From Candidatus Marinacidobacterales bacterium (GTDB lineage Bacteria > Acidobacteriota > Vicinamibacteria > Marinacidobacterales > SMYC01), in NCBI GenBank assembly GCA_965237955.1, contig OZ250169.1, forward strand, positions 6,176,001-6,240,000: 64,000 nt of DNA, given 5' to 3'. The position numbers and the translations under genes were made by a program. Every line of letters starts with the position of its first letter. Positions within the stretch are counted from its first letter, which is position 1. Below, piece after piece: positions 1 through 64,000 of the stretch. The notes beneath the pieces are model-generated. The model saw nothing but the letters and a program-made list of their open reading frames with translations, was not told the origin of the DNA and ran no database searches.

Positions 1-8
1 CCAACATC

Positions 9-1298
9 ATGGTGAAGCGGGTTCAGCAAAAAATCGATCAGGACCGCCCGACGGAGCAACCGGCGGATGCAGACTTCACCGTACCGACGCCGAGTCCGGA
101 AGACACCTCACCCAATGTGACCGCAGCCAAGGACGCCGGCGAGCTTGAGCCCATGGGGCCGGACACTCTCGAGAAGGTCAATGTCGATCACATCGACCGC
201 CGGCGCTTTCTGAGCGCGCTTCAACGCGATCTCTTCAGCGACAACCCTCTCCGGCCGCCGAGCGAAGTCGCATCGGTAACCGTGGGCGAGGAGACGTCAC
301 CCGATATCGAGCCGCCTCAGCCGAAAGCGCCCGACACCCAAGAAGAGATTTTGTCGGTCGAGGAACAATCGGTCATCGCCGACGCGATCGAAGACAAGGC
401 TTCCACAAGCGACGAGACCATACCGCCGACAGCCGTTCCCGAGAAAACGTCGGGGAGCCGACTGCGGCTGACGGAGCCCATCGTTCCCGATCTATCGCTT
501 TCCGATATGGCGAAGGACAAAGTGCCGGCGAGCGCGAGTGAGAAGCTCTTTTCCGACCGTCGCCACGGTGAGCGACGCGGCCCGCCCAGCGTCGACATTC
601 CACCGGCAGAGGCGCTCCGTGCAGGCGAATCGGACAAGTATGGACAACCCAAGCTACTGACCTGGGGAGGACAGGAGCAACGCGGCGCCGAGTCGAGTGT
701 GTACGCACGCATGCGAAGGCGCGACGATATCTTTCGCTACCTCGAGAACAACCTCATGGAGGTCAACTTCTCGGGCAAGGTGTTCATCAAACAGGGGACA
801 ATCTACAGCTACAGCGGCAACCTCACGTTCTGGGTCAAACCGCAACGTGAAGAGTCAGTGCCGCCGCTCGTGATCGTAAGCGGTACCGGGAAGCTCCTAC
901 TCACCGATCGGCAACGCGACATCAGCGTGATGCAAATCGAAGACGAGGAGATCTTCGTTGAACCGTCCCACTTGCTTGCATGTCAAGAAACCTTGACGCC
1001 TCGCTACGCTGTCATCGAAAAAGACGACGGTACGCCGGGCCTACACGTTCTGATGATCAAGGGAGCAGGTGTCCTCGCGCTCTCGGTGGCAACGAGCCCG
1101 TTGCTCCTCACCGTACAAAAACCCTATCCCGTGAACGTCTCGAGCTCGAGCCTTATCTCGTGGACGGGCGAACTCGCGCCCACGATCGTCGAGGACGAAG
1201 CGCTGGCGGAGATCATGCTTCCAGGGTCCGCGGAGGGTGTCAACTTGCGACTGGAAGGCGAGGGACGGTTGATAATGGAGAAATCGTCGCCGCGCTAG
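9..1298 (+). CDS. AIM24 (DUF124)-domain protein with long acidic/Pro-rich N-terminal region; probably 5'-truncated by the window edge
   Basis: C-terminal ~190 aa (LMEVNFSGKVFIKQGTIYSYSG...IFVEPSHLLAC...SLISWTG...LRLEGEGRLIME) follows the AIM24 beta-repeat pattern; the N-terminal ~230 aa is low complexity. Confidence 0.7.
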   Translation: MVKRVQQKIDQDRPTEQPADADFTVPTPSPEDTSPNVTAAKDAGELEPMGPDTLEKVNVDHIDRRRFLSALQRDLFSDNPLRPPSEVASVTVGEETSPDIEPPQPKAPDTQEEILSVEEQSVIADAIEDKASTSDETIPPTAVPEKTSGSRLRLTEPIVPDLSLSDMAKDKVPASASEKLFSDRRHGERRGPPSVDIPPAEALRAGESDKYGQPKLLTWGGQEQRGAESSVYARMRRRDDIFRYLENNLMEVNFSGKVFIKQGTIYSYSGNLTFWVKPQREESVPPLVIVSGTGKLLLTDRQRDISVMQIEDEEIFVEPSHLLACQETLTPRYAVIEKDDGTPGLHVLMIKGAGVLALSVATSPLLLTVQKPYPVNVSSSSLISWTGELAPTIVEDEALAEIMLPGSAEGVNLRLEGEGRLIMEKSSPR

Positions 1299-1323
1299 AC
1301 CGCTACCTCAACCCCAAAAAACA

Positions 1324-1411
1324 AACGCAAAGGCGCAAGGACGCAAGGGCGCAAAGAACCCGAGTCGAGCGAGATGAATCGGCCCCCTTTGCGTCTTTGC
1401 GCCTTTGCGTT
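1324..1411. repeat. Intergenic inverted repeat made of CGCAAAG-like 8-mers, between convergent genes; likely bidirectional terminator/REP-like
   Basis: aacgcaaaggcgcaaggacgcaaggg (1324-1349) pairs with ccctttgcgtctttgcgcctttgcgtt (1385-1411). Confidence 0.8.
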
Positions 1412-1424
1412 AAATTACTTCCAG

Positions 1425-2642
1425 TCACTTGATTCCCGTTCTCTCGAAGACGACTTCCCTCCCGCCCGCCTTGATCGTGTAACCGGAGGCACCGAACCGT
1501 GCGTCCATGTGGGCTGCGAGCGCGGCTTCGAACTCGCGCGCGTCCTTGGACGTGTCCCACACGCTTCGCCAAATGAGCGAGTAGCCATCGCCGTGCTCGA
1601 GAACAGCGTAGCTGTCGCCGCCCCAACCGGCCGCGGCGGTGTTCGCCGTCGCGCTCGACGCTCCGTCACCGAGAAGCACGCGGATCAAGAGCTCGCCGAG
1701 GCGGCCTTCGAAATCGACGGTGCGGCCCCGTGCTTCCGGAAGCGTCACCTCGACCGGCTCGTCCGAGCCATCGAGATACTTCTCCGGGTGGAGCACCTGT
1801 TCCATCGAACGCGGGGGCGTTTGAAGCGAATCATTCAGAAGCGCGAAGCCACCTAGCTCGTGGACGGCCACCGCGAAATTGAGTCCTTGAAAATAGGGGG
1901 CCAAAAGCTGCTCCTGGACGATGGGCGGAGCACCCTGCAATGCGGGGAAGGCGAACATCTCCGCAACCTCTGAGCCCGACATGCCCTGGAACGCCTGGCC
2001 GAACTCGGGAGCGAGTGACACCATGTATTGCTTCATCACGAGAAACGCGTCACCTTCGATGAGAGAAAGGGCCGCGAGGTGACGGTCATCGAAATAGCTT
2101 TCGACCTGAAACTTGTCCCGAATCACCACGTGCTGATCCTGTACAGCGTGCCGGAGCTCGTGCGAAAGGACGATCTGGTTCATCAAGCCGAGAGTACGGC
2201 CCGAGGAGATCGCGTAGAGTCTTTTGACGCCGGGTCGCTCATCGTAGAAGCCGGCGATGTTCTCGTTGAGCACGCGTTCTCGAATCTCTCTGAGATCCTG
2301 GTGCTCGTCGAGAAAGCCGAAAACTCTGAGCGCACGTTCTTCTCGCTCCGCGAACTCCACCGGGTAATCTTCTTCAAACCAATCGCGAATGTATCGAGCG
2401 AGCTCTCCTCTCGACATGAAATCGATAGGTACTTTGGTGCGAAACGACAGCCCGCCAATCTCTTCGACACGCCGCGCGAGCTCGTCGGCCTCGACGGGAG
2501 GAAGCCCGAGCATCACCGCGAGCTGGTCCAGCTGATTCGCAATCTGGGCGTCGTCGACTTGGATCGCGTACGCGTGTTTCGATGACGCAACGAGCGTTAG
2601 CGCCGCCGCGGCGGCGAGAAGCGAGTGAGCGATCTGTTTCAT
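1425..2642 (-). CDS. Secreted putative zinc metallopeptidase (HExxH)
   Basis: Start MKQIAHSLLAAAAALTLVA is signal-peptide-like; motifs IAGFYD, LSHELRHAVQDQH, IEGDA, PYFQG, PPRSMEQVLHPEKY, AAGWGGD. Confidence 0.7.
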   Translation of the reverse strand: MKQIAHSLLAAAAALTLVASSKHAYAIQVDDAQIANQLDQLAVMLGLPPVEADELARRVEEIGGLSFRTKVPIDFMSRGELARYIRDWFEEDYPVEFAEREERALRVFGFLDEHQDLREIRERVLNENIAGFYDERPGVKRLYAISSGRTLGLMNQIVLSHELRHAVQDQHVVIRDKFQVESYFDDRHLAALSLIEGDAFLVMKQYMVSLAPEFGQAFQGMSGSEVAEMFAFPALQGAPPIVQEQLLAPYFQGLNFAVAVHELGGFALLNDSLQTPPRSMEQVLHPEKYLDGSDEPVEVTLPEARGRTVDFEGRLGELLIRVLLGDGASSATANTAAAGWGGDSYAVLEHGDGYSLIWRSVWDTSKDAREFEAALAAHMDARFGASGYTIKAGGREVVFERTGIK

Positions 2643-2701
2643 GCTGGTTTGACCTTCCACAAAAAGGATACCGCCCCGACGGACGATCTCCAAAGAGGGT
2701 A

Positions 2702-3286
2702 CTACGCGGCTTGTGGTTGCTCGAGAATGGCTTGGAAGCGGCAGTTGTCGTCGCCCTGCCCGCGGCAACTTCGCTCGGTGACGGAGCAGCAGCGAATCTC
2801 GGCTTTGTCGAGCAAGCCCGCGAACAGAGCGGAGTAGAAATGACACCGCTTTTGGCCGCCATCCTCGGCGGGGGTATGGCAGAACAGCGAGTTGTCGACG
2901 GTGACGAGGAGGTTCTCGCCTTCGCGCTTGACCGATAGTTGGGCGTCTTTGTGGATGCTGCGAAGCCCGCTGTGAAGGAGATGTTTGACGAGGCGCTCGC
3001 GCCCGAAACGCGGCAAGCTGCCCAGGAGCCGTCTTTTGATCGGCGAGAAGTCGCCAAAGGCATGCTCGGACGCGTTCCGGCCAGCGGTATCGATCACTTT
3101 CTCGTAGAGGGTCGGGTTTCTACGCAGGTAGCCCACCGCCCCGATCACGGTGGCGATGTGAAAGTGGGTCTGTCGCGCAGACGGGTCGAAGCACTGGCTG
3201 AAGACTTCGAGCTCTTCCGGCGCGTGCCCTTCGAGCGCTTTTTGGAGGCTGGTCACGAAAAGCCGTTCGACCTGGACTTCAATCAT
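2702..3286 (-). CDS. Standalone V4R (4-vinyl reductase)-domain protein
   Basis: C-terminal CHFYSALFAGLL...VTERSCRGQGDDNCRF matches the V4R Cys pattern. Confidence 0.75.
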   Translation of the reverse strand: MIEVQVERLFVTSLQKALEGHAPEELEVFSQCFDPSARQTHFHIATVIGAVGYLRRNPTLYEKVIDTAGRNASEHAFGDFSPIKRRLLGSLPRFGRERLVKHLLHSGLRSIHKDAQLSVKREGENLLVTVDNSLFCHTPAEDGGQKRCHFYSALFAGLLDKAEIRCCSVTERSCRGQGDDNCRFQAILEQPQAA

Positions 3287-3447
3287 CGCGGTGAGGGCCG
3301 TGAGACCCGTGAGAGAAGCCTCGGAGTGCCAGAGGGCCGACGGGGTATTGCCCGGTCTTTGTGCGCGCCGGTATCATAAGCTAAGCTCGGATATTCTCGC
3401 GAGTATACCACTCGCCTAGTTGCGCCCAAAACCGATGCCCGAAACTG

Positions 3448-4053
3448 ATGATTGACATTGAAGGAGCCATCCTCGCCGGCGGCCAAAGTTCCCGGATGGG
3501 CCGGGACAAATCGGCGCTCGTTCTCGGCGGAGTGTCGGTGCTCGAGCGCGTCGGGGGCTCGATGGCCCCGCTCGTCGGCCGCATCCGCGTCATCGGCGAC
3601 CGGGTCACCGAGCCCAGGGGCTACGCGGTGCAACCCGATCTCAGGCCGGGACTCGGCCCGTTGTCGGGCATTCACGCCGCGCTCGCGACCGCCGAATCTT
3701 CGACGGTGCTCGTGGTCGCGTGCGACCTTCCGTTCGTCACTACGGAGCTCCTCGCCGGCATCATCGCGCTGTTGGAATACGGAACCGATGCCGTCGTGCC
3801 CCGAGTGTCCGGACGCGCGGTACCGGTGTGCGCTCTCTACCGCAGAGCTTGCCTCGAGCGTCTTCAAGCATGCCTCGATAATAGGGAGCTGAAAGCCCAG
3901 CAGTTCGTGGCGAGCCTCGCGACAACCTACGTGGACGAGGACGTCCTCGAGCGTATCAACTCCCCGAGGTCCCACAGGATCTGCTTGAAGAACATCAACA
4001 CCCCGGAGGATTTCGAACAAGCGCAAGCGATCGCTGCCGAAGAGCTCAAGTAG
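3448..4053 (+). CDS. mobA: Molybdenum cofactor guanylyltransferase
   Basis: ILAGGQSSRMGRDK, GPLSGI, VACDLPF, NINTPED motifs. Confidence 0.93.
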   Translation: MIDIEGAILAGGQSSRMGRDKSALVLGGVSVLERVGGSMAPLVGRIRVIGDRVTEPRGYAVQPDLRPGLGPLSGIHAALATAESSTVLVVACDLPFVTTELLAGIIALLEYGTDAVVPRVSGRAVPVCALYRRACLERLQACLDNRELKAQQFVASLATTYVDEDVLERINSPRSHRICLKNINTPEDFEQAQAIAAEELK

Positions 4054-4369
4054 CGTCGAGCACCGTTCCTTCGCTCGACGCCACGTAGCACGCGGCAGTG
4101 GCGTCACCGGTAACGTCGACGACGGTACGCCCCATATCGAGGATGCGCTCGACTCCGAGGACGAGTGCCAGCCCCTCGCCGGGGATGCCGAAGTGCAACA
4201 GCACGAGCACGATGATGGGGAGCGAACCGCTCGGAACACCTGCCGCCGCCACCGCCGTCAGCACCGAGAACGCGACGACCGAGAGCTGGTCGGCAACACC
4301 CATCGCCACGCCGAACACTTGGGCAAGAAAGAGCACGACCACGGTGACGAACAGCGCGGTGCCGTTCAT
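4046..4369 (-). pseudogene. C-terminal fragment of a dicarboxylate/amino acid:cation symporter (GltP/DctA family)
   Basis: MNGTALF...AAGVPSG...GVERILDMGRTVVDVTGD; most of the N-terminal transporter is absent and the frame abuts a repeat element. Confidence 0.85.
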
Positions 4370-4384
4370 GTCGGGGGCTTCTTC

Positions 4385-4558
4385 TCACCGAGGCGCAGAG
4401 CACGCAAAGGCAACGCAGAGAAAAGCAAAAAACGGAAAGTCGCGACGGCGAGAGAAGCGATCAGGTTGCAGGCGCTTCATATTCACGCCGTCGCAACCTC
4501 GCGACCCTACGTTTCTTCCCTCTGCGTTTCCTCTGCGTCCTTTGCGCCTCTGCGGTGA
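4385..4558. repeat. Long inverted repeat (CGCAGAG/CGCAAAG units) with inner stem, MITE/REP-like
   Basis: tcaccgaggcgcagag...aacgcagag pairs imperfectly with ctctgcgtt...gcgcctctgcggtga; inner gtcgcgacggcg / cgccgtcgcaac. Confidence 0.75.
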
Positions 4559-4567
4559 TTTGTTTCT

Positions 4568-5089
4568 TTAAGGGAATTCTCGTTGACGCCGATCGTTCCC
4601 ACGTCCGCGGACTTGGCGCATCATTTCCCCGAGCCTCCTCTGAAGCTCGACCTCGAGGATGCGGTAGCGCGCTCGCTGGCGGATGTCGAGGTTGGCGTCG
4701 ATGGCCGCGTAGCGACTCCTCTCGTTGGCCGCAAAGTCGTCGCGTAGCGTGTCGAGCTCGCTCAAGAGCGGTTGCAGCTCGCTCTCCCCCGCTTGCTCAC
4801 GCTGTAGCGTCTGCCGCATCTGCCTCAGAACTTGCATGCGGTCGCGGCGATAACCGCGCCTCGTGTCCGATAGCTTCTTCTGCGCGACCACCATGGCGCC
4901 GAACTGCTCGTCGGTCAGGTCAAGCGAATCCTGAAGCTTGCTTAGGATGTAAGCCTCCATCATGCCTTCGACTTCCTGGCGATTCGGCTGAGGATTCCGC
5001 TCCCGATTCTGCTCGGTCGATCCCGTCGCCATAGCGAAGACGGGCAACAGCACAAACGCTAGCAGTAGTTTCTTGCTCAATATCTTCAT
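4568..5089 (-). CDS. Periplasmic Spy/CpxP-like (heavy-metal sensor type) helical protein
   Basis: Signal peptide MKILSKKLLLAFVLLPVFA; LDLTDEQ motif and LDIRQRARY; third gene of the ECF operon. Confidence 0.75.
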   Translation of the reverse strand: MKILSKKLLLAFVLLPVFAMATGSTEQNRERNPQPNRQEVEGMMEAYILSKLQDSLDLTDEQFGAMVVAQKKLSDTRRGYRRDRMQVLRQMRQTLQREQAGESELQPLLSELDTLRDDFAANERSRYAAIDANLDIRQRARYRILEVELQRRLGEMMRQVRGRGNDRRQREFP

Positions 5090-5619
5090 AGGCTGGACCT
5101 CATTGCTTCCGTCAGCCGCTCGACGAATCGCTGCCGCTCGCCCGGAGTCAGGCCGCCCGGAAACACGAAAGCGTCGAGCGTGAGCTCTTCGAAGGACGGA
5201 GAAGCGACCTCGTCTAACTCTTCGTCCATCGCGCCCGACAGCGCAAGCAAGAACTGGAACTCTTCGTCCTGTTCCAACGGTGGCAGCAGATCTTCCACCT
5301 CTGGCACTTCTACTGATGCAGGCGCGGTTCCGCTCCGGTCGAGGTTCATCCAATACACCGCGCTCACCGCGATGACGACCGCCGCCGCCGTCGCCAACCA
5401 CCGCGAGAAGTTCCGTTGCACCGGTGGCCGCGCGAGAGGCGCTGCGGTCACGACATCTTCATGGAGTATCGCCAACGTTTGCTCGAGCTCTTCGAGCTCC
5501 TGTCGACACTCGGAGCAGTTCTCGAGATGCTGGCGCCAGGGCGCATCGACGGGCGAGCCCTCGAGCACGTCAACGAAAACTTCCGGCGTGAGATGGTCTT
5601 GCTGGCGTTCGCTGGTCAT
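5086..5619 (-). CDS. Zinc-binding membrane anti-sigma factor
   Basis: HLENCSEC (HxxxCxxC) motif, single TM, overlaps the ECF sigma gene. Confidence 0.85.
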   Translation of the reverse strand: MTSERQQDHLTPEVFVDVLEGSPVDAPWRQHLENCSECRQELEELEQTLAILHEDVVTAAPLARPPVQRNFSRWLATAAAVVIAVSAVYWMNLDRSGTAPASVEVPEVEDLLPPLEQDEEFQFLLALSGAMDEELDEVASPSFEELTLDAFVFPGGLTPGERQRFVERLTEAMRSSL

Positions 5620-6185
5620 GATGGCGTTCCGTCGAATAGCTTACTCGACTCTGCCTCCAGATACTTTCGCAGATTCTTCAAAGCGAAGAAGAAGTTCGCC
5701 TTGGCGGTCCCAACGGGACAGTCCATGATATCCCCAATTTCCTTGTGGGTAAGCTCCTGATAGACGCGGAGCACAAGCGTCATTCGTTGTCGTTCGGGAA
5801 GCCGGGCGACGGCGGTGCGCACCGCCGCCGACACTTCTTTTCGACCGAGCCGCTCCATCGGGGACGGTCCCGGGTCCACGAGATCCGCCGGGAGCTCCTC
5901 CACCCGCCGCTTCCGCGACGACACCCAGTTCAGACATACGTTCACCGCGATCCGGTAGACCCAGGTCGAAAGGCTCGCCTCGCCCCGAAATCCCGAGAGC
6001 CCCCGGTACGCTCGAAGGAAGACTTCCTGAGCCAGGTCTTCCGCGTCGGCGCGATTCCCGGTATAGCGGTAGCAGAGCCCGTAGACGCGCCCGCGATGCG
6101 TTCGCACGAGGTCGTCGAACGTTTGCGTTTCGTCAGTCTCGTCCGGCGGCGCCACCACAAATTCCAGCTTCTCAGCTGCGCTCAC
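5616..6185 (-). CDS. ECF sigma-70 factor
   Basis: AEDLAQEVFLRAY, STWVYRIAVN, LPERQR, EIGDIMDCPVGTAK. Confidence 0.95.
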   Translation of the reverse strand: MSAAEKLEFVVAPPDETDETQTFDDLVRTHRGRVYGLCYRYTGNRADAEDLAQEVFLRAYRGLSGFRGEASLSTWVYRIAVNVCLNWVSSRKRRVEELPADLVDPGPSPMERLGRKEVSAAVRTAVARLPERQRMTLVLRVYQELTHKEIGDIMDCPVGTAKANFFFALKNLRKYLEAESSKLFDGTPS

Positions 6186-6227
6186 CGATGTCGAATCCTA
6201 CTCAGCCCCATGTGTCCTCCCGATATC

Positions 6228-6256
6228 TTGGACATGCCGCCACCCTTGAAGGTTTA
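6228..6256 (-). promoter_or_regulatory. Candidate ECF (autoregulatory) promoter
   Basis: Minus strand TAAACC-N17-GTCCAA upstream of the sigma gene, resembling AAC/GTC ECF promoters. Confidence 0.5.
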
Positions 6257-6289
6257 ATAGCGTCCGCAATAAAGTAGTTTCTGAGCCGG

Positions 6290-6319
6290 TTGACACAAAA
6301 CCCGCCAAAGTGCTACCCT
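6290..6319 (+). promoter_or_regulatory. Candidate housekeeping sigma70 promoter for the actin-like operon
   Basis: TTGACA-N18-TACCCT with extended -10 TG. Confidence 0.5.
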
Positions 6320-6454
6320 TTTGGTGCTTTTACCTGTAGATTTGTAAGTTCCCTGCTGACTTCGACCTGGTAGAACTGTCGGGCTTGGTCCCGCGCGGGG
6401 GAGAGTTCTCTCCCCCACTCCGACGAAATCTTACAGGAAATAGGAATCGCTATA

Positions 6455-7528
6455 ATGGCTGTCCGAAAGTCTCTCAAAAAGCCCGCGCCAAGAACCAAGA
6501 CGCGCGCCAAAGCTCCGGCACGCAAGAGACCGACCCAATCGAACGGCAAGCCCATCGGTTTGGATCTCGGCACGAGTACCGTCGTCGCCGCGCGGCAAAA
6601 CGGCCGCGGCGTTCGCGCGAACACCGAGCTCAACGCGTTCATCGAGCTGCCAAAGTCCCGCTTTACCGAGCAGATCCTCGACCAAAACAAGATCGACTTC
6701 GTACGCGACAACCGTCACCTCATCGTGTTCGGAAACGGCGCGTTCAAGTTCGCGAACATGTTCAACGCCGAGACCCGGCGGCCGATGCGCCACGGGCTCG
6801 TCAATGCCGGTGAGCCCCACGCGCAAAAACTTCTCGAGGCCATCGTCGAAAAACTCGTCGGCAAGCCGCAGTCGAAGGGCGAGCTTCTTTGCTTCAGCGT
6901 TCCCGGTCCGCCTCTGGGCTCGCCGTCGAGCCTCGTGTACCACGAAGCTTTGATGAAGCAGATGCTCGACAACATGGGCTTCGAAGCCAAGTCGATCAAC
7001 GAAGGGCTCGCGGTCGTGTTCTCCGAGCTCGAGAAGGAGAACTTTTCGGGCATCGGGATAAGCTTCGGAGGCGGGCTCACGAACGTGTGTCTCGCCTATC
7101 TTTCGGTTCCAGTGTTTACCTTTGCCGTGGACAAAGGCGGTGATGACGTCGACGAAGCGGTCGGCGAAGTGACCGGCGAGACGGCGACGCGCGTCAAAGC
7201 AATCAAAGAAGAGGGGCTCGACTTGAGCCGCAAGGCTCGCAGCAAAGTCGCCGGCGCACTCCAGATATACTACGACGATCTGATCGCGACCGTCGTCGAA
7301 GGTATCGGGGAGGCGTTTTCGCGCTCCGACCGCATTCCCAAGCTCGACAAACCGCTTCCGGTCGTCCTCGGTGGCGGCACGGCTCTACCGAAGGGTTTCG
7401 TCACCCGGTTCTCGAAAGCTCTCGAAGAAGAGAACCTGCCCATCGAGCTGGACGCCGTGCGCAGGGCCAACGAGCCTCTCACCGCGACGGCACGCGGAGC
7501 GCTTTTGGCCGCGTTGTACGAGAACTGA
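6455..7528 (+). CDS. Actin-like ATPase, paralog 1 (MamK/Mad28-like), with basic N-terminal tail
   Basis: Phosphate1 GLDLGTS, connect1 INEGLAV, phosphate2 ISFGGGLTN, GGDDVD, adenosine LGGGTALPKGF, ATARGAL. Confidence 0.88.
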   Translation: MAVRKSLKKPAPRTKTRAKAPARKRPTQSNGKPIGLDLGTSTVVAARQNGRGVRANTELNAFIELPKSRFTEQILDQNKIDFVRDNRHLIVFGNGAFKFANMFNAETRRPMRHGLVNAGEPHAQKLLEAIVEKLVGKPQSKGELLCFSVPGPPLGSPSSLVYHEALMKQMLDNMGFEAKSINEGLAVVFSELEKENFSGIGISFGGGLTNVCLAYLSVPVFTFAVDKGGDDVDEAVGEVTGETATRVKAIKEEGLDLSRKARSKVAGALQIYYDDLIATVVEGIGEAFSRSDRIPKLDKPLPVVLGGGTALPKGFVTRFSKALEEENLPIELDAVRRANEPLTATARGALLAALYEN

Positions 7529-7547
7529 TTCGAAGAAGGAGACCCCC

Positions 7548-8558
7548 ATGGAAAACATGGTAGCGAGCGGCGAAGGCCGTATCGGGCTAGACGTCGGCAC
7601 GAGCAAGATCATGTCGATACGCCAAAGCGGCAACCAGCTAAAGGCATCCGCCGAGATCAACGCGTTTCTGCCGCTCCCCTATTCCCGCATCACCGAGAAC
7701 ATCCTTCTGCAAAACAAAGTCCACTACTACCAGAACAACGGGCAATTCTTCGTCTACGGCAACAACGCCGAAAAGTTCGCAGGGCTCTTCAACGCGGAGA
7801 CACGGCGACCCATGAGTGGCGGCCTCATCAACCCGGACGAGCCCGCCGCGCTCACGCTCATCAAGGTCATCATCCAGGGATTGGTGAAAAAGCCAAAGGC
7901 GAAAGACGATCTCGTGTGCTACTCGGTTCCAGGCGCTCCAGCGGACGCACCGAACAATCTGATCTACCACGAGCAGCTTCTGAAGGGCTATCTGAGCGAG
8001 CTCGGGTACCAATCGAAGAGCGTGAACGAAGGCCAGGCCATTATTTTCTCCGAGCTCGAAAAGGAGAATTTCACCGGTATCGGGATTTCCGTGGGCGGCG
8101 GAATGTGCAATGCATGCCTCGCGTACCTTTCGGTCCCGGTGGTGTCGTTCTCGACGTCCAAGGCGGGAGACTTCATCGACAAGAGCGTGGGATCGGTAAC
8201 CGGTGAGTCCGCGACCCGGGTGAAGATGATCAAGGAGCAGTCGCTCGACCTCGCACACTCTCCTAAAGACAAGGTAGAAGAAGCGCTCCATATCTACTAC
8301 GATGAGGTCATCGCCACGCTCATCAGCACTCTCAACGAAGCGGTGAGCAAGACTTCGACGGAGTCGCACCAATTGGACAAACCCCTGCCCGTCGTTCTCG
8401 CCGGCGGCACGGCACAGCCGAAGGGCTTTCGTGATCGCTTCGAGAAAGCTCTTTACGAGTCGAGTTGCCCGGTGCCCATCTCCGAGGTGAGGCTCTCACC
8501 GAACCCGACACAGGCCACCGCGCGCGGCGCATTCATCGCGGCGGTGTACGACAGCTAA
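7548..8558 (+). CDS. Actin-like ATPase, paralog 2
   Basis: AAGGAG RBS before ATG 7548; GLDVGTS, VNEGQAI, ISVGGGMCN, LAGGTAQPKGF; colinear with paralog 1 over its full length. Confidence 0.88.
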   Translation: MENMVASGEGRIGLDVGTSKIMSIRQSGNQLKASAEINAFLPLPYSRITENILLQNKVHYYQNNGQFFVYGNNAEKFAGLFNAETRRPMSGGLINPDEPAALTLIKVIIQGLVKKPKAKDDLVCYSVPGAPADAPNNLIYHEQLLKGYLSELGYQSKSVNEGQAIIFSELEKENFTGIGISVGGGMCNACLAYLSVPVVSFSTSKAGDFIDKSVGSVTGESATRVKMIKEQSLDLAHSPKDKVEEALHIYYDEVIATLISTLNEAVSKTSTESHQLDKPLPVVLAGGTAQPKGFRDRFEKALYESSCPVPISEVRLSPNPTQATARGAFIAAVYDS

Positions 8559-8596
8559 CCCGTCTCGGCAGGAGCCAATAGCGTCCCGTCGCCGAC

Positions 8597-9907
8597 ATGC
8601 TGACGTCTCGTCCACCAACTGCCCCTCCCTCGCTTCCTCATAAACGACTTCGCGCGAGCCTCGACTTTCTTTCGTCGAGAATTCCCGATCCGGTCAACAA
8701 GCTCTGGTTCATCAACCGCACGCTCGAGGTCTTCGACGAGAAACCGCAGGGGGTCAAGAGGCTCCCGATCGTGCGCGGTATCGTGTTCCATTACGTCGCG
8801 CTCGAATCACTCGGCGAGCTCGTTTGGAGCCCGAAGCCAACGACGGTCGCTCTTCCCCGAGGACCGCTTTTGGCGCTCTATCGACTTCGTCACGTGCTCC
8901 TCGTGGTGACGTTTCTCGCCGTCGGCTTCGGAGGCTACCGCATCGGGCTCGTCGGCTATGAAGCCGCACAATCAGGCGCCGACTGGCTGTTTGCTCAGCT
9001 GGTACCGGTGCCCGCGGCCGCATCCACGACGGCGCTCGAAAGCTATCCCGACAGGCTTACGGTGCCGCCCACAAACGTGTGGCTGGTCTCGAACGTAGGT
9101 GAGGTCGAGCTCTGGAGTAACGGCCTGCGCGTCGATACCAGCTTCGAGACACCGGGCAACCCGCGGAGCTTTTTCGCGTTTCCGAAAGACGGCTCGCCGC
9201 CGGTCCCTCTCGGAGGCGCACCCATCGGAATCGTGTACCACGCGAGCCAAAGCGACATGGCGCCGTTCGCGCAACAGTTCAATCGCAACATCCTGACGAC
9301 GACGCGCGATCTCGTCGGGTGGCTCAGCCGTCGTGAAATCTACAACTACATGATCGACCGCTTCGGCCAGGTCTACCGCATCGTCTCCGACAAAGGGGTC
9401 GCGGTCCATGCCGGGGTCTCGATCTGGTCGGACGACGATTACTACCATCTGAACTTGAACGAGAGCTTCATCGGCGTCGCGTTCGAAAGCCAATGGAGCT
9501 CTGGTCGGGACATCATTACGCCCGCACAGGTCCAGGCTGCGCTCAACCTCACCGACGTCCTGCGAGCGCGCTATCGGATCGCGGACGCCAACTGTGTCCC
9601 TCACGGCCTCGTCTCGGTGAACGCCGCGAAAAAGCTCGTCGGCTACCACGCCGACTGGGCGAAGAACTTCCCCTTCGGCGCTCTCGGGTTGGACGACAAG
9701 TATGAGCTCGCTCCGGCGAGCATGACCGCGTTCGGGTTCAGCTACGACGAGGATCTCGTGAGCCGCCTCGGTGGCGAGCTTTGGCCCGGCGTTGGCTTCG
9801 CCGAGCAAGAGGTGCGGACCCGCGCCCGAGAAGAGGGCGTCACGCCCGAACTCTTTCGGGCACGGATGCACCAGCGTTATCTTCAGAACGTCGCCCTCGC
9901 GAAGTAG
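8597..9907 (+). CDS. Membrane-anchored N-acetylmuramoyl-L-alanine amidase (Amidase_2/PGRP fold)
   Basis: IVYHAS, YNYMIDRFG, AVHAG, NESFIGVAFE, TPAQ, VPHGLV; one TM at about aa 98-120. Confidence 0.82.
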   Translation: MLTSRPPTAPPSLPHKRLRASLDFLSSRIPDPVNKLWFINRTLEVFDEKPQGVKRLPIVRGIVFHYVALESLGELVWSPKPTTVALPRGPLLALYRLRHVLLVVTFLAVGFGGYRIGLVGYEAAQSGADWLFAQLVPVPAAASTTALESYPDRLTVPPTNVWLVSNVGEVELWSNGLRVDTSFETPGNPRSFFAFPKDGSPPVPLGGAPIGIVYHASQSDMAPFAQQFNRNILTTTRDLVGWLSRREIYNYMIDRFGQVYRIVSDKGVAVHAGVSIWSDDDYYHLNLNESFIGVAFESQWSSGRDIITPAQVQAALNLTDVLRARYRIADANCVPHGLVSVNAAKKLVGYHADWAKNFPFGALGLDDKYELAPASMTAFGFSYDEDLVSRLGGELWPGVGFAEQEVRTRAREEGVTPELFRARMHQRYLQNVALAK

Positions 9908-9960
9908 CCCCGGCCGCAGTCCGAACCCGTGCCCGTACCGCCTCCTGTCAACGAAACCGC

Positions 9961-10113
9961 TTACTGGAGAAACAAGACAGCAGTAACAGGACCCAATTTC
10001 AGTGCGAGCGGGAAATGGATTTCCATAGCCATTTGCGCCCACATCTGACTCAATACGAAAAGGCCGAGAGTCAATGCCACGATTCTACTGAAACGTTCAC
10101 GACTAACAAGCAC
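9961..10113 (-). CDS. Putative 50-aa small membrane protein
   Basis: GAGGAG 8 nt before GTG 10113; product VLVSRERFSRIVALTLGLFVLSQMWAQMAMEIHFPLALKLGPVTAVLFLQ is hydrophobic. Confidence 0.4.
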   Translation of the reverse strand: MLVSRERFSRIVALTLGLFVLSQMWAQMAMEIHFPLALKLGPVTAVLFLQ

Positions 10114-10239
10114 CGATATGACTCCTCGCAGATGTATAAATGTTACACGGACTCCCCGTCTCAAAATAAAAGACGAATTGAACGAAGGGGGATCCGCTTG
10201 CCGAATACTAGGAGTTCCAACGATTCGTGTCTAGAGTAA

Positions 10240-10266
10240 GAATTTCCCTAGATGGAAATTCCCTAC
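10240..10266. promoter_or_regulatory. Palindromic operator-like site
   Basis: gaatttcc-ctagat-ggaaattc perfect 8-bp inverted repeat within an AT-rich gap. Confidence 0.45.
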
Positions 10267-10366
10267 ACAACGACTCGATCGGGTTGTATTCGGGGCTTTT
10301 TGCCTCCAGTCGAGGACAGCCGTCCGCCTCATGCGCGCCCCCGAAGCGTTGGCTTCCGCCCACGCG

Positions 10367-10711
10367 CTACTCTCTAGTAGTGTCGCCACCGGAGGGCAAG
10401 ATGGTCGGAAACTGCCGCACGTTCCCGGAGTCGCCGCCTTTCGGAGTCGAGATCCGCCCGACGCCCTCTTTCTCGACCTCGTCGATGCGCACGATCGCGT
10501 GAAGTGGGACGTGCGTGCGTTTGACGCCGTCGAACTCCCGCTCCAGCCGTTCCTGCGACGGATCGATCACGACCTTGGTACCCTGCCCAAAGGCCAGCTC
10601 TTCGACTTCGACGAAACCGAACAGCCCACCCTGGGAGACCTTGCGGGCGTAAATCTCATAGATCTCGCCCTGATTGAAAAAGATAACCTTATATATGTAG
10701 TCGTCCGCCAT
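10367..10711 (-). CDS. DUF1820 family protein
   Basis: IYKVIFFNQGEIYEIYAR...GFVEVEE...DPSQERLEREF.GVKRTHVPLHAIVRIDEVEKEG. Confidence 0.88.
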   Translation of the reverse strand: MADDYIYKVIFFNQGEIYEIYARKVSQGGLFGFVEVEELAFGQGTKVVIDPSQERLEREFDGVKRTHVPLHAIVRIDEVEKEGVGRISTPKGGDSGNVRQFPTILPSGGDTTRE

Positions 10712-10786
10712 GCTGCGCGATTCTACCAGTTGTTCTATGCTTCTGGGGCACTACAAACTATCCTAACAAGCTCTTCTTCCTTATAC

Positions 10787-10890
10787 CCCTCTCCCGCCCG
10801 CGGGAGAGGGTCCCGAGCGACCCGCCGAAGCTACCGGCGAAGGCGGTACGGGGGAGAGGGAGAGTCGGAGCGACTCGCTTCGCGAGTCGG
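10787..10890. repeat. Palindromic intergenic repeat (ccctctccc...gggagaggg type)
   Basis: ccctctcccgcccgcgggagaggg, ccgccgaagc...ggcgaaggcgg and cgactcgc-ttc-gcgagtcg hairpins; a related remnant lies at about 25567-25635. Confidence 0.7.
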
Positions 10891-10893
10891 TCT

Positions 10894-11208
10894 TCAAGTA
10901 TTTTCGTCGATCCAACCGAGATAGGCGGCGCTTCCCTGCTCGATGGGGAGGACGATCAGCTCGGGAACGTCGTACGTGTGCAGCTCATCGAGTGCGGATG
11001 CGAGAGCATGATAGCGATCCGCGCGGGTTTTCATCAGGAGCACGCATTCGGCATCGTCTTCGATGGTGCCCTTCCAGCGGTACAGGCTTCTGACGCGCGG
11101 CACGATGTTTACGCACGCGACGATACGTCTCTCGAGGAGTGCTCTCGCGAGAACGACCGCGCTCTCTTCATCCCCGGTCGTGGTCACGGCCATGATGTGC
11201 TCCGCCAT
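10894..11208 (-). CDS. cutA: Divalent-cation tolerance protein CutA
   Basis: LLERRIVACVNI, SLYRWKG, KT, HTYDVPELI; GGAGG RBS. Confidence 0.93.
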   Translation of the reverse strand: MAEHIMAVTTTGDEESAVVLARALLERRIVACVNIVPRVRSLYRWKGTIEDDAECVLLMKTRADRYHALASALDELHTYDVPELIVLPIEQGSAAYLGWIDENT

Positions 11209-11273
11209 CTCACCCTCCTTCAACATCTTCACATCTTCAAAAGCGATGTTACCTGCTATAATTCGTCGACAAC

Positions 11274-11639
11274 ATGACAATCAAGAGACCGCCAAGAAAG
11301 GACGGCGCTGCTTGCGACTCGGCAAGGTCGAGACGTCTCCGCGAGTCGAAGGTCAAAAAGAAAGCGCTCGGCCTCGCCGCGTTTCTCATCGTCGCGCTCT
11401 CGATCCTGAACGCTTTTTTTGGCGATCGCGGCGTCCTCGGTCTCTTGGAGGGGCGTAACAACTATCGCGCTCTCGAGAGAGAAGTCGAGGCCCTTCAAGC
11501 GAACAATCAACGCCTCGCAAACGAAATCCACGCACTTCGTACCGACCCGCTCGTCATCGAGCGCCGCGCGCGGGAAGTCCTGGGAATGGCCCGCCCTGGA
11601 GAAATCGCGCTACAGATACGCACTCCGGACGAAAACTAG
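11274..11639 (+). CDS. ftsB: Septum formation initiator FtsB/DivIC
   Basis: TM, GDRG, coiled coil, IERRAREVLGMARPGE. Confidence 0.88.
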   Translation: MTIKRPPRKDGAACDSARSRRLRESKVKKKALGLAAFLIVALSILNAFFGDRGVLGLLEGRNNYRALEREVEALQANNQRLANEIHALRTDPLVIERRAREVLGMARPGEIALQIRTPDEN

Positions 11640-11642
11640 GCA

Positions 11643-12503
11643 CTAGTCACTATCACGATTCCGGAATCCACCTGCCGCCGCGGCGAGCTCTCCGCCCCAC
11701 AGGAGGATCGACGCGGATAGGTTGATCCACAACAGGAACACGATGAGGGTCGCGAGCGCACCGTACGTCCGGGTGTAGCTCGCGAGGTGGCTGATGTAGT
11801 AGGTGAAGCCGACCTTCAAAATATTCCACAGCGTTCCGGCGACCACACCGCCTATTAGAGCCACCCGCCACGGAATGGACTTCGCTGGCACCAGCCAGTA
11901 GACGACAAAAAACGCGAACACCGTGAGCGACCACGGGATAACCGTACGACTGAGGAACGTGTCCAACACCTGGTAGAGCGGCAGTGTTTTCAGCGGAGCG
12001 AGCGCGGTGGTATCGATGAAACGGTCGACGGTGCCCATCACACCCTCCATCACCACCGTCGCAACCAGTACCACGCTCATCAAACCGACGAGAGCGACCG
12101 CGAACAACTTGCGCAGGGCGAACGGCCGTCGCTTGTCGACACGGAAGACATGGTCGAGTCCGGATTCGACCTTCGAGAACACCTTGCTCGCGGTCCAGAG
12201 AACAAGAACCAGATAGCCGACGCCCGACCAAACGTGACTCTGGAGCGATCGCACCTGGGTCATGAGCTGGGGTGGCATCCGGTAGAGCAGATTCTGAAAG
12301 AAGAGCTCGGTCCCTTTCTCGGCGGCGTCCGTACCGAGGGCCAAAGCCCCAATCGTTACCAGGAAGACCGCGAGCGGCAAGAAAGATAGTAGTCCGAAGT
12401 AGGCGATAACAGTCGCCCGATCGAAACACCTGTCGAGGTGGAAGTGCACCGTCGCGCGGAAGACGGGCTCGACGACCGCCCAAAGGCGTTTGACGATAGG
12501 CAT
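11643..12503 (-). CDS. YihY/virulence factor BrkB family membrane protein
   Basis: IAYFGLLSFLP...YTRTYGALATLIVFLLWINLSASILLWGGEL. Confidence 0.92.
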   Translation of the reverse strand: MPIVKRLWAVVEPVFRATVHFHLDRCFDRATVIAYFGLLSFLPLAVFLVTIGALALGTDAAEKGTELFFQNLLYRMPPQLMTQVRSLQSHVWSGVGYLVLVLWTASKVFSKVESGLDHVFRVDKRRPFALRKLFAVALVGLMSVVLVATVVMEGVMGTVDRFIDTTALAPLKTLPLYQVLDTFLSRTVIPWSLTVFAFFVVYWLVPAKSIPWRVALIGGVVAGTLWNILKVGFTYYISHLASYTRTYGALATLIVFLLWINLSASILLWGGELAAAAGGFRNRDSD

Positions 12504-12585
12504 CGCCGCTATTCAATCAGCAAAGGGCGCCTTGGGACAAGCCTGGGGACAAGGAAGACGCGACAGGGTAGACTCCACATCGACC

Positions 12586-13419
12586 ATGCGCTCGAAACCT
12601 CCGTCATCACTGGACTATGATGGGCACCTCCACGAGCTCGCGCTCAACAATTGGCGGCGCGCCCTCCGCGAGCGCGACGTGTCGCGTGCGGAGATCAATG
12701 CGCGCACGCTCACGCGCTCGCACGACAAATTCTGGCGCTTTGTCGGCGGGGTGCACCTCGCGCTCGCGCACCTGTGCGGGGGACGCGCCTCGGCCGCGCT
12801 CGACGCGTTCGCGGGCGCGGCGCGCGCCTACCCGGAAGCACGCGAGCTCGTTTCCGTCGCCAAAACCCAGTCCGCTCATGTGCATCTGGAGACCAACTCG
12901 CCGCAACAAGCGTTAGAGGCCCTGGAAGACGTTGTGACCACGCCGGCGACCCAGTACTGGCGCGCGCTCGCGTACGCTCGCCTTTCCGCGACCGAGGTCG
13001 CGCGAACGCTCGTCGGCGGGCTCGATGACGATCTGTTGCGTGCGCACGTTCTCGTCGAGCTCGGCGATGACGTCGAGCTTCTTCGAAGCGCGGTCGAGCT
13101 CATGCCGGACGACGCGCTCGCATCTCCACGGCCGGCGGTTCCTATCCTCTATGCACTCGCGACTCGCCTACTCGAGAGGAACCAACATGCGGAAGCGGCC
13201 GCGACATTCGCACAAATCGCGGCTCGCTCCGACGCACTTCTTCAATGGCCGCTTCCGTACGCGCGAGCGCTCTATCGTGTCGGCGAGCAAGCCGCGCGCG
13301 ATCACGGTGGTGATTTTGAGCGAGCCCGCGAGGCGTATTCGCGGTTCTTGCACTTGTGGCGAGACGGGGAGATCGATCGTGAGGCGGTCGCCGAAGCGTC
13401 TCAGTTCGTCAAGTTGTAG
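12586..13419 (+). CDS. TPR-like helical repeat protein
   Basis: Ala/Leu-rich helical repeats, C-terminal AREAYSRFLHLW; start uncertain. Confidence 0.6.
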   Translation: MRSKPPSSLDYDGHLHELALNNWRRALRERDVSRAEINARTLTRSHDKFWRFVGGVHLALAHLCGGRASAALDAFAGAARAYPEARELVSVAKTQSAHVHLETNSPQQALEALEDVVTTPATQYWRALAYARLSATEVARTLVGGLDDDLLRAHVLVELGDDVELLRSAVELMPDDALASPRPAVPILYALATRLLERNQHAEAAATFAQIAARSDALLQWPLPYARALYRVGEQAARDHGGDFERAREAYSRFLHLWRDGEIDREAVAEASQFVKL

Positions 13420-14111
13420 GCGAACCGGACGACCTCACCGCGGCGCACGACCACGACGCGAAGCTCGGCGGCGGCGGCAAAGCGCGCCAGCAGTCTCCAC
13501 AGCGAGTCGAGACCGCGCAGGGGTTGCTCGTTGATGCTTCGCAGCACGTCTCCCGGAAGAAGGCCCGATTCCGACAAAACGGTCCCGTCGGGAAGACGAA
13601 GGAGCTCGAGCCCCTGCACCTCGCCTTCGACCACCCGGGGCGTGACCTCGGTGTCGCTCAAGATGACGGCGATTTCTTTTTCGAGCCTTTGATTCGCTTC
13701 CGATCGCGAGAACGAACGCCGCACCCACAAGAGCTCAGGCTCGGCGCGCTCAGGCTCAGGCTCCGACGCCAGCGCGGTGGGCGCCGCGCTTCCCGCAATC
13801 GCGATCCGAACCCCGCCGTAGGGCCCCTCGAGAAACGCCGAGTTTCGAGTGACCTCGACGAGAACGTAGCCGGTGTACTCGTGACCGACGCGGAGGGCGC
13901 GGGCCCTCCTGCCTCCGGCACGGCGGACGAGCGCGATGGAGTCGGCGGGGTTCGCCGCAACGATCACGCCGTCGAGGACGAGCTCGACTCGCTCGTCTTC
14001 TGCCTGAGGCGCCTGCGACGCCTGCGACGCCTGCAACGCCTGCAACGAATGACCCGATGCGAGCGCAGCGGTCAACCCGCATGCGATCAAGATGTTAACG
14101 ACAACCTTCAT
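13401..14111 (-). CDS. Type II secretion GspC-like protein with PDZ domain
   Basis: N-terminal TM, LVLDGVIVA...SIALV...LRVG (HR domain), GLLPGDVLRSINEQ...VVVRRG (PDZ). Confidence 0.75.
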   Translation of the reverse strand: MKVVVNILIACGLTAALASGHSLQALQASQASQAPQAEDERVELVLDGVIVAANPADSIALVRRAGGRRARALRVGHEYTGYVLVEVTRNSAFLEGPYGGVRIAIAGSAAPTALASEPEPERAEPELLWVRRSFSRSEANQRLEKEIAVILSDTEVTPRVVEGEVQGLELLRLPDGTVLSESGLLPGDVLRSINEQPLRGLDSLWRLLARFAAAAELRVVVVRRGEVVRFAYNLTN

Positions 14112-14209
14112 CGACAAGTCCCTTTGGTAGAATAGCCGTCGCGATGTCCCGCGGTCAAGCCGTGCTATATTGCGGAGGTCCGGGTTGTCAGGTTTCTCGT
14201 GCGTAACTA

Positions 14210-16274
14210 ATGGCTTCCGAGCGTTTGGTGCCGACGGCAAAACATCCGACCGAGCGCCCCGGTTGGAAACACTTCCTCTTTCGAACACGTCTCGGACAGC
14301 TCCTCGTAGCCCTTTGCGGCATTCGTATCCTCGGTGCGCTCGGACTGGTTCCACCCGCACTCACAACCGCGTCGACGGTCGCGTTGTGGCTCTACGTCGC
14401 CGCCCTGCTCTTCTGGGCCGTCGGAGGGATTCGCCGCAAGCTGCTGTGGCGGATTCGGCGAAAGCTGTTCATCTCGTATCTCCTCATCGGCCTCGTCCCC
14501 ACGGTTCTCATCCTGTCCTTTTTCGCGCTGACCGGATATTTCACGCTCGGCCAAGTGAGCTCCTACATGTTGAACCGAGCGGTCGACAGAGCCGAGACCA
14601 AAGCGGCGAACAGCGCGAACTTGCTTCTCTCGGCGCTCCCGGGACACCTTCGCAGTGGTTCGCGGCCATCGGATGAACGGATTCGAAGCGTGCTCGACGA
14701 GTACGTCGCAAACCTCGGCGAGAGCCTGCCCGACGCGGGCGCAATCTATCTCGAGCATCGGCGCGGAAGGATACAACGCGTGGTGGCCAGCGACAGCCTG
14801 ACGACGTTGCCGAGCGTCGGCACCAATCTTCCCGAGTGGATTGTCACTGGTCATCAGGGCGGCATCAAGCTGGGTGTATCGAACTACACCGCGGGTGCCT
14901 CGGCCCCAACAGACACTTCGACAGGCGCGACCGTCCTGGTCCTTGCGCCCCTCGCCGGCGTGATCGAGAGCGCTGCTTCAGACCTGGGTTTTCACATCGA
15001 CCAGATCTTGGCAAGCGTGACCGACGAGGGCTCGACCGAGAGTGTCTTCGTGCGCCAAGCGGAGTTGACGAGCACGGAGGCGGAGTCCGGGATCGAACCC
15101 GAGTCCATGGCATCGTTCACCATACCGTGGTGGACGTTATTCGAACCCGGCGCTTCGACGATCCGCCCTCCGAAGAGTCCGACTTGATTTTCGTCCAGTT
15201 CGGCTTCCCCGTGATCAACTTCTACCGAAGCATAGCGTCCGGCGCGCTTGAGCTCGGCCCCAATGGTCCCGACTTGGGCCAGCTGCTCGTGACCGCGATG
15301 GTCTTTCTCGCCGTCCTGTTCCTCATCATCCAAGTGTCCGCGATCTTCGTCGGGCTAGTCCTCGCGCGATCCATCACCGGTTCCGTTCATGCGTTGAGCG
15401 AAGGAACCGAACATGTGCGTCAAGGCGACTTCAGCTACAAAGTGCAGGTGCGCTCGCGCGATCAGCTGGGCGAGCTGGCAGATTCGTTCAATCTCATGAC
15501 CGCGAGTATCCAAGACCTTCTTCGAGAGTCCGCAGAGAAGCAACGGCTCGAAGAAGAGCTTCGCATCGCGCGCGCGATATTCAAATGAAGTTGCTTCCGA
15601 AGGACCATGTCAACGTCCCGGGGCTATCCATAGCTCCGTTCACGGAAGTCGGGGGCGATTACTACGATTTCATCCCGCTCGACGACGATCGGTTGGCACT
15701 GCTCATCGCCGACGTTTCCGGCAAGGGAACTTCGGCAGCGCTCTATATGGCTGAGCTCAAAGGCCTCGTGCTTTCTTTGAGCCAGATCTCCCCGCGGAAG
15801 CTCCTCGTCGAAGCGAACAAGATCCTCGCCGCCACTCTCGACAGCCGCAGTTTCATCACCATGGTGTACGCCGTCATCGACATGAGCGAGCGGCGAATCA
15901 CGTACGCACGCGCGGGGCACAACCCCATCTTCCACCTGTCGCCGAACGGCGGCGGCGATAGAACTAACGTCCTCGCTCCCGAGGGGATGGGCCTCGCCCT
16001 CGACCGCAGCGCGCGCTTCGAGCGCGTGCTTCGCGAAGACTCACTCGATCTCACCTCGGGTGACGTGTTTCTTTTCTTCACCGACGGAATCTCCGAAGCG
16101 ATGAACACACGGGACGAGCTCTTTGGTGAGGAGCGGATCCGCTCGATCATGGAAGAGAACGCAGACCTCCAAATGGACGAGCTTCGTGAAAAAATCGTCG
16201 ACGAGGTGTTCGATTTCGCCGGCGGGGCGGTTCAGCACGACGACATGACGATGGTCCTCGTCAAAGTGTTGTAG
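14210..16274 (+). CDS. Membrane HAMP + PP2C/SpoIIE serine phosphatase, split by two frameshifts (about 15150 and 15580)
   Basis: TMs, HAMP (SRDQLGELADSFNLM), EEELRIAR, VGGDYYDF, IADVSGKG, ARAGHNP, FTDGISEA, DDMT across three consecutive ORFs. Confidence 0.88.
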
Positions 16275-16384
16275 TACTATAGGTTACAGTGGTCTCGTCG
16301 CGGTCGGCCGCCGCGATTGTCGCCACGATTGTCGATGACGTCGTAAACAACCTTGCTCCCGCACCAGGAGAACGCGAGTATTTC

Positions 16385-17098
16385 GTGACAAGTCAATCCA
16401 CCACAGAACTCTCCGATCTTGAAGAACGCCTCGGGTACCGCTTCACCCAAGAGGATTTGCTGCGCCAAGCGCTGACCCACAAGTCCTTCGCCCACGAATC
16501 CGGAAACGGAGCTCACAACGAATCGATGGAGTTCCTGGGTGACGCCGTGCTCGGCTTCCTCATCACCGATTTCATCTACAAGGACTTTCCAGCGTTGACA
16601 GAGGGCCGCAAATCTAAAATCAAGGCCTACCTCGTGAGCGCCACCACGCTCTCGAGCCTCGCCCTCGCACTCGAGATCCCTCAATTCTTGAGACTGGGAA
16701 AAGGCGAGGAAAAAACAGGAGGCCGCCAGAAGAACGCGTTGTCGGCGAACGCGCTCGAGGCCGTCGTCGCCGCGATCTACCTCGACGCCGGCATCGATGC
16801 GGTCCGAGCTTTCCTCCAACCGCTCTACTCCCCTCTCATCGAAGAAGTTCGTGAGGGCCGCGCGGTCGTCGAAGATCCCAAGACAACGCTACAAGAGTTC
16901 CTCCAAGCAAGAAACCTGGAACCCGCCCACTATCACGTGACCGCCGAAAGCGGCCCCGAGCATCGCAAGACCTTCCAAGTCGAGCTCAAAGTAGGACGCC
17001 GCAAGCTAGGCGAAGCCAGTGGGACGACAAAGAAGAAGGCGGAGCTATTGGCCGCGCAAGCCGCTTTGGCGAAGTTGCTGGAAGAAAAGGCTGAGTAG
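16385..17098 (+). CDS. rnc: Ribonuclease III
   Basis: ALTHKS, NESMEFLGDAVL, ANALEAVVAAIYLD, dsRBD DPKTTLQE...KKKAE; start approximate. Confidence 0.95.
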   Translation: MTSQSTTELSDLEERLGYRFTQEDLLRQALTHKSFAHESGNGAHNESMEFLGDAVLGFLITDFIYKDFPALTEGRKSKIKAYLVSATTLSSLALALEIPQFLRLGKGEEKTGGRQKNALSANALEAVVAAIYLDAGIDAVRAFLQPLYSPLIEEVREGRAVVEDPKTTLQEFLQARNLEPAHYHVTAESGPEHRKTFQVELKVGRRKLGEASGTTKKKAELLAAQAALAKLLEEKAE

Positions 17099-17100
17099 TT

Positions 17101-17279
17101 TCAGCATTCAGCATCCAGCATTCAGTTCACTTCAGGCCCTGCCGCTATCCGCGACTTTGGCGTCGACGATCTCCTAGCCGGTCAGACGCGTCGCCTACAA
17201 GGCACAGAGGCTATCGACGACGATCGTCGACTTACCGGCACGGCGCGATGTGAACTGAATGCTGGACGCTGGATGCTGA
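17101..17279. repeat. Inverted-repeat element with heptameric (CAGCATT/C) arms
   Basis: 30-nt arms 17101-17130 and 17250-17279 with 2 mismatches; inner gtcgacgatc/gatcgtcgac stem. Confidence 0.85.
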
Positions 17280-17867
17280 TTATTCCCGATCAGTGACAAT
17301 AAGCATCATCACATGCTCGCCGATGCGGAACTCATTGTGGTTCTCGAGCTCGGTCGCGTCGATCTGCTGGCCGTCGACGAACGTGCCGTTGGTGCTCTTC
17401 AGGTCGGACACGACGACGCGCGAGCCGAGAATCTCGAGAGACGCGTGTTGGCGTGACGCCTCGGGGTCGTCGAGAATGACGTCGCAGTCAGCGCGCCCGA
17501 TGATGGTGCGCACCTTGTTGATCTTGAAAATCTGCCCGCTCGCTTTCCCTTGCAGCACCGCAAGCGAGTACTTCTTGTCGTCGGGCAGACCCATCACTTC
17601 GGCCGCGGCCGGGCCGGTGATTGTCGCCTCACCCGCGGCCTCGTCCGATCGAAGGCGTTTCACCCGCGCCGTGGTGTCCTGCGATGTTTCGTCGGAGGAT
17701 CCCGGGCTCCCGGGGGCAGGCGCGCTCGCCGCCGTTGCCTCGGCAACGCCGATGTCGATCGTCGCCCCGCACTTTTTGCACTTCGCCTGAACGTGCGACT
17801 TGCCGCCGAGCTGCGCTTCGTCGAATTTGTATTTGGTCTGACAGTTAGGGCAAGCGACTCGAATCAT
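17280..17867 (-). CDS. Zinc-ribbon (MJ0042-like) + FHA domain protein
   Basis: CPNC...CKKC; FHA motifs IIGR, SRQHA, DLKSTNGTFVDG. Confidence 0.9.
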   Translation of the reverse strand: MIRVACPNCQTKYKFDEAQLGGKSHVQAKCKKCGATIDIGVAEATAASAPAPGSPGSSDETSQDTTARVKRLRSDEAAGEATITGPAAAEVMGLPDDKKYSLAVLQGKASGQIFKINKVRTIIGRADCDVILDDPEASRQHASLEILGSRVVVSDLKSTNGTFVDGQQIDATELENHNEFRIGEHVMMLIVTDRE

Positions 17868-17953
17868 GATTCTTAGAGATAGCCTATGTCGGGAATTCCT
17901 TGTGTCAGTTTAACCTCATATGTGAGGCCGGGTTCAAGTGGGTCCAAGCGCGC

Positions 17954-19501
17954 TCAGCTGTAACGTCTCCGGATAAAGTGCTCCCAATCGCGGATGAGCC
18001 TACTGGTGTCGGACCCGAGGACGCGATTCAGCGACTCGTCGATATCGTTACCGTCGCCGAGCGCTGACAGCAAATCCCGAATCCCGCCCATGCCGCGCTT
18101 TTGGATCATGTAGTCCACCATCGATGCCGCCGCCGGATAGAAGAGTCGTACGTCGCACCGGGCGGTCGGCAGGCACTGATTGAAACTCTGTCCGCTGTTG
18201 ATCACCCGCGCGAGTAGCTTTCCGTTCTCCTCGGTTCTCGTGCCTTCCACGTATTCGGCAAGACCCTCGTGGAGCCACCTCGGAGCGCTCTTCCCCGCCC
18301 TGGCGTGGATGAACGCGTGTGCGAGCTCATGGTGAAGCGTCGTCTTGATGTGCTCGTCGAGGCGCTCGAGGCCACGCACCGGCACACGGATCTTCCCGTC
18401 GAAGAGTCCGAGAGACCAATGCGGCCCCCCCATGTCACGGTAGTCGCGTCGCGAATAGAGGATGACCACGACGCGCTCCGACGGCTCGAACCCGAACAGG
18501 GAGACGAGTGACGCGTAGCTTCGGTCCATGGTGTCGATGACCATACGGCCGGTGTCCTCCATGGTGCCGCCTTCGTAGCGCACGATGCAGTGAGCGAGGC
18601 GCTGGCTTTCGAACCCGTCCGCCGTTTGCGCCTCCGCGAGCGCTTTTTGGAGCGATGCGCGGATTCCGGGGTCATCGCGGATGGTCAGCGCTTTTTGGAA
18701 AGCCTCGACCGCCTTGCGCATTTCTTCTCGAAAATAGTGGGTCTTGCCGATGATGTGGTACATCTCCGCGGGATTGGCCTCGGAGCCGTACGCGATTGCG
18801 GTCTCCGCCCACCTCATCGCAGGCTCCCACTCTTCTTGGGCCCCATAGATCACGGCTCGAAACGACGCGAGGTCGCCCGCCGGCGCCGCCCAATCCTCGC
18901 ACTCGTCGAGGTAGCGAAGCGCCTCCCGGTATCTCCGTTGCCGGATCTCTTTCCCCGCCGCAAGCAAGTGAGCCGCGATGACGTACTCACGGAGCCAATC
19001 GACCCCTGGATGATCGCGAGCCACTTCCTTGGCACGCTCCAGCAGAGCCGGCGTCACCGCGGACTCGGTCAAATCGGGAAGCTCGGGGATGTCGTCCGCC
19101 GGGTCGGGCTTTCGGACAACGGCATTGTTCGCGGAATCGCCCGGTTCGCGGAGCCCTCCGAGCCCTCTGAGGACGAACGGCTCAGGTTGTCGCACGGTGA
19201 GCTCGACGACCGGCGGAGGCTCTTCGCTCGAAGATGACTGGGCGGGCCCGGGCTCTGGGTCGGGTTGTTGCTGCTGCCACAGCTTCAACCCGTAGTAGCC
19301 CCCAGCGCACATCAACGTACTCAAGAAAACGATGTTGAACAGCGACGAGCCGAACGAAGGTTCGGGATTTCCCTGCGGCCTCGGAGCGGATCGGGGCGGT
19401 TCGGGGCTGGACGGCCGTTCACGCCCGAGCTTTCCGAACACGACGCCACATCGAGGACAAGACGCTTCCGTTGTTTCAAATTCGCACTTTGGGCACTTCA
19501 C
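17954..19501 (-). CDS. Zinc-ribbon/TM/TPR/peptidase MA-like metalloprotease
   Basis: CPKC...CPRCG, TM, TPR helices, LHHELAHAF...PRWLHEGLAEY. Confidence 0.82.
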   Translation of the reverse strand: MKCPKCEFETTEASCPRCGVVFGKLGRERPSSPEPPRSAPRPQGNPEPSFGSSLFNIVFLSTLMCAGGYYGLKLWQQQQPDPEPGPAQSSSSEEPPPVVELTVRQPEPFVLRGLGGLREPGDSANNAVVRKPDPADDIPELPDLTESAVTPALLERAKEVARDHPGVDWLREYVIAAHLLAAGKEIRQRRYREALRYLDECEDWAAPAGDLASFRAVIYGAQEEWEPAMRWAETAIAYGSEANPAEMYHIIGKTHYFREEMRKAVEAFQKALTIRDDPGIRASLQKALAEAQTADGFESQRLAHCIVRYEGGTMEDTGRMVIDTMDRSYASLVSLFGFEPSERVVVILYSRRDYRDMGGPHWSLGLFDGKIRVPVRGLERLDEHIKTTLHHELAHAFIHARAGKSAPRWLHEGLAEYVEGTRTEENGKLLARVINSGQSFNQCLPTARCDVRLFYPAAASMVDYMIQKRGMGGIRDLLSALGDGNDIDESLNRVLGSDTSRLIRDWEHFIRRRYS

Positions 19502-19540
19502 CAGGGCCTCACTTACATCAGGTATGGTTTTGATGGCGAT

Positions 19541-20740
19541 TTATCTGGCTTTGGCGAAGTTCGATTTCGCGCGAACGGTTTCGACAGCGTTGGCTAGCGC
19601 TTCGGAAAAAGCTCCTATGTCTCGCTCTTGGGTGTAGCGGCCGAGACTGACACGCACCGATCCTCGAACGGCTTCTGCATCGAGCCCCATCCCGGTGAGC
19701 ACGTGCGACCCGGTACCGCCGGTGTCGCACGCGGCGCCCGCCGATACCGCGAACCCGGCGGCGTCGAGTGCCATGACCAGGGCGCGACCGTCGACGCTCT
19801 CGAAGCGAAAGTTCACAGTGTTGGGAGTGCGCTCTGCTCCGAGACCGTTGACTTGGGTTCCGTGGATTCGCTCGAGAACGTTGGATTGCAGTTCATCGCG
19901 AAGCCGCGTGAGTTTTTTCGACTCGGACTCGAGCCGGATCTGCACTTGCCGACATGCCTCCGCGAGCCCGACGATGCCGGGAAGATTTTCGGTGCCCGCC
20001 CGGCGCGCTCTCTCTTGGCCCCCACCGAGAAACATCGCATCGCAGACAACGCCGTCCCGAACGTAGAGCGCACCCACGCCGTTCGGACCGTAGAATTTGT
20101 GCGCCGACAGCGACAGCAGGTCGACTCCGAGTGTTCCGACGTCGACGGGGATCTTGCCGCACGCTTGAACGGCATCGGTATGGAACCAAGCGCCGACGTC
20201 GTGGGCGGCGCTCGCAAGCTCACGAATCGGCTGCAACACCCCCGTCTCGTTGTTCGCATACATGATCGAGACGAGCAACGTGTCAGGACGAAGTGCTTTG
20301 ACCAAACGCTCGGGCACGAGCCGGCCGCGATCGTTCACGTCGACGATCGTGACCTCCCACCCGTTTTGCTCGAGATGACGCAGCACCTGGAACACGGCGT
20401 GGTGCTCGATGTTGGAGGCGACGAGGTGTCTTCGCTCGCCGGTCTTAGCCGCCGTGGTGGTCCCCACAATCGCAAGGTTGTCAGCTTCGGTACCGCCTGC
20501 AGTGAAAACGATTTCGTCGGCGCCCGCACCGATGAGCTCGGCAACCGCTCGTCTCGAGCGTGAGAGCGCGTCTTTGGCCCGTCGGCCCAGCCGGTGAATG
20601 CTCGACGGATTTCCGAAGTCCTCGCCAAACAACGGCAACATCGCCTCGAGCACCTCCGGCGCGAGCGGCGTAGTGGCGTTGTTGTCCAAATACACGTTGA
20701 CGTCTTTGTTTGAGTTGTCTGAGTTGTCCGAGTTATACAC
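19541..20740 (-). CDS. Cysteine desulfurase (IscS/NifS type)
   Basis: YLDNNATT, GNPSS, ANNETG, HTDAVQ, SAHKFYGP, SAGAAC. Confidence 0.95.
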   Translation of the reverse strand: MYNSDNSDNSNKDVNVYLDNNATTPLAPEVLEAMLPLFGEDFGNPSSIHRLGRRAKDALSRSRRAVAELIGAGADEIVFTAGGTEADNLAIVGTTTAAKTGERRHLVASNIEHHAVFQVLRHLEQNGWEVTIVDVNDRGRLVPERLVKALRPDTLLVSIMYANNETGVLQPIRELASAAHDVGAWFHTDAVQACGKIPVDVGTLGVDLLSLSAHKFYGPNGVGALYVRDGVVCDAMFLGGGQERARRAGTENLPGIVGLAEACRQVQIRLESESKKLTRLRDELQSNVLERIHGTQVNGLGAERTPNTVNFRFESVDGRALVMALDAAGFAVSAGAACDTGGTGSHVLTGMGLDAEAVRGSVRVSLGRYTQERDIGAFSEALANAVETVRAKSNFAKAR

Positions 20741-20814
20741 TGCCCCTAACCCTATGTCTTTTCAGCATAAATTTGCCGGAGGGACCAGAGACACAGTCAT
20801 TTTCATGTGCTAGC

Positions 20815-21636
20815 ATGTTTGTAATGGACGAACCCCTCGACGCCGTCACCACGTCGCAAGACCCACCCAAGCTCCAACATATCCAGTTTCGGGTCGATCA
20901 CGACGTAGCCCGTATCGCTCTCAACCGCCCGGAGGCGGCGAACGCCCTGAGCTTCGCCGCGCTGAACGAGGTCGACCATGCGCTCGGCACACTCGAGCTC
21001 AACGAGGCAGTCAAGGTCGTTGTCATCTCGGGGAGCGACAAGGCATTCTCGAGCGGGCTCGACATCGCCGAGCACACCGACGAGAACGTCTACCAGCTCC
21101 TCGAAGCGTTCCATCAGATCATACGCACTCTGATGGAGCTGGAAGCGGTCAGCATCTCCGTCGTCAAAGGGATGGCCCTGGGCGCAGGGTGCGAGCTCGC
21201 CGCGATCTGTGATTTCTGCTTCGCGGCCGAGGGGTCGAAGCTGGGCCAGCCGGAGCTCAAGGCGGGCCTGTTCCCTTCCGTCGCACCGGTCATCTACCCG
21301 CGGCTCGTTGGACTGCATCGGACCTACGAGATGATCCTCACCGGCCGCATTTACGAGGCTCGTGAGGCAGAAGGCATCGGCCTCATCACCCGGGCCGTCG
21401 CCCCGGACGAGCTCGACGCGGAAGTGGAAAAATGGGTCCAGTTCCTCCAAACGTTCTCTACGCCGGTGCTCCGCCTCGCGAGACGAGCCATCTCGGACGC
21501 TGTGAACTTACCCTTCGACGAAGGGCTACGACACGTCGAAGAGGTCTATCTCAACCAGCTCGTCTCCACCGAGGACGCCAAAGAAGGCGTACGCGCCCTC
21601 CGCGAACGCCGCCAGCCCGTGTGGAAGCATAAGTAA
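20815..21636 (+). CDS. Enoyl-CoA hydratase/isomerase
   Basis: LNRP, FSSGLD, ALGAGCEL, GQPELKAG. Confidence 0.92.
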   Translation: MFVMDEPLDAVTTSQDPPKLQHIQFRVDHDVARIALNRPEAANALSFAALNEVDHALGTLELNEAVKVVVISGSDKAFSSGLDIAEHTDENVYQLLEAFHQIIRTLMELEAVSISVVKGMALGAGCELAAICDFCFAAEGSKLGQPELKAGLFPSVAPVIYPRLVGLHRTYEMILTGRIYEAREAEGIGLITRAVAPDELDAEVEKWVQFLQTFSTPVLRLARRAISDAVNLPFDEGLRHVEEVYLNQLVSTEDAKEGVRALRERRQPVWKHK

Positions 21637-21640
21637 TTCA

Positions 21641-21668
21641 ATCGGCCATCAGCCATCGGCCATCAGCA
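21641..21668 (+). repeat. Single arm of the heptamer (GCCATCA) repeat
   Basis: atcggccatcagccatcggccatcagc, same unit as 42578-42718. Confidence 0.6.
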
Positions 21669-21746
21669 TATGTTCTAACGGGCGACCACCACCGCTGATA
21701 TACTTCCGCTCCTGTTTACGCCCACCGATGAGGAGAACGTGTAACG

Positions 21747-22952
21747 ATGCTCGATTTTGACCTCAATGAGGACCATCTTGCCGTGGAGCGGATGGTGCGC
21801 GAGTTCGCGGCCAACGAAGTGGCACCTCACATCCAGGAGAACGACTCCAAAAAATATTTCGACCGCTCGGTCCTGGGGAAGATGGCCAAGCTCAACATCC
21901 TGGGCATCTGTATTCCGGAGGAGTACGGGGGGGCAGGACTGGATTACGTCTCTCTCGGGCTCGCTTGTGAAGAGCTCGAGTACGTGGACACTTCCCTCCG
22001 CGTCATCATGTCGGTCCACGTCGGGCTCAACTGCCTGACGCTCCTGGCGTGGGCGAACGACGAACAGAAGCAACGATACCTGGTGCCGCAGGCCAAAGGC
22101 GAAAAAATCTCGACCTACGGCCTCACTGAGCCGAACGCCGGAAGCGACGCCGTCGGCATCCAGACGACGGCGGTTAAGAAGGGCGACACCTACGTTCTGA
22201 ACGGCGAGAAGCAGTGGATCTCTCTTGCCGAGGTCGCGGACAACTTCCTCGTCATCGCTTGGACCGACCAGGAAAAGAAGAAAAATCGCGACCACAGCGG
22301 GCTATCGGCGTTCATCGTCGAGCGCTCCTACAAAGGCTTCGAAAGCGGCGCCATGACCCACAAGTGGGGCATCAAGGCAGGCAACACCGGCTGGTTCAAA
22401 CTCTCCGACGTGGAAGTTCCCGAGGAGAATCTCTTGGGAAACGAAGACGAAGGCTTCAAGATCGCGATGTTCGCGCTCGACCAGGGACGCTACACCGTGG
22501 CCGCCGGCGCCACCGGGCTCATCCGCGCCTGTCTCGACGAGAGCGTGAAGTGGGCTCGGGAGCGCCACACCTTCGGCCAGCCGATCGGCCAGCACCAGCT
22601 GGTGAAGCAAATGATCGCGAACATGGCCCGAGACTACGAATGCGCGCGTCTACTGTGGCTCAAGGCAGGCGTTCTCAAGAACCAGGGCCGCCGCAACACC
22701 AAAGAGACGTCCCTCGCCAAATGGGTGTCGACGGTCACCTCCGAGCGAGCAGGCTCGGACGCGGTTCAAATCCTCGGCTCCTACGGGTATTCCGACGAGT
22801 ATCCCGTGGGACGGTTCTGGCGAAATTCCAAGGGCGCCGTGATCTACGAAGGGACGCGCGAGATTCACACCCTGATGCAAGCGGATTATGCGCTCGGATA
22901 CCGCGTGGACAAACCGACGCGAATCTCGCTGCCGAAGTACGAGAAAAGCTGA
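21747..22952 (+). CDS. Acyl-CoA dehydrogenase
   Basis: GLTEPNAGSD, LNGEKQWIS, RHTFGQPI, IYEGTREI. Confidence 0.95.
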   Translation: MLDFDLNEDHLAVERMVREFAANEVAPHIQENDSKKYFDRSVLGKMAKLNILGICIPEEYGGAGLDYVSLGLACEELEYVDTSLRVIMSVHVGLNCLTLLAWANDEQKQRYLVPQAKGEKISTYGLTEPNAGSDAVGIQTTAVKKGDTYVLNGEKQWISLAEVADNFLVIAWTDQEKKKNRDHSGLSAFIVERSYKGFESGAMTHKWGIKAGNTGWFKLSDVEVPEENLLGNEDEGFKIAMFALDQGRYTVAAGATGLIRACLDESVKWARERHTFGQPIGQHQLVKQMIANMARDYECARLLWLKAGVLKNQGRRNTKETSLAKWVSTVTSERAGSDAVQILGSYGYSDEYPVGRFWRNSKGAVIYEGTREIHTLMQADYALGYRVDKPTRISLPKYEKS

Positions 22953-23151
22953 GCGGCGGTACAATCTTACTAGGCCCTGGATCACAGTTGATGCCGGCTT
23001 TGGAACTCGACTAAGATAGTTACGAACATACCAGCCAAGCATTCTTTAGAGCACTCCGTATTCACTGAAACCACTAACAACTCAAATTCACGATGTTGCA
23101 TCCGAACGTGGTCGTACCACCGGACGGCCAAAGATGGGAGGAGAAGGAGCT

Positions 23152-23568
23152 GTGAAGGTCGATCTGGAAGCGTTGGTCGTTGCTTTCAGCGATGACTTCG
23201 TACAACGGAGTTATTACCTCGACGGGGACTCGGGACGCGTTTTCAACGTCCTCGAGGATCACGACGACCCCGAAACGCGGGAGCTCGTTTGGGCGCTCGA
23301 GTCCGACACCCGCGGGCGCTACATTCAGGTCCCGAAGCCTAGCCTGGAGGAGACGCTGAAAGAGCAGGACGCTTTTGTCGAATCCCTCGAAGGCGACATG
23401 AGGGAGAAGTTGGACAAAGTCATCGAAGATGATCACGACGGAGCGAAGTTCGCCGACTACGTGGAGCGCAATCGCGGCGCTCGCGACGCGTGGCGCGACT
23501 GCCGAATGGTTCGCTCGCGTGAGCAAGCCAACGAGTGGATAAAAACGCTGAATCTTCCTACCGGTTGA
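23152..23568 (+). CDS. UPF0158 family protein
   Basis: VDLEAL...YYLDGDSGRV...RYIQVP...W..R...EW; AAGGAG RBS before GTG. Confidence 0.8.
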   Translation: MKVDLEALVVAFSDDFVQRSYYLDGDSGRVFNVLEDHDDPETRELVWALESDTRGRYIQVPKPSLEETLKEQDAFVESLEGDMREKLDKVIEDDHDGAKFADYVERNRGARDAWRDCRMVRSREQANEWIKTLNLPTG

Positions 23569-24450
23569 AGACGAGGTCACCGACAAGAGTCGGGGTTGCC
23601 GGCTGGTCCTATCCCGACTGGGAAGGCATCGTCTATCCCAAAACGCCTCGTTTCGACGGGCTCGCCTACCTGACGCGATACTTCGACACCATCGAGATCA
23701 ACAGCCCTTTCTATCGAATCCCGACCGCGAAGACGACGAGCTCGTGGGCGCGACGCGCGTGTGTGAACCCGAATTTCGGTTCACGCTGAAGCTCTTCCAG
23801 GGATTCACCCACGAGCGCAACGCGAGCACCGAAGACGAGCGCGCTTTCAAAGACGCGCTCGTCCCCCTCATCGACGCCGGGGTGCTGGGCGGAGTCCTGC
23901 TCCAGTTCCCATGGTCCTTCAAGAACGGGCCCGAAAACCGCTCGTACTTGAGCGAGCTCTTCGAGCGCTTCGACGGGTATCCGCTCGTCCTCGAGGTGCG
24001 CCACGCATCATGGAACGACAGAGAGCTCTACGAGCTCCTCGAGCGCCGAGCGGTCGGATTCTGCAATATCGATCAACCGCTCATCGGCCGCTCCATCGCG
24101 CCGACCGACAAAGCGACGGGCCCAATCGGCTACGTGCGGCTCCACGGCCGCAACTACCGGGACTGGTTCCGCGAAAACGCCGGTCGCGATGCGCGCGCTA
24201 CGACTACCTCTATAGCGACGACGAGCTCGACCCGTGGATGGACAAGATCTCGGAAGTGAGCGAGAACGCATCGGAAACGTACGTGATCACCAACAACCAC
24301 TTCCGCGGCCAGGCGGTCGTGAACGCGCTACAAATTCGCTCGCGCCTCAAGAGACGAGCCGTCAAAGCGCCCGCGTCGCTCGTCGAGCACTACCCGGTCT
24401 TGGCGCACATCACCGAGAGCGAAGGCCCAGCGCAGCGTCGGCTGTTCTAG
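23565..24450 (+). CDS. DUF72 (YecE) family protein, frameshifted twice
   Basis: VGVAGWSYPDW, FDTIEINSPFY, LLQFPWSF, LEVRHASW, YVRLHGRN, YDYLYS, NNHFRGQA in three frames. Confidence 0.88.
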
Positions 24451-24617
24451 ACTCGCGTCCGACGTGCTATCTGCTTCGCTGATTCTGACCCGAATGTCCT
24501 CCGCATCAACGTTGGGAAAACCCTACGTTCTGCTGTCGGGGTTTTCACCCGCCTCACGTCACTTGTTCTGGATCACACTTCCGATACTCTGACCTTCATT
24601 GGGGACGGGGGTCTGTC

Positions 24618-25463
24618 ATGGTCGAGTCAACACCATCCGGCGCAAACGTGATTGCCATTGCGAACTGCAAAGGCGGTGTCGCGAAAACGACAACAACCGT
24701 GAACTTGGGGGCGGCGCTGGCAAGCCGGGGGCGGCGTGTTCTTCTGATCGATCTCGACGCTCAGCAGGATCTCTGCGCCGCCCTGCGAGCACGCATACCA
24801 CGACCCGGGCTAGCCGACGTCCTCCTCAGCACCGCGTTCTTCGATACCGGGAATCTGGCCGACGCATTTGTGACCGTTCACGGTATGACGGTCGCGGGCG
24901 GATATGGGATCGCTCATGCGGAGCGCGAGCTCGCCACGAATGGTAGCTGGGAAAACGCGCTCAAGCGTGCGCTAGCGCCCCACTTGCCGCGTTTCGACTA
25001 CGTGTTGCTGGACTGCGCTCCGTCGAGCAACTGCCTCACGCCCAGCGCGCTCGTCGCCGCCCACGACGTGGTCGTCCCAATTCAGACCGAGTTCCTGGCG
25101 GCGAATCAACTGTCCAGCATCATGTCGGCGGTCGATGACGTGCGCTCGCGGCTCAACTCGTCGCTGAAAATTCGTGGATTCCTGCCCACGATGTACGACG
25201 GACGAAGCAATCACGCGCTGGGCGTCATGGAGCACATCGCGCTCCAAGCACACATGTGGGGCGTCCGCGCATTCAAGCCCATCCCACGAGCGGTACGTTT
25301 GGCAGAAGCGAGCGAAGCGGGACGGCCGATTTGCCAGTACTCGGAAGACTCACCAGCTGCCGAAGCGTACGACGGGTTGGCCGAGGAGATCGACCATCGG
25401 TATCAAGTGAGAGCGTCGATGTTTGCTTCGACGGGTGCGCGGGCGATCGGCACCTACGCGTAG
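24618..25463 (+). CDS. Orphan ParA/Soj family ATPase
   Basis: KGGVAKTTT, LIDLDAQ, LLDCAPS, IPRAVRLAEA; no parB adjacent. Confidence 0.92.
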   Translation: MVESTPSGANVIAIANCKGGVAKTTTTVNLGAALASRGRRVLLIDLDAQQDLCAALRARIPRPGLADVLLSTAFFDTGNLADAFVTVHGMTVAGGYGIAHAERELATNGSWENALKRALAPHLPRFDYVLLDCAPSSNCLTPSALVAAHDVVVPIQTEFLAANQLSSIMSAVDDVRSRLNSSLKIRGFLPTMYDGRSNHALGVMEHIALQAHMWGVRAFKPIPRAVRLAEASEAGRPICQYSEDSPAAEAYDGLAEEIDHRYQVRASMFASTGARAIGTYA

Positions 25464-25635
25464 GACAGCAACCCTCGTCTTTCTCACCGGTCCTCGTCTA
25501 GGCTCGTGCCAATGCGGGGAGATCGCCTTCGTGAGTTTCAGAACTGGAATTTGGCTTCGGATGGGCGCCCCCTCACCCGGCGAGAGTTGCCAGAGCTCGC
25601 CTCCGTGAAGCTCTCTCCCCCTCTCGGGGAGGAGG

Positions 25636-25953
25636 TTAAAGTCCTGGGGGGGCGGCTATGTTTAGGACGTCTTTGATCACGCATGCAGCGGTCGCGAGTG
25701 GGCCGCCTTTGCTGCTTCTTGCGCTTATCGTGCCCATGACGTCGGTCTCGAAGACGCAACCTTTCTCGCCCGGGCCGAGCTCGTAGAGGGGGTCGTCCGG
25801 CGTGAGGGCTTCGGGCGCGGTCTTCAGTCGAATCGTGCCATCGGCATCGCGCTCGCCGGTGGCGATGGCGGATGCGTTGTCTTCGTGACCGCGCGTCGTC
25901 GAGCTCTTTCTTGCCGATCGCGGCGACGCCGGTCGTCTCGACGGCGTCGAGAC
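25636..25953 (-). pseudogene. Duplicated 3' end of homoserine dehydrogenase
   Basis: Near-identical to 36446-36764 with a few substitutions, a 2-bp deletion and a different final few codons. Confidence 0.9.
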
Positions 25954-26047
25954 TGAGCTCAACCGCACTCCGCTGAGCACCATCTCGATCGTATCGGAAG
26001 ACGGCCCTTGCGACCGGTGGCCCGTTCGGACTGAGCGCGTGCGCTCC

Positions 26048-26620
26048 ATCGCCTAAAGGCGATGGGTTCACGTCGCCGACTAAAGTCGGCTTGTCCTTGC
26101 CTCGTTTCACTACTCGCTAACCTTGAAAGAATCGTCGTCCTGGGGCACGGCACCTTGCAACTCTATATACTTCGCTATCACGTCATCCGTCACGTTGCCC
26201 GTCGTCACCACGAAGTAACCCCGTGCCCATAGGTGCCGACCCCAGAACTCCTTCCGCATCGTCCGAAAGTCTCGCATCAGACGATTCGACGTCTTACCCT
26301 TGATCAACTGCATCACTCGACTCGGCGACAAATTCGGCGGCACGCTCAGTAACAGATGCAACTGCTCAGGCCGCACATGACCCTTCAGTATTTCTATCTG
26401 GTTCCGAGCACAGATCTCCCGAATGAGATCCCGGAGACGAACCGCTACATCCCCTCTCAAGGCCGGCTTGCGGTACTTCGTGATAAATACGAAGTGATAG
26501 TTTAACTGGTACGTCGTGTGCGATGATTTACGATATCCTTTCACCTGGGGATCGTACCCCAAGCCTCCTAAAGGCTTCGCCTAAAGGCGAGGGATTTCAA
26601 CCATCCCCGAGTGAGACATT
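26048..26620 (-). mobile_element. IS200/IS605-family element (tnpA only); boundaries approximate
   Basis: TnpA flanked by hairpins atcgcctaaaggcgat, gccgactaaagtcggc, tcgcctaaaggcga and gggat...atccc. Confidence 0.85.
26110..26562 (-). CDS. tnpA: IS200 Y1 transposase
   Basis: YHFVFITKYRK, IKGKTS, LWARGYF, KYIELQ; HUH motif reads QLH. Confidence 0.93.
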   Translation of the reverse strand: MGYDPQVKGYRKSSHTTYQLNYHFVFITKYRKPALRGDVAVRLRDLIREICARNQIEILKGHVRPEQLHLLLSVPPNLSPSRVMQLIKGKTSNRLMRDFRTMRKEFWGRHLWARGYFVVTTGNVTDDVIAKYIELQGAVPQDDDSFKVSE

Positions 26621-26696
26621 AATAATGATGAGAGACAAGGCATTTAATACGGTAAAGTATGTTTCAATTGTTCGTACTATTGAATTCGAATGAAGG

Positions 26697-28149
26697 GTGA
26701 CGAACGCGCCGCGGCGTCACGCTTCGAGGGTCGCGGAGGTGCTAGTGCTGCGTACGACTGAATGGCTAGGGTTGCTCTTATTCATCTCGGTGTCGCTATG
26801 CGCGCCTCCGCTCGAGGGCCAGTCAGAGACCAACGAGCCACCCCTACTGAGTTTGTCCGAAACGATCGAGCTGGCGTTCGAGAACAGCGAGCTCATGATC
26901 GAGGTCCGGGACAGCCTTCAGCAGGCGAAGCTCTACGCGTTGCCGGCCGCGATCTCGGCGAGCTTCTCACAATCTGTACCGAGTCGTTAGCTCGCTACAA
27001 GCTGCGCACCACGTTGAGCGCACTGGGAGTCGTCTTGGGGGTCGCGGGCGTCATCGCAGTGATGTCGGTGAGCCAAGGGGCCAGGGACGAGATTCTCCGA
27101 CAAGTCGAGTTTCTGGGACTGGACAATATCGTGGTGCGGGACAACCTGCAGTCCCGGGGTCAACGGCTCACGCTACGCGACGCGGAAACACTGTGGCAAA
27201 TCACTCCTCTCTTGAAGAGCGCGACACCGCTCGTCGAAGGCTACGTATCGCTTTTCGGGTCTGCTGCCAGTCGTCCGGCCCGACTGATCGGAGTCAACGC
27301 GGACTACAAACACATACTCCGCCTCTCGGTGACGAAAGGACGATTTCTGTCGAAATTGGACGATCGGGCTCTTGCGCGCGTTTGCGTTTTGGGGCGGCGC
27401 ATCGCGAGCGATCTCTTCGGCTTTCGGGAGCCGGTCGGTGAGAGCGTCCGAGTGGCCGGTAAGTGGTATCGAGTGGTCGGTGTCCTGGGAGAACGCTCGA
27501 TGGCGGGCGCGGGCTCCGACTCGCGACTCGGGACTTGAATGAAGCGGTGTTGGTGCCGTTGTCTACGCTCTTGGCTCAACCCCTGCATGCCGACCCTTCG
27601 ACGCCGGTTCAAGAGATCTGGCTGCACCTGAGCCGGGGTGATCGCGTGATACCCGTGGGCAGAGTGGTGGAAGAAACTCTCGCTCGACTTCACGGCGGGC
27701 GAGGCGACTTCGAGGTCGTCGTGCCTCGCGCCCTGATGAACCAACGTCTCCGCACCCAACGCACGTTCAGCGTCGTTGTCGGTAGCATGGCATCACTCAC
27801 TCTTCTCGTGGGAGGTATCGGCATCATGAACATCATGCTCGCCTCGGTACTGGAACGAACCGGCGAGATCGGGCTGCGGCGAACGGTGGGCGCAACCAAG
27901 CGCGACATCACGATGCAATTCCTGGTCGAAGCGCTTCTGTTGACGTCCACCGGCGGCGCCTTCGGGATCGTTCTCGGAATCGCCATCTCTCTGGGCATTT
28001 CCGCGTACGCGGGTTGGGCCATTCGCATCTCACCAGTAGCCGTTCTACTCGCGTTTTTCATCTCTTTCGTTACCGGAATTGCGTTTGGCATCTACCCCGC
28101 CGTCCAGGCCGCGCGTTTGGAGCCCATAGACGCGATGAGATACGAGTAA
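26697..28149 (+). pseudogene. MacB/FtsX-type ABC permease, fragmented, preceded by a TolC-like N-terminal remnant
   Basis: KLRTTLSALGVVLGVAGVI; VGGIGIMNIMLASVLERTGEIGLRRTVGA; PAVQAARLEPIDAMRYE; upstream signal + LSLSETIELAFENS. Confidence 0.78.
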
Positions 28150-28360
28150 GCAGTCGCTCCGAATATTTGTCGGATGGCGCCGGCGCGTTGAAGTTGGATT
28201 GCATCCTGACGTTTGTTGTGATACAAGCTGTTCGGAAATTTCATTCCGAAAGATTTCGCGAGATAATGTTAGAGGTGTCATCGTGTCTCGACGTCAGTGT
28301 AGTGTGCTGTGCGTTGTTGCCGCTGGTTGCTGTTCTAAGCTTTCTTTGAGGAGAACGAAG

Positions 28361-29382
28361 ATGATGGTACAAGGCACAATGGGCGTTGCATCGAAGATCG
28401 TCACGACTCCGCTTCTTGTTGCGCTGCTCATGCTCGGCGGTCCCGGGTTAGGGCTCGGAGCAACGACCGCGAACGAGGGCGAAGGGGCGAGCGCTGCGCT
28501 TTCGGTAGTGAGCGATCCTGTCGGCGCGGCAGTTTATATCGACGGTGTTAGCCGCGGTGTTACTCCATTGGAGATCGACGCACTCGATGTGGGGGAGCAT
28601 CGTGTCACGCTCCTCAAAGACAATTACCTCGAGAACAGCCGGATCGTCACCTTGAAGCCTGGGCAGAAGGAATCCGTGAGCGTCGAGCTCACGGATTCCA
28701 CCGGAGCGCGTTATTCCTCCATGCAGATAGGTGCCTCGTCGTCGAGTGGCGGTGGCAGCAAGCTTCCGCTAATTCTCGGTATCGCAGGTGGAGGCGCTGC
28801 GGCCGCGTTCTTCCTGTTGCGACCCACCAACGATCCGCCGGTTGCGGGCAGTATCACGGTGAGCCCGAACATACGGGGCATCGCTGGTGTCACTAGCTTC
28901 AGCTTTACCTCGGGGGCGAGCGATCCGGACGACGACCCATTGACGTTCACCTTGGATTTTGGAGACGGCGGGAGCGGATCGGGGCAGACCACGTCCCGTG
29001 TTTACCAAAGCGCCGGCAACTTCTCGGTGACGGTTACCGTCAGCGACGGCAAGGAGAGGCGACAGCGTCGTCGTCGGTCAATGTCGGGGATATCACCGGT
29101 AATTGGCGCGGCTCCCAGAACTTCAGCGGGGGGCAGGCCCTTCCTTTCACCATGCGCCTGACGCAGTCGGGCAGAAACGTGAGCGGGACGTTCAACGACG
29201 AGTTAGGCTCTGGACCCGTCAGTGGTACGCTCAGTGAGCCTAGACGAGTGCAGTTCACGGTGCGACAGGCGAACTTTCAACCGTTCACCATGTCGGGGAC
29301 GGTGAATAACGACCTGAATCGGATTACCGGCAATACGACGGGCAGCGGATTCACGGGCCAGTCCTTCTCCATGACACGCTGA
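28361..29382 (+). CDS. Secreted PEGA + PKD domain protein, frameshift near 29060
   Basis: GAGGAG RBS; SDPVGAAVYIDG..RGVTP (PEGA); ASDPDDDPLTFTLDFGDG...VTVTVSDG (PKD). Confidence 0.8.
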
Positions 29383-29506
29383 GCTGATCCGTCTCGGAAG
29401 GTCGGGCTAACGAAGGCGCTGCGGCACGGATCGTGAGAGACACGCGGGGTCGGTAGGACGTACCCCGGGTCCCGTTCACGCAAACATTGAAGTCGTGGTC
29501 AGGTCC

Positions 29507-30622
29507 CTAGTGGTGCATTCCCTCGTATACTCGCTCGGCACTCTTGGTCAGTGAGACCGGCAAGGTGACGACCGACCCACAGGTAATGCTCGGTTCGCGT
29601 TGCCACGTCGTGTAGCCTTCCAAGCGTACCTCGACTCGACGCATCCCCTCATTGACGGTCAGCTTTGCCGGCGTGCTTCCCATGAGCACGCCATCCACCC
29701 AGACTTCGGCACCAGACGGCTCGGAGCGAACGTAGACCGTACCCGTGCAAGGGGGAGGCGGCGGCGGTGGCGGACCGTTGATCGTTGCCACGGCCTGGGT
29801 GAGGCTCGACTCGAAATCATCGAGGGCGCGTACCACCGAAAATATGTCCGTGGAGTGTGGCCGCGCGACGTAGAAGCCGAAATCGACGGGTTGGCAGCTG
29901 GCAAAGACTTGAGTCCCTTCTTCCCGGGATTCGATCTCGACAGAGCGCCAGCCTTTCCGATCGACGATTCGATACTCCGCGATTTGCGAGCGGCTGATGA
30001 GCCAGCCGTCGTTTTCCATCTCGGGCGGCCACAGCACGCTGTACGAGATTTGATCTCGGTAAACGTTGAGCCAACCATACGAGTAAGTGCCTTCCTTCTC
30101 CCCGCGTACGACCAAGTATAGGATGGCCTCTTCGTTTTCGTCCAATCGGGGCTCAGGTATGGACTCCGTTCCGTCCATGAGCCAGCGCTGGAGCGACTGA
30201 ACGGTCTCCTCGAAATTCTCGAACGCCGCCGCAACCACGAATACCTTCGGGCTCGCGGTGTCTACTCGGTCGTTCGAAGCGAGGTGGTAAAAGCGTGTCT
30301 CTTTCCAGTTTGCCAGCCGTAGCTCGAGATATCGCAAGTCGTTTTGCTCGCCTGGACGTGCGTGCTCGATAGATGTCACCGGGGCTTCGAACGAATGATC
30401 CTTCTTGTCCGAATCTTCCGAAAACCAGATTCGGGAGGGCGAAATGCGCATGGTTCCGTAACCGTACCGATTCTTTCCTTCATGGTGCGCCACGGCGACC
30501 CTGATGACCCGCTCACCGGAAGCAGTGGTCTCCACGACTTGAGCCCGGCTCGTCGCGGTAGAACCGATTCCCAAAAACATCACTATCACGCACATTCTTT
30601 TAGCAAACATGGCAGCAGTCAC
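29507..30622 (-). CDS. Secreted protein with two internal repeats and C-terminal PEGA domain
   Basis: Signal peptide; poly-Pro linker; SEPSGAEVWVDG..MGSTP. Confidence 0.8.
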   Translation of the reverse strand: MTAAMFAKRMCVIVMFLGIGSTATSRAQVVETTASGERVIRVAVAHHEGKNRYGYGTMRISPSRIWFSEDSDKKDHSFEAPVTSIEHARPGEQNDLRYLELRLANWKETRFYHLASNDRVDTASPKVFVVAAAFENFEETVQSLQRWLMDGTESIPEPRLDENEEAILYLVVRGEKEGTYSYGWLNVYRDQISYSVLWPPEMENDGWLISRSQIAEYRIVDRKGWRSVEIESREEGTQVFASCQPVDFGFYVARPHSTDIFSVVRALDDFESSLTQAVATINGPPPPPPPPCTGTVYVRSEPSGAEVWVDGVLMGSTPAKLTVNEGMRRVEVRLEGYTTWQREPSITCGSVVTLPVSLTKSAERVYEGMHH

Positions 30623-30638
30623 CTCTTCACACAGGCGC

Positions 30639-31698
30639 TCATCGCGGGTGATCGTTTCTTTCTTCGTCGACGAATTTCGCGAGTCGGGGAGAAACGAGGC
30701 GAGGATCGACCTTTAGGTTCGGATCGAGCTCGAGAGCGCGACTGACGCGAGAACGTGCCTGGTCAATGAGCTCGGCCTTGGACTCTCCACGCAGAATGTA
30801 TTGGGAGTAGTAATAGAGGCCAAGATAGAGATGCGCGTTGGGTCGATCCTCTAGCCCGGAGATCGCATCCTCCAGAATCTCGATCGCAGCTTCGTAATTT
30901 CCGTCGAGTCGCGCCTCGACCGACTGACGGGCCTTTCGAAGCGCAGCCGCTCGCAGTTCTTTTTCTATTAAGGGGAGAAACTCCCTACCGACGCAGGGCT
31001 CGGCGAGTTCGAGGAAAATCTCTGCGGCCCGCCGAATAGAGCGTCCCCTGATCGCCTCCAGGACGTCGAGGAGCCGTTCGGCGGTCTGAAGCGCCAGACG
31101 CGCCGACGAATGGTCGGGGTCGAGCTCGGTGGCCTCGCGGAAACTCGTCATCGCTTCTTCGGGCGCGAGGGGCTCGAACTCGGCGCAGCCGTTCGCGTAG
31201 GCGCTTTCCGCAGCAATCGAGCGCTCTGCTATTTCCACGTGCACTTGCTCAGTGGTGGTCGTCGCGGTCGAGGTCGTTGTCCTCGGCACCGTCGTTGTCG
31301 GTCGTAGCGGAATAGAAGAGGTGGCCCTCGGCGGCATCGGCGCTACCTGCGGGATACCCGCGCATGGTGGTGGTTCGTCGAGTGAGCTGTCGGTCACGGG
31401 CCTCCAGCAAGTCACGACGACCGCCCAGATCTTCAGCAAAAAAAGACGATTCAAATGCTTGCTTTACCGCATCATCTCGGCCAGAGCAGCGGTGAGCCTT
31501 GCCCAGATGGTACAGTGGGTACGTTCCTTGCGTCGGATTCGTGCTGGCTTGCTCGAAAGCTGTGACAGCATCGCCATAGCGTCCGTCGCCGAGCGCCCTT
31601 AGCCCGACCTCATAGTTAGAGACCGTCTGCGCCCCCGTCACCGCCGCGGTCGACGCCACCAGCAACCAGGTGGCCCTAGAACTCCAGCGCCAGGTCAT
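30639..31698 (-). CDS. TPR protein with Thr-rich linker, frameshifted
   Basis: Signal + TPR (YEVGLRAL...YHLGKA) in 31249..31698, then TPRs (AHLYLGLYYY...RALELDP) in 30639..31454. Confidence 0.68.
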
Positions 31699-33687
31699 CT
31701 AGCTCCAATCCGGGCAGCGTCATCTTGAGCTCCAAGCTCTCGTCAGCCCGTACTTGAAACGGAAGAGTGAGCGCCTCAGGAAAATGAGGATTCACGAATT
31801 TGATCTCGTACTCGCCGGGCTGCAACTCCAAGATACAAGGTGTCGTCGTGGAGATGAGTTGCACATTTTGTCCCGTATCCAGGTTCCGGAGATACGCGAT
31901 CTCCGGCCCATGGAGCGATGTCGATGGCGACGGCCACTGAGCCCTCACCGCACGGTAGCAACCATCCTATTGCCGCGGCGACGATCAGGAATCCAACGAC
32001 AACGTATGGCCAGCGACGAGCCTTTACCCTGGCGGGTAGTACGGTCGCGGTAAGCTCGCTCTCTCTAGTTTCTGGCTCGCGTGTGAGCGGACTGACGACG
32101 GTTTGCGTCACGCCCAACGTAGCGGCATCGCCGAGGTACGTCGTCGCGGGGAGGGGATATTCGGTGGTGAGCCCTGGATTCGATAGCGTTACTGCGAGTG
32201 TCTCTTCCTCCAGAACCTCGCGCAGCAGATTCCGCGCCTCTACATCCTCAGCATTTGCGTCCAAAAGAGTCTCGAGAATTTCACGAGCCGAATTCTTGTC
32301 CCCTCGGGCATAAGCCTCCCTAGCGCCGCTCAGCGCTTGTGCACGTTTCTCGACTCTTTCGAGATCCTGCCTCAGTTTCTGGACACCCGTATTTTCGGGA
32401 TCGATGGCAACCGCTGCTTCCAACTCTCTGCGGGCGCCGTCCAACTGGTTCTCTTGGATAGACGTGCGCGCTTGTCGCAGAATCTGGTTGAGTGAGTGCA
32501 TCTTCTGGCGCGCGCGCTCGGCCGAAAGCTCCGCGCGCACGTTTTCGAGCTTTCTGGAATTCGGGGCCAGCTGGACGGCGCGCTCGACGAGCTTGTTGGC
32601 CTGTGCAAAGTCACCTTGCGAAGCCGCCGAGCGGGCTTTCTCTGCGAGCGCGAGAGCGCGCTGCTCCAGAGCGTCTTTTTCGTTTCGCGATCTCCAGATC
32701 GGCGAGAACTTGGTTTGCTTCGCTGTTTCCTTCGTCGAGGACGAGTACCCGGCGAGCGGCCGCTTCCGCCTGCCGATAGTTTTTGTTTGCCAGCACCGCA
32801 CGCGCCAGTGCCAAGTACTTTCCGATGTCGCGCGCGACTTCCTCTTCGAGAGTGGAGATGGCGGCAACCACGAGCTTCTGATAGTGCTCGAGCACGCGAA
32901 TCAACTCCTCTGTGCTTTGATATCGATCCTGCGGATCCTTCTCCAGGCACCTAAAAATAATCCTGCAAAGATCTGCTGGGACTTCTACGCCGAGACTCTC
33001 GAAGGACGGCGTCGGATCCTGCACAATCCTCCTCTGGAGCCGCAAAATCCGTTCGATGGTGAGGCCTTTGCGATCTTCATCTGTAACGAATGGTGAACGG
33101 CTCGAGACCATCTCGTAAAGAACGGCGCCCAGGGACCAGATGTCGGTGCGATGGTCGACCTTGCTTCCGTTGATCTGCTCGGGAGACATATACTGCGGCG
33201 TTCCGATCGAGACGCCCGTCTTCGTGATGGTCGAAGACGCAACGTGAGCGATCCCGAAATCCATGATCTTCACCAAGCCGTCATCGAGAACGCGTACGTT
33301 GCTCGGTTTGATGTCACGATGAACGACACCGCGACCGTGAGCGTAGCCGAGGCCGGCCGCAGCCTGGAGCGCAATGTCGACGCACTGGTCCACTGCCAAG
33401 TTCTTGCCACCACGTCCGCGAAGTAGCTCCGCGAGATCCGTGCCGCCCAAGTTCTCCATGACGATGTAGGGCACACCGTCGACTTCATCGAACTCGTAGA
33501 GGGTGACGATGTTCTTGTGGCTCAGGGCAGCGGTGGCCTCGGCCTCTCTACGGAACCGGCGGCGAAGCTCATCGTCCATGTCCTCGTTCTCTTTCATGAG
33601 CTTGATCGCCACCTCGGCCATCCCACCCGAACCCAGTTCACGGATGACTTGGTATTTGCCGATTCGTCTCATTGACGAGGCGCTCAC
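31676..33687 (-). CDS. Ser/Thr protein kinase with TPR region, TM and PEGA-like tail; frameshifted, with an N-lobe deletion
   Basis: LGSGGMAEV directly followed by AIKLMK, HRDIKPSN, KIMDFGIA, GTPQYMSPEQ; TPRs and TM continue in the next frames. Confidence 0.88.
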
Positions 33688-33843
33688 CGATCCCCCTGTA
33701 GACCGTTTCGTTAGTAAAGAGTAGCATGGTAGACCTACGAGCCGTCAAGATGGTTGAAGTGACGGGAACTCTCCGAAACAGCGAGCGGATCGACGGAGAA
33801 TCTTACCGGCCAGCGCCGGGGCAGGCCGGTTTCCAAGCTGGGG

Positions 33844-34600
33844 TTACTGGTTTGAGGGCTTGGCTTTGCCGGCCGAGAGCTTCGCCGAGGGACCCCCGTC
33901 CGGCGAGTGGGCCGGCGTCGTAGTCATGACCATGGATTCGATGCGACCGTCGCGAAGACGAACGACGCGCTTCGCGTGCGCCGCCACCGCGCGTTCGTGC
34001 GTGACGACGATCAGCGTATGCCCCTGGCGATGGAGCTGGTCGAACAACGCCAGAATTTCCTCGCCCGTTGCCGAGTCGAGATTGCCCGTGGGCTCGTCGG
34101 CCAGAACGATTGAGGGTTCGTTGACGAGCGCGCGGGCGATCGCAACTCGCTGGCGCTGCCCGCCCGACAGCTCGTTGGGCCGGTGTTCGAGTCGATCCCC
34201 GAGATCCACTCTCTCGAGCGCCTGCCTGGCTCGCTCGCGACGGTCTCGGGCGGGCACTCCCCCATAGACGAGTGGGAGCTCGACATTGCGTAGGGCCTGG
34301 GCGCGGGGCAGTAGCTGGAAAGTCTGAAAGACGAAGCCGATCTCGCGATTGCGAACCGTGGCGAGTTCGTCGTCTTCCATGGTGCTCACTTCCCGGCCGT
34401 TCAGTAGATACGAGCCTTTCGTCGGGGTGTCCAGACAACCGATTAGATTCATCAGTGTGGATTTTACAGAGCCCGAAGGCCCCATGATCGCCACGTATTC
34501 GCCACGCTCGATCGGTGATGTCAACCCCTGCGAGGGCAGGGATCGCCACAGATCCCATGAGGTAGCTCTTCCAAAGCCCATGCGCTTCGATCACGCTCAT
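33844..34600 (-). pseudogene. LolD/MacB-type ABC ATP-binding protein, frameshifted, Walker A altered
   Basis: [34 protein letters not shown]; N-terminus [13 protein letters not shown] is in another frame. Confidence 0.88.
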
Positions 34601-34980
34601 CAAAAGTCTACATGGGAGCAGCACCTTAACAGCTTTCGAATCCGATGGCAAAGTGCAAGACGGCGTCCACACGAAACGCCCTGCTTGGACAACAAATTGC
34701 GTTCCATTTTGCTGGAAGATTTCCTTTACAGCAGGGGCTCCTTTGCTCCACGGACATTACCCCGCTCAAAGCTCATATGAGCCCCTCCGACTCCCTCTCG
34801 CCTCCGTCCGATTTCCCGGGGGATGCCGGTTATACGGCGGGGCCGCTCCGCAGATCTCTCCCGTGGGGCGAGGAGGGCCTCTCCAGTTGCTCAGCGCATC
34901 CTTGCCACCGTGCCGTCGCTGCTACCCCGCCGGAGTGTCCCGCCGCTTCAGCTAGTCTGCGACGAGCCATGCTGCCTTCG

Positions 34981-35971
34981 GGAGATGCCCCTGAGATAGT
35001 TGAAAGTTAGGAGTGGCGGCTCCTAAGGGCCGCCGACAAAATAACTGTCTAGTTTTGAGCACACTCTTCCTGTTTCAGGTCGTGATCGCGATGTCGTCTG
35101 GCATCACGAGAGCCTGGCAAGCTCCCTAGAAACGGAACATTTGTAGATCTTCAGCAACCAGCGCGTGTTTGACAAACGGTCCTCATTTTAGGGAGGATTA
35201 CGCCTATCAAGGAGCACTTCTCCTATTATGAGACCTACGAGCTATCAGTCTGAAGATCTCGACCGCCTGTTGAGGAAGCACAAAATAGCTACCCTCGATG
35301 ATTTGAAGGCAGTGTTGGGTACCGATGTGGACTCGACCGTCTTCCGAAAGCTCAATGAGTTGGCGTATCGGACAAGCTACTCCCACCGTGGTAGCTACTA
35401 CACGTTGGACGAGATCGCCCAGTTCGATCGAAAAGGTCTTTGGTCGTTGCGCTCAGTGTGGTTCTCGAAGTACGGGACGTTGCTTGCGACGGTAAAAGCG
35501 TTGGTCGCGGCCTGTGAGGCAGGCTACTACGTCGACGAGCTCGAGGACGTGGTGCAGGTTGACGTCAAGGCTCCTCTGTTGAAACTGGTCCGAGAGAAAA
35601 GATTGGCGCGCGAGCAGGTGTTCGGCCGATATCTGTATCTGGCCACCGATGTGAGCACGCGCAAGCAACAGCTCTCGGCCCGCCAGGTACATGAGGCGTC
35701 ACCTTCCACGTTGGGCTGGGTCGGGGGAGTCCGCGTGCTCCCCGTGGAGTTGAAGGCTGCGATCGTTCTTTTCTACAGCCTGCTCGATGAAAAGCAGCGC
35801 CGTCTCTACGCGGGAGTCGAGGCCATGAAGCTCGGTCACGGTGGCGACCAACAGATTGCCGAACTGCTCGGGATGGATCCGAGCACGGTAGCCAGAGGTC
35901 GTAGGGAATTGCTAATGAGAGATGTTGAGCTCGACGGAGTTCGGCGAAAGGGTGATGGTGGGGGCACCTCC
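34981..35971. mobile_element. 991-bp inserted element with 11-bp terminal inverted repeats and a 9-bp target duplication
   Basis: ggagatgcccc ... ggggcacctcc; ctgccttcg at 34972-34980 and 35972-35980; removing it rejoins the intron. Confidence 0.88.
35228..35953 (+). pseudogene. ISAzo13-like transposase N-terminal/HTH portion, no DDE domain
   Basis: LDEKQRRLYAGVEAMKLGHGG..IAELLGMDPSTVARGRREL..VRRKG; the frame then runs into intron sequence (stop 36094). Confidence 0.7.
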
Positions 35972-36203
35972 CTGCCTTCGCCTCCCATACAAGGGCTCGG
36001 CCTCCGGATTAACTTCTTTCGAGGCTACTTCTGCGTTCACTCACGTTACGGCCCGGTGACTCGCTCACCGTCCCGAAGATGGCTTTGTCGATAGGCTTCA
36101 GTTCATTCGGTTTCCCTCCTTCTGCTATCCAAGCTACCGGGGTCTAGCTTTTGCCCCGGTGGGACTGACTCCCACTGAACGCGCCAGCCTTTGCTGGACG
36201 CAC

Positions 36204-36348
36204 GGATGGGGGAAGTGTACAAGGCGAACGACACCGAATCGATCGAACGGTAGCGCTGAAGGTTTTGCCTTCGGAGCTCTCCGACAATAGCGAGCTCCGG
36301 TTCGAGCAGGAAGCGCGGGCGATCTCCAGATTGAACCACCCACACATC
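36204..36348 (+). pseudogene. Ser/Thr kinase N-terminal remnant
   Basis: Reads GMGEVYKA.DT / DRTVALKVLP...RFEQEARAISRLNHPHI across a frameshift. Confidence 0.8.
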
Positions 36349-36362
36349 ATACCAAGCGGCGC

Positions 36363-36436
36363 TATGGGATCGCTCATGCAGAGCCCGAGCTCGCCACGAA
36401 TGGTAGTTGGGAAAACGCGCTCGAGCGTGCGCCAGC
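36363..36436 (+). repeat. 74-bp diverged copy of internal parA sequence (24903-24976)
   Basis: tatgggatcgctcatgc...gaaaacgcgctc.agcgtgcgc.agc; 5 mismatches in 74 nt by eye. Confidence 0.9.
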
Positions 36437-36445
36437 CAGCCTAAA

Positions 36446-37489
36446 CTAAAGATTCGGTGGGGCGGCTATGTTTAGGACGTCTTTGATCACGCACGCCGCC
36501 GTCGCGAGTGGGCCGCCTTTGCTGCTTCGTGCGCTTATCGTGCCCATGACGTCGGTCTCGAAGACGCAACCTTTCTCGCCCGCGCCGAGCTCGTAGAGGG
36601 GGTCGTCCGGCGTGAGGGCTTCGGGCGCGGTCTTCAGTCGAATCGTGCCATCGGCATCGCGCTCGCCGGTGGCGATGAGGCGGATGCGTTGTCTTCGTGA
36701 CCGCGCGTCGTCGAGCTCTTTCTTGCCGATCGCGGCGACGCCGGTCGTCTCGACGGCATCGAGAGCGAGCGTCCGGTCCCAAATCGCGCGCGCGAGGATA
36801 AGAAGTTTGTAGGCCGCGTCCCAGCCGTTCAAATCGAGACGCGGATCTTCTTCGATCGTGCCTTCGATGCGCGCGCGCTCTATGGAATCGTCGAGCGAGA
36901 TGCCGGCCTCCAAGTCACGCAGGATCTGATTGGTCGTATCGTTGAAGACGCCGCGGAAACGGCTGAGCTTCGTACCGCGCACACCGAGAGTGCCGAGCTC
37001 GAGACTCGGGAGCGGAATGCCGACAGCCGCCGAGGCGCCGAGACGAGCGCCATGCTCACGAGCTAGCTCGGATAGCTCTCCATACCGCGCAACGAGCGGT
37101 CCCTTGCTCGCGAACACAACCGAGAGGCCTCGCTCGAGCGCCGCTCGCGCTGCCGTGAAACCCGGCTCGCCGGTCTCTGCGTTGGTGATACTGCTATCGG
37201 CGAGGATTCCGCCGAGGGCTTCACTGAGCGCGGCCTTCAGCTCGATGCGCTGTCCGCCATCGAGCAAGCTGACACTTCCCTTTTGTCGCTTCGCGTCGAC
37301 GAGCGCCGACATTTCGTGGCCCGTTGCCACGACGCCACCTTTTCGGTCGAAGACGGAATGGAGCGTCAGGCGAACGCCTTCGCGCGCGTAGCCGTCGTTG
37401 TCGGCCAGCAGTTTCACGAGAGACTGGCCGACGTTTCCGAAACCGAGAAGGATGATGGGAACGTCTTTCAAGAGTGCCACCGGGCCCAT
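36446..37489 (-). CDS. hom: Homoserine dehydrogenase
   Basis: LLGFGNVG, VVFASKGP, GVFNDTTNQIL, EEDPRLDLNGWDAAYKLLILA, ATAACVIKD. Confidence 0.88.
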   Translation of the reverse strand: MGPVALLKDVPIILLGFGNVGQSLVKLLADNDGYAREGVRLTLHSVFDRKGGVVATGHEMSALVDAKRQKGSVSLLDGGQRIELKAALSEALGGILADSSITNAETGEPGFTAARAALERGLSVVFASKGPLVARYGELSELAREHGARLGASAAVGIPLPSLELGTLGVRGTKLSRFRGVFNDTTNQILRDLEAGISLDDSIERARIEGTIEEDPRLDLNGWDAAYKLLILARAIWDRTLALDAVETTGVAAIGKKELDDARSRRQRIRLIATGERDADGTIRLKTAPEALTPDDPLYELGAGEKGCVFETDVMGTISARSSKGGPLATAACVIKDVLNIAAPPNL

Positions 37490-37621
37490 TCAAGTAGTGT
37501 TCCATCCACCTTAGGCTGTGGAGGTTGCGGTCGAATCGCGACGCGGCGTGTCGGTTTCCGTCCTCTCACGATGAGCCTCCTTTGGAACGAGCGTGATGCT
37601 ACCAGACTTTGGCGCCAACGT

Positions 37622-38476
37622 TTAACGAACCTCGAACGTCAAGGTACACCAAAAGCTCTCCCATCGAACTTCGGGATCGTCTTCGTCCCCGATCATGTGG
37701 ATTGCGCGCAGATACCACCGGCCGGTCGACAAGATGGTGACGCTCGCGTGTCCCACGTCGTCGGTCGTCGTCAAGATCTCGCCGGCCGCCCCGCCCTCTT
37801 TGCCGCCGGCGACGGTGGCGCCGGCTAGCGGCTTCCCCTCGTAGAGAACCCGCAGGCCGAAGCTTCCCCCCGCCGCTACTTCGTTTGGGTTCTCGTCGGG
37901 GACGATCTCGATCGTGTGCCCAACGGGCTTGGACCAAGCCGGCTCTTCTTCGTCCGCCTCCAGCTCGTCGACATCGATGAGCGCTTTCGCCCACTTTGCA
38001 TAGCGCTCGAGGGCCGGCTCCTCGGACTCGCCCAGCTCCTCGCGGGTCGCGAGGATGGACACGAGTCCGTTATCATCGAGGTAGTCGTTGAACTCTTCCG
38101 CCTTCAGGCGCACCCGACGAGGCCGCGTCGACAGCGCGACGATGTGACTCCCCGCGGTGGTTGGGCTGATCTCGAAGCTGAGCGACTTGCCTTCCACGCG
38201 GAACTCGGAGATAGGTCCGGTCCCCGCCGGTCCGTGGAGCGTGAGCGCTGTGACCCGCTGTTGACCCAGAAGCGACAGACTTTCGGGGAAGTGGTCGCCG
38301 CTATTGATGAAGACCCTCGTGGTCTCGAACGGCACGAGATGGTATTGCCCCGCCATGACCCACAGATCGTGGCCGGCGGCCGAGACCGGGGCGAACAACG
38401 TTAGAAAAACGAAACCCCGCGCCCATCGGACGGGCGCGGGACGGCTCGACATGGAGAAACTTATCCTATGCGGCAC
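37622..38476 (-). CDS. DUF4198 domain protein
   Basis: Signal, HDLWV, GDHFP, RYAKWAKA, IEIVP..NP, LYEGKPL, TTDDVG, WESFWCTLTF. Confidence 0.85.
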   Translation of the reverse strand: MPHRISFSMSSRPAPVRWARGFVFLTLFAPVSAAGHDLWVMAGQYHLVPFETTRVFINSGDHFPESLSLLGQQRVTALTLHGPAGTGPISEFRVEGKSLSFEISPTTAGSHIVALSTRPRRVRLKAEEFNDYLDDNGLVSILATREELGESEEPALERYAKWAKALIDVDELEADEEEPAWSKPVGHTIEIVPDENPNEVAAGGSFGLRVLYEGKPLAGATVAGGKEGGAAGEILTTTDDVGHASVTILSTGRWYLRAIHMIGDEDDPEVRWESFWCTLTFEVR

Positions 38477-38523
38477 CCAACAACACTAGCTTTCTTGCCA
38501 TTCTGCTCTCCTTCGTAATTGTT

Positions 38524-39444
38524 CTATCGATCTCCACTCAACCCAGCCGGTCCAAGAGCTTTCTCGATCTCGGGAGCGAGGATCTCTTGTGACTGGAAGT
38601 TGACGAAGTGTTTCACGATCGTGCCCGACCCGTTGACCAAGAAAATCGTCGGGAAAATGTTGACGTTTCCGAGCGAGGCACGAACCTCGTCGGTGAGATG
38701 CAAGTTGACGTAGTTCGTTCCGACTTTTTCCGCATACTCGGCGCGGTAAGCGTCATCGTATTTGAGCTTCAGAATCGTGTCCGCGTTCAGACCGAGAACG
38801 GCGAACCCCTTGCTTTCGTATTTGTCCTGAAGTGCGATGAGCTCGGGAGCAATTTTCACGCACGGAGGGCAATTCGTGAACCACACGTAGACGAGAACCA
38901 CCTTGCCCGAATACTGCCCGAGACTGGTTTCCTCTCCGGCGAAGCTCGTGCCCGAGACGGCATGGATGCGTTTCCCTTCCCAACCCGTAAGCGTCCGCTC
39001 GACGGCTTGGTTGAAACGATCGTCCGCTTTAACTGCCTCTTTGTTGATACCGGTCAGCTCGCCTGTTTGCGGGTCGCGCTCAACGAAATTCTTCGGCATG
39101 CGTGGATCGGCTTCCATGACCGAAAGAACGACCGAGGCTTCTTCGGGACCGTAAAACGCGAACTGGCCCGAGATCTCATCGAGTGTCGGCATGCGACCTT
39201 CGCGGCCTTCGAACTCCATGATGAAGAGCGGGATGCGGAAAAAGGCGTTGGTAAGTTTGTCGAGAGCCGCACGCTCCTCGGGCGACGTGAACACTTCGTT
39301 GTAGAACTGCGAGACGACGAGCCTCTCACCAGGCTTCGCGTTCTCTTTGATGTAATTGATGATGCGCCGCTCGGCGTCTTCCGTGTCTTGAGCGAACGCA
39401 CCCACACTCACCGAGAGCGCAAGTGCACATACAAAAAGCCGCAT
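38524..39444 (-). CDS. Secreted TlpA/redoxin family protein
   Basis: Signal peptide; GKVVLVYVWFTNCPPC; FPTIFLVNGSG. Confidence 0.88.
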   Translation of the reverse strand: MRLFVCALALSVSVGAFAQDTEDAERRIINYIKENAKPGERLVVSQFYNEVFTSPEERAALDKLTNAFFRIPLFIMEFEGREGRMPTLDEISGQFAFYGPEEASVVLSVMEADPRMPKNFVERDPQTGELTGINKEAVKADDRFNQAVERTLTGWEGKRIHAVSGTSFAGEETSLGQYSGKVVLVYVWFTNCPPCVKIAPELIALQDKYESKGFAVLGLNADTILKLKYDDAYRAEYAEKVGTNYVNLHLTDEVRASLGNVNIFPTIFLVNGSGTIVKHFVNFQSQEILAPEIEKALGPAGLSGDR

Positions 39445-39663
39445 ACTAACTCCTTACTTTGATGGGACAATACTCCTATCGCGTCCGCCATCTTAGCCAC
39501 GGACCTCTCGCCAGGCAACTCGTCCCCCCTTTTTCATCCTGTTTGCCACCCGGATTCGAGATTGACCTCTAATGTGGACGGACAGACGCTGTAAACTGCT
39601 CAAACTAAATGAAGTAACCCCGGCACGCGTCTTGCTATTCCAGGAGCTTGAGAGGAGGGCGTC

Positions 39664-40661
39664 ATGAAGAAACTGGCCTTCGCGTTTTTCTTCCTCACCG
39701 GGCTCACCGGGCAAGCGCTGGCGAAAGAGCGCCTGAAGCTCGACGGATACGCCGAGTGGCACCACGACGATGTCCTCATCGTCGAAGGTCAGCGTGTCCA
39801 CGCGACCGATCGGACCCTTTTCGTTGGCGATACTTTGGCTCGCGAGCTCGAATCAATCCCGCTCGGCTACGAAGTCAAAGTCGATGGCTACCGCAACGCC
39901 GACGGGTCCGTGCTGGCACGAAGGGTCGAAGCGAAACGAAACGGCTCGGCAATGTTCGAAGGCCAGCTCAGCTCGGCGTTCGAGGCGACCGAGAACGAAT
40001 GGCGTCGACGAGGCTATGTCTACGAAGAGAACGGACAGCGCCTCGGCGAGCTGTTCGAGGATGGGCCCGACGTCGAGCGTGTGCGACGCATCATGGATCG
40101 ATTGGTGCCGCCATCACGCCAAGCGAGCGAGTTTCGCTCCTACGTGATCAAAAACGACGCGTGGAACGCCATGGCAGCCCCGAACGGATCGGTATTCTTA
40201 TTCACCGGGCTGTTGCGCGACATGGACGACGACGAGGTGGCGGTCATCTTGGGTCACGAGCTCGTTCACACGACGCATGAGCACTCGCGCCGGCAGTACA
40301 AGCGCAATATGTGGACCCAATTGGGCCTCGCAGGGATTCTCGCCGCCAGCGAGAGCCGCGGTTCGAGCTGCGACAACCGCGGGACGTCTCTCGAGACTGG
40401 CCTCCAAACCGTGCCGTTCTCGGCGCCCTGGCGTTCCAGAATCGCTACAGCCGCCAGCATGAAGATCAAGCCGATCGCGTGGGCCTGCGCTACGCGTACG
40501 AGGCGGGGTACGACGTTTCGAAAGCGCCCGATCTGTGGCGTCGGTTCGCTCGCAAGTACGGCGGCCAGGCGGAGGCCCTGAACTTCTTCTTCGGGACGCA
40601 CTCGACGCCGGGCGCGCGCGCTCGAAATATAGAGCGAGAGCTCCGGCGTAACTATCGCTAA
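39664..40661 (+). CDS. M48 metallopeptidase with N-terminal DUF5666-like domain, frameshifted near 40400
   Basis: NAMAAPNG..FTGLL, LGHELVH, YSRQHEDQADRVG, FFGTH. Confidence 0.87.
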
Positions 40662-40739
40662 AAGGGCGCTAAAGTTCTGCGATTCGCCCCGCGACACGTC
40701 GCAAATTGCTAGAATCCCCTCATTCCGGAGGTGTCACCC

Positions 40740-41384
40740 ATGCCGTTTCGTTTGGCCGCAATCATCATCGTGGTTCTACTTCAATTGTTCGCGGCCGCAA
40801 ATCTCGCCGAAGCTCAGCGCCAAAAGGGCAAAATCGGCGGTGGCGGAGGCTTCGCCTTCCTCACCGATCCCGATATCGACGTCGGCAGCACCGCGTCCTT
40901 CGGCGGCTTTTTCGGCCTGAGGTTCAACGACAATTTGAGTCTCGAGGGCGGACTCTATTTCGTGCGCTCCAATCGCGTCTTCAACGAATTCGACGTCCCC
41001 ATCGACAAGACCCCGGATACGCCGGCATTTCGCTTCGAGACGACTCGTTATCATGCGGATGGAGTACTGGTGGTCAACATCGGCCGGCGCCAACCGTTCC
41101 ATCCGTTCGTTCTCTTCGGCGGAGGGGTCGAGCGTCGCGACGATAAGCAGACCGACTTCACTTTCGAGCTCGACCCCGATACCGGCCTACCCCTACCCCT
41201 ATCCGCCGAGTTGGAGGTCGTCCTCAACGAGACGAAGTACCTGCCCACGGCGATTGTCGGAGGCGGCGCCGAGATCTATTTCATGTACAACCTCGCAGCC
41301 CGCGCCGAATTCCGATTGTGGATGCCGCAGGACTGGGACCAGCGCACTTTCATATTTTTCTTCGCCGCGACTTATTACTTCTAG
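40740..41384 (+). CDS. Outer-membrane beta-barrel protein
   Basis: Signal peptide, alternating beta strands, HPFVLFGGG, terminal YYF. Confidence 0.8.
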   Translation: MPFRLAAIIIVVLLQLFAAANLAEAQRQKGKIGGGGGFAFLTDPDIDVGSTASFGGFFGLRFNDNLSLEGGLYFVRSNRVFNEFDVPIDKTPDTPAFRFETTRYHADGVLVVNIGRRQPFHPFVLFGGGVERRDDKQTDFTFELDPDTGLPLPLSAELEVVLNETKYLPTAIVGGGAEIYFMYNLAARAEFRLWMPQDWDQRTFIFFFAATYYF

Positions 41385-42415
41385 CGTGCGAGCTTCTTTT
41401 TCAAAAAGCGCGCAATCCTGAGACCGTCCATCCAATTGAACGGAAACTTCGCCGTCGTATAGTGCCCGCAAGGGAGCTCGTAGACGTCATGGTCAATCTC
41501 GAGCTTCTGGAAATCCCGGAGCAGCTCGCGCGACAGGTCCGGCGGGAACGAGAGATCGTAACGGCCATAGATTAGAAGCGATGGGCAACGGCGACGGGCC
41601 AGGTGCTCGTAGTAGCTGAACGGGCTCAGCGGCAGCCACAGTGTGCGTAGCTCATCGAGCTCCACTCCCCGTTCCAGGCCCTGCCGCACTTGCCGCGTCG
41701 AGATGCCACGCCAAACCACATCGGCGAAATAGGGCGAGATGTGATTGAAGACAGCGGCTTCGAGACGTGGCTCGTGCGCGTTGACGGTGAATGCGATCGC
41801 CGAGCCGAGACTCGTACCGACGATGCCAAGCGGACCGTAGCCCGACGTTTCAAGCCATGTGACCGCGGCACGGGCGTCGAGAACGGCCTGCCGGCACGAT
41901 TGCAGCGTCCTTCCTACGTTCGGGCTCAGAGTGAAGTCTGCCCGTACCAATCCTTCGGGCATGCGCCGCTCGTGATACGGCAGCACGAGCTTGAGCGCGG
42001 TCACGCCGAAGCGGTTGAGGAGTCGGCACAGACCGTCCTGAGCTCCCTCTTTCGCATTCCAATGCGGCAGCACGACGACCGCGGGGCCTTCTGACGTGGC
42101 CGCCGCAGGGTAAAACTTCGCATGGACGCGATCATTCCGAGCGACGCCGGTTGGCGCCGGCGACGTGAACGTCAGGTCGTCGTCTTCGAGCAGAAAGTCC
42201 GAGACAGGAGGAAGCTCGAAATAGGCGTCACTTTCGGCGAGCGCGTGCCGCACGTGCTCGTGGAGCGTCTCGCGCGGATCGGCCCCATTCCCGGTGTTGG
42301 TCCACGCGCGAAAGCTCGGCAGAAACTCCGGGCCCCAGTCGAAAGGTAGAATGCGACGCTCGAAGTCGTCGGTGATCGCGAGCCTGCGCTCCCAGGCGTG
42401 GAAAAGACTCTGCAT
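41381..42415 (-). CDS. Alpha/beta hydrolase (ABHD18-like)
   Basis: VVVLPHWN, LPYHERR, GTSLG nucleophile elbow, YD, LPCGHYT. Confidence 0.85.
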   Translation of the reverse strand: MQSLFHAWERRLAITDDFERRILPFDWGPEFLPSFRAWTNTGNGADPRETLHEHVRHALAESDAYFELPPVSDFLLEDDDLTFTSPAPTGVARNDRVHAKFYPAAATSEGPAVVVLPHWNAKEGAQDGLCRLLNRFGVTALKLVLPYHERRMPEGLVRADFTLSPNVGRTLQSCRQAVLDARAAVTWLETSGYGPLGIVGTSLGSAIAFTVNAHEPRLEAAVFNHISPYFADVVWRGISTRQVRQGLERGVELDELRTLWLPLSPFSYYEHLARRRCPSLLIYGRYDLSFPPDLSRELLRDFQKLEIDHDVYELPCGHYTTAKFPFNWMDGLRIARFLKKKLAR

Positions 42416-42577
42416 CAAGTCTTCAGTCGTGGGGCTCGCTGTAGTCGCGTAGCATCTTTTTGAGCTCCAGTTGATGGAACTCCTCCTGGCCAATCATCGT
42501 GCGCGCAAACTCTTCCAGGCAAACCCGCCGATTTTTTCCCCGTGTCCAGCTCGCGCATAGATGGATTCTATGCCAAT

Positions 42578-42718
42578 TCGGCCATCAGCCACCAGCCGTC
42601 AGCCATCAGCAGGTCGAGTTGTCCTCGCCTCGGGACGGAACAGTCCGAGCGCAACGCCATTGCTCCGTCTTCGGTGAAAGCAACTCAGCTCTGCTGATGG
42701 CTGATGGCCGATGGCTGG
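42578..42718. repeat. Inverted-repeat element with heptameric GCCATCA arms
   Basis: gccatcagcc...agccatcagcagg.cgagttg pairs with caactcagctctgctgatggctgatggccgatggc. Confidence 0.8.
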
Positions 42719-42732
42719 ATCCGGTTACACGC

Positions 42733-43413
42733 TCAAGTGCGGGCGAACTCTTTGGCGAGTGCGTCTTGAATAATGACGTTCTTGCCGGCGATCTCGATGT
42801 AGCCCTGGCGGTGCAGGTCGCTGATCATACGGGAAACTGTCTCTCGCGTCGCGCCGATCATGTTCGCGATTTCCTGATGCGTCGGGCGACGAAACGTAAC
42901 GCGCCCGTCGGCCTGACGGGTGCCATCCTCGCTCGCCATCTCCAGGAGAATCCGAGCGACTCTCCCGTACACGTCGTGGAGCGCGAGGTTTCCGATCTGC
43001 TGGTTCGCCTTGCGAAGGCGCGACGACAGGACCGACAACAGGTTGATGAGAACGCGCGGCCGTTTTTCGACGATCGAGAGGAAGTCGCGCTGGTGGAGCA
43101 CGACCATTTCTGTTTCCTGGAGGGCGATAGCCGTGGCAGAGCGAGGCTCATTGTCGAGCAAGCTCATCTCGCCGAAGAAGTTGGCATCCGACAACATGGC
43201 GAGGATGATCTCCCGGCCATCGTCCGAAAGGATGGTGACTTTGACACGACCGGAGAGGATCATGAACAGAGCGTCCCCGACGTCGTTCTCGAAGAAAATC
43301 ACTCCATCTTTGGGATACTTGCGTCGATTGGCGACGGCGATGAGGCTCTCCAAATCCTCGTCTTCCAGCCCCGCGAACAACGGCACCTGGCGGAAGAGCT
43401 CGGCGGATACCAT
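42733..43413 (-). CDS. Crp/Fnr family transcriptional regulator
   Basis: FFGEMSLLDNEPRSATA; THQEIANMIGATRETVSR. Confidence 0.95.
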   Translation of the reverse strand: MVSAELFRQVPLFAGLEDEDLESLIAVANRRKYPKDGVIFFENDVGDALFMILSGRVKVTILSDDGREIILAMLSDANFFGEMSLLDNEPRSATAIALQETEMVVLHQRDFLSIVEKRPRVLINLLSVLSSRLRKANQQIGNLALHDVYGRVARILLEMASEDGTRQADGRVTFRRPTHQEIANMIGATRETVSRMISDLHRQGYIEIAGKNVIIQDALAKEFART

Positions 43414-43510
43414 TCTTGCCCCCCTTTGGGTATGACGCTTGTGGATGTAGGGCTATTGTATGCGAGTGTGGGACCTGTTCACCAACACGACCCCCTATGA
43501 CACGAGTCGC

Positions 43511-44872
43511 TCATGGCGTCAGGTGCGCCGCGAGCGCTTCGACCGCGGATACCGCCGCTGCCCCGCTCACGAATCCTTGCGGCTCGAAATCACCGTTCTC
43601 GCTCACCATGAGGAGACCGAGCGACACCGCGAGCGCCGCCGCTTCGTAGCGCGGGTTCGACAAACCGAGGTCGGGAAAATTCTGCTCGAAACGTGACGAG
43701 TCCAGGGCTCGGCGATAGGCCTCCGGGGCCAAACGCTCGAGGGCGCGAGCCAGAGCTTCGGATAGCTCGAGACGGCGCACGAACCCCTGAGGTTGAAACG
43801 TGTGGTTCGGGTACACTTCGAGAATCCCGACACCGAGCACACGGCGGATGAAGGTGGACGCCCAGTTGGTACCGATATCAGTCGCAATGACACTCGCACC
43901 TTCGGGAACCCTGTCGAACGCGCTTCTGAGCTCCAGGTAGAAGAGCGCGGCGAGCGCGGCGCGCGTCACCCGTTCGGCGTCTCGAATCTCGAGGTAATCA
44001 GGTGGTAGGTTCTCCTCCTCGTACTCGCGCTCGATCGACTCCAATCGCTGTCGGATCTCGACGTCCGTGGGACTGAGCTCGACCGCCATCCGATACGCTT
44101 CGTAGGCACCAGCGAGCTCCCCACCCGCGTAGTGAGCTTCACCGAGGATGCGGTACGCGTTCGCGTTTTCGGATTCGAGCTCCGTCGCTCGATCCGCGTG
44201 GCGCACCGCGCGATCCGTCAAACCGGCACCGAGCTCGGCCTCCGCTGCCTCCAGATAGAGCGCGCCCACTTCAGGTGCGGCCTCGAGCGCCATCAGGTAC
44301 GCAGCGGCCGCCTCGCTGAATCGTCCTTCTCGGTTCAGGCCCCGCGCTGTCGCCACTCGAGATTCGGCGACGTTGACCCGGAGTGTGGTCTGGTAGCGGT
44401 CCACGAGCGGATGCTGCGGGTAGTTGCGCTCGAGCCGTGCCAAGCGATCGTATGCGAGCTCGTCATTCCCGGACGCGAGCGCGGCAAGGACATAGCCGCC
44501 CTGCGCGGGACCGTAGGTAGGCCGCTCCCGGAGCGCCGTCTGGAAGTAGCGCTCGGCGGCGGGCACACTCCCGAGCCGGAGCTCCAAATAGCCTCGAGCA
44601 GTCGCGATCTCCGGGTTCCGGCCGTAACGTCGGCTCAGACTCTCGAGCTCGGAAGCCGCGGCGCGGAGGTTCCCTTGCTGCACGTCCCGCCAGCCCTCTT
44701 CGAAGTCTTGCTGTTGGCCCGAAGAGAGATCTGGCGGTGGCTCGAGCGCCAGCCCCTGAACGATGTCCCACGCGGGCACGGTCGCGGCCGTATAGTCTCG
44801 CTTGGCTCCGCACCCGGCCCACCCGACGAGTGGTAGCGTCAGGAGAATCCCGAGAAAAATGCGTTCTTTCAG
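43511..44872 (-). CDS. TPR + SLH-domain lipoprotein
   Basis: In-frame upstream signal LKERIFLGILLTLPLVGWAGC; TPRs; SLH motifs TDIGTNWA...YPNHTFQP..VRR; start uncertain (CTG 44872 or GTG 44779). Confidence 0.8.
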   Translation of the reverse strand: MKERIFLGILLTLPLVGWAGCGAKRDYTAATVPAWDIVQGLALEPPPDLSSGQQQDFEEGWRDVQQGNLRAAASELESLSRRYGRNPEIATARGYLELRLGSVPAAERYFQTALRERPTYGPAQGGYVLAALASGNDELAYDRLARLERNYPQHPLVDRYQTTLRVNVAESRVATARGLNREGRFSEAAAAYLMALEAAPEVGALYLEAAEAELGAGLTDRAVRHADRATELESENANAYRILGEAHYAGGELAGAYEAYRMAVELSPTDVEIRQRLESIEREYEEENLPPDYLEIRDAERVTRAALAALFYLELRSAFDRVPEGASVIATDIGTNWASTFIRRVLGVGILEVYPNHTFQPQGFVRRLELSEALARALERLAPEAYRRALDSSRFEQNFPDLGLSNPRYEAAALAVSLGLLMVSENGDFEPQGFVSGAAAVSAVEALAAHLTP

Positions 44873-44947
44873 CGTTCTAAATCTCGATTTCCAGTGGTTA
44901 AAATCGCCGCAAGTTGAAGTCCATTCTAACTTTGCGCCGACACCCAG

Positions 44948-45559
44948 TCAAGATCGTTTAACGTCCCGAAAAGCAATCGCTCCCTCGCGGACGAGCTCCA
45001 GTTTACCGGAGGTGACGTCCACGATCGTCGAGGCGAGGCCGCCGGAGGTAGCGCCCCCGTCCAACACGAGATCCACGGAACCGCCGAGCTGGGCGAGGAC
45101 CTCGTCCGCGGTCGTCGCGGGAGGCGCTCCGCTGACGTTGGCGCTCGTCGCCGTTACTGGACCAGCGATTGCCGCGAGCTCTCGTGCGAGCGGCAACGAG
45201 CTCACGCGGACGGCTATGGTTCCGGTCTCGGAGGCCGCCGCAACCGTTGCTCTGGCGGGTACGATGAGCGTCAGCGGACCGGGCCAGAACCGTGTCGAAA
45301 GCTCGCTCACCAGCGCGGGGATTTCGCTCGCCACTCTCTCGAGCTGCTCGATGCCCGACACGATGCAAGGGAGCGCTTTCGTCGACGGCCGGGCCTTGAT
45401 CTCGAAAACGCGTTCACACGCGACCTGGTCGAAGACCGAAACCGCGAGCCCGTAGAACGTCTCCGTCGGCAGGGCCACGACACCGTGCTCATCGAGCACA
45501 CTACGTGCTTGGGCCAGAACATCCCTTTGTGGCTGTTCAGTATCCACGGACAGGCGCAC
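44948..45559 (-). CDS. tsaC: L-threonylcarbamoyladenylate synthase (TsaC/Sua5)
   Basis: ALPTETFYGL, IKARP, FWPGPLT, TSANVSG, STIVD, REGAI. Confidence 0.93.
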   Translation of the reverse strand: MRLSVDTEQPQRDVLAQARSVLDEHGVVALPTETFYGLAVSVFDQVACERVFEIKARPSTKALPCIVSGIEQLERVASEIPALVSELSTRFWPGPLTLIVPARATVAAASETGTIAVRVSSLPLARELAAIAGPVTATSANVSGAPPATTADEVLAQLGGSVDLVLDGGATSGGLASTIVDVTSGKLELVREGAIAFRDVKRS

Positions 45560-45700
45560 GCGACATGCTATACCCCGTTCCGATGTTTATGAACCGGTGA
45601 CAGGCCCGCAAGTCCTGTGATCGGTCGCCGTGCGGAGAGTAGAGGTCCCCATCGGAACGGGGTATACTCGATCGCAACTCCTATCGACTCCACTTTTTCT

Positions 45701-47194
45701 ATGAGCATTCGCCCAGGGCGGTTTCTGTCCATTGCGATCGTCGTCGTCTGGGGTGTTCTCCTCGGTGTCCACATCTCACGAAGTTACGCGCGTCGGGGCG
45801 CCACCGAGCTCATCGATTTCTCGGCATCGGCGTCGGCACCGGACGCCGAGCTCACCCAACGAGGTATGTTCTATCGCGGCGCCAGGATCGGTTTCATCCG
45901 CGAGCGGGTCACACCGCTCGAAGATGGCTACCGCGTCGAGCAGACGGGTGACCTCACCCTCACCGTCCTCGGGCGGGAGCGCCGGATGAGGATCGAGGGC
46001 TCGGCGGAGACCGGCACGAACGGCGAGCTGCGCGGATTTTCGTTTCGTCTGTCCACCTCGTCGCAGCAGTCGCTGTTCGAGACGACCGTTTTCGGGACGG
46101 TCGAAGGCGACGAGCTCGTGTTGAACATCAGCTCGCCGCGTTCGGAAAGGACGGAACGGCGGCCTCTCGACGAGCCCATCGTCTTGCCGTTGAACCTCTA
46201 CTACTCGCTCGCGGCACACGGGTGGACGACGGGAGAATCCTACCGGGTTCGCTTGTTCGACCCGATGACGCTCACGGAGGGAGAAGCGATCATCGATGTC
46301 AAGGAGCTCGAGATCGTGCGCTGGGGCGGACGAGAAGAAGAAGCCTACCGACTGCAAACGACGTTCGCCGGACTCACCACCACCGCGTGGGTCAACGAAA
46401 GCGGCGAAGTGCTTCGAGAAGAAACACCGCTCGGGTGGACGCTTCGCAAAGAAGCACCGGGGAGCAGCCTTCAAGCCCAAAGCGCGGGTGCGCCTCATGC
46501 TCCCGACGTGATGCTGCAATCGGCGATACCGGCTCTCGGCTTCGCCGGCGACGCGTCGAAGCTTTCATCGGCAAAGCTGAAGCTCGTCAACTTTCCCGAC
46601 GGCCCTGATAGTTTCATGGGGCTCGACGGCGGACGGCAACGCTTCACCGACGGCGTGGTCGAGATCACCGTCGAAGCCGCACCCTACAGAGGTTCGAGAC
46701 GGTTGCCGGAGGTCGAGCGTGGCGAAGCTCTCGCCGCGGACGCTTTCATTCAATCCGACGACGATCGGATCATCGCGCAGTCCGAGAAGTTGACAAAACG
46801 ATTGAACGCCGTCGAGAAGGCCAAAGTTCTCAGCGATTGGGTGTACGTCAGCTTGACGAAATCGCCAACACTGTCCCTTCCGAGCGCTACCGAAGTTCTC
46901 GAGCAGCGCGTCGGCGATTGCAACGAGCACGCGGTTCTCTACACCGCTCTCTCACGCGCGGCCGGGCTTCCCACACGCCTGAGCACGGGACTCGCGTACA
47001 CAGGCGGCCAGTTCTACTACCACGCGTGGCCGGAGGTGTGGCTGGGACGTTGGGTCGCGGTCGATCCGACGTTAGGTCAATTCCCGGCGGACCCGTTCCA
47101 CATACGTCTCCTGACGGGCGGGATCGAGACACAGTATGAAGTCCTCAGTCTGCTCGGACGGGGGGCGACGATCGAAGTCATGGAGATACGATGA
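45701..47194 (+). CDS. Membrane-anchored transglutaminase-like protein
   Basis: N-terminal TM; GDCNEH, YHAWPEVW, VDPT (Cys-His-Asp triad). Confidence 0.9.
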   Translation: MSIRPGRFLSIAIVVVWGVLLGVHISRSYARRGATELIDFSASASAPDAELTQRGMFYRGARIGFIRERVTPLEDGYRVEQTGDLTLTVLGRERRMRIEGSAETGTNGELRGFSFRLSTSSQQSLFETTVFGTVEGDELVLNISSPRSERTERRPLDEPIVLPLNLYYSLAAHGWTTGESYRVRLFDPMTLTEGEAIIDVKELEIVRWGGREEEAYRLQTTFAGLTTTAWVNESGEVLREETPLGWTLRKEAPGSSLQAQSAGAPHAPDVMLQSAIPALGFAGDASKLSSAKLKLVNFPDGPDSFMGLDGGRQRFTDGVVEITVEAAPYRGSRRLPEVERGEALAADAFIQSDDDRIIAQSEKLTKRLNAVEKAKVLSDWVYVSLTKSPTLSLPSATEVLEQRVGDCNEHAVLYTALSRAAGLPTRLSTGLAYTGGQFYYHAWPEVWLGRWVAVDPTLGQFPADPFHIRLLTGGIETQYEVLSLLGRGATIEVMEIR

Positions 47195-47946
47195 TCCGAC
47201 TGTCAGGGGTGCACAAGCGCTACGGGGCGAACGAGGCGGTCAAGAACCTGTCGCTGCACGTACCCGCGGGCGAGCTGTTCGGTTTTCTCGGCCCGAACGG
47301 TGCAGGCAAGACGACCACGATCAAAATGATCGCGGGCCTGCTCCAACCGACGTCGGGAAGCATCTTTCTCGCCGGCCACGACCTGAAGCGCGAACCGGTC
47401 AAGGCCAAAGCGGCGCTCGGGTTCATTCCCGACCGCCCGTTCCTCTACGAAAAACTCTCTGCCACCGAGTTCCTACTCTTCGTCGCCGGAATCTACGGAT
47501 TCGACGGTAACGGGTTGAACGGACGTATCGATGAGCTTCTGACGCTCGTCGAGCTCAACCACGTGCGCACCGAGCTCATCGAGAGTTTCTCCCACGGTAT
47601 GAAGCAGCGGCTTGTGATGGCGGCCGCGTTCGTCCACGAGCCCAAAGTGCTCGTCGTGGACGAACCGATGGTCGGACTCGACCCAAAAGGCGCACGCCTC
47701 ATCAAGCGTGTGTTCCGGGAGTACTGCGCAAAAGGAAATACCATCTTCGTCTCCACCCATACGCTCGAAGTCGCGCAGGAGCTCTGCGATCGAATCGGCA
47801 TCATCGTGAACGGCGAGCTGGTGGAGTGCGGGACGATGGACGAGCTCAAGTCCCGTGCGCAGACCGACGAGCACGACCTCGAGCACATTTTTTTGAAGCT
47901 CACCGGCGGCGATGGCTTCAAAGAAGCGCAGGACGTCCACGATTGA
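47191..47946 (+). CDS. ABC transporter ATP-binding protein
   Basis: GPNGAGKTT, FSHGMKQR, VDEP. Confidence 0.95.
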   Translation: MIRLSGVHKRYGANEAVKNLSLHVPAGELFGFLGPNGAGKTTTIKMIAGLLQPTSGSIFLAGHDLKREPVKAKAALGFIPDRPFLYEKLSATEFLLFVAGIYGFDGNGLNGRIDELLTLVELNHVRTELIESFSHGMKQRLVMAAAFVHEPKVLVVDEPMVGLDPKGARLIKRVFREYCAKGNTIFVSTHTLEVAQELCDRIGIIVNGELVECGTMDELKSRAQTDEHDLEHIFLKLTGGDGFKEAQDVHD

Positions 47947-49653
47947 GCTTCGAGTTCACGCCAAAGCAGATTCTGGCTCTCCTGGTGCCGTCGTGGCAGG
48001 GCATCCGGAACCAACGGCGCAACGCGGGTAAGGGCGAGTTTTTTCGCATCGCGATGTTCGGCTCGATCACGTTTGTCTTCGGTCTTTTCGTGTTCGGAGG
48101 CTTCTATCGGATGCTTCTCTACATTGGGCGGTTCTCCGAATTCACCGCGCCTCTCACCAATCAGATTCTGGATACGGTGTCAACGTTCATTCTCACCGTG
48201 CTCTTCGCCAGTACCGTGATCACAGGCACTCTCGACGCAATATCTTTCGGAAGATCTATCACTTCTCGTTAGCAGTCCGGTGCCGCTCCCGGCGCTCTAC
48301 GCATCCCGGCTGGTGATAACCGGGGTCCAGTCTTCGTGGATGGTGCTGCTGTTCAGCGTTCCGATTTACGTGGCGTTCGCGATCACCGCTCCGGCACCGT
48401 GGCAGTTCTTGCTGGCGGTGGCGCTCGCGCTCATTCCACTCGTGGTCATCGCGGTTTCCGTTGGCACCATGGTGACATCGGTGTTGATGGCGGTGTTCCC
48501 CTCGCGACGCGTGCGCGAGCTGCTCGTTCTTCTCGGCGCGCTCTTCGTGGTTCTCCTGGTGTTCCTCATTCGCGTCCAGCAACCCGAGAGGCTCTTGAAC
48601 CCGCGCTCGATCTACGACGTTACCGAGTTCTTTCGAGCGTTTAAAACCCCGTCATCCCCGATGCTGCCGAGCGCGTGGGCGACGAGCCTTCTCATCGCCG
48701 GACGACGTGCGGAGCCTCTCCTGACGATGCCTCTCGCACTCCTTCTAAGCACGGCTTCGGCGACGGTGGTGATGGGAAGCTGGCTCGCGCGTGGTGTCTA
48801 TCTTCGCGGATACACGCGGTCACAGGAGTCACGACCGGCTCGCCTCTCCTCGTTACCCGTCGTCGATCGAGTCCTCGAGAACATCGCCCGGCCGTTCGAG
48901 CCACAGTTCCGCTCGCTCCTCCTCAAAGACCTTCGCACCTTCGCACGGGATACCACCCAGTGGTCGCAGCTTCTTCTGTTGCTCGCTCTGGTCGTCGTTT
49001 ATTTCTACAACTTCAGTGTGCTTCCGTCGAACTTCACGTTCGCGACGTTTTTTCTTCAAAACCTGTTCTCGTTCCTCAATCTCGGACTCGCGGGGTTCGT
49101 CTTGTCCGCCGTCGCGGTGCGCTTCGTGTTCCCGTCGATTTCCGCCGAAGGGCGCGCGTATTGGATCGTGCGCTCATCGCCGCTCACCACGAGCCAGTTC
49201 TTGTGGAGCAAGTTCTGGACGGCGCTACCGCCGCTTATCGTCCTCTCGCAGATCTTGACGTGGGCATCGAACCACTTCCTCGGCGCCTCAACGTTCATGA
49301 CCGTCCTTTCCGCGGTGACCATCCTGTTCGTCACCTTCGGCATCGTCGGTCTCGGGGTCGGGCTGGGCGCGGCGTTCCCGAAGTTCAAGTTCGAGAACGT
49401 GACCCAGATCGCGGGAAGCTCGGGCGGCGTTCTCTATATGATGGCCGCGTCGACGTTCGTGGCAACGGTCCTTTTCTTGGAAGCGTTTCCGGCGTATTTC
49501 TACTTGAGCGCGCAGTACCGCGGGGTACCGCTCGACTCTCGCGGGGTCATGGTCATCGCCGGCGGGCTGAGCGTTATCGTCGTTTTGAACGTGCTCGCCG
49601 TTTGGCTTCCGATGCGTTGGGGCGGCCGCCGGTTGGCGGCGATGGAGATTTGA
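47943..49653 (+). CDS. Putative ABC-2 type permease, frameshift near 48230
   Basis: Multiple TMs, KDLRTFARDTTQWSQ, FPSISAEG..W..RSSP; N-terminal part in ORF 47826..48272. Confidence 0.85.
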
Positions 49654-49845
49654 GAGCAGCGGGCCTCAGCGGCGCTGTGCTATACTCAGTCTGCGTCTTG
49701 GCGCATACCGATCTGCGCAGACTCTTCGTGGTAGCCTCCCTTCCGGATCTCCCCGAAACGAGCTCAACATTTTCAGAAATTTCAGCCTAGATCGGGCCCC
49801 GTGCCGTAGTGCCGGGCAGGCCGATTTAGGAGCAAACGTATTCGT

Positions 49846-51165
49846 ATGTCTTTCAACCAACTGGGCCTCTCTGTCGAGCTGCTACGTGCAGTCGACGCGC
49901 AAGGCTACAAACACCCGACACCCGTTCAGAGCCTCGCCATTCCTCCGATTCTGCTCGGCGGTGACCTCATGGCGCGCGCGCAAACCGGAACCGGTAAGAC
50001 GGCAGGATTCACCCTGCCGCTCCTGCAGCGGCTGAGCGAGTCGTCTCGCGGAGGGCGCCAAAAGCGTCACGTGCGCGCTCTCATCCTCACCCCGACGCGC
50101 GAGCTTGCCGCTCAAGTGCACGAGAGCGTCCGCGCGTACGGTCGCTATCTGCCTTTGTCCTCCACCGTCGTCTTTGGCGGCGTCGGCATTCGTCCGCAGA
50201 TCCAGGCGTTGAGGCGCGGTGTCGATGTGCTCGTGTCGACCCCGGGTCGACTTCTCGATCATCTCGGACAAAGGACCGCGGACCTCTCTCGCGTCGAGGT
50301 CCTCGTTCTCGATGAAGGGGACCGGATGCTCGACATGGGCTTTCTTCCCGATATCCGCAGGATTCTCGCGAAGATGCCCGCCGAGCGCCAGAACCTACTT
50401 TTCTCGGCCACGTTCCCGCGCGAGATCCGCGAGCTTGCCGATCGCCTCCTGAACGCGCCGAGCCGCATCGAGGTCGAGTCCGAGCAACCCACCGCGGACG
50501 GCGTGTCGCAGATCGTCCACCCGGTCGATCGTCAGAAAAAAAGCAAGCTTCTGAGCTTTCTCATCGGCTCCAACGACTGGAGCAAAGTGCTCGTCTTCGC
50601 GCGCACCAAGCGGGGAGCCGATCGGCTGACTCGACATCTGAAAGGCGACGGGATCCGCGCCGAGGCTATCCACAGCGACAAGACCCAAGGCGCCCGAACG
50701 CGTGCGCTGGCCGAGTTCAAGCGCGGGAAGATTCGCGTGCTCGTGGCGACGGACATCGCCGCGCGCGGACTCGACATCGACGACCTGCCTCACGTCGTGA
50801 ACTACGAGCTGCCCCACGTCGCCGAGGACTACGTGCACCGCATCGGGCGCACCGGGCGCGCGGGCCGCAAGGGTGACGCTGTCTCTCTCGTCTGCGCCGA
50901 TGAATCGAAACAGCTTCAGGGGATCGAGAGGCTGCTCGGTACCAAGATTGCGAAGACCGTGGTCGAGGGTTTTGCGCCGAGCGCGCAAGCGGCGAAGCCG
51001 GAGGGCAGTCGCACGCGACCGCGTCAGACCGCGGGGGGCCAAAAGCCCGGGTGGCGAGCACGCGGGTACCGTGGGACGAACGGACGACGGCGTGACGAGG
51101 GGCCCCGTGGCGGTCGATCGAATCGCCGACCTCGTTCTCGAGGGCGAACTCGAGTTGCGTCCTGA
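49846..51165 (+). CDS. rhlE: DEAD-box RNA helicase (RhlE-like)
   Basis: [18 protein letters not shown] variant of [20 protein letters not shown]; basic C-terminal tail; AGGAG RBS. Confidence 0.9.
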
Positions 51166-51173
51166 CGAATGAC

Positions 51174-53804
51174 TTACTCGTCCCACACGACATCCATGAC
51201 CCAGATGTCGCCGAGCGTCTCCTCCCAGGTGAAATAGAGGTACTCGCCGTCGGTCGCAAGGGAGGCCTTGCTTCCCAGCTTTTCGGATAGGTCCGCGACG
51301 AGTCGTTCTCTGCGATCTTCGAAGGTGACGGCCCAAATTTCGTTTTGCCCGGGCCGCGGAAATAGACGGTCTTGCCATCCGGAGCCCAACGCGGAAAGAA
51401 ACCTTGTTGCCGCCCGGTGAGCCGCTCGGGCTCACCGCCGGTCGCCGCGACTAGCCAAATGTGACGGCGACCATCTCTGAACGAAGAGAACGCAATCCAT
51501 CGGCCGTCCGGCGACCATGCAGGCGTGGTGTCGGTGCCCGCAGAATCGGTCAGCGGTCTCTGGTCGTCACCCGTAGCGGACATGACCCAGATGTCGTGGT
51601 TCCCATCGCGGTGCGACGTATAGACAATGCGCTCACCATCGGGAGACCAAGAAGGCGTGGTGTCTCCGCCTGTGTGAGTCGTAAGCTGCCGAACCAGCCC
51701 GCCGCCACTGGGGACGACAAAAATGTCACGGTTGCCGGCCCGGTTGGAGTAGAAGGCAATATCCTCTCCGTCTGGCGACCACGCCGGCTTCCAGTCAGGC
51801 AACGGATCGTTCGTGACCGGCCGCGTCTCACCGCCTTTGGCTGGGAGCGTCCACAAATCCACGAATCCGCTCCGGTTCGAGTTTACGACGAGTCGCCGAC
51901 CATCGCGCGAGATATCCAAAAACTCGACGTAGGCCTGGTCGAAGGTAAGCTGCTCCGCGTCCGACGACGTCGCCGCACGATCCGGGAAAATCGGAACGCG
52001 CCAGACGTTCGCGAAATGGTCGGTCTTGGAGTAAGCGGTCCTCGTTCCGTCCGCCAGGAAAGACACCGACCAGATGCCGAGCCCTGTCGTGACCGGCTCG
52101 GGATCTCCTTTGGGCGTGGCGTCTTCATTCAGCTCTTGCATCCACAGATCCCTAGTTCCGCCGCGATTGGAGACGTAGAACAGAGACTTCCCGTCGCTGG
52201 ACCAATGTGGACTCCAAACTTGCGTCGTCCCATCGGTTATCGGAATCGACTCCGCAGAAAGGCTCGTAATCCAAAGACGCGTCGTTTCCGCCGTTGAGGT
52301 GATCGCGTCGATGTAGGCGAACAAACGCCCGTCCGGCGACCAGGTCAAACCCATCGGCCGATACTGTCCCTGTAGCGGCAAGCGCTCGACCTCTTGGCTG
52401 GTCAGCGTCAAGATATCGACGAACCGGCTTTGCTGATCGACGCCGGGGCAAGCGAGCTGAGAGCCATCGGAAGACCATGTCGGGCCTCCCGGGACCGTAG
52501 ACGGCAGAGCAACGACACGCCGTGGTGTCCCCCCGAGGGCCGACATCAGAAAGCAGCCGCCGCCGTCGCGCACCGACTTGAACGCAATCTGGCTTCCGTC
52601 AGGAGACCAGCTGGGCGCGAAGTCTCTCCCGGTGAAGTCTTCGGTCAAGTTGACCGCCGGCCCGCCGCTCACCTGGCTCACCCAGATGTCCGGGTTCCCG
52701 CTTTGATCCGACATGTAGGCGATTCTTCCACCTTCGGGCGACCAGGTCGGATCGATCTCGGATCCGATAGCGGACGTCACCTGGACGGGGTTCGTGAGAC
52801 GCGGAACGTTTCTGTGAGGCGGCGACCAGAAAAGTGCTCCCAAAACAGCTCCTGCGACCACCAAGACGGCCGCCCCAGCGAAAAATCGAACCCGAGACGA
52901 GCCGCCCGGTCGCGCAGACACGGCCACATCACTGGCTTGAAGCTCTCCCGTGCTGAGCGCTTCTTTGAGCTCCTCGAGCTCGTTGCGGACGTCCTTGCAC
53001 GTCTGGAAGCGCCGCTCCGGGTCTTTAGCGAGGCAACGGCGCAGAAGCTTGGCCAGATCCAGCGGTATCGAAGGCTTCAGATCCGATGCCGATTGCGGAG
53101 TGTCCTTGATGATCGCCGAGAGCGTCGACGCCGGCGTATCGCCATGGAATGGGCGCTGTCCCGTCAACATTTCATAAAAGAGGATGCCGAGCGAGAAGAT
53201 GTCGGATCGCTCATCGACGTGTTTGCCTTCCGCCTGCTCCGGCGACATGTAGCTCACCGTCCCCAGGATGCGCCCCTCCTCGGTCATGTGCTGCGTGGGA
53301 AGATCGCTGTCGTTCGCCGCGGAAGCGAACCCCGCTTTGGGCTTAAGCGAGGCCGAAGTCGAGCACTTTCACCCGGCCGTCGTCGCTCAGCATGACATTG
53401 TCCGGCTTCAAGTCCCGATGGGTGATGCCTTCTTGATGGGCGGCCGCGACGGCGTCCGCGAGCGGGATCGTGATTTCGAGGAACTTGCTGAGAGCGAAAC
53501 TGTTTTGGGGCTGAAGCTCGGAGAGCATCTTTCCGCGCACGAGCTCCATCGTCATGAAGTGAACGCCGTCCGCCTCTTCGACCGAGTACACGGTGACGAT
53601 GTTCGGGTGATTGAGCGCGGCAATCGCGCGGGCTTCGCGCTTGAAGCGCGCCCGCCGCTCTTCGCTCTCGGCCATCTCCGACGGCAAGACTTTGAGTGCG
53701 ACCTTGCGTCCGAGCTCCGTGTCCTCGGCGACATAGACGTCGCCCATCCCGCCCGAGCCGAGCTTTTCGAGGATCTTGTAATGCGACAGCGTGGTACCGA
53801 TCAC
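51174..53804 (-). CDS. Ser/Thr kinase with TM and TolB-like PD40 beta-propeller, frameshifted (about 53340 and 51350)
   Basis: LGSGGMGDVY, HRDLKPDN, DFGLA / GTVSYMSPEQ, many WSPDG repeats / ETLGDIWVMD. Confidence 0.9.
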
Positions 53805-53838
53805 AACGCGCCGTCCTTTCGGATGGAGACGCGCGATT

Positions 53839-54963
53839 CTAAGCCACTATGAAGTTTCGTTCAACATCGTTGTTTCGATGCTCGACTCCGTCCACAGCGA
53901 GTTCAAGTGTGGGTGACGGCTCACGCACACGGTCCGCTGAACGCCGGTACTGGTCCATCTTCTCTTTGCCATAGTCCAGCTCAGCCATGTAGGCGTTGTG
54001 CTGCGCGCACATCAATCGAATATTGTTCGCGCTTCGATCGCCACCAAGGCCATAGGGCTCGTCGTGATGGAACTCCAGGCCCTCGCGCGCCGGGCAGCGC
54101 CTGCCGTCAGCGGTTGAAAACGTACATTGACCGCCATCGCGTTCCCACACGAAGCGCCTCACCGGTGCGGAGATACCGCGCACGCCGGGCGACGTGTCGG
54201 CCTCTTCGAGGCTCTTTCTCGGCTTGTTCGTCTTGCCAAAGCGCTTGGCTTCGAGCCGGTCGAGTTTCTCAGTCACGGCCGCTTCGACGATGGAAGCGAG
54301 GTCGTTGCCGGGCATGAGCGCGGTGAGGCGTTCGAGCTTGCCGCGGAGCTCGGCGCTCGCGGTGAACTGTACTCGGTAACGCGCAGGTGCCAACGGCTCG
54401 ATCACTGGCGGCTTAGCAGGTGCTTCCGGCGCAGAAGATGGCGGAGGAGCCGGACAATCCCGCCTAACTCCAGACGGACGGAGTTCGTTCGTAGGTTGTG
54501 TCGTGGGCTTCGCCTTCCGCGCTGGAAGCTTGCGCATCACCGACGGAACATCCGGCTTCGGCGCAATCTCGGCCACCAGCTCGAGGATCTCGCGTTTGGT
54601 CTTGTGGGTCGCTCGAGCTAAGAGCTCATCGCAATTCTCGTCCGTTAGATGCGGTGCCAGCTCAACGATGCCGCTCAAGTGCAGGCGTCCGTCCGCAAGC
54701 ATTGTCAGCAGCATCGGATGTCTCCGCGACGCACGAGCGACGCCTATCCGCAGATAGGCCTCTGCCTTCGGCAAGTGCAACTCATCGACGCAGTACTGAA
54801 ACATCGAGGGCGACGCTTCTCTCGTGAACAGTCGACGCGCGTCGACTTCGGCGATGTGTGCGACGAGCTCGGACTCGACGCGTCGTGACTGTTTCAAAAC
54901 ATCCGACAGTCGACGGAGTAGTTCGTCATCCGATAGCGGTTTCAATTCTTGCATTTTCTTCAT
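53839..54963 (-). CDS. DUF222-like + HNH endonuclease protein
   Basis: LVAHIAEVDARRL..SMFQYC; RRFVWERDGGQC...C...LEFHH..P..GG...NIRLMCAQHN. Confidence 0.85.
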   Translation of the reverse strand: MKKMQELKPLSDDELLRRLSDVLKQSRRVESELVAHIAEVDARRLFTREASPSMFQYCVDELHLPKAEAYLRIGVARASRRHPMLLTMLADGRLHLSGIVELAPHLTDENCDELLARATHKTKREILELVAEIAPKPDVPSVMRKLPARKAKPTTQPTNELRPSGVRRDCPAPPPSSAPEAPAKPPVIEPLAPARYRVQFTASAELRGKLERLTALMPGNDLASIVEAAVTEKLDRLEAKRFGKTNKPRKSLEEADTSPGVRGISAPVRRFVWERDGGQCTFSTADGRRCPAREGLEFHHDEPYGLGGDRSANNIRLMCAQHNAYMAELDYGKEKMDQYRRSADRVREPSPTLELAVDGVEHRNNDVERNFIVA

Positions 54964-55454
54964 GTGCTTCTTATAACATGGACTTTTTCTACGCTCTGAG
55001 CTTGCGCGTGTTGAGCGTAAACAGGTCGAGAGACTTTCGGAGTCTTCCAGGCAAACGAACGCGCTTGTCGCTTCTCTATCGCGCTTAGAGGCGCATCACA
55101 GATCACGCCCGCGATTTGTTGCGAGTGGCTTCGAAAAAGCTTGTCAAGCAAAAAGAGGGGTCCGGACCGGGTACATTGGTGACAAAACAGACCGGCGACA
55201 TGGGTGACAATCCCTTTACCAGGGAGGTGGCCGATGCCGTGGGACGAGACGAATTGCATGAATGAACGAGTGAGATTCATCGCTGCGCGCCTTGAAGCTG
55301 GGGAGTGTTAGCGGCGGGCGTAAATTGCACACTTATGGCGGGCGAAAATTGCACACTCGGCCATCCGTAAAAGGAGGCCGTTGTCGTGTGTCTGGAGTGC
55401 CAGACATGACGGCGCGCCTTCAATCAGAATGGCGTTTCCGGAGTGGAGGCGCCG

Positions 55455-56498
55455 ATGTACGGAAGGGAGAAACGAGTGTTACTACGAGAGTATTTGGAGC
55501 AGGGAATCAAGAAGGCGGCGCTAGCAGACAAGCTAGGAATCAGCCGCCGAACGGTCCACCACTGGATAAAGACGGGTCAACTGGACCGAGAGTTGGACGA
55601 GGAAACGGTGCGCTACAAGAAGCGTCCGCGGATCGAGCGCAGGATCGACCCGTACCGGGAGATCCTTCATTCGCGCCTGCACGAGTTCCCGGAGCTGAGT
55701 TCAGTACGCCTGCATGATGAGATCCGTGCCGCGGGCTATGAAGGCGGCTACACGCAGGTCAAGGAGTACGTGCGGCAGATTCGCCCACAGCCACCGGCGG
55801 AGCCGCTGGTGCGTTTCGAGACCCCACCAGGCCACCAAGCTCAGGTCGATTTTGCACACTTTCGTTTGCCATGGGGTCGTCGGTGGGCACTTCTCGTGGT
55901 GCTCGGATACTCGAGGCTGCTATGGCTTCGGTTTTTCAAGCGACAGGACATGCGGACGTTGTTCGCGGGGCTTGAGCAGGCCTTCCTATTTTTTGGAGGA
56001 GTTCCCAAAGAGCTCCTTTTTGACCAGATGCGTTCGGTCATCGTCGAGGATCACCGCCGGGAAGGTGGCCCTCTCGTTGAGAACCCAGAGTTCGTCCGCT
56101 TCGCCCACCACTGGGAGTTTCGAACAAGAGCGTGTCGCCCGTATCGGGCGAAGACCAAGGGCAAAGTGGAAAGGCCAATCCGCTATGTGAGAGGAAGCTT
56201 CTTCTACGGTCGCCACTTTATCAACGATGACGACCTCGATGCTCAGCTCGAGCGTTGGCTGAGTGACGTCGCCAACGTCCGACTCCATCGCACAACCAAC
56301 GAACGACCGATAGAACGATTCGCGCGCGATGAAAGGGCCACTCTGAGACCGCTCGTTGAGCGGCCATATCGCTCTCTTGTACTGCCAAACCAACCCGCGA
56401 GAAGAACTCCAAAAGCCTGCTTAACCACACTGCCTTCGATGGATGTCGAGCATCGTCCCCTCGAAGTCTACACGCGGCTCGTTGGAGGTGGACAATGA
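55455..56498 (+). CDS. istA: IS21 transposase
   Basis: RFETPPGHQAQVDF, LGYSR, LFDQM, CRPYRAKTKGKVER. Confidence 0.95.
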   Translation: MYGREKRVLLREYLEQGIKKAALADKLGISRRTVHHWIKTGQLDRELDEETVRYKKRPRIERRIDPYREILHSRLHEFPELSSVRLHDEIRAAGYEGGYTQVKEYVRQIRPQPPAEPLVRFETPPGHQAQVDFAHFRLPWGRRWALLVVLGYSRLLWLRFFKRQDMRTLFAGLEQAFLFFGGVPKELLFDQMRSVIVEDHRREGGPLVENPEFVRFAHHWEFRTRACRPYRAKTKGKVERPIRYVRGSFFYGRHFINDDDLDAQLERWLSDVANVRLHRTTNERPIERFARDERATLRPLVERPYRSLVLPNQPARRTPKACLTTLPSMDVEHRPLEVYTRLVGGGQ

Positions 56499-57334
56499 AG
56501 GCGAGCACAATATCGCGACGTGAGCAGATCCGTACGATGCTGGCCGACCTAAAGATGCCTGGCGCGCTCGAAGCTGTCGACCGCGTACTATCTGATGCCG
56601 ATGGCGGTGCGGTCACAACGGCGGAGGCCATCGAGAACCTTCTTGGAGCGCAGATCACGTTGAGAAACAACCGTCGTCTCCAAGCGGCGATGCGCTCCTC
56701 ACGACTCCCCGCGGTCAAAACAATCGATGAGTTCGATTTTTCGTTCCAGCCATCGATCAAACGCGAGCAGATTGAGAACCTTCACGAGCTCGGGTTCGTT
56801 GAACGTAAGGAGAACGTCGTCTTATTGGGACCTCCTGGTGTGGGCAAAACTCATCTCGCGATTAGTCTTGCCATCGCCGCTGCCCAGAATGGACGGCGCG
56901 TCTATTACGGCACCCTGGCTGAGCTCATCACCTCCCTCGAAGAGGCTCGTGACGCGGGCCGCCTCACTCGTCGACTCGCGGTTCTCAGTTATCCGTCACT
57001 GCTTGTTGTCGATGAAATCGGATACCTACCCGTCACCCAGACCGGCGCGGTGCTTTTTTTCCAGCTCATAAGTAGGCGATACGAGCGCGCTTCGACCGTG
57101 CTCACCTCTAACAAAAGTTTCGAGGAATGGGGCGAGATCCTTGGCGACGAAGTCATGGCCGCCGCTCTCATCGACCGCATTCTGCACCACTGCCACCTCG
57201 TCAACATCCGAGGAAACAGTTACCGCATGAGAGAGCACTCCGAACTGTGGCGAGCGCTCCATCCGGCGGGTTCGGACGAACCTCACCCGCCGGCTAAATC
57301 TCATAGGAAATACACGGAGGCGACGGCGTCATAG
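56495..57334 (+). CDS. istB: IS21 helper ATPase
   Basis: FDFSFQP, GPPGVGKTHLA, VDEIGY, RRYE, DRILHH, SYR. Confidence 0.96.
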   Translation: MKASTISRREQIRTMLADLKMPGALEAVDRVLSDADGGAVTTAEAIENLLGAQITLRNNRRLQAAMRSSRLPAVKTIDEFDFSFQPSIKREQIENLHELGFVERKENVVLLGPPGVGKTHLAISLAIAAAQNGRRVYYGTLAELITSLEEARDAGRLTRRLAVLSYPSLLVVDEIGYLPVTQTGAVLFFQLISRRYERASTVLTSNKSFEEWGEILGDEVMAAALIDRILHHCHLVNIRGNSYRMREHSELWRALHPAGSDEPHPPAKSHRKYTEATAS

Positions 57335-58818
57335 GGTTCGCCACCCATGGCTCGGGTGTGCAATTTTCATCCGCCATGAATGCGCAGTTTTCGGCCGGCG
57401 TTGACACCTTGAAGCTGGGGAGCCGTTCAGTGCCCTGTGCGAACGGTTTGGGGTGAGCCGAAAGACTGGCTACAAGTGGGTCGAACGTTACGAGTTGGAT
57501 GGGGTCGCAGGTCTGGAAGAGCGTTCTCGCGCCCCTTTGTCGCATCCTCACGCTGTCGCGGACGACGTGGTGGAAAAGATTCTGAGAGCCCGGAAGAAAC
57601 ACCCGCGTTGGGGACCGCGCAAGTTGCGTGTCATCCTGCAACGGCACTATCCGCAGCTCGCGCTGCCGGCGACGAGCACGATCGGAGAGGTTCTGCGTAA
57701 GAATGGGCTCATCCAGAAGCGGCGGCGGATACGCCGAAGCTCTCCGTATGGCGATCGTCTGGGCGACTACGGGAGCCCCAATGCGGTGTGGTGTGCCGAC
57801 TTCAAGGGACATTTTCCGGTTGCAGGGGAGCGTTGTCACCCCTTGACCGTGAGCGACGGATGCAGTCGCTATTTATTTGCCTGTCAGGGTCTTCACCGGC
57901 CATTGTTCAAGCCGACACGGAAGATATTCGAATCGGTATTTCGAGCATACGGTCTGCCGGACGCGATTCGAACCGACAACGGAGCGCCGTTCTCGACTCT
58001 TGCGCCAGGAGGACTGTCCAGACTTGCTGTTTGGTGGATTCGTCTCGGAATCCGTCCTGAGCGGATTCAGCCCGGCCGACCCGATCAAAACGGAAGACAT
58101 GAACGGATGCACAGCACCTTGAAGTCAGAGACGGCTAAACCGCCCCGAGCGAGCTTTCGAGCACAGCAACGGGCATTCGATCGGTTCCGGGAGGAATACA
58201 ACGAAATCCGCCCGCATGAGGCACTTGGTCAGGAGGTTCCTGCATCTCGCTATCAGCCCTCGAACCGCCCCTACCCTCGTCAGCTCCCGCAAATCGAATA
58301 CCCGGAGCACTTCTACGTCGCTCAAACCTATCCCAACGGAATGATCTCTTTTGAGTCCAAGCAGTGGTACATAAGCAGCTGTCTAAAGTCAGAGCGCGTC
58401 GGTCTCGAGCAAGTCGATGACGACCGGTGGAAGGTTCACTTCGGTCCCGTCCCTCTCGGGATTCTCGATGTTCGAAACGCCAGGGACCGTGGATATCGCG
58501 CCTTTGGGCTTCTAGTTTCTCCCGAACGACGAAGCAAGAGGCCATACAAAAGACGAGGCCCGAAATGATCTCGAAGAGAATCCACGACACCGCAAACTGT
58601 TACCTATGTGCCCGGTCTGTTTCGTTACCGATGTAGGCGGTTGCACAAGGTTCGTTTTTTCGAAGCGTTGTTTTTCTTTCTTGCGAAGTCGCAGAACTCC
58701 GTCTGGACGGAGTTGACTCGCGCTTCGCCGTCGCGACACCGTGCCGTCCAGTCTCTCGCAACGAAGCGCGCCGCAATGAAGGGGCGATGGCCAGACGACA
58801 TCCCGCCGAGCAGCGGAC

Positions 58819-59088
58819 CTAGTAGTCATGCCGCTTCCGCACGACGTAGCAGCGCTGGTAATGCCCGCGCGCGGTTCGGTGCACGTGCCAGTAGCGGTCG
58901 TGCCGGCGGTGTGGTGTGAAGTGATGCGCGCCGCCGAAATAGCGGCACTGGACCAAATGGTTGCAGTCGAGGCGATGATAGTGGCGATACTCGAGCCGTG
59001 GTGGGGGCGGGGCTTCGTGGTAGCCGTGGTGGTGCCCGCAGGCCGAAAGGCATCCAAACGCGATCACCGCGCGCAGAACGTTGCGCAT
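58819..59088 (-). CDS. Small His-rich putative lipoprotein
   Basis: GGAGG RBS, lipobox LSAC, 15 His in the mature part. Confidence 0.6.
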   Translation of the reverse strand: MRNVLRAVIAFGCLSACGHHHGYHEAPPPPRLEYRHYHRLDCNHLVQCRYFGGAHHFTPHRRHDRYWHVHRTARGHYQRCYVVRKRHDY

Positions 59089-59190
59089 GACAACCTCCCC
59101 AGCGACGGCTGCTCAGGGATATAGCAAAACGCGTGCCGGAAGTAGTCCCCGCGCAACGGAGAGAATTGTCTCCGCGGGGAGACAACGCTG

Positions 59191-60084
59191 TCACGATTTG
59201 GGCGAAGTGGACTTCGCTCTCGGATGGTGCTGGTCGTAGATCCGTCGTAGCCGTTCGCGACTGACGTGGGTATAAATCTGCGTCGTTCCGATGTTCGAAT
59301 GCCCGAGCATCAACTGTAGGCTCCGGAGGTCCGCGCCGCGCTCGAGAAGGTGGGTTGCGAACGAGTGCCGGACGACGTGAGGCGACAGCGGCCGGTCGAT
59401 GCCAGCCCGTTTGCCGCAGCTCTTGAGAATCTGAAAAAAGCGCTGCCGCGTCATCGCCTTTCCGAGACGGCTGAGAAAGAACGCATCGGTCGTTTTACGT
59501 ACGAGCTCGAGCCGCCCCTCTCGCAGGTAACGCTCGAGCCACTTCTTCGCGGAACGTCCGAAGGGAACGATGCGCTCCTTACGTCCTTTGCCTTCGCACA
59601 CGAGGTAGCCGACATCGAAATTGAAATCGCCGCGCTCAAGTGCGATGAGCTCCGACACGCGCAGCCCGGTCGCATAGAGAAGCTCGAGCATGGCGCGGTC
59701 CCTCAATCCTTCCGGGGTGGTGACATCGGACACTTCGAGAACGCGCTCAACCTCGTCGAGACTGAGATAGCGCGGAAGGTTCCGATGAAGCCGCGCGGTC
59801 TCGATCTGCTCCGCCGGATCGCTTCGCATGTGACCCTCCGACGCCGCGAACTTATAAAGTCCCCGAACGGCCGACGTCGTGCGGCCGATCGAGCGGAGCG
59901 AAAGCCCGTAGCGATGAAGATCGCGCAGGAACTCGCGGAGGTCGGTCGCGCTGAGCGAGGTCAGCGCCCGGCGGCGCTTTTTCGCGAATGCCTCGAGCTT
60001 CGCGATGTCACGCCGGTAGGCTTTGAGCGTATTGGGCGCAAGTCCCCGTTCGACCTCGAGATAGTGAAAAAACGATTCCTTCAA
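59191..60084 (-). CDS. xerD: Tyrosine recombinase XerD
   Basis: ERGLAPNT, RDRAMLELLYATGLRVSEL, GKGRKERIVP, SPHVVRHSFATHLL, TTQIYTHV. Confidence 0.93.
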   Translation of the reverse strand: MKESFFHYLEVERGLAPNTLKAYRRDIAKLEAFAKKRRRALTSLSATDLREFLRDLHRYGLSLRSIGRTTSAVRGLYKFAASEGHMRSDPAEQIETARLHRNLPRYLSLDEVERVLEVSDVTTPEGLRDRAMLELLYATGLRVSELIALERGDFNFDVGYLVCEGKGRKERIVPFGRSAKKWLERYLREGRLELVRKTTDAFFLSRLGKAMTRQRFFQILKSCGKRAGIDRPLSPHVVRHSFATHLLERGADLRSLQLMLGHSNIGTTQIYTHVSRERLRRIYDQHHPRAKSTSPKS

Positions 60085-60872
60085 AAGCGGACCGTGATTC
60101 CGAAGTATTGCCCCCTCAGCCGATAGATCGCGCGCGACGCCGGTTCGTCCTCCTTGAAACGATTGTACGAGTTCCGATAGCCGTACGAGAACGCCAGATT
60201 CGGAATCGCGTTGTACGTAACCGAAGTATCGAAATCGGTCATCACGCCGATGGCCTCACGCTTCATCCCCAACCCCTCCACGGAGACCGCGAGGGCGGGC
60301 GTCAGGTAGATACGCGTCTTGAGACCGAACAGCGGAAGGCTCATCCGCAGAGGCGGGATCGTAGTATCCGCGTCATTGGATTGGTACGCGTTGTTCGCCT
60401 CCAATCGCGCCCACTCGCCTATTACGGCGAGCCATCCGTACTCCCCGCGTAGGAGGTCGAACTCCACCCCGCCTCGCCTCTGCTCGAGCTCGAGAAACGA
60501 CGTTACCACGTTACCCGACGCGTAGAAATCGCCGTCGATGATCAACGCCTGATTCGTCACCGTGTCGGCGTTGTAGGTCACCTTGAACCAGTTGACGCGG
60601 ATACGTAGTCGCTTTACCACCCGAACGCCGAAGTGGAAGTCGAAGAGACGCTCGGCGGGGAGCCCGAGATCGGCAACAGGATCGAAATCGCTCCCGAGTG
60701 TGCCGGGAACGGAGAATCGCAGCTCGGAAACGAGAGCGGAGCGCCATCGCCGAATATCGATCTCTACCCTGCTCTGCTCCCCCATGTTGAGACTGGGTCG
60801 GCGCGCTTGGGCGAAAGCGCTCGTCGCGGAAACAACGAGGAGTAAAACCCATAACCCGTGGATCGCTTTCAT
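60081..60872 (-). CDS. Outer-membrane beta-barrel protein
   Basis: Signal peptide, amphipathic strands, C-terminal GQYFGITVRF. Confidence 0.72.
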   Translation of the reverse strand: MKAIHGLWVLLLVVSATSAFAQARRPSLNMGEQSRVEIDIRRWRSALVSELRFSVPGTLGSDFDPVADLGLPAERLFDFHFGVRVVKRLRIRVNWFKVTYNADTVTNQALIIDGDFYASGNVVTSFLELEQRRGGVEFDLLRGEYGWLAVIGEWARLEANNAYQSNDADTTIPPLRMSLPLFGLKTRIYLTPALAVSVEGLGMKREAIGVMTDFDTSVTYNAIPNLAFSYGYRNSYNRFKEDEPASRAIYRLRGQYFGITVRF

Positions 60873-60873
60873 T

Positions 60874-62583
60874 TCACCTCCGAGGTCTCAAAGCAGCAAG
60901 GGCTTGGTCCAATTCTCTAACGTGCAGTAGCTTACACCCGGCAACGAAGACCGCGAACCCGACGACAATCGCGCTTCCGACTTGCAACAGCCGCGCCCAC
61001 ACAATCTCGTGTCCGTACGAGCCGTCGAGTAGCCGAAAGGTCGCAAACGCGAACGCGCCCATGAGAAGCGACACGGCAAGAGTCTTCACCAACGTTACCA
61101 ACGTGCGTCCGCCGTCGAGACGGCCGACTTCGCTTCGCTGACGCAACAACAACCACAGCCAAACGAAGGAAATCGTCATCGTCGTCGACGTCGCGAGCGC
61201 GAGGCCGCGGTGGTCCATCCCGAGACGTACCACGAACAGCCAGTTCAGCCCGGCATTCGCTACGACGCTCACGACACTCACTATGAGCGGCGCGCGAATA
61301 TCCTGGAGCGCATAGAAACCGTCGGTCACTATCTTCAACGCCGCGAAGCTCAAGAGCCCAACCGCGTAACACCGCAGTGCACCCGCCACCTGCACGGTAT
61401 CCTCGGGCCCGAACCGACCCTGTTCGAAGATCAGACGGACGATCGGCGGCGCAAGAACGAGAAGCCCGATGGTCGCAGGCACCGTGAACACGATCACGAG
61501 TCGCGTCGCCAGGGAGAACGTCTCTCGAAAGCGATCCCCATCGGCTTTGGCCGCGGCACGACTCAGCGCCGGGAGGGTGGCCACGGATACAGCGACGGCG
61601 ATCAGCCCGAGCGGAAGATGAAGAATTCGAAACGCCTGCATGATCCACGTGACCCAGCCTTCGCCCCTCGACGCGAAGAACGAGTTCACGAGCAAGTTCA
61701 CTTGGACGGTCGATGCGATGAGCGCTCCGGGCCCGAACAACCGCATCACCTTCACCAGCCAGGGATCTCGGAACGAGAACACAGGCCGGTATCGATAGCC
61801 CAGACGGAACAGCGACGGAAGCTGCCACAGGAGTTGGAGCGCGCCTCCCGCGAGCACCCCGACCGCCATCCCCACGGTCGGGTGCTGTCCATAGCGAGGC
61901 GCGAGGAAGTAGCCGGTGACTCCGACGACGATCGAGCCGATGTTGAAAAACGACGACGCCAGCGCCGGGATCAGAAAGCGACCCCGTGCATTGAGGACTC
62001 CCATGACGAGCGCCGCGAGACTGACGAAGAAGATGAACGGGAACATGATCTGCGTCAGTCGCACCGTCAGCTCGCGTTTCGTCGCGAAGCCGAAGCTCTC
62101 GCCGGGAGGGAGGGGTGTGTCGAACCCGGCGCCCGGGAAAACCAAAGCGACGATGACGTCCGCGTAGATCACACCGGTCAACGTGAACACGCCTACGACG
62201 AGAATCAACGCGCTGAGCACGAGGTTGACGAGACGAAGCGCGGCCTCGTTCCCCTCCTTCTCCTGTATCTCCGAGAACGTCGACACGAACGCTTTGCTCA
62301 GGGCCCCTTCACCGAACATGTCGCGAAGAAGATTGGGGATGCGAAACGCCGCGTAGTACGCGTCGAGGCCGATTCTCGCCGAGAACAGATACGCGAGGAC
62401 TTGCTCGCGCACGAGCCCGAGTATTCGCGAGACCATGACGCCGACGCTGACGGTGCCGGCGGAACGTGTGAGCGCCCGGCTCGCATCGTCGTGTCCATTG
62501 GGCGAGCCGTTTTCTTCGGGGATGCGTTGGCTTCCCAACGGCGCGCTCTCCATCTCGGAGGAGGGGGAAGCCATGAAGCCCAT
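60874..62583 (-). CDS. murJ: Lipid II flippase MurJ
   Basis: SRILGLVRE, DAYYAAFRIPNLLRDMFGEGALS, LFEQGRF, FYALQD, GLALATS. Confidence 0.95.
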   Translation of the reverse strand: MGFMASPSSEMESAPLGSQRIPEENGSPNGHDDASRALTRSAGTVSVGVMVSRILGLVREQVLAYLFSARIGLDAYYAAFRIPNLLRDMFGEGALSKAFVSTFSEIQEKEGNEAALRLVNLVLSALILVVGVFTLTGVIYADVIVALVFPGAGFDTPLPPGESFGFATKRELTVRLTQIMFPFIFFVSLAALVMGVLNARGRFLIPALASSFFNIGSIVVGVTGYFLAPRYGQHPTVGMAVGVLAGGALQLLWQLPSLFRLGYRYRPVFSFRDPWLVKVMRLFGPGALIASTVQVNLLVNSFFASRGEGWVTWIMQAFRILHLPLGLIAVAVSVATLPALSRAAAKADGDRFRETFSLATRLVIVFTVPATIGLLVLAPPIVRLIFEQGRFGPEDTVQVAGALRCYAVGLLSFAALKIVTDGFYALQDIRAPLIVSVVSVVANAGLNWLFVVRLGMDHRGLALATSTTMTISFVWLWLLLRQRSEVGRLDGGRTLVTLVKTLAVSLLMGAFAFATFRLLDGSYGHEIVWARLLQVGSAIVVGFAVFVAGCKLLHVRELDQALAALRPRR

Positions 62584-62626
62584 GATATTACATTTCGTGG
62601 TATGTTTTTCGTCGACGCTTCCCGCT

Positions 62627-63172
62627 ATGCGAGCCGATTCCTCTTCGCCGGAACGACTTCCCCTCTATGAGAGCGTACCGCTCGCTCTCGTGTTGTTCGT
62701 GTTTTGGGTTGTTCTCTCCGGCAAGCTCGACCTCTTCCATCTCGCGGCCGGCGCGCTGAGCGCTGCCGGCATCGCGTACTTGAGCTGTCACCTCTATGCG
62801 GTGACCCCGCCCGTCGGCCCACGAGGCCGGCACCCCTTCTTCACGATGCCATGGCTTCGCCTCGCCCTTTACCTTCCATGGCTCAGTTGGGAAATCGTCG
62901 TGGCGTCGTTTCAAGTCGCGCGCATCGTTCTGAGTCCGAAGATGAGCGTCACGCCGCTGCTATTTCGGTTTAACCATCAGTTGCCTCACAACCTCGCCCG
63001 CGCCACGCTCGCGAACTCGATAACGTTGACACCCGGTACCGTCACTATCGATGTTCGGGGCGACGAATTTCTAGTACACGCTCTGAACGAAAAAGCGGCC
63101 GAGGCGCTTCAGGGGTTGCGTTCCGGCGATATGAAGAGTCGGGTGAGCTCCGTTTTCCGCGGAGACCCGTGA
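62627..63172 (+). CDS. mrpE: Mrp/Mnh Na+/H+ antiporter subunit E
   Basis: FWVVLSG, LANSITLTPGTVTID, LVHAL. Confidence 0.9.
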   Translation: MRADSSSPERLPLYESVPLALVLFVFWVVLSGKLDLFHLAAGALSAAGIAYLSCHLYAVTPPVGPRGRHPFFTMPWLRLALYLPWLSWEIVVASFQVARIVLSPKMSVTPLLFRFNHQLPHNLARATLANSITLTPGTVTIDVRGDEFLVHALNEKAAEALQGLRSGDMKSRVSSVFRGDP

Positions 63173-63175
63173 ACG

Positions 63176-63448
63176 ATGTCTGCTTTTCTCGTCGCTATCA
63201 CCATCGGCATTGCGCTGACGATGCTATTGTCCTTGTATCGGCTGCTCCGTGGACCCAGTCTCTGGGATCGTCTGAGCGGGCTCGGGCTCGTCGGCACCAA
63301 GACGATCGTCCTCTTGCTTCTACTCGGCCGCGTGACCGGGCGCGAGGACATTTTCGTCGACATCACGCTTTCCTACACTCTCATAAGTTTCATCGGAGCG
63401 CTCGCGCTCGCCAAGTACTTCGAGGGGAAGGAGACCGGCCAAACATGA
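63176..63448 (+). CDS. mrpF: Mrp/Mnh antiporter subunit F
   Basis: YRLLRGPSLWDR, VDITLSYTLISFIG..AKY. Confidence 0.88.
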   Translation: MSAFLVAITIGIALTMLLSLYRLLRGPSLWDRLSGLGLVGTKTIVLLLLLGRVTGREDIFVDITLSYTLISFIGALALAKYFEGKETGQT

Positions 63449-63750
63449 CAGCGGTGGCGTATGCGGTACTGGTCTTGGGCTTCTTCTTTGTCTTTACCGG
63501 CGCACTCGGCATTCTTCGTTTCCCCGACTTTTTCACCAGGCTGCACGCGATGGGGAAATCCGACACCCTCGGCGTCGCGCTCATGGCGTTTGGACTGGCG
63601 ATCCTGGAAGGTGCGACCGTCAACGGCGTCAAGATCCTGTTCATCATCTTGTTCGTAGGCTTGGCGAGCCCGACGGCAACCCACGCGCTCGGCCGCGCCG
63701 CCCACCGTGCCGGCCTCGTACCCTGGTCGGCCCCGACGGATTCCGAATGA
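63445..63750 (+). CDS. mrpG: Mrp/Mnh antiporter subunit G
   Basis: GILRFPDFFTRLHA..DTLG, PTATHALGRAA. Confidence 0.9.
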   Translation: MTAVAYAVLVLGFFFVFTGALGILRFPDFFTRLHAMGKSDTLGVALMAFGLAILEGATVNGVKILFIILFVGLASPTATHALGRAAHRAGLVPWSAPTDSE

Positions 63751-63989
63751 TTCCGCCTCTGGTCACTTTGTTTCTGGTGCTCATGGTGGTGTGCGCGGTT
63801 TTTGCGCTGCGAGCGTCGGACCTCCTCGCCGCGGTCGTCATCTTCGGAGCTTTCAGCTTTTTTTCGGCGATTTTCTTCGCGCTACTGGGAGCGCTGGATG
63901 TGGCCTTTACCGAGGCCGCCGTGGGCGCAGCGATCACCACGGTGTTCTTCGTCTCGGCGATCTACCGCACCGACCGAAAGGCGATGTAG
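63747..63989 (+). CDS. DUF4040/MnhB-related antiporter subunit
   Basis: DLLAAV...ALDVAFTEAAVGA. Confidence 0.85.
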   Translation: MIPPLVTLFLVLMVVCAVFALRASDLLAAVVIFGAFSFFSAIFFALLGALDVAFTEAAVGAAITTVFFVSAIYRTDRKAM

Positions 63990-64000
63990 GACCTTGCGTC

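Follow-up and report, generated by a model that had tools for sequence, protein, structure and literature searches.

A volactin-family actin pair encoded beside a predicted membrane-anchored amidase in Acidobacteriota

Two tandem actin-like ATPases of the volactin family are encoded directly ahead of a predicted peptidoglycan amidase in the window, a 64,000-nucleotide stretch of the genome of a Candidatus Marinacidobacterales bacterium, and the association of such an actin with such an amidase recurs across the class. By analogy with known systems, we give about an even chance to a reading in which a membrane-associated actin filament would bind the cytoplasmic head of the amidase and thereby confine peptidoglycan cleavage to a patch of the wall.

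The locus comprises three plus-strand reading frames separated by 19 nt (A-B) and 38 nt (B-amidase), as an earlier note on this DNA had described (Table 1). That note also regarded the ATPases as colinear paralogs carrying all actin-fold motifs, and both points are borne out. A and B are identical at 178 of 325 positions (55%) with one gap, and each has phosphate 1 (DLGTS in A, DVGTS in B), connect 1 (INEGL, VNEGQ), phosphate 2 (ISFGGG, ISVGGG, with Ser in place of Asp in both) and adenosine motifs (LGGGTA, LAGGTA). The ATP-binding motifs are invariant. The locus has neither an MreB nor an FtsA context, again in line with the note; the true MreB and ftsA of the genome lie elsewhere (G000:C1:6585595 and G000:C1:3460480).

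Table 1. Coordinates of the features discussed, numbered along the window.
Feature	Position	Strand	Description
Candidate sigma-70-type promoter	6290..6319	+	TTGACA, then TG-extended -10 (TG-C-TACCCT)
Actin-like ATPase A (P0001)	6455..7528	+	357 aa; volactin/Mad28 family
Basic N-terminal tail of A	6455..6553	+	~residues 1-33, net charge +12; may bind DNA or membrane
Actin-like ATPase B (P0003)	7548..8558	+	336 aa, counted from own ATG; volactin/Mad28 family
Zinc N-acetylmuramoyl-L-alanine amidase (P0002), predicted	8597..9907	+	436 aa; predicted bitopic, N-in/C-out
Cytoplasmic helical head	8642..8824	+	residues 16-76 with IxDPxxKLxF motif; may bind the actin
Predicted transmembrane helix	8894..8956	+	~residues 100-120
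Amidase catalytic region	9230..9655	+	putative zinc-binding residues and catalytic Glu (H215, E297, H336, D353)

The ATPases can be placed in a known family, which corrects the earlier reading of them. Against Pfam PF25216 Volactin, A scores 287 bits over profile positions 3-321 of 321 and B 275 bits with a full-length match (cut-off 35). This family is large, with 511 clusters at 50% identity (E up to 1e-30), and includes large phages; a viral scan with A alone as query returned nothing, and one with the family alignment returned 10 loci. The positive control of the family search gave its match in H. volcanii. Models of other actin families place neither protein: the two ATPases reach 27.3 and 34.4 bits with MamK NF040964 and 20.7 and 26.1 bits with Salactin NF053533 (cut-off 400 for each), A reaches 22 bits and B none with MreB TIGR00904 (cut-off 365.75; no mreCD context), and FtsA TIGR01174 has no match at the locus, where ftsZ is also absent. 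The BeeR model NF053558 lists neither A nor B at E up to 1, and a profile search against BeeR gave E 0.11.

A predicted model of B (pLDDT 89.8) has the actin fold. MreB, MamK and BeeR rank at the top of both fold searches (BeeR, Z 28.4, rmsd 3.1, 300 aligned; MreB, Z 26.1, rmsd 3.3, 286 aligned), and the domain layout resembles that of these three; the TM score of MamK against the actin model is 0.70. A phmmer search of B against the PDB found no match. The Ser in phosphate 2 also occurs in three haloarchaeal PF25216 members and is thus a family trait; its interpretation as the mark of a dead ATPase was rejected for the same reason.

P0002 is predicted to be a zinc amidase from its family score, fold and conserved candidate residues. 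It matches PF01510 Amidase_2 at 53.8 bits (cut-off 26), the only such match in the whole genome, and the AmpD fold is its top Foldseek match (E 2.4e-07). H215, E297, H336 and D353, which by analogy with AmpD we take to be the zinc ligands and catalytic Glu, are invariant in 30 alignment rows; across a wider set, H215 and D353 are present in 89/89 and E297 in 88/89. The predicted transmembrane helix has a hydropathy peak of 1.66 (about 1.6-2.9 in full-length relatives) and is flanked by net charges of +8 before and -3 after, and the model contains a long helix at residues 88-135. In the head, P32, K35 and L36 are invariant in 30 rows, and the P and L in 80 rows that were themselves selected by the motif. 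The head region is helical in the predicted model, folded and bigger than a docking peptide, and is conserved across Vicinamibacteria, Blastocatellia and Desulfobacterales. Pfam matched 0/80 of these heads and an Atlas search yielded no usable match, an absence that does not show a new fold.

Among 201 genomes of the class, actin exceeds the cut-off in 90, the amidase in 90 and both in 88, and in 84 of these 88 the two genes are adjacent (≤1 kb, one strand) in one of two gene orders. The synteny of amidase and actin that the earlier note had expected in relatives is therefore present, but its actin-actin-amidase triplet is limited to this order and the wider unit is actin plus amidase. Because 65 of the 84 adjacent cases carry a single actin, in amidase-then-actin order, a heteropolymer, as inferred in the note, cannot be essential to the module. 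A phylum sample (n=301) contains the actin in 10 genomes and the amidase in 9, with all nine amidases ≤1.4 kb from an actin. Among the best 80 genome loci both genes occur in 74, including 3 from Desulfobacterales; at the other six the genes lie apart and the genomes still encode the amidase. Antisense shadows of the actin excepted, each further neighbour is present at 18/80 loci at most. In genome G843 actin and amidase are divergent. The flanking genes were considered as module parts and rejected on their rarity among the 80 loci: the ECF sigma gene occurs in 2/80, the FtsB-like gene in 3/80 and the MobA and V4R genes in 9/80, in own-order loci only.

The distribution of the module is nevertheless restricted. 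This amidase lies near the actin in 0/15 phage or haloarchaeal loci, 10 of 12 Desulfobacterota actin carriers lack it, and genome G046 encodes the actin without it. Since most family members are without the amidase, wall cutting is not the role of the family in general. The module is found in 0/28 genomes of a sister family and was not found in several 93-96% complete genomes of its own family; it is dispensable. Actin and amidase trees are congruent (Mantel r 0.93, 60 loci), which shows joint descent only. Downstream of two sister actins from Desulfobacterota, the second gene along encodes a class A PBP instead of an amidase, one more tie of the actin family to wall enzymes. All named carriers examined are metagenome bins.

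Phylogeny, which the note had proposed as a check, places A and B in separate clades (100/100 each). They share the bacterial family branch with a mad28 identified from its context (100/99) but fall outside the clade that holds it (100/100), a comparison that covers this single context-identified sequence. Amidase-linked actins form a weakly supported clade (85/56). These trees replace a first, MreB-rooted tree, which was rejected as its root was set by a long branch. The tandem arrangement of A and B goes back to an old duplication within this order. A retains 12 conserved positions in domain I and 3 in domain II, and B retains 5 and 12, respectively (Fisher p 0.006; p 0.04 in a strict count); the count is post hoc, the positions are non-independent and many of the substitutions are conservative.

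The single candidate promoter claimed for the locus stands in part. TTGACA and TG-C-TACCCT occur at a similar distance in 16 of the 17 distinct sequences (24 entries) upstream of paralog A in relatives, against a genome background for TTGACA of 0.05 per 480 nt; a strict promoter scan, however, returned no plus-strand site, with the 6290 candidate under its threshold. Matches in a terminator scan of the locus are at chance level only. Short, near-identical metatranscriptome contigs map onto A and B, and contigs X15 (7395-7688) and X18 (8464-8672) cover the A-B and B-amidase gaps. All come from runs preselected for containing the locus, with no silent-stretch control, and were for this reason set aside as evidence of transcription.

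The filament reading has four steps. A and B, by extension from Mad28 and volactin, would polymerise with ATP on the inner membrane face. The actin would bind amidase residues 16-76 directly, as co-inheritance and the BacA-LmdC precedent suggest. Stem peptides would be cut away locally where the geometry of the cell gives a signal, probably through membrane curvature, and an accessory zone of shape or growth on top of MreB and FtsA would result. In this order, a single ancestral actin would have been duplicated and the copies would share its work between them, probably within an A-B co-polymer, with A keeping domain I residues and gaining a basic tail and B keeping domain II residues. On this split, A and its domain I would be the likelier contact for the amidase head. 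The reading is supported by the gene linkage, the conserved head, the filament behaviour of Mad28 and volactin, and the split retention between A and B.

Several alternatives give the same genes other roles. Rather unlikely, in our view, is a link between nucleoid and wall, in which one actin form would bind DNA and the other build the filament, the amidase anchoring the chromosome at the site of wall opening during division or budding. Salactin aids DNA partitioning, according to work cited in PMC10869688. An HU-like domain precedes the actin in frame at 17/80 genome loci (Blastocatellia) and is recognised by Pfam in 3/3 database proteins tested; GGAGG and ATG are retained at the actin's own start in 17/17, so two products per HU-fused gene are likely. 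Tails in the A clade are basic in 31/31 proteins examined (net +3 to +12), and B N-termini range from -3 to +1 (11/11). Yet basic tails also bind anionic lipids, 5/17 HU-fused actins lie away from the amidase, the 65 single-actin class genomes have no such need, and the five single-copy tails listed are acidic. The HU fusions and the tail of A hint at a DNA connection that the filament reading does not need. Budding in Blastocatellia is a possible lead, on which a literature search gave no usable result. A broader and still less likely proposal is that an actin cytoskeleton links the chromosome to a wall cutter through DNA-binding and plain actin forms, a design that would have been reached twice (HU fusion with a retained internal start in Blastocatellia; in this order, a duplicated gene whose product gained a basic tail), with Mad28 and volactin as offshoots of the same membrane-tethered family.

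The actin could instead be an ATP-dependent switch that toggles the amidase across the membrane through its head, without long filaments. PilM-PilN and FtsA-FtsN offer analogies for such partners, and structures of these systems are among the fold-search matches. One actin with one bitopic partner is the usual arrangement here, and the size of the folded head and the status of the enzyme as the genome's only Amidase_2 match fit this role. Because both studied family members form filaments and the domain layout is that of MreB, MamK and BeeR, we regard a switch as doubtful. More improbable is a shared pathway or regulon without contact, in which an actin concerned with shape and an amidase serving wall recycling or cell separation would only be co-transcribed. 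The six loci with separated genes, the divergent pair and the conserved, common housekeeping-type promoter are in its favour, but linkage persists through gene-order reversal and in three lineages of two phyla, and the enzyme, which acts outside the membrane, has a conserved head in the cytoplasm. A Mad28-like role, with a filament placing an inclusion or trans-envelope structure for which the amidase opens the wall, seems very improbable. The nearest studied relative does position magnetosome chains (PMC12748827), but no third partner recurs among the 80 loci, and the genome has no MamK or MamB above cut-off (best matches 69.7 bits of 400, MreB itself, and 119.6 of 350), in agreement with the absence of magnetosome genes noted earlier as far as these two markers go.

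If the filament reading is true, peptidoglycan would be acted on by a third actin system besides MreB and FtsA. This system would have a hydrolase dedicated to it and would occur in Acidobacteriota that are abundant and uncultured. The assignment would also join magnetosome Mad28 and haloarchaeal volactin, studied separately, in one large family. Membrane tethering of the family's filaments becomes addressable with a three-gene cassette in E. coli, an approach that has served for both Mad28 and LmdC.

The resemblance to Mad28 pointed out in the earlier note is supported. A PF25216 gene of the magnetotactic genome G213, read as mad28 because HEAT-repeat and coiled-coil genes precede it, is 46.6% identical to A and 45.2% to B. 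The published Mad28 signature (phosphate 2 xxxSxGxGxx, connect 1 xExx; PMC10653835) is present in both (ISFGGG and ISVGGG, INEG and VNEG), although these motifs are shared with haloarchaeal members and hence are not diagnostic. Mad28 polymerises with ATP-gamma-S (PMC10653835) and binds liposomes with a preference for curved membrane (PMC12713370). Its partner is Mad25, whereas here the partner is a wall amidase, accompanied by a tandem actin duplicate. Volactin (VolA, HVO_2015, Haloferax volcanii) forms dynamic, tip-anchored filaments (PMC10869688). A and B share 37-42% identity with three members from haloarchaea, in which the Ser motif is also present, but form a separate clade in a bacterial host beside a peptidoglycan enzyme. 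BeeR and MamK are the closest solved folds, at 19% and 18% identity to the actin here, and BeeR, like A, has an N-terminal extension, which is disordered in BeeR (PMC11929497).

The amidase shares its fold and candidate zinc site with AmpD, AmiD and AmpDh2, but identity is ~21%, the AmpD model gives 22.7 bits against a cut-off of 143, and P0002 has extra parts, namely the cytoplasmic head, the membrane helix and helices at the C-terminus. In Bacillus subtilis, MreB isologues with differing roles reportedly control LytE and CwlO (PMC3817527), a parallel in actin paralogs and control of wall hydrolases. The actins here, in contrast, are of a different family (structure alignments with MreB give 18% identity) in a genome with its own MreB, and the enzyme is a dedicated one in the same operon. 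A probable functional parallel is BacA-LmdC of Hyphomonas neptunium and Rhodospirillum rubrum, in which the cytoplasmic N-terminus of LmdC attaches to the polymer and controls growth or curvature locally (PMC10945521). In both cases a polymer gene adjoins a bitopic hydrolase, here of predicted topology, with a conserved cytoplasmic N-terminus. The polymer here is an actin-fold ATPase rather than a bactofilin, the enzyme an Amidase_2 rather than an M23 peptidase, and the head predicted helical rather than a beta-hairpin. No description of an actin-amidase pairing was found in the literature searched; the design principle is already known from bactofilin-LmdC. By this analogy, the actin-amidase module probably works like BacA-LmdC without being a member of that system.

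The actin-amidase module at this locus is real and conserved, and its actins belong to a named family. The three genes, their gaps of 19 and 38 nt and the motifs are all as the earlier note first described them. Actin-like ATPases A and B, 55% identical across 325 positions in a pairwise alignment, score 287 and 275 bits over the entire Pfam Volactin profile (PF25216, cut-off 35 bits) and far under the MamK, MreB and salactin cut-offs; the genome encodes its own MreB and FtsA elsewhere. Close relatives of the two actins carry the names Vicinamibacteria or Marinacidobacterales, a group to which the host likely belongs. The predicted model of B (pLDDT 89.8) has an actin fold, nearest to BeeR (Z 28.4, rmsd 3.1, 300 aligned), with MreB at Z 26.1 (rmsd 3.3, 286 aligned), each below 20% identity. 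Further volactin architectures in database proteins include two volactin domains per chain (2 proteins), zinc-ribbon fusions, a receiver fusion and, in one long ORF, volactin with Wzz and ParA-like domains. Volactin-family genes also occur on viral contigs (31-37% identical, without amidase), several carriers being phage genomes of 241-595 kb.

Features of the module and of related loci
Feature	Location	Strand	Remark
ECF sigma factor and probable anti-sigma gene	window, 4568-6185	-	divergent, upstream of module
Candidate promoter	window, 6290-6319
Actin-like ATPase A	window, 6455-7528	+	357 aa
Actin-like ATPase B	window, 7548-8558	+	336 aa
Amidase start region	window, 8567-8599		GGAG about 22 nt ahead of ATG
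Amidase	window, 8597-9907	+	436 aa
FtsB/DivIC gene	window, 11274-11639	+	1.4 kb downstream of module
mad28-like gene of genome G213	L197:3303-4469		after HEAT-repeat and coiled-coil genes
Volactin-family gene, 130-147 aa gene of no family, class A penicillin-binding protein gene, in that order	L206:1863-5406; L207:7005-10385	one strand	two Desulfobacterota
HU-fused actin genes	L078, L079, L080, L082, L083, L086, L094, L096, L102, L105, L107, L108, L114, L125, L134, L144, L146
Amidase remnant	L052 (genome G107)		residues 267-434
Tandem MamK-family genes	L204 (G425), L212 (G483); also G534		small gene between
Volactin of different clade	L209 (G046)		adjoins ParA/MinD-like gene
Viral Volactin-family genes	L147-L156, L160, L161
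Further volactin architectures	P0144, P0167, P0152, P0154, P0157, P0197

The amidase is the sole Amidase_2 match in the genome, and a structure search of its predicted model points to an AmpD-like fold. H215, E297, H336 and D353 are invariant in a 30-row alignment, and among 89 amidase domains H215 and D353 are kept in all and E297 in 88; from AmpD, we take the four to be candidate zinc ligands and catalytic base. A hydrophobic helix at about residues 100-120, with a charge of +8 before it and -3 after it, predicts an N-in, C-out topology. The cytoplasmic head (residues 16-76), helical in the model, carries an IxDPxxKLxF-like motif common to Vicinamibacteria, Blastocatellia and Desulfobacterales; the 80-row head alignment was selected by this motif, excluding 9 loci without it and 3 incomplete. 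Pfam and Atlas searches with the head gave no match.

Among 201 genomes of the class Vicinamibacteria, the actin exceeds its cut-off in 90, the amidase in 90 and both in 88, the two genes lying within 1 kb in 84, at 2.6 kb in one and on separate contigs in three. Since related genomes are not independent, the 84 adjacent cases may reflect four or five lineages rather than as many separate events. Amidase precedes a single actin in 65 of the adjacent cases; the reverse order (19) is exclusive to Marinacidobacterales, with two actin copies in 18. Synteny of amidase and actin (84/88) thus stands, but the actin-actin-amidase triplet envisaged earlier is confined, in this class sample, to 18 genomes of the host's order. 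In a sample of the phylum Acidobacteriota (301 genomes) the actin occurs in 10 and the amidase in 9, always within 1.4 kb of the actin, one pair being divergent; three of these nine genomes are also in the class sample. Both genes lie together in 74 of the best 80 genome loci, the other 6 genomes encoding the amidase elsewhere, and no third partner recurs widely among these loci. G113, an unpublished genome, is among the 88 and supplies rows to the trees and promoter count, with no claim dependent on it alone. No description of the pairing was found in the literature searched, mostly outside subscription journals.

The many carriers without amidase count against a pairing general to the Volactin family. 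A profile search found a PF25216 gene in 12 of 401 Desulfobacterota genomes; the amidase is absent from 10 of these 12, from the whole genome G046, and from all 15 phage and haloarchaeal loci. Nor was the module found in 28 of 28 sister-family genomes or in several near-complete members of the host's own family. In single-contig genome G107 an amidase fragment is all that is left, no actin being found, a possible joint decay of the module. Judged by gene order, the class A penicillin-binding protein of two Desulfobacterota is a second tie of the family to wall enzymes.

The candidate promoter was not recovered by a strict promoter scan, but its motif is kept in relatives, in 16 of 17 distinct regions upstream of A (24 entries, repeats merged); the genome background for TTGACA is 0.05 per 480 nt. 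Neither the ECF sigma factor nor the FtsB/DivIC gene is widely kept beside the module in the best 80 loci. The GGAG of B is well spaced, and the distant one of the amidase may set the enzyme-to-actin ratio low. Of the positions that 82 single-copy relatives conserve, 12 of domain I and 3 of domain II remain in A, against 5 and 12 in B (p 0.006; strict count p 0.04; post hoc), a pattern that fits a division of labour and perhaps an A-B co-polymer.

The Mad28 likeness proposed in the earlier note is borne out. A and B exactly match both published marks, a phosphate 2 Ser and an xExx connect 1 motif (available text of PMC10653835), and are 46.6% and 45.2% identical to a G213 gene read as mad28 by context, the sole representative of Mad28 in the comparison. 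G213 also holds MamK (482 bits) and MamB/M-like, MamE-like and FeoB genes. Identity to three haloarchaeal members is lower, at 37-42%. On Pfam Volactin the mad28-like gene, which lies in a magnetosome-type cluster, reaches 265 bits, so that Mad28 and volactin seem to belong to a single family; no text joining them was found in the literature searched, and supplementary files of the Mad28 papers may contain material relevant to this link. In a tree of 43 rows, author-selected out of 93, A and B each form an order-wide clade (100/100), the two being sisters (91/88), and all amidase-linked rows group together, weakly (85/56). The mad28-like clade (100/100) leaves out A and B, which are therefore cousins of Mad28, not orthologues. 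A profile search of the host genome found no MamK or MamB over cut-off. Elsewhere, three genomes with tandem MamK-family genes show no magnetosome genes among the neighbours scanned, and each also has a lone volactin gene adjoining an HrpA helicase.

The main rival reading links the actin system to DNA. An HU-like domain is fused in frame before the actin in 17 of the best 80 loci, and the N-terminal tails of A are basic in all 31 examined of 34 A-clade proteins, although acidic tails in the few single-copy actins inspected weaken the case. GGAGG and ATG are preserved at the internal actin start of all 17 fusions, so each such gene likely yields two products. The tree places four HU-fused records labelled Clostridia alongside Blastocatellia.

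The simplest view of a wall enzyme that keeps its cytoplasmic head and is inherited alongside an actin of a filament-forming family is that it would be the actin's cargo, and the filament would hold the amidase to one selected wall patch. This reading is favoured by the Mad28 and volactin polymers, the conserved head and the LmdC precedent. Actin and amidase very probably act in one process; direct binding between them seems somewhat favoured, and the whole chain, from filament to chosen patch, would be an even bet. In the available text of the sources, Mad28 polymerises with ATP-gamma-S (PMC10653835) and binds liposomes with a preference for curved membrane (PMC12713370), and volactin filaments are dynamic and tip-anchored (PMC10869688). 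LmdC is recruited by bactofilin via its N-terminal tail, with a KD of ~15 uM (available text of PMC10945521). That recruitment through a cytoplasmic N-terminus resembles the head-actin link proposed here, and the module probably works like bactofilin-LmdC.
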